Of a DNA stretch of 13,620 nt, positions 1 to 13,620 are shown piece after piece. The stretch lies in assembly GCA_947632265.1 (NCBI GenBank), contig CANROP010000030.1, forward strand, positions 1 through 13,620, read 5' to 3'. The position numbers and the translations under genes are program-made. This DNA is from an uncultured Bacilli bacterium (GTDB taxonomy: Bacteria > Bacillota_I > Bacilli_A > RF39 > UBA660). Position 1 is the stretch's first letter, and each line of letters begins with the position of its first letter. The notes beneath the pieces are model-generated. The model did not search any database and was not told the DNA's origin. It saw nothing but the letters and a program-made list of their open reading frames with translations.

Positions 1-174
1 TTAATACTTTGTCGAGATAAAGATAAATTTTCGGTTGAATATGCTTTAAAAGATATACATAAACCTATTGGAGTTAGCTCATATGAATTATCAGAATATT
101 TACCACCTGAAATTTTAAAAGAATTACCAACTGAAGAAGAATTAAATTTACATATTGATTTAGAAGATAAATAA
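1..174 (+). CDS. 3' end of a PDDEXK-nuclease family protein (DUF1016 / YhcG-like); partial, 5' end outside window
   Basis: Frame +1 is open from base 1 to TAA at 172-174 (57 codons): LILCRDKDKFSVEYALKDIHKPIGVSSYELSEYLPPEILKELPTEEELNLHIDLEDK. From memory this matches the conserved C-terminal tail of DUF1016/YhcG nucleases (ILC..K....EYAL.....PIGVSEY.L...LP..L...LP..EEL). It is not in the ORF track because it is truncated. Recognition is by recall, not by search. Confidence 0.6.
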   Translation, partial: LILCRDKDKFSVEYALKDIHKPIGVSSYELSEYLPPEILKELPTEEELNLHIDLEDK

Positions 175-198
175 TGTCATTTTACTCTAAAGAGATAA

Positions 199-357
199 CC
201 AGTGAAACTTTGGTTAGCAAAGTTAGGTAGTGAAAGAATTGCTAAAAGTAATCGTGATAATTTAGAAAAAGAACTAGGAAGGAGTGTACTATCTAGTAAT
301 AATGCATTAAATTATAAATATATAGAGGATTTAGAAAGAATAGAAAATAAATATTGA
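199..357 (+). pseudogene. Internally deleted remnant of a Bro-N/DinD-like gene (paralogue of 451..1305)
   Basis: Bases 199-241 are 42/43 identical to 763-805 of the intact gene (codons PVKLWLAKLGSERI). Bases 241-353 align codon-for-codon with 1192-1304 (last 37 codons, about 74% nt identity by hand count). The two blocks are fused in frame, removing the equivalent of codons ~119-247. There is an in-frame TAA at 196-198, no Bro-N N-terminal part and no credible start; the stop is TGA 355-357. Homology continues past the stop (353-373 vs 1308-1328, 19/21). Confidence 0.75.
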
Positions 358-401
358 ATTTTTAACAAAAAATAGTAAATATTATAAAACCAATATAACT
401 C

Positions 402-431
402 TTGTAAAAAAGAACAAATGGTTGATATAAT
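402..431 (+). promoter_or_regulatory. Sigma-A-type promoter candidate for the Bro-N/DinD-like gene
   Basis: -35 TTGTAA (402-407), 18-nt spacer ending in TGa (extended -10), -10 TATAAT (426-431). This is followed by RBS AAGGAGG (438-444) and ATG 451. AT-rich background makes chance hexamer matches common. Confidence 0.5.
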
Positions 432-450
432 TGCAATAAGGAGGTAATTT

Positions 451-1305
451 ATGAATCAAGATAAAATGCATTTAGTAAACAAAATATTTAATAATGAAAC
501 AATTAGAACCGTGTGGGATAAGGAGAAAGAAAAATACTTTATAAGTGTTGTTGATTTAGTAGGAGTTTTATCAGAAAGTAAAGATAAACAGGCGTACTGG
601 AGAAAATTGAAACAACGATTGAAAGAAGAAGGAAATGAAACCGTGACAAATTGTCACACTTTGAAACTTAAAGCACATGACGGAAAATATCGTATGACTG
701 ATGTTGTTGATATTGAAGGAATGTTTAGAATTATAGAATCAATACCAAGTAAAAATGCTGAACCAGTGAAACTTTGGTTAGCGAAGTTAGGTAGTGAAAG
801 AATTGATGAAACATTTGACCCATCACTAGCTGCACAAAGAGCGATAGACTTATATAGATTAAAAGGTTATGATGAGAAATGGATTTTAAAGAGAATTAAA
901 GGTATCCAAGATAGAAAGCAACTTACTGATGTATGGAAGGATGGGGGAATAACTGAAAATAAAGAATATGCTATTTTAACTAATGAAATTTATAAAGAAT
1001 GGTCTGGAATGAAAGCAAGCGAATATAAAGCATTTAAAGGACTTCATAAAGAAGCTTTAAGAGATAATATGACAGATATAGAAGTAGCGCTCGCAGATTT
1101 AGGAGAAATTGCTACTCGAGAACTTGCTAAAAAACATAAACCTTACGGTTTAGAACAAAATAAAAAAATCGCAAGAATGGGTGGTAATACGGCTAAAGTT
1201 GCAAAAGATGACCTTGAAAGAAAATTAGGTGAATCAGTAATAACAAGTAATAATGCATTAAATTATAAATATGTCGATGATTTAGAAAAAATAGAAAATA
1301 AATAA
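451..1305 (+). CDS. Bro-N domain protein with DinD-like (DNA-damage-inducible protein D-like) C-terminal region
   Basis: 284-aa ORF with a consensus RBS AAGGAGG 6 nt upstream. The N-terminal FNNETIRTVWDKEKEKYFISVVDLVGVL...AEPVKLWLAKLGSERI pattern is characteristic of Bro-N (phage antirepressor-type) domains. The helical C-terminal half resembles the E. coli DinD architecture from memory. Confidence 0.85.
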   Translation: MNQDKMHLVNKIFNNETIRTVWDKEKEKYFISVVDLVGVLSESKDKQAYWRKLKQRLKEEGNETVTNCHTLKLKAHDGKYRMTDVVDIEGMFRIIESIPSKNAEPVKLWLAKLGSERIDETFDPSLAAQRAIDLYRLKGYDEKWILKRIKGIQDRKQLTDVWKDGGITENKEYAILTNEIYKEWSGMKASEYKAFKGLHKEALRDNMTDIEVALADLGEIATRELAKKHKPYGLEQNKKIARMGGNTAKVAKDDLERKLGESVITSNNALNYKYVDDLEKIENK

Positions 1306-1387
1306 TTATTGAAATTTTAACAAAATATATGTAGATAAAGATAAGCCTATCATAAAACATAAAATTATTTGAAACCATGAAAAAATA

Positions 1388-1416
1388 TTCACAAAGTTAG
1401 ACTTTTATGGTATTAT
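1388..1416 (+). promoter_or_regulatory. Sigma-A-type promoter candidate for the AAA+/VWA operon
   Basis: -35 TTCACA (1388-1393, 5/6), 17-nt spacer, extended -10 TGgTATTAT (1408-1416). The RBS AAGGGGG (1431-1437) lies 6 nt before ATG 1444. Confidence 0.55.
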
Positions 1417-1443
1417 AGTACTAACTTTTTAAGGGGGCTTTTT

Positions 1444-3288
1444 ATGAGGGTAAAAAAAGTTGGAATATTTAATGAAAATCAATTGATAGGTAAGACTGCA
1501 CTAAAGACATTAAATGATTATGGACTAAAATGTTTTTCATCTGATTTATCAAGAATAATGGGTAATCAATATGATAATCAAGGATATGGTTCTTACTATA
1601 TAAACGGAACTAATGTAACTAATCCAAAAAAAGAAGGAATTAGGTATATTGGAACTGATGGGAAAGCATTAACCACATATTCAAGAGGAAATCAAATGGG
1701 CATAGGTATAAGGATTTGCATATCTTTTGACGATATTGAAAATTTTGATTTGGATAATATATACGATTTAAACATTGAATATCCTTTAAATGCTATTAGT
1801 GGAATGGTAGGAAGAACTATCGATAAATTATTTAATAAAAAGAACAGATTAATTATTAAAACTGGAAGAAGTCATGAAATAGATGGGAAACTATATGATG
1901 AATATGAGGCTTTCGGAATTAGGTTTATAAAAATGCAAAATAAAACAGACTCTAAAATTTTAAGTGATGGTACCTCTACAGAAAAAAATAAAGATGTTTA
2001 TTTGCAAGTCGATAAAATTCCATTTATAGTTGATGAAGATGCAAGATTAATATATTCAACATTAATTTTATTTTCAACTAATTTGGTTTTTAAAGGAAAA
2101 GATTATATTGCAGATATTGTTGAAAATCTAAATGGAAATTTTTTAAAGAGTATTAATGACGAATTAGAACATAAAAAGCCATGTATACTTTTTGATGAGA
2201 GAGAAGAAACAACAAAGAATAGATATGGCTTTGATTTTTCAGATTTAACTGAAGAAGAAATCATAGAAATATGTATAAATAGTAATATCGCTGTATTTTT
2301 ACATGGAAAGACAGGAACTGGTAAAACTGAAAGAATGCTTACACTAGATAGAGATTTAGAATTAATTGATTTTGGTTGTACAAGTTCTGACGGATTTACA
2401 GGAATTATTGCAAAAGACTTTAATTCAAAAGAGTTGTTTTTATATGAACCATATTGGTATAAGAATTTATGTAAGAAATGTAAAGATGCACCAAACAAAT
2501 TACATATTTTGTTTTTAGAAGAGTTAACTAATGCAAAAAATGATATACAAAAAGTTGCTTTCGAAGTTGCTTTAAATAAAACATTAACTAATAGTGGCTT
2601 TAGGCTAAAATTACCTGAAAATGCAGTTGTATGTGCAGCAGGGAACGAAGCTTCTGAATCAAGATCAGCAAATGCTATGAGTGAGCCATTATTCGGAAGA
2701 TTTGCTCATGTTTATATTGATACCGATTCAGAAGAATGGTTAAAGTGGGCATTAAAAAGAAAAAAAACAGGAAAAGAATTGTTATATAAAAAACAAGAGG
2801 AAATTAATTCTATACATCCTGCAATAGTTGATTTTATTAGAGTAAATGGAGATAAAGTATTAAGAACTAAGTATAATGGTATAACCCCTAATGCTGATCC
2901 AAGAAAGTGGGCAATAGCCTCTAAAGCATTATATAAAAGCAATAATCCAAATGTTCTTCGTGCTTTTGTTGGTGAAGAGTTAACAAAGAGTTTTATTGAA
3001 TTTTGTAAGATGAACTTAATTACTATAGATGATGTATTAAATGATAGATGTAAAGTAGAAAGCATCCCTTTTGATCCGTCATTAAGATGGTATACTACAA
3101 TATGTTTAAGTATGGTTGATGATGAAAATGTTGATAAAGTTAGACAATTTGTACGAGGATTGGGAAAAGAATTTTTAGCTGTGTTTGATTACGAGTGGTC
3201 AAAAGATAACGATGAAAGAATTATGAAATTATATAGTCAATCTGATAGAGCATTTGTAAAAGGGTTGAAACCAAATGGAAATAGATAA
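1444..3288 (+). CDS. AAA+ NTPase of the AAA_5 (MoxR/McrB-like) class with a large unassigned N-terminal domain
   Basis: 614-aa ORF with a strong RBS. It has Walker A GKTGTGKT (aa 288-295, nt 2305-2328), Walker B ILFLEE (aa 355-360, nt 2506-2523), sensor-1-like VVCAAGN (N401) and an Arg in LFGRF (R419). I recognise no motif in aa 1-~285. The C-terminal ~190 aa are presumably a lid plus extra helices. Confidence 0.85.
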   Translation: MRVKKVGIFNENQLIGKTALKTLNDYGLKCFSSDLSRIMGNQYDNQGYGSYYINGTNVTNPKKEGIRYIGTDGKALTTYSRGNQMGIGIRICISFDDIENFDLDNIYDLNIEYPLNAISGMVGRTIDKLFNKKNRLIIKTGRSHEIDGKLYDEYEAFGIRFIKMQNKTDSKILSDGTSTEKNKDVYLQVDKIPFIVDEDARLIYSTLILFSTNLVFKGKDYIADIVENLNGNFLKSINDELEHKKPCILFDEREETTKNRYGFDFSDLTEEEIIEICINSNIAVFLHGKTGTGKTERMLTLDRDLELIDFGCTSSDGFTGIIAKDFNSKELFLYEPYWYKNLCKKCKDAPNKLHILFLEELTNAKNDIQKVAFEVALNKTLTNSGFRLKLPENAVVCAAGNEASESRSANAMSEPLFGRFAHVYIDTDSEEWLKWALKRKKTGKELLYKKQEEINSIHPAIVDFIRVNGDKVLRTKYNGITPNADPRKWAIASKALYKSNNPNVLRAFVGEELTKSFIEFCKMNLITIDDVLNDRCKVESIPFDPSLRWYTTICLSMVDDENVDKVRQFVRGLGKEFLAVFDYEWSKDNDERIMKLYSQSDRAFVKGLKPNGNR

Positions 3289-4507
3289 TATAGTAAAGAA
3301 TCTTTTAATAAAATATCCATTGTTTGGAAATATAATTGCTAATTTAAAATTTATATTAACCAATTCTTTTGTTCCTGCACCTGCATTTACAGATGGAGTT
3401 AATGTTTATTATAAACAAGAATTTTTTGATGATTTTACAACTCATGAGCAAGAATTTGTAATTGCTCATGAATTATTCCATATCGTATTAAGTCATTTAA
3501 ATAGAAACATCGGTAGAGATCGAGATTTATTAAATTATGTAGAGGATGCAATAATTAATCAATTACTAGTAAGAGATGGATTAACAATGCCACAAGGACT
3601 TGTAGATGTTCCTGATGCTCTTGATTATTCAACCGATGAATTATATATGAGATTTTTACCAAACCTTAATGAAATAAAAAAATGGATGCAAGCAAACACA
3701 TATCATTTAGAAATTCAAGATTTAAATGATATACTAAATAAAATTTATGATTCAGATATTCAAGATTTAATGGATGAAAATTCTAAATTAAGAAATGAAA
3801 TGATAAACGATTATCAAGAAGAATTAAAGGAAAAAGCCCAATATGGTAAAGTAGCACTCGGATTGGAGTTTCCCAGTGTAGAAGTGGGCAAAGCATATCC
3901 ACTACTTTTTTGGAAGGATTTGTTAAAAGCAAGTTTAATTAATCCTAGTGAAACAATTACATCATTTTATGAAGTTGAAATGGATGGAGTAATAAGAAAA
4001 GAATTAAAGCAAGATCTTGGTTTTTCTGAAAGTGAAATAATAATTGATAGTAGCAGTTCAATGGATATGAAAAAAATAAAAGTAATTTTAAGAGAATGTA
4101 AAAACATTTTATATTGTAGCGATATAAGAGTAGGATTTTGTGATACAAAATTTTATGGTTGGAATGATATTAGAAATGATATTGATATAGATAAATTACA
4201 TATTATAGGTCGTGGTGGAACTGATTTTGAAGCAATGGCAAAAAGTTTTTCTAGTAATGTTGACAATAAAATAGTAATTACTGACGGCTGGTGTGATTTT
4301 CCGTTAGATAGACCAGATGTTTTGTGGATAGTTATAGACAATCAATTACCATATCATTTAGATCCAGATTCATCATATAGTAATGGTTGGTTAAAAAAAG
4401 TCGATCTTAGTAAGATTAACTTTATCTTTATAAATGAGAATGATATCCAAGCACCTGAATATAATAAAGACAAGTGCTTAGTATTTGAAAGGAAAATTCA
4501 AAATTAA
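3275..4507 (+). CDS. Putative zinc metallopeptidase fused to a VWA-like domain (DUF2201_N + DUF2201 architecture)
   Basis: 410-aa ORF whose ATG (3275) overlaps the upstream gene by 14 nt. It has HELFH (aa 65-69, nt 3467-3481) followed by H74. The VWA MIDAS signature is D258-S-S-S-S262 (nt 4046-4060), GGTDF and ITDGW. Order and spacing match my recollection of Pfam PF13203/PF09967 proteins. Confidence 0.85.
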   Translation: MEIDNIVKNLLIKYPLFGNIIANLKFILTNSFVPAPAFTDGVNVYYKQEFFDDFTTHEQEFVIAHELFHIVLSHLNRNIGRDRDLLNYVEDAIINQLLVRDGLTMPQGLVDVPDALDYSTDELYMRFLPNLNEIKKWMQANTYHLEIQDLNDILNKIYDSDIQDLMDENSKLRNEMINDYQEELKEKAQYGKVALGLEFPSVEVGKAYPLLFWKDLLKASLINPSETITSFYEVEMDGVIRKELKQDLGFSESEIIIDSSSSMDMKKIKVILRECKNILYCSDIRVGFCDTKFYGWNDIRNDIDIDKLHIIGRGGTDFEAMAKSFSSNVDNKIVITDGWCDFPLDRPDVLWIVIDNQLPYHLDPDSSYSNGWLKKVDLSKINFIFINENDIQAPEYNKDKCLVFERKIQN

Positions 4508-4648
4508 TGAATTTTTATAGAATACTATCTTTAAGACAAGATAGTAACATACTAATGTATCAGCACTCCAATACAACAATCATAACTTTATTAAAAACGG
4601 GATTTTATAATAATAATTAACAATAAATATAAAAACATCATAAAACAA

Positions 4649-4676
4649 TTGAAAAATGAAAAAATTATGTTATAAT
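4649..4676 (+). promoter_or_regulatory. Sigma-A-type promoter candidate
   Basis: -35 TTGAAA (4649-4654), 16-nt spacer ending TGt, -10 TATAAT (4671-4676). The RBS GGTGAT starts only 7 nt after the -10, implying a very short leader. Confidence 0.45.
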
Positions 4677-4693
4677 ATTATCTGGTGATTTAC

Positions 4694-5248
4694 ATGAGGA
4701 CTGCAAAGATAAGAAAGAATAAAAAGGAACAAAAACAACAAATAATGGAAGAAGAATACTCAGTAAAGAAAATGGCTATTATAATAGTTATAATCATTAT
4801 AGTATTTGCTTTATTTTACCTTATAACTACATTAGTAGTAAAACCAGCTAAAGAAGAAAAGATAGAAACACCAGTTGTATTTGATTCATCAAAAATACTT
4901 TTAAGTGGATTATTAAATAGAGATGAGGATGAGTATTACGTTTTAGCCGTAAAGAAAGTCTCTGATATTAGTAGTTATCAAGAAATAGATTATATGACTA
5001 TATATAACAAATTCATAACACAATATAAAAATACTAAAGATTCACTTAAATTCTATTATGTAGATTTAGATAATGGTTTAAATAGTAATTATATAAGTGA
5101 TAAAACTAATATATCTTCAAATTTAGAAGAATTAAAATTAAGTGAAGATGTATTATTTAAAATAAAAAAAGGTAAAATAGAAAGTTCATATATTGGACAT
5201 GAAAAAATAATAGAAGCATTAAAAGATTTAATCCCTGAAGAGAGTTAA
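4694..5248 (+). CDS. Hypothetical N-terminally membrane-anchored protein (Cys-free, thioredoxin-fold-like pattern)
   Basis: I prefer ATG 4694 over the track's GTG 4685, because GGTGAT (4684-4689) sits 4 nt upstream. This is the same geometry seen at several other genes here. A basic N-terminus is followed by one strongly hydrophobic helix (MAIIIVIIIIVFALFYLITTLVV) and then a soluble alpha/beta-looking domain of ~130 aa. No family recognised. Confidence 0.7.
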   Translation: MRTAKIRKNKKEQKQQIMEEEYSVKKMAIIIVIIIIVFALFYLITTLVVKPAKEEKIETPVVFDSSKILLSGLLNRDEDEYYVLAVKKVSDISSYQEIDYMTIYNKFITQYKNTKDSLKFYYVDLDNGLNSNYISDKTNISSNLEELKLSEDVLFKIKKGKIESSYIGHEKIIEALKDLIPEES

Positions 5249-5302
5249 ATCTTTTTTTTGTATACAAATCAAATTAAATACAATAATAATAATGGTGATA
5301 AA

Positions 5303-5821
5303 ATGAGTTTGTTTTTATTATGCATGAAAATTTTTTTCGCACGTTTAATAGATGTATCATTAGGTACATTTAGAACTATAAATACAGTAAAAGGCAGAGA
5401 TTTAATCGCCTCTTTAATAGGTATAGTAGAAATTACTGTATGGTTTTTAGTAGTAAAAGAAGCATTAAATACCGATAACAATAGTTTATGGATAGTATTT
5501 TCGTATGCGATGGGATTTTCAGTTGGTACCTATTTAGGAGGTAAAATATCTAAAATATTTATAAAATCTAATTTAGAAGTAGAAGTAATACTATCTAAAA
5601 AAGATAGTTCAATAATAGATAAAATTAGAAAAGAAGGATATGGAGTAACAGCTATAGAAGTAGAAGGAGTAAAAGAAAAAAAATACATGTTATATATACA
5701 AATAATGGGTAAATCTTTAGAAAAATTAAAAAAATTAATTAGAACTTTAGATGATAAAGCATTTATAGTAATAAATGAAACTAAATATGTAGAAAACGGT
5801 TATTTTGGCGTAGTAAAATAA
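5303..5821 (+). CDS. UPF0316 family membrane protein (DUF5698/DUF2179, YebE-like)
   Basis: I prefer ATG 5303 (GGTGAT 5294-5299, 3-nt spacer) over the track's 5258. The product MSLFLLCMKIFFARLIDVSLGTFRTINTVKGR... plus a C-terminal soluble GYGVTAIEVEGVKEKKYML domain resembles B. subtilis YebE/UPF0316 from memory. Confidence 0.8.
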   Translation: MSLFLLCMKIFFARLIDVSLGTFRTINTVKGRDLIASLIGIVEITVWFLVVKEALNTDNNSLWIVFSYAMGFSVGTYLGGKISKIFIKSNLEVEVILSKKDSSIIDKIRKEGYGVTAIEVEGVKEKKYMLYIQIMGKSLEKLKKLIRTLDDKAFIVINETKYVENGYFGVVK

Positions 5822-5841
5822 TATAATTAATTGGTGATACT

Positions 5842-6651
5842 ATGTTAATATTAAAAGGAATAGTAATAGGCATAGGTAAAATAATACCAGGAGTAAGTGG
5901 TTCTATGCTTGCTATTTCTATGGGAATATATCAACAAATGTTAGATTCAATTAATAACTTTTTTAAAAACACAAAAGAAAATTTCAAATTTTTATTCAAA
6001 ATTGGATTAGGAGTTATAATATCAATTATATTTTTTAGCAATATAATTCTTAAATGTTTAAATAAATACTATCTAATAACAATGTTCTTCTTTATAGGTT
6101 TAATACTTGGTAGTACAAGAGATATAAAACAAAACATAGATAAAAAAAATAACTTAATAGTAATATTATCTTTTTTATTTATAACTATCTTGGGATTATT
6201 TAATCTAGATAATCATGTAGACATAAATAATAACATATTATACTTCTTTTACTATTTAATAGCAGGTATAATAGATGCAATTACTATGGTAATACCTGGA
6301 ATAAGCGGAACAGCAACACTTATGATGTATGGAGCATACAACGATTTAATAACAGCATTTTCAAGAGTATTAAATATTTATTATTTAATACCTAACTTAA
6401 AAATATTAATTCCATTTATTATAGGTCTTTTAATAGGAATATTAGTAACAGTTAAAATTGTAGATTACCTATTTAAATATCACAAAAGTAAAACCTATAG
6501 TGCAATACTAGGCTTCAGCACTTCAACCATACTACTTATGGGAATAAAATGCATTAACACTAACTACACCTTATATAATTTAATAATAGGAATAATATTT
6601 TTACTATTAGGAATAATATCAGTAAAAAAACTCAATCATTACTTTGATTAA
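5842..6651 (+). CDS. DUF368 family membrane protein (PopT-type polyprenyl-phosphate transporter family)
   Basis: 269-aa polytopic membrane ORF with GGTGAT 5833-5838 three nt before the ATG. The signature IPGVSGSMLA in the N-terminal half is repeated as IPGISGTATLM in the C-terminal half, the internal duplication typical of DUF368. It lies 20 nt downstream of the UPF0316 gene, so it is likely co-transcribed. Confidence 0.85.
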   Translation: MLILKGIVIGIGKIIPGVSGSMLAISMGIYQQMLDSINNFFKNTKENFKFLFKIGLGVIISIIFFSNIILKCLNKYYLITMFFFIGLILGSTRDIKQNIDKKNNLIVILSFLFITILGLFNLDNHVDINNNILYFFYYLIAGIIDAITMVIPGISGTATLMMYGAYNDLITAFSRVLNIYYLIPNLKILIPFIIGLLIGILVTVKIVDYLFKYHKSKTYSAILGFSTSTILLMGIKCINTNYTLYNLIIGIIFLLLGIISVKKLNHYFD

Positions 6652-6669
6652 TTATCAATGATTGAGTTT
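6628..6669 (-). terminator. 13-bp perfect inverted repeat between convergent genes; likely intrinsic terminator for the minus-strand small ORF
   Basis: AAACTCAATCATT (6628-6640) and AATGATTGAGTTT (6657-6669) are exact reverse complements with a 16-nt loop. On the minus strand the hairpin is followed by a T7 run (complement of A-run 6624-6630). On the plus strand there is no T tract. Confidence 0.5.
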
Positions 6670-6807
6670 ATAAAGAATGATAATTCCAATAATAACAATA
6701 CCTATTCCTAAAAATACAAAACTTATTTCATCAAAAAGTATTATAGACAACAATATAAATAAAATACTAAGAAATAACAAATATTTTATCAAATTATTCT
6801 TTTCCAT
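6655..6807 (-). CDS. Unlisted 50-aa small membrane protein (two hydrophobic segments)
   Basis: Hand translation of the minus strand gives MEKNNLIKYLLFLSILFILLSIILFDEISFVFLGIGIVIIGIIILYKLNH, stop TGA (6655-6657). The RBS GGAGTGAG is a few nt upstream of ATG (6807-6805). It is followed by the hairpin plus T-run above. It is absent from the ORF track, presumably because of a length cut-off. Confidence 0.45.
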   Translation of the reverse strand: MEKNNLIKYLLFLSILFILLSIILFDEISFVFLGIGIVIIGIIILYKLNH

Positions 6808-6951
6808 AATCTCACTCCAATTACATTTTACAAAAAAAATAATAATTAATCAATAAATAAGCCAAAAGTCTTAAAAATATGGGTATTAATTTACACCTTT
6901 TTTTTTAGTTAGAATACATTATTATAGAAATAATGAAAGGGTGGATTATAT

Positions 6952-7401
6952 ATGTGCAATAACAATAATAATAACAACGAAGAAAGTTGCCGTTGCATAG
7001 CAGAAATCCTTACAGTTATAAATGTATTACAACAAAATGCAAATTGTTGCGGTGATACTTGCTTAGAAACTTGTGATAGAGGATTTCTTGGATGTGGAAC
7101 TACAACTTTAGGATGTAACACAAGACCAGTAGTATTATATACATGTTGTGGTAACGGTACTCCTTGGAGTATGCCAACAACAAGAGAAAACGTAGTATGT
7201 GGAGAACCAGGAGCAGTATGCTCAAACGTATTTAGAGTTGAAAAAATAGATGGTTGCTGTGCAACATTTAGAGTTTTAGCAGAAAATCCTGATACTACAT
7301 CTTTATATCCTTATGTAGCAACTAATTCATTTTTCACAATGAATCTTAATTGCTGCTGTGTATTAAGATGCTTACCAGATACTTATGTAGAATGTATATA
7401 G
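6952..7401 (+). CDS. Cysteine-rich spore coat/exosporium protein of the CotY/CotZ/ExsY family
   Basis: 149 aa with 20 Cys. VFRVEKIDGCCATFRVL and NLNCCCVLRCL resemble B. subtilis CotZ segments FFRVERVHGSCATLSLL and DLDCFCAINCL (recalled). RBS AGGGTGGA; a good intrinsic terminator lies downstream. There is an N-terminal run of 7 Asn. Confidence 0.8.
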   Translation: MCNNNNNNNEESCRCIAEILTVINVLQQNANCCGDTCLETCDRGFLGCGTTTLGCNTRPVVLYTCCGNGTPWSMPTTRENVVCGEPGAVCSNVFRVEKIDGCCATFRVLAENPDTTSLYPYVATNSFFTMNLNCCCVLRCLPDTYVECI

Positions 7402-7410
7402 TAATTTCTT

Positions 7411-7440
7411 AGACTGTTGATAATTCAATAGTCTTTTTTG
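7411..7440 (+). terminator. Rho-independent terminator of the CotZ-like gene
   Basis: The stem AGACTGTTG (7411-7419) / CAATAGTCT (7426-7434) is 9 bp including one G-U. The loop is 6 nt (ATAATT) and is followed by T5. It starts 10 nt after the stop codon. Confidence 0.7.
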
Positions 7441-7450
7441 TATTGAAATA

Positions 7451-7474
7451 AAATAAAAAATGCCATTAGTGGCA
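7451..7474 (-). terminator. Candidate intrinsic terminator of the minus-strand 103-aa gene
   Basis: TGCCA-TTAG-TGGCA hairpin (7461-7474), 13 nt past the stop at 7488. On the minus strand it is followed by TTTTTTATTT. The stem is only 5 bp, so it is weak. Confidence 0.4.
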
Positions 7475-7487
7475 CTTATATCAAAGT

Positions 7488-7799
7488 TTATTTTTGACTT
7501 TGTTTAGATTTTATGTCTACAATATCTGCAATCGGAATAAGTTCATTATCCATAGTTATTATGTAATTTTTATTTCTGCCTATGATTCGCTTAGTAACCT
7601 TTTTATCCTTTAAAGTTATCTCTACATTAGCTTTATAGACATAATTTGGTGATGAAAATATCTCATTAATCTTTTGTAGTATAGTTCTATCATCAGTTTT
7701 TTCTTCTTCTTGATAAGAATTATTACTATAGTATACATTTCTATTATTCTCAATCTTTTTATCTATCTTACTTCGAAATACTTTAGGTAAATCTTTCAT
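7488..7799 (-). CDS. Small hypothetical protein, possibly spore-coat associated (CotO-like C-terminal pattern, tentative)
   Basis: 103-aa ORF with a perfect RBS context GAGGTGATTTAATG and a downstream hairpin. It is divergent from the LysM gene and adjacent to the CotZ-like gene. The function call rests only on context and a vague resemblance of the C-terminal VEITLKDKKVTKRIIGRNKNYIITMDNELIPIADIVDI segment to CotO-type proteins. Confidence 0.6.
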   Translation of the reverse strand: MKDLPKVFRSKIDKKIENNRNVYYSNNSYQEEEKTDDRTILQKINEIFSSPNYVYKANVEITLKDKKVTKRIIGRNKNYIITMDNELIPIADIVDIKSKQSQK

Positions 7800-7885
7800 T
7801 AAATCACCTCTATTAAAGTATATTAATATATTTTAATAATAGAACTTAATAGTATATTTATCATATATTATATTGAGGTGATTTA

Positions 7886-8347
7886 ATGTATACAATATAT
7901 CAGGTAGAATATGGAGATACTATAGATAGAATAGCAAACAAAACCAATACAACAAGTGATAATATAAAGAATTTAAATGGATTTAATAGCGATTCAGATT
8001 TAGTTGTAGGTAGTTTAATAATAGTACCTAAAACTAGTGGCCAAATATTCGATAGATACAGAGTAAAACAAGGAGATACTATTTATGGAATAGCTAGAAT
8101 GTATGACGTAAAGCCAGAAACATTATTACTTCTTAATGGTTTAAATAAAAATGATTATATATATCCAAATCAAGAATTGACAGTGCCAGCTAAAGGTATA
8201 GATATATATGTAACAAAAGAAGGAGATACTATAGAAGCAATTATGAATAATTTAGGTGTTGATGCAACTACATTCGCTATAGAAAATGGAAGAGTATTTG
8301 TAATGCCAGATCAATTAATAGTACATAAAAAAGAGGAAAATAATTAA
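7886..8347 (+). CDS. Protein with three LysM repeats (peptidoglycan-binding; spore-coat/cortex-associated type plausible)
   Basis: Three copies of the LysM pattern: YQVEYGDTIDRIANKTNTTSDNIKNLNG...LIIVP, YRVKQGDTIYGIARMYDVKPETLLLLNGL...QELTVP, and YVTKEGDTIEAIMNNLGVDATTFAIENG...QLIV. RBS GAGGTGAT is 3 nt before the ATG. No signal peptide is visible. Confidence 0.85.
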   Translation: MYTIYQVEYGDTIDRIANKTNTTSDNIKNLNGFNSDSDLVVGSLIIVPKTSGQIFDRYRVKQGDTIYGIARMYDVKPETLLLLNGLNKNDYIYPNQELTVPAKGIDIYVTKEGDTIEAIMNNLGVDATTFAIENGRVFVMPDQLIVHKKEENN

Positions 8348-8405
8348 ATACTCTTTTTTTTTACTTAGAAATAAGTTATAATTATTATACGAAGGAGAGT
8401 AAGAT

Positions 8406-9368
8406 ATGCAGGAAAATTTAAGCAATTCAAATGCTTTTAGTGTATTAAAAATATATGGAGAAGATTTAACTAGTAAAAAATATATAACAAATCCAGCAAT
8501 CGCACGTGATGAAGAATTAAAAAAACTTATGATGGTTTTATTAACTCCAGAGAAGTCTGCTTTATTAATAGGAAAAGCTGGTGTAGGAAAAACTTCTATC
8601 GTAGAAGGCCTTGCATATAGAATACTTAATAATACAGTACCTCAAGCACTTGAAGGATATAGAGTTATAAAAATAAACTCATCATCCTTAACAGGAAAAA
8701 TATTACTTAACGGCAGAGAAGAATTAGTAGTAACACTACTTATGGAAGAATTACAAAACTTAGAAAAAATCATAATTTTTATAGATGAAATACATACATT
8801 AATAGGTAGTCATGAAAATTCAATGGATCTAGCAAACATCCTGAAGCCAGCAATCGATAGAGGTGCGGTAAAATTAATAGGTGCGACAACGGATATAGAA
8901 TATAATACTTATATTATAAGAGATAGAGCATTCTTAAGAAGATTTGAAAAAATAAATGTAGAAGAACCAAGCGAGGAAACAACTGTAGAAATACTTTTAA
9001 AAAGTCTACCCAAAATAGAAGCTTCAACGGGTGCGAAATTTAAATACAACGAATACATAACAAAAATGTTATTAGAATCTATAGTAAGTGCAACTAGTGA
9101 ATATAAAAGAGTGTATGGACTTGGGGCAATGTACCCAGATATCGCTTTTTCAGTTTTAACAGCTGCATTTTCAGAAGCAATATTTCAAAATAGAAACGAA
9201 GTAAATGTATTAGATGTTTATAACGCAATAAAAAATAGCAAAAGAATATACCCTGATTCTATTGTAAGAGAGTTAAATGCATTTAAAGAAAAATTTAAGG
9301 ATATATGCATGGAAGAGGGCATAGTATTAAAAGATGTTGATATATCAGAACTTGGTAGTATTGAATAA
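8406..9368 (+). CDS. Stand-alone Clp/Hsp100 D1-type AAA+ module (no N-domain, no D2)
   Basis: The 320 aa align by eye to the ClpC/ClpB D1 region. Matches include GEDLT...NPAIARDEELKKLMMVL, Walker A GKAGVGKTS followed by IVEGLAYRI, Walker B IIFIDEIHTLIG, ANILKPAIDRGAVKLIGATT and RDRAFLRRFEKINVEEPS. RBS GAAGGAGAG. Confidence 0.85.
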   Translation: MQENLSNSNAFSVLKIYGEDLTSKKYITNPAIARDEELKKLMMVLLTPEKSALLIGKAGVGKTSIVEGLAYRILNNTVPQALEGYRVIKINSSSLTGKILLNGREELVVTLLMEELQNLEKIIIFIDEIHTLIGSHENSMDLANILKPAIDRGAVKLIGATTDIEYNTYIIRDRAFLRRFEKINVEEPSEETTVEILLKSLPKIEASTGAKFKYNEYITKMLLESIVSATSEYKRVYGLGAMYPDIAFSVLTAAFSEAIFQNRNEVNVLDVYNAIKNSKRIYPDSIVRELNAFKEKFKDICMEEGIVLKDVDISELGSIE

Positions 9369-9389
9369 AATTGAACGGAGCTGAACTAT

Positions 9390-9860
9390 ATGAGAGTTAT
9401 ACCTAAAAAAAATTATTTTATTTTGATTATACTTGTAGCAGCAACCATTTTTTTAACTTTGTTTTTATCAAAAATTTATATAAATAAAAATAGAAAAGTT
9501 TCAGATTTTTATAGTTACTCAAATAAAATAACTGTAGAAGGATTTAAAGAATATATAAATGAAAATCAAGAAGCAATAATATATATATCTGATAAATACG
9601 ATTTAAAACATGAATCATTCGAATCAAAATTTAAATCTAATATAGATAATTTAAATTTAAAAAATAAGGTTATTTTTATCGAACAAAGCGATATAGATTA
9701 TGATTATAAAAATAAATTAAAAGAAGATTACAATATAGATTTAGATTTAAGTAGATATCCTATATTAATAGTAATAATTGATAACAAACTTGTAAGTATG
9801 GATTATATTGATGATAATTCTAATGCAGATACAATAATAGATTATAGCGATTTTGAATAG
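9390..9860 (+). CDS. Hypothetical N-terminally membrane-anchored protein (Cys-free thioredoxin-fold-like pattern)
   Basis: 156-aa ORF 21 nt after the Clp-like gene, with GGAG 9 nt upstream. One N-terminal TM helix (YFILIILVAATIFLTLFL) is followed by a beta-alpha-beta ... YP-beta-beta layout (AIIYISD / VIFIEQ / YPILIVIIDNKLV). There are no cysteines. Confidence 0.7.
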   Translation: MRVIPKKNYFILIILVAATIFLTLFLSKIYINKNRKVSDFYSYSNKITVEGFKEYINENQEAIIYISDKYDLKHESFESKFKSNIDNLNLKNKVIFIEQSDIDYDYKNKLKEDYNIDLDLSRYPILIVIIDNKLVSMDYIDDNSNADTIIDYSDFE

Positions 9861-9871
9861 AAGGTGATTGC

Positions 9872-10381
9872 TTGATAAACGTAGTATTATACGAACCAGA
9901 AATACCACAAAATACAGGAAATATAATGAGAACGTGTGCGGGAACTTATACTAAACTACATTTAATTAAACCATTAGGTTTTTCACTTAGCGATAGATAT
10001 TTAAAGAGAAGTGGAGTAAATTACATAGATTATTGTGATTATGAACTTTATGAAGACTATGAAGATTTTTTAAATAAGAATCAAGATGGAGAATTTTATT
10101 ATTTAACTAGATATGGTAAAAGGCCACATAGTTCAGTAGATTTTAGTGATAGAACTAAAAATATATATTTAATTTTTGGTAAAGAAAGTACGGGAATACC
10201 TAAAGAAATACTTTCTAAACATTTAGATAGATGCCTAAGGATTCCTACTAATTCTAATATCAGAGCTCTTAATTTATCTAATTGTGTCGCACTCGTATTA
10301 TTTGAAGTTTTAAGACAACAAGATTATCCAAATCTTTCAAAGGTTGAAACTATAAAAGGTGCAGATTATTTAGAAAAATAA
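9872..10381 (+). CDS. trmL: tRNA (cytidine/uridine-2'-O-)-methyltransferase TrmL (SpoU/TrmH family, YibK type)
   Basis: TTG start with GGTGAT (9863-9868) 3 nt upstream. [25 protein letters not shown]...[11 protein letters not shown]...IPT..[21 protein letters not shown] closely parallels E. coli TrmL ([24 protein letters not shown]...MFGPETRGLP...RSMNLSNAVSVVVYEAWRQ) as recalled. Confidence 0.9.
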   Translation: [169 protein letters not shown]

Positions 10382-10390
10382 CAAAATATG

Positions 10391-10419
10391 TTGAATTTAT
10401 TTTATAAAAATGATATTAT
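10391..10419 (+). promoter_or_regulatory. Sigma-A-type promoter candidate for the acidic membrane protein gene
   Basis: -35 TTGAAT (10391-10396), 17-nt spacer ending TGa, -10 TATTAT (10414-10419). The track's ATG at 10410 lies inside this promoter, which supports the downstream start at 10443. Confidence 0.5.
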
Positions 10420-10442
10420 ATATTAAGAATAGGGAGGGAGTT

Positions 10443-11288
10443 ATGACCGAATTTTTAAACTTTATAAACTCAAATTATCTATGGCTTTTAGGGGGAGCAA
10501 TTATAACTCTTCTTGCCATTATAGGATATTATGCTGATAAGACTAATTTTGGACAAGGTAAAAGAATAGAAACTATAGATGAAACTAAGGATGAAAAACC
10601 AGTATATGAAAATAAGACTTTAGTAGATTTAATTCAAAATAATTCTGAAGTTAAAGGTGATTTTGAAGAAAATGAATCACTTGATAATACTATAGAATCA
10701 AATAGTGATGTTAAGTTAGATGATATTGTAGGTAAAGAAGTAGAAGATACTAAAGAAAATAAAGAAGTACCAAATACTTTAGAATCTTTAGATAACAAAG
10801 AGTATAAGCTATCAAGTGAGCAACAGGGAAATTTAAACTTAAAAGAATCTAGTGAAGAAAATATGTATGAATCTTTAGAAGATAAAGTATATGAACCATC
10901 ACCTAATGTGATAAAAGGCTCTGATAATGTAGAAATACCTAAATATAATGAAGAATTATCTAAAAATGATGATGCAATAGAAAATGCAGAATCTTTATTC
11001 GAACAAGAGCCAGAAAAAGAAGATACAAACATATCTAATAAACTAGAAGATAATACAGAAAGTGAAAGCAAAATAGATAAAGAATTTGATGAGCTAGATG
11101 AAGCATTTAGTGAAGTAGTACCAGAAGAAAAAATAATTAATGATGAATTGTTAGATGATATTGATGATATGTCTTTAGATGAAGATTTAGATTATAAAAT
11201 AACTAACATACCAGATTTAGATGATGTAGAGTTACCAAAAATATCATCATTTAGAAAAAATAATGATGAAGATATTTGGAAATTTTAA
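10443..11288 (+). CDS. Membrane-anchored, highly acidic low-complexity protein (hypothetical)
   Basis: I prefer ATG 10443 (RBS AGGGAGGGAG just upstream) over 10410. An N-terminal TM helix (YLWLLGGAIITLLAIIGYYA) is followed by ~250 aa dominated by E/D/N/K/S with no recognisable domain. A bidirectional hairpin lies downstream. Confidence 0.7.
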   Translation: MTEFLNFINSNYLWLLGGAIITLLAIIGYYADKTNFGQGKRIETIDETKDEKPVYENKTLVDLIQNNSEVKGDFEENESLDNTIESNSDVKLDDIVGKEVEDTKENKEVPNTLESLDNKEYKLSSEQQGNLNLKESSEENMYESLEDKVYEPSPNVIKGSDNVEIPKYNEELSKNDDAIENAESLFEQEPEKEDTNISNKLEDNTESESKIDKEFDELDEAFSEVVPEEKIINDELLDDIDDMSLDEDLDYKITNIPDLDDVELPKISSFRKNNDEDIWKF

Positions 11289-11300
11289 AAAATATTAAAA

Positions 11301-11319
11301 AAGTAAACACTGTTTACTT
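11301..11319. terminator. Bidirectional intrinsic terminator between convergent genes
   Basis: AAGTAAAC-ACT-GTTTACTT: an 8-bp stem (extendable by A-T pairs) with a 3-nt loop, flanked by an A-run upstream and a T-run downstream, so it reads as hairpin plus U-tract on both strands. It overlaps the stop codon (11314-11316) of the minus-strand gene. Confidence 0.5.
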
Positions 11320-11622
11320 TTTATTGTTAGTTGATAATTCTATTATTAAATTAATATCATCATCATCAGCCATAATATTTTTATGTACTATATTACACTT
11401 TTTACATTTATAAATTATTTTATAAGTATCTTTAAATTTCTCTATACCAATAGGTTCTAACATACCTTGGCATTTATTAGCTCTATCGCCTGGATTTATA
11501 TCTACATGCTTTGAATATAAGCAAAATGGGCAGTGATCACGTGCACTATACTTAAGTTTATCTACTTCTTTTAAACAGTTTTCACAAATAAAGTTTTCAT
11601 CTAACATATTAAACTTTTTCAT
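11314..11622 (-). CDS. RNHCP domain-containing zinc-ribbon protein
   Basis: 102 aa with CENC...RDHCPFCLYSKHVD...C...CKKC. The RDHCPFCLYSKHVD stretch matches the eponymous RNHCP motif (Pfam RNHCP domain, recalled). Confidence 0.8.
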   Translation of the reverse strand: MKKFNMLDENFICENCLKEVDKLKYSARDHCPFCLYSKHVDINPGDRANKCQGMLEPIGIEKFKDTYKIIYKCKKCNIVHKNIMADDDDINLIIELSTNNKK

Positions 11623-11799
11623 AATAACTATGCATTCCTTTCAATATTTTTTAATAAAAGTAAAAAAATTTTATCAATTTATCACATAATAATTATATAA
11701 TTTAATGTGTTAAAAGTAAATTGTATTATAGACTTTTCTTCTATCTTGTGATATATTTTATTCTGTAATACATTTTAGAAAGAATGGAGGATTAAACTC

Positions 11800-12996
11800 A
11801 TGAAAGAACAATCAAAAAAGTTTTCCACATCAGAAACAATAATACTAGTAATCATGTCTTTATTAATAGGATTTGTATTAGGAGATATTTTAACTAGTAG
11901 TAATTCTAAAAATTATAATAAATCTAATGATAAGTATTTACAGGAATTAATCGATAATTATGAATATGTAATAGATAATTATTATGAAGAAATAAATAAA
12001 CAAGATCTAGTTAATGGAGCAATAAGTGGTATGATGGAATCTTTAGATGACCCTTATTCAATGTATTTTAACGAAAATGAAACTGATAATTTCTCTATTA
12101 CATTAAAGGGAAGTTATAGTGGAATAGGAGTACAAATTGGTAAAGAAGAAGATACTGGATATATGTTAATAAGCACAGTATTTAAAAATTCTTCTGCAGC
12201 AAATGCAGGAATAAAAGTTGGAGATAAAGTAGTTTCCATAGATGGAACTTCAGTAGTAGATTTGACAATAAAAGAGTTTGGAGATATAGTAAAGAATAGC
12301 GATAAAACAGAATTTGAATTAGAAATATTAAGAGATAAAAAAACATTAAAAATAAAAGTTAAAAAAAATGAAGTAACTTTAAATTCAGTAACGTCAGAAA
12401 CATATAAACGAGGGAATAAAAAAATAGGCTATATATATATAGGAATATTTGCGAAAAATACCTATGAACAATTTAAGAATGAATTAGAAAAACTTGAAAG
12501 TGAAAATATCGATTCTCTAATAATAGATGTAAGAAGTAATACAGGGGGATATTTAACAGCAGTTGATAGCATCCTAGATTTATTCCTTAATTCAAATCAA
12601 ATTATGTATAAATTTGATCAAAATGGCAAAATTACAACAACATATGGGCATGGGGACGAGTCAAAAAAATATGAAATAGTATTATTAGGAGATTCAATAA
12701 GTGCATCAGCATCAGAGGTTTTAATAGCTGGTCTAAAAGAAAATTTAAATTCAAAATTAATAGGAGAAAAAACATATGGCAAGGGTACTGTTCAAGAATT
12801 AGTTAAATTATCCGATGGAACACAGTATAAAATAACAATAAAAAAATGGTTGACTCCACTTGGCAATTGGATTAACGATACTAAAGGTATAGAACCAGAT
12901 ATCGAAGTTAAATTAGATTCTAAATATTATGAAACATATGAAGATGAAGATGATAATCAATTGCAAAAAGCATTAGAGTATTTGGAAAGTATTTAA
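11800..12996 (+). CDS. S41 family C-terminal processing peptidase (Ctp/Prc-like) with N-terminal membrane anchor and PDZ domain
   Basis: 398 aa, with RBS GGAGG upstream. It has a TM helix (IILVIMSLLIGFVLGDIL), a PDZ-like segment (GIGVQIG...NSSAANAGIKVGDKVVSIDG), the catalytic Ser motif SISASASEVLIAGLK and the Lys motif TYGKGTVQ. Confidence 0.9.
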   Translation: MKEQSKKFSTSETIILVIMSLLIGFVLGDILTSSNSKNYNKSNDKYLQELIDNYEYVIDNYYEEINKQDLVNGAISGMMESLDDPYSMYFNENETDNFSITLKGSYSGIGVQIGKEEDTGYMLISTVFKNSSAANAGIKVGDKVVSIDGTSVVDLTIKEFGDIVKNSDKTEFELEILRDKKTLKIKVKKNEVTLNSVTSETYKRGNKKIGYIYIGIFAKNTYEQFKNELEKLESENIDSLIIDVRSNTGGYLTAVDSILDLFLNSNQIMYKFDQNGKITTTYGHGDESKKYEIVLLGDSISASASEVLIAGLKENLNSKLIGEKTYGKGTVQELVKLSDGTQYKITIKKWLTPLGNWINDTKGIEPDIEVKLDSKYYETYEDEDDNQLQKALEYLESI

Positions 12997-13013
12997 TTAC
13001 TTTCTATTTTTTT
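12985..13013 (+). terminator. Candidate intrinsic terminator of the S41 peptidase gene
   Basis: GAAAGTA (12985-12991) / TACTTTC (12998-13004): a 7-bp stem whose 6-nt loop contains the TAA stop, followed by TATTTTTTT. The stem is AU-rich, so stability is modest. Confidence 0.4.
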
Positions 13014-13065
13014 GTTAGGTAGATATTTTAAAATAAATATGCTATAATTTATGCAGGTGATCTAT

Positions 13066-13620
13066 TTGAAAAACATGTGTATAGGAGACAAATTAGAAAT
13101 ACAATGTTATAAACATAATAAAAAAATTCATCGAGCATGGTCTGAAGCGACACTTTTAGATATACAAAAAGACTATTTAGTTTTTGGAAATAATAAAACA
13201 TTAGTTACAGAATCAGAAGGAACAACTTGGAGAACTAAAGAGCCAGCCATTATGTATTTTTTTAGAAACAAATGGTACAATGTAATTGCCCAAATGAAAA
13301 AAGATGGGATATATTACTACTGTAATATTGCAACTCCATTTATTATAGAGGATAATACAATTAAATATATAGATTATGATTTGGATCTTAGAATTTTTCC
13401 AAAAGGAGATTATAAAATATTAGATAGACTAGAATATGAATATCATAAAAAAAAGATGAATTATTCAGATGATTTAGATAAAGTAATAAATAATGAATTA
13501 AATGAGTTAATAGAAGAATATAATAATAGAGCAATAATGTTTGATGAAAGAAAAAACAAAGAATATTTAGAAATTTATAACAAATTAAAGAAAGAATCAG
13601 AAAATAGTAATTTTATTTAA
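13066..13620 (+). CDS. ntdP: DUF402 / UPF0374 family nucleoside tri-/diphosphate phosphatase (Ntdp, YgaC-like)
   Basis: LEIQCYKHNKKIHRAWSEATLL...TESEGTTWRTKEPAIMYF...WYNVIAQMKKDGIYYYCNIATPF...IKYIDYDLDLRIFP parallels B. subtilis YgaC (VQIHSYKHNGSIHRMW...TESDGRTWITREPAICYF...YYYCNLSSPF...LKYIDYDLDIKVYP) as recalled. I prefer the in-frame TTG 13066 (GGTGAT 13056-13061, 4-nt spacer) over ATG 13051. ATG 13075 is also possible. The stop TAA is the last 3 bases of the window. Confidence 0.85.
   Translation: MKNMCIGDKLEIQCYKHNKKIHRAWSEATLLDIQKDYLVFGNNKTLVTESEGTTWRTKEPAIMYFFRNKWYNVIAQMKKDGIYYYCNIATPFIIEDNTIKYIDYDLDLRIFPKGDYKILDRLEYEYHKKKMNYSDDLDKVINNELNELIEEYNNRAIMFDERKNKEYLEIYNKLKKESENSNFI

What the first reader, a model, noticed from the sequence alone, without database searches (positions are those of the whole stretch)
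1388..4507. Self-contained AAA+ (AAA_5) NTPase plus metallopeptidase-VWA operon: candidate uncharacterised sensor-motor-protease system
Seen in sequence: the operon has its own promoter-like element (TTCACA-17-TGgTATTAT) and a strong RBS. The two ORFs overlap by 14 nt (ATG 3275 lies inside the last codons of ORF1), which indicates translational coupling and probably a stoichiometric complex. ORF1 has intact Walker A (K294), Walker B (ILFLEE), sensor-1 (N401) and an Arg (R419). ORF2 has intact HELFH plus H74 and a full MIDAS (D258xSxS, GGTDF, TDG). Established knowledge: AAA_5/MoxR ATPases are characteristically encoded next to VWA partners (RavA-ViaA, NorQ-NorD, CbbQ-CbbO, CobS-CobT). The peptidase+VWA fusion corresponds to Pfam DUF2201_N/DUF2201, which is still a domain of unknown function. 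Comparative genomics (Aravind group) has proposed vWA-MoxR modules as NTP-dependent conflict systems. Inference: a variable N-terminal domain on an AAA_5 motor mirrors McrB logic (sensor domain plus motor), but here the partner is a protease-VWA rather than the McrC nuclease. The operon also sits beside a PDDEXK nuclease gene and duplicated Bro-N genes in accessory-looking DNA. I therefore propose a two-component defence or stress system in which the ATPase licenses a MIDAS-tethered protease.
Basis: partly seen in the sequence, partly recalled or inferred. Interest (0 to 1): 0.85.

Follow-up and report, generated by a model that had tools for sequence, protein, structure and literature searches.

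The report
Sensor-fused AAA+ ATPase with vWA-protease partner
This is a real, intact, self-contained two-gene cassette: a MoxR/AAA_5-type ATPase with a fast-evolving lectin-like N-terminal domain, plus a zinc-protease-vWA partner, from a widespread but untested family shared by bacteria and lytic phages, and it is a plausible but unproven candidate for a new kind of microbial conflict (defence) system.

Summary
ORF1 (1444-3288, 614 aa) and ORF2 (3275-4507, 410 aa) overlap by 14 nt. They match AAA_5 and DUF2201_N + DUF2201.

The unit is a mobile cassette. Homology to other genomes is confined to 1361-4554, including a conserved promoter and ribosome-binding site, and the flanks differ in every genome.

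The ATPase-DUF2201 pair is adjacent in 77 of 80 genomic loci from many phyla. It also occurs in lytic N4-like, rV5-like and jumbo phages. No functional study was found, and PADLOC has no model for it.

What varies is the partner of the core:
- nothing (phages and basal forms);
- an SNF2 helicase, with or without an HD protein;
- a separate LRR protein;
- an LRR_5 fusion;
- or, as here, a DUF6273-related N-terminal domain, reported to be C-type-lectin-like, that evolves about twice as fast as the motor.

There is no conserved third gene and no metabolic context. About half of the annotated neighbourhoods carry mobile-element or defence-candidate genes.

Best reading (about 0.5): a sensor-motor-protease conflict system. 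The defence role is untested. The protease-vWA/MoxR pair was already noted in jumbo phages in 2021. I rate it a new variant of a known kind.

The parts
1361..4554 (+). Mobile cassette: the block of nucleotide homology shared with loci in unrelated genomic contexts
   Evidence: blastn: 87% identity to L007-L009 over window 1361-4446 and 79% to L001/L002 over 1361-4554. No locus matches the window downstream of 4554. Upstream of 1361 only the Bro gene matches, and elsewhere in L015, L020 and L033.
1388..1416 (+). Promoter-like element: TTCACA, 17 nt, TG-extended TATTAT
   Evidence: 10 of 12 matches, TG present. Conserved across most of 11 loci with unrelated upstream DNA. The consensus match alone is not significant.
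1431..1437 (+). Ribosome-binding site AAGGGGG, 6 nt before the ATG
   Evidence: Sequence. Conserved as a GGGGG/GGAGG-type site in most rows of alignment A4.
1444..3288 (+). ORF1: 614-aa sensor-fused AAA_5/MoxR-like ATPase
   Evidence: phrog_1297, E 2e-41, aa 272-592; AF2 pLDDT 86.
1444..2229 (+). ORF1 N-terminal beta-rich domain (aa 1-262), DUF6273-related putative ligand-binding (sensor) domain
   Evidence: No Pfam hit on its own. The A1_N HMM matches the N-terminus of the L031 ATPase, which carries a sub-threshold DUF6273 hit. The A5 profile finds 177 proteins, mostly stand-alone, and 4 of the 120 listed are flagged PF19789. Mean pairwise identity is 43% against 82% for the AAA core.
2254..2727 (+). 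ORF1 AAA+ core (aa 271-428): Walker A K294, Walker B E359/E360, sensor-1 N401, Arg R419
2728..3285 (+). ORF1 C-terminal all-helical domain (aa 429-614), shared with the phage ATPases
   Evidence: helices 429-599. phrog_1297 coverage extends to aa 592. Invariant block G479, P482, N483, D485-W489.
3275..4507 (+). ORF2: 410-aa zincin peptidase-vWA protein (DUF2201_N + DUF2201); its start overlaps ORF1 by 14 nt
   Evidence: (phrog_1314, E 2e-40).
3275..3658 (+). ORF2 metallopeptidase domain (aa 1-128): H65-E66-x-x-H69, H74
   Evidence: Pfam DUF2201_N. PDB profile hits to the minigluzincin MJ1213 (E 1e-3) and M48 BepA. The residues are invariant.
3659..3949 (+). ORF2 long helical, partly disordered linker (aa 129-225)
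   Evidence: AF2 helices 120-141, 150-159 and 162-192; pLDDT below 50 for aa 189-209. Identity only 38%.
3950..4354 (+). ORF2 vWA domain (aa 226-360) with a complete MIDAS motif (D258-x-S260-x-S262, T316, D337)
   Evidence: Pfam DUF2201. Foldseek hits to the BatB, CLCA1 and integrin I vWA domains, E about 3e-4. The residues are invariant or nearly so.
451..1305 (+). Context: Bro-N family gene, a full-length match to PADLOC defence candidate PDC-S13
   Evidence: (E 8.9e-111).
197..357 (+). Context: internally deleted remnant of a second Bro gene
   Evidence: Repeat families D1, D2 and D4. ORF 202-357.
1..174 (+). Context: 3' end of a YhcG-type PDDEXK nuclease gene
   Evidence: Pfam YhcG_C, E 1.3e-9.

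Best explanation
The window carries a horizontally mobile, self-transcribed two-gene cassette that encodes a sensor-motor-protease machine.

ORF1 is predicted to form a MoxR/AAA_5-type ring ATPase. Its extra N-terminal domain is related to DUF6273, a domain reported to be C-type-lectin-like, and is the specificity element that binds a particular macromolecule.

ORF2 is made in a coupled manner. Its vWA/MIDAS domain docks it to the ATPase or to the captured target, as in NorQ-NorD, RavA-ViaA and midasin. It also carries an active minigluzincin/M48-like zinc peptidase on a long helical linker.

ATP hydrolysis after ligand capture is proposed to remodel the complex so that the peptidase cleaves the captured protein or is itself licensed.

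The core (ATPase + protease-vWA) is old and is shared with lytic phages. The bacterial versions differ in the recognition or effector parts bolted onto it: an SNF2 helicase with or without an HD protein, LRR proteins, LRR fusions, and this lectin-like fusion. I therefore think the most likely biological role of this version is inter-genomic conflict, meaning defence of the cell or of a mobile element against phages or other invaders.

Shown: gene structure, domains, intact motifs, strict pairing, cassette mobility, modular partners, and faster evolution of the N-domain.

Inferred: complex formation, ligand sensing, proteolysis, and any role in defence.
For: - Intact, invariant ATPase, zincin and MIDAS residues.
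- Pfam, PHROG and PDB-profile assignments.
- The ATPase and DUF2201 genes are adjacent in 77 of 80 loci from Bacillota, Bacteroidota, cyanobacteria, Alphaproteobacteria, CPR and an archaeon. Two of the three exceptions are cut by contig ends.
- A 4-14 nt gene overlap recurs in most loci of the close clade.
- Homology is confined to 1361-4554, with a conserved promoter and ribosome-binding site, and every genome has different flanks.
- 128 nearest neighbours in 20 loci fall into 119 Pfam families, with no recurrent third gene and no metabolic partner.
- Mobile or defence-type neighbours in several loci:
  - Mob_Pre relaxase plus serine recombinase (L001);
  - integrase plus AAA_25, followed by an SNF2/ResIII helicase, N6_Mtase, T5orf172 and nSTAND (L007-L009);
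  - RhuM/Fic (L005);
  - Bro-N/PDC-S13 and YhcG in the window itself.
- Modular recognition parts across the family: LRR_5-ATPase fusions (L030, L035), a DUF6273-like fusion (L031), separate LRR proteins of about 1200 aa (L052, L080), and a homologous SNF2 helicase directly upstream in 25 loci, with an HD_3 protein in 7 of them.
- The N-domain evolves about twice as fast as the motor.
- Tandem paralogous systems plus a stand-alone N-domain gene in L006.
- DUF6273 is a C-type-lectin-like, DGR-diversified receptor-binding domain (PMC10743442; bioRxiv 10.1101/2024.10.15.618418). CLec sensors coupled to MoxR-vWA have been proposed in other conflict systems (PMC10907252).
- A MoxR-vWA threat-sensing pathway now has experimental support (PMC13622651).
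Against: - There is no experimental datum for any member of the family.
- PADLOC 2.0 has no model for either protein.
- Four of nine annotated contexts are purely housekeeping (L003, L092, L093, L094). No statistical enrichment near defence genes was computed.
- The same core pair is conserved in lytic phages, in a replication or middle-gene region in N4-like phage Kc283. There it cannot be anti-phage immunity, and it has been proposed to aid virion assembly (PMC7824862).
- The link between the N-domain and DUF6273 rests on weak hits (sub-threshold or 'faint' Pfam matches, and 4 of the 120 listed homologues flagged). I could not check the fold separately, because Foldseek of the whole model was dominated by the AAA+ part.
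- Physical interaction between the two proteins was not modelled.
- One close relative (L011) has a nonsense codon in ORF1, so the system is dispensable.
Confidence: 0.5

Rival explanations
1. It is a dedicated chaperone and maturation protease. Like classical MoxR-vWA pairs (NorQD, CbbQO, RavA-ViaA, CoxDE, the ATV tail system), the pair assembles or processes one specific cellular or element-encoded protein complex. The N-domain merely recruits that client. No conflict role is involved.
For: - All experimentally studied MoxR-vWA pairs are assembly or insertion chaperones (summarised in PMC7159879; NorQD papers listed).
- For the jumbo-phage protease-vWA/MoxR pair, a role in virion assembly with proteolytic processing has been proposed (PMC7824862).
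- About half of the contexts are housekeeping.
- A large family of stand-alone N-domain paralogues exists in the same bacterial lineages and could be clients or partners.
Against: - No client gene is conserved next to the cassette: 119 Pfam families among 128 neighbours.
- The cassette sits at a different chromosomal site in every genome and sometimes on mobilisable elements.
- The recognition parts are swapped across the family (LRR, helicase, lectin-like), which is atypical for a fixed client.
- No phage structural genes are nearby, either in the window or among the most frequent families of the basal loci.
Confidence: 0.2
2. It is a phage- or MGE-derived module that serves the element rather than the host. 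It might act in host takeover or counter-defence, or as an ATP-driven protease that clears proteins from DNA together with a helicase, loosely analogous to SprT/Wss1 with Cdc48. In that case this copy is cargo or a remnant of an element.
For: - Best family matches are the phage families phrog_1297 and phrog_1314.
- Hundreds of lytic phage genomes carry the pair (279 records for the ATPase, 100 for the protease-vWA).
- In N4-like phage Kc283 the pair lies between the RNA polymerase genes and a DNA helicase whose gene overlaps the vWA gene.
- 25 bacterial loci have an SNF2-type helicase fused into the same operon, and 7 of them also have an HD phosphohydrolase protein.
- Some cassettes lie on integrase- or relaxase-bearing elements.
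- Bro-N genes, typical of phages and MGEs, are adjacent here.
Against: - The window shows no integrase, replication or structural genes around the cassette.
- Several cassettes are solitary between housekeeping genes.
- The version here lacks any helicase partner and instead has a ligand-binding-type N-domain.
- The outer neighbours of the basal bacterial loci are not prophage-like.
- The DNA-protein-crosslink analogy comes from memory of the SprT/Wss1 literature and was not tested.
Confidence: 0.2
3. It is a non-functional relic: an accessory cassette drifting towards loss.
For: One close relative (L011, 82% identity) has an in-frame stop in the ORF1 homologue.
Against: - Both ORFs are intact here.
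- All catalytic residues are invariant in about 50 homologues spanning 33-89% identity to the window proteins.
- The promoter and ribosome-binding site are conserved.
- The AAA core is 82% identical across the clade.
Confidence: 0.03

Closest known systems
MoxR AAA+ / (metallopeptidase-vWA) pair of lytic phages: N4-like gp24/gp25-type genes, rV5-like 'MoxR ATPase', group 2.2 jumbo phages (Iyer et al. 2021, PMC7824862); PHROG families 1297 and 1314
   Same: - Same two protein families: phrog_1297 at E 2e-41 and phrog_1314 at E 2e-40.
- 22-26% identity over the AAA+ and C-terminal helical part of the ATPase, and 25-44% over parts of the protease-vWA.
- Same zincin-then-vWA domain order.
- Same pairing of the two genes.
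   Different: - The phage ATPases are about 350-370 aa and lack the 262-aa N-terminal domain.
- In phage Kc283 the two genes are separated by an exonuclease gene and sit in the replication or middle-gene region.
- Here the genes overlap and form a stand-alone chromosomal cassette with no phage genes around it.
- In phages a role in virion assembly has been proposed.
vWA-MoxR ternary conflict systems (VMAP, iSTAND, FtsH, beta-propeller types; Kaur et al. 2020, PMC7159879) and their CLec/DGR-diversified sensors (PMC10907252)
   Same: - An AAA+ MoxR-class motor plus a vWA partner.
- Association with a peptidase.
- Variable sensor-type domains, including C-type-lectin-like and repeat domains.
- The proposed logic: sensing, then ATP-dependent remodelling, then effector release.
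   Different: - Those systems have a defining third component, which is absent here.
- Their effector domains sit C-terminal to the vWA domain or on VMAP. Here a zincin is N-terminal to the vWA domain.
- Their sensor is not fused to the ATPase.
- They derive from CoxD/CoxE and are enriched in multicellular bacteria. This family is shared with phages and is found here in gut Bacilli/Erysipelotrichales MAGs.
Classical MoxR-vWA chaperone pairs (NorQ-NorD, CbbQ-CbbO, RavA-ViaA, CobS-CobT) and midasin/Rea1
   Same: - AAA_5-class ATPase. The A7 family profile hits the midasin AAA ring (E 1e-40, summed over repeats), MoxR 2r44, CbbQ 5c3c and NorQ 9qhd.
- The partner has a complete MIDAS motif.
   Different: - No client or metabolic gene neighbourhood.
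- The partner carries an active-looking protease.
- The ATPase carries a ligand-binding-type N-domain.
- NCBIfam gives no equivalog or family hit.
McrBC type IV restriction
   Same: - Architecture logic: a variable N-terminal recognition domain fused to an AAA_5-class motor, with a translationally coupled effector partner.
- McrB appears among the PDB profile hits (6hz4, E 1.7e-8).
   Different: - The partner is a protease-vWA protein, not the McrC PD-(D/E)xK nuclease.
- The N-domain is not a DNA-binding module by any test made here.
- McrB-specific GTPase motifs were not examined.
Minigluzincins (selecase MJ1213) and M48/BepA peptidases
   Same: HExxH-containing helix and surrounding topology. 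The A2 profile hits 4qhj at E 1e-3 and BepA at E 0.03-0.05.
   Different: The similarity covers only about 50 residues. Those enzymes are stand-alone or periplasmic and are not linked to a vWA domain or an AAA+ partner.

Membership tests
AAA_5 / MoxR-class AAA+ ATPases | Walker A, Walker B, sensor-1 Asn and Arg (finger/sensor) present and conserved | tested here: met
   K294, E359/E360, N401 and R419 are present. G288, G293, K294, E360, N401 and R419 are invariant in 49 sequences.
AAA_5 / MoxR-class AAA+ ATPases | Significant match to the family model or to solved members | tested here: met
   Pfam AAA_5 at 24.0 bits against a cut-off of 22, which is borderline. The A7 profile hits midasin (1e-40), MoxR 2r44 (3.6e-9), CbbQ (1.6e-8), McrB (1.7e-8) and NorQ (5e-7). 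BFVD Foldseek hits to phage 'MoxR-like' and 'dynein-related' ATPases reach E 1e-17.
AAA_5 / MoxR-class AAA+ ATPases | Helix-2 insert and pre-sensor-1 hairpin typical of the clade; hexameric ring | tested here: inconclusive
   The best PDB Foldseek hits of the AF2 model are MCM subunits, which I recall belong to the same insert-bearing AAA+ clade, at E 1e-10 but TM only 0.2-0.27. The inserts were not inspected residue by residue. The oligomeric state cannot be tested here.
AAA_5 / MoxR-class AAA+ ATPases | Encoded next to a vWA/MIDAS partner | tested here: met
   Overlapping ORF2 carries the vWA domain. The two genes are adjacent in 77 of 80 loci.
Pfam DUF2201_N + DUF2201 (peptidase-vWA) proteins | Both Pfam models matched above their gathering scores, in that order | tested here: met
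   DUF2201_N at 64.6 bits (cut-off 23.2) and DUF2201 at 28.3 bits (cut-off 26.4). Nearly all listed homologues carry both precomputed domains.
Zincin metallopeptidases | HExxH plus a third metal ligand, conserved | tested here: met
   H65, E66, H69 and H74 are invariant. Catalysis itself cannot be tested here.
vWA/MIDAS domains | DxSxS ... T ... D motif on a Rossmann-like fold | tested here: met
   D258, S260, S262 and D337 are invariant and T316 is conserved in at least 90%. Foldseek hits to vWA domains: BatB 3ibs at E 3e-4, CLCA1 and integrin I domains.
vWA-MoxR ternary conflict systems (Kaur et al. 2020) | A conserved third component (VMAP, iSTAND, FtsH or a beta-propeller-fused vWA protein) | tested here: not met
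   No recurrent neighbour family in 20 loci (128 proteins, 119 Pfam families). None is present in the window. The definition is taken from PMC7159879.
vWA-MoxR ternary conflict systems (Kaur et al. 2020) | Variable effector domains C-terminal to the vWA domain | tested here: not met
   ORF2 has the peptidase N-terminal to the vWA domain and only a 50-aa tail after it.
Known or candidate anti-phage defence systems (PADLOC-DB 2.0) | Match of either protein to a PADLOC model | tested here: not met
   No hit at E<=0.01 for ORF1 or ORF2. No hit at E<=0.001 for the L080 or phage Kc283 homologues or the L039 DUF2201. The L039 ATPase has only a weak partial DolB match (E 8.8e-5). Only the neighbouring Bro-N gene matches (PDC-S13).
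Metabolic MoxR-vWA pairs (CobST, NorQD, CbbQO, RavA-ViaA) | Fixed neighbourhood with the client enzyme genes; family-specific HMM | tested here: not met
   No NCBIfam hit. Neighbourhoods are heterogeneous and lack chelatase, NOR, Rubisco or Cad genes.
McrBC | McrC-type PD-(D/E)xK nuclease partner | tested here: not met
   The partner is DUF2201_N/DUF2201.
DUF6273 (C-type-lectin-like) domain, for the ORF1 N-terminus | Match to PF19789 above threshold, or a C-lec fold | tested here: inconclusive
   The window N-domain alone gives no Pfam hit. Related N-domains have weak hits: L031 at E 8.7e-4 (below the cut-off) and P0265 at E 7.8e-6. Four of the 120 listed homologues from the A5 search carry a precomputed PF19789. 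The fold of the isolated domain could not be searched.

The most novel reading that the evidence does not exclude
The ATPase + protease-vWA core defines an unrecognised, widespread class of prokaryotic immune systems. Interchangeable receptor modules (the lectin-like domain here; LRR fusions, LRR proteins, or SNF2 helicase with HD elsewhere) detect invader molecules. A MoxR-type motor then switches on, or feeds substrate to, a MIDAS-tethered zinc protease. The sensor-less copies in lytic phages would be the evolutionary source of the module or a counter-measure. This would be a protease-based, NLR-like sensing logic built on a MoxR motor and compressed into two genes.
Probability: 0.3. Interest if true: 0.8.

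Novelty: new variant of a known kind. Interest (0 to 1): 0.6.

Why it matters
DUF2201 proteins and their AAA_5 partners are common in bacteria, archaea and many lytic phages. They are conserved across N4-like phages. I found no functional study of the family.

This window gives a compact, clonable version of 3.2 kb with its own promoter and two genes. Its added putative ligand-binding domain suggests what the machine recognises.

If the cassette proves to be a defence or conflict system, it would:
- add a protease-effector, MoxR-driven class to the known immune repertoire;
- link it mechanistically to the larger vWA-MoxR systems that are only now being tested;
- raise the question of what the phage copies do.

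If it proves to be a client-specific chaperone-protease, it would still assign a function to two long-standing domains of unknown function.

Tried and rejected
- **PDB sequence searches.** Searches with single sequences and with the full-length ORF1 profile gave nothing useful. Only a profile restricted to the ATPase part and broadened with basal and phage members worked.
- **Foldseek of the whole ORF1 model.** MCM subunits dominated the result with poor TM-scores, so it did not reveal the fold of the N-domain.
- **Promoter and terminator scan.** The number of promoter-like sites was not above chance, and no intrinsic terminator was found. I relied on cross-locus conservation instead.
- **Empty-site search.** I looked up an exact downstream protein to find a sister genome without the cassette. 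It returned only a 1.2-kb contig.
- **Plasmid collection.** No nucleotide match to the cassette.
- **The 984-aa helicase downstream in L007.** I tested whether it is the same family as the helicase of the basal three-gene operons. blastp gave no hit at E 1e-3, so that adjacency is treated as context only.
- **Prophage origin of the basal bacterial loci.** Rejected, because the most frequent neighbour families include no phage structural genes.
- **Membership in the Kaur et al. ternary systems, McrBC, and the metabolic MoxR pairs.** All rejected on defining features (see the membership tests).
- **Literature.** Searches for DUF2201, PF13203, COG3864 and N4-like vWFA returned only incidental mentions.

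Full report
**1. What is in the sequence**

The window is 26% G+C throughout. Two same-strand ORFs occupy the finding. ORF1 is 1444-3288 (614 aa) and ORF2 is 3275-4507 (410 aa). The ORF2 ATG lies 14 nt inside ORF1.

- ORF1: K294 in GKTGTGKT, ILFLEE 355-360, N401 and R419.
- ORF2: HELFH 65-69, H74, DSSSS 258-262, GGTD 314 and TDG 336.

In alignments of 49 ORF1 and 51 ORF2 homologues, spanning 89-33% identity to the window proteins, the key residues are invariant.

Database matches:
- Pfam gives AAA_5 for ORF1, just above threshold at 24 bits against 22.
- Pfam gives DUF2201_N (E 1e-17) plus DUF2201 (E 2e-6) for ORF2.
- A profile of the ATPase family hits the midasin AAA ring, MoxR 2r44, CbbQ, McrB and NorQ among solved structures.
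- The ORF2 profile touches the minigluzincin MJ1213 and M48 BepA around the HExxH helix.
- The AF2 model of ORF2 matches vWA domains.

AF2 models:
- ORF1 (pLDDT 86): a beta-rich N-domain (aa 1 to about 240), a short low-confidence linker, an AAA+ core (271-428) and an all-helical C-domain.
- ORF2 (pLDDT 77): peptidase, a long helical and partly disordered linker, then the vWA domain.

**2. It is a discrete, mobile cassette with its own promoter**

blastn of the window against 90 fetched loci shows homology only between 1361 and about 4554. Identity is 87% to L007-L009 and 79% to L001/L002. The window's downstream flank matches no locus. Upstream, only the Bro gene finds homologues, and at other positions in L015, L020 and L033.

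However, the -35/extended -10 pair and the AAGGGGG ribosome-binding site are conserved in most of 11 loci whose DNA further upstream is unrelated. No intrinsic terminator was found. The next gene has its own strong promoter-like site at 4649-4676.

**3. Genomic context**

Annotated contexts of full-length homologues all differ:
- L001: next to a Mob_Pre relaxase and a serine recombinase.
- L003: between a short-chain dehydrogenase and a glycosyltransferase, beside the ribosomal protein operon.
- L005: near RhuM/Fic.
- L006: behind a second, paralogous system with two extra N-domain ATPases and a stand-alone N-domain protein.
- L007-L009: on an integrase/AAA_25 element, followed by an SNF2/ResIII helicase, N6_Mtase, T5orf172 and an nSTAND protein.
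- L092-L094: alone between housekeeping genes.

I pooled the four nearest genes on each side in 20 non-redundant loci. This gave 128 proteins and 119 different Pfam families. The commonest were HTH_3 and HTH_31 (4 each), then RhuM, Fic, Mob_Pre, Bro-N and GyrB (2 each). PADLOC hits among them were HTH regulators and the candidates PDC-S05, PDC-S23 and PDC-S13.

In the window, the cassette follows a YhcG PDDEXK nuclease gene end, a Bro remnant, and an intact Bro-N gene that is a full-length match to PDC-S13. Downstream lie ordinary chromosomal genes: DUF2179, a VCA0040-like gene, CotZ, TrmL, an S41 protease and NtdP.

Association with mobile or defence-type genes is real but moderate, at about 4 of 9 annotated contexts.

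**4. The family is much wider than this clade and has a modular build**

A scan of one genome per species with the ORF2 profile returned 80 loci. HMMs made from ORF1 show an ATPase gene adjacent to the DUF2201 gene in 77 of them. Two of the three exceptions are cut by contig ends. The taxa include Bacilli, Clostridia, Bacteroidota, Prochlorococcus single-cell genomes, Alphaproteobacteria, a CPR bacterium and an archaeon.

The basal ATPase is about 370 aa with no N-domain. The 262-aa N-domain is confined to a clade of gut Bacilli/Erysipelotrichales MAGs and is detected more weakly in some 690-880 aa versions.

Other versions of the system:
- ATPases with BspA-type LRR_5 repeats at the N-terminus (L030, L035), and one with a weak DUF6273 hit (L031).
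- 25 Bacillota loci with a homologous SNF2/ResIII helicase of about 1100 aa directly upstream. Seven of them also have an HD_3 protein of about 990 aa.
- Bacteroidota loci with the gene order reversed, an LRR protein of about 1200 aa upstream and a further protein of about 840 aa downstream.

The outer neighbours of these basal loci are again heterogeneous and not prophage-like. PADLOC has no model for any of these ATPases or DUF2201 proteins.

**5. Phages**

ORF1 (aa 272-592) and ORF2 match phrog_1297 and phrog_1314 at E about 1e-40. The label 'HNH endonuclease' on phrog_1314 does not fit the zincin-vWA domains found here.

tblastn finds the ATPase in 279 phage records and the protease-vWA in 100. 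These are mostly lytic N4-like (Schitoviridae), rV5-like and large phages. BFVD structure matches agree.

In Kosakonia phage Kc283 the two genes lie between the RNA polymerase genes and a DNA helicase/rIIA region.

Iyer et al. 2021 (PMC7824862) explicitly noted a MoxR ATPase paired with a vWA protein that has an N-terminal metallopeptidase in jumbo phages. They proposed a role in virion assembly and processing.

The core pair was therefore already recognised by comparative genomics. It is not in itself an anti-phage device.

**6. The N-terminal domain**

Alone, it has no Pfam hit. An exhaustive phmmer search of 1.8 billion representatives found 29 proteins. A profile built from those (A5) found 177 proteins. 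Most are stand-alone proteins of 250-400 aa from gut Bacilli MAGs. A few are fused to ankyrin, pentapeptide or DUF4116 repeats. Four of the 120 listed are flagged PF19789, which is DUF6273.

DUF6273 is described as a C-type-lectin-like domain that DGRs diversify in the receptor-binding proteins of gut phages (PMC10743442; bioRxiv 10.1101/2024.10.15.618418).

Within the clade, the N-domain shows 43% mean pairwise identity. The AAA core shows 82% and the C-domain 66%.

These data fit a specificity or sensor domain. The DUF6273 link is weak, and I could not confirm the fold on its own.

**7. Mechanism and alternatives**

By analogy with NorQD, RavA-ViaA and midasin, I infer an ATPase ring to which the vWA/MIDAS domain of ORF2 docks, with coupled synthesis of the two proteins. 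The analogy rests on established knowledge of those systems and on the papers listed. The N-domain selects a macromolecule. ATP-driven remodelling then either presents it to the zincin or releases the zincin from an inactive state.

The following features favour a conflict role, at about 0.5:
- cassette mobility;
- swapping of sensor modules between versions of the system;
- tandem paralogues;
- partial association with mobile-element and defence-candidate genes.

The rivals are a client-specific chaperone-protease (0.2), an element- or phage-serving module possibly acting on DNA-bound proteins together with a helicase (0.2), and a relic (0.03).

**8. Comparison and novelty**

The system is not a member of the Kaur et al. 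ternary vWA-MoxR systems, because it has no third component and a different domain order. It is not McrBC, because it has no McrC. It is not one of the metabolic MoxR pairs, because it has no client neighbourhood and no NCBIfam hit.

It is a member of the uncharacterised AAA_5 + DUF2201 family shared with phages. Within that family it represents a previously undescribed subtype, in which a lectin-like domain is fused to the ATPase.

Rating: new variant of a known kind. Interest: 0.6.

Noticed in passing
window 197-357 and 451-1305: The short ORF at 202-357 is an internally deleted copy of the Bro-N gene at 451-1305. The repeats are 94% and 90% identical and cover the middle and the 3' end of the gene plus about 30 nt downstream. 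So there is one intact Bro gene and one remnant, not two genes.
   Followed up: partly
window 451-1305; L015 366-1239; L020 5316-5956: The Bro-N protein is a full-length match to PADLOC defence candidate PDC-S13 (E 8.9e-111) and to phrog_15286. Homologous Bro genes lie within 2-6 kb of the ATPase/DUF2201 pair in two other loci. This may be a recurrent association.
   Followed up: partly
window 1-174: This is the 3' end of a YhcG-type PDDEXK nuclease gene (Pfam YhcG_C, E 1.3e-9). The rest of the gene lies outside the window.
   Followed up: yes
L006 1591-9988: Directly upstream of the pair there are two further N-domain ATPases (628 and 622 aa), a 133-aa ORF, a 528-aa DUF2201 protein and a stand-alone 266-aa N-domain protein. 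This is a tandem array of paralogous systems.
   Followed up: partly
L039, L041-L045, L048-L049, L051, L053-L054, L057-L060, L062, L066-L067, L069-L070, L072-L073, L075, L078-L079, L082 (helicase immediately upstream of the ATPase, e.g. L039 5608-8829): 25 Bacillota loci carry a homologous SNF2/ResIII/Helicase_C protein of about 1100 aa that abuts the 370-aa ATPase and the DUF2201 gene. Seven of them also have an HD_3 protein of about 990 aa. This looks like an unclassified 3-4 gene system. The helicase gives only weak PADLOC hits to DrmD and BrxH.
   Followed up: partly
L052 6356-14952; L080 6277-14884: In Bacteroidota the gene order is LRR protein (about 1200 aa), then DUF2201, then ATPase, then an unannotated protein of about 840 aa.
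   Followed up: no
P0268-P0386: The ORF1 N-domain belongs to a large family of mostly stand-alone 250-400 aa proteins in gut Bacilli MAGs. They share motifs such as YGEYPQ and VEPIKWxVDE. Some are fused to ankyrin, pentapeptide or DUF4116 repeats. Their role and their relation to the cassette are unknown.
   Followed up: partly
L011 8158-10014: In a MAG whose cassette is 82% identical, the ORF1 homologue has a single in-frame stop inside the N-domain. It could be a pseudogene or an assembly error.
   Followed up: partly
window 1444-3288 (model mc5c7d338b86e): The best PDB Foldseek matches of the full ORF1 model are MCM2-7 and archaeal MCM subunits over 450-560 columns (E about 1e-10), but with TM of only 0.2-0.27. 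It is unclear whether this reflects only the shared AAA+ clade or also the N-terminal beta domain.
   Followed up: no
window 8406-9368: A 320-aa stand-alone AAA protein matches only the first ATPase domain of ClpA/ClpB/ClpV (E 3e-49 to a ClpA model, far below the model's cut-off). It lacks a second ATPase domain.
   Followed up: no
window 6952-7401 and 10410-11288: There is a cysteine-rich CotZ-like spore-coat ORF that starts with a run of seven Asn, and a 292-aa highly acidic low-complexity protein with one N-terminal hydrophobic segment.
   Followed up: no
L010 (Kosakonia phage Kc283) 5187-10769: In this N4-like phage the ATPase is preceded by a gene annotated 'ATP-dependent protease' and separated from the vWA gene by an exonuclease gene. 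The vWA gene overlaps a DNA helicase gene. This suggests a link to replication or repair for the phage version.
   Followed up: no
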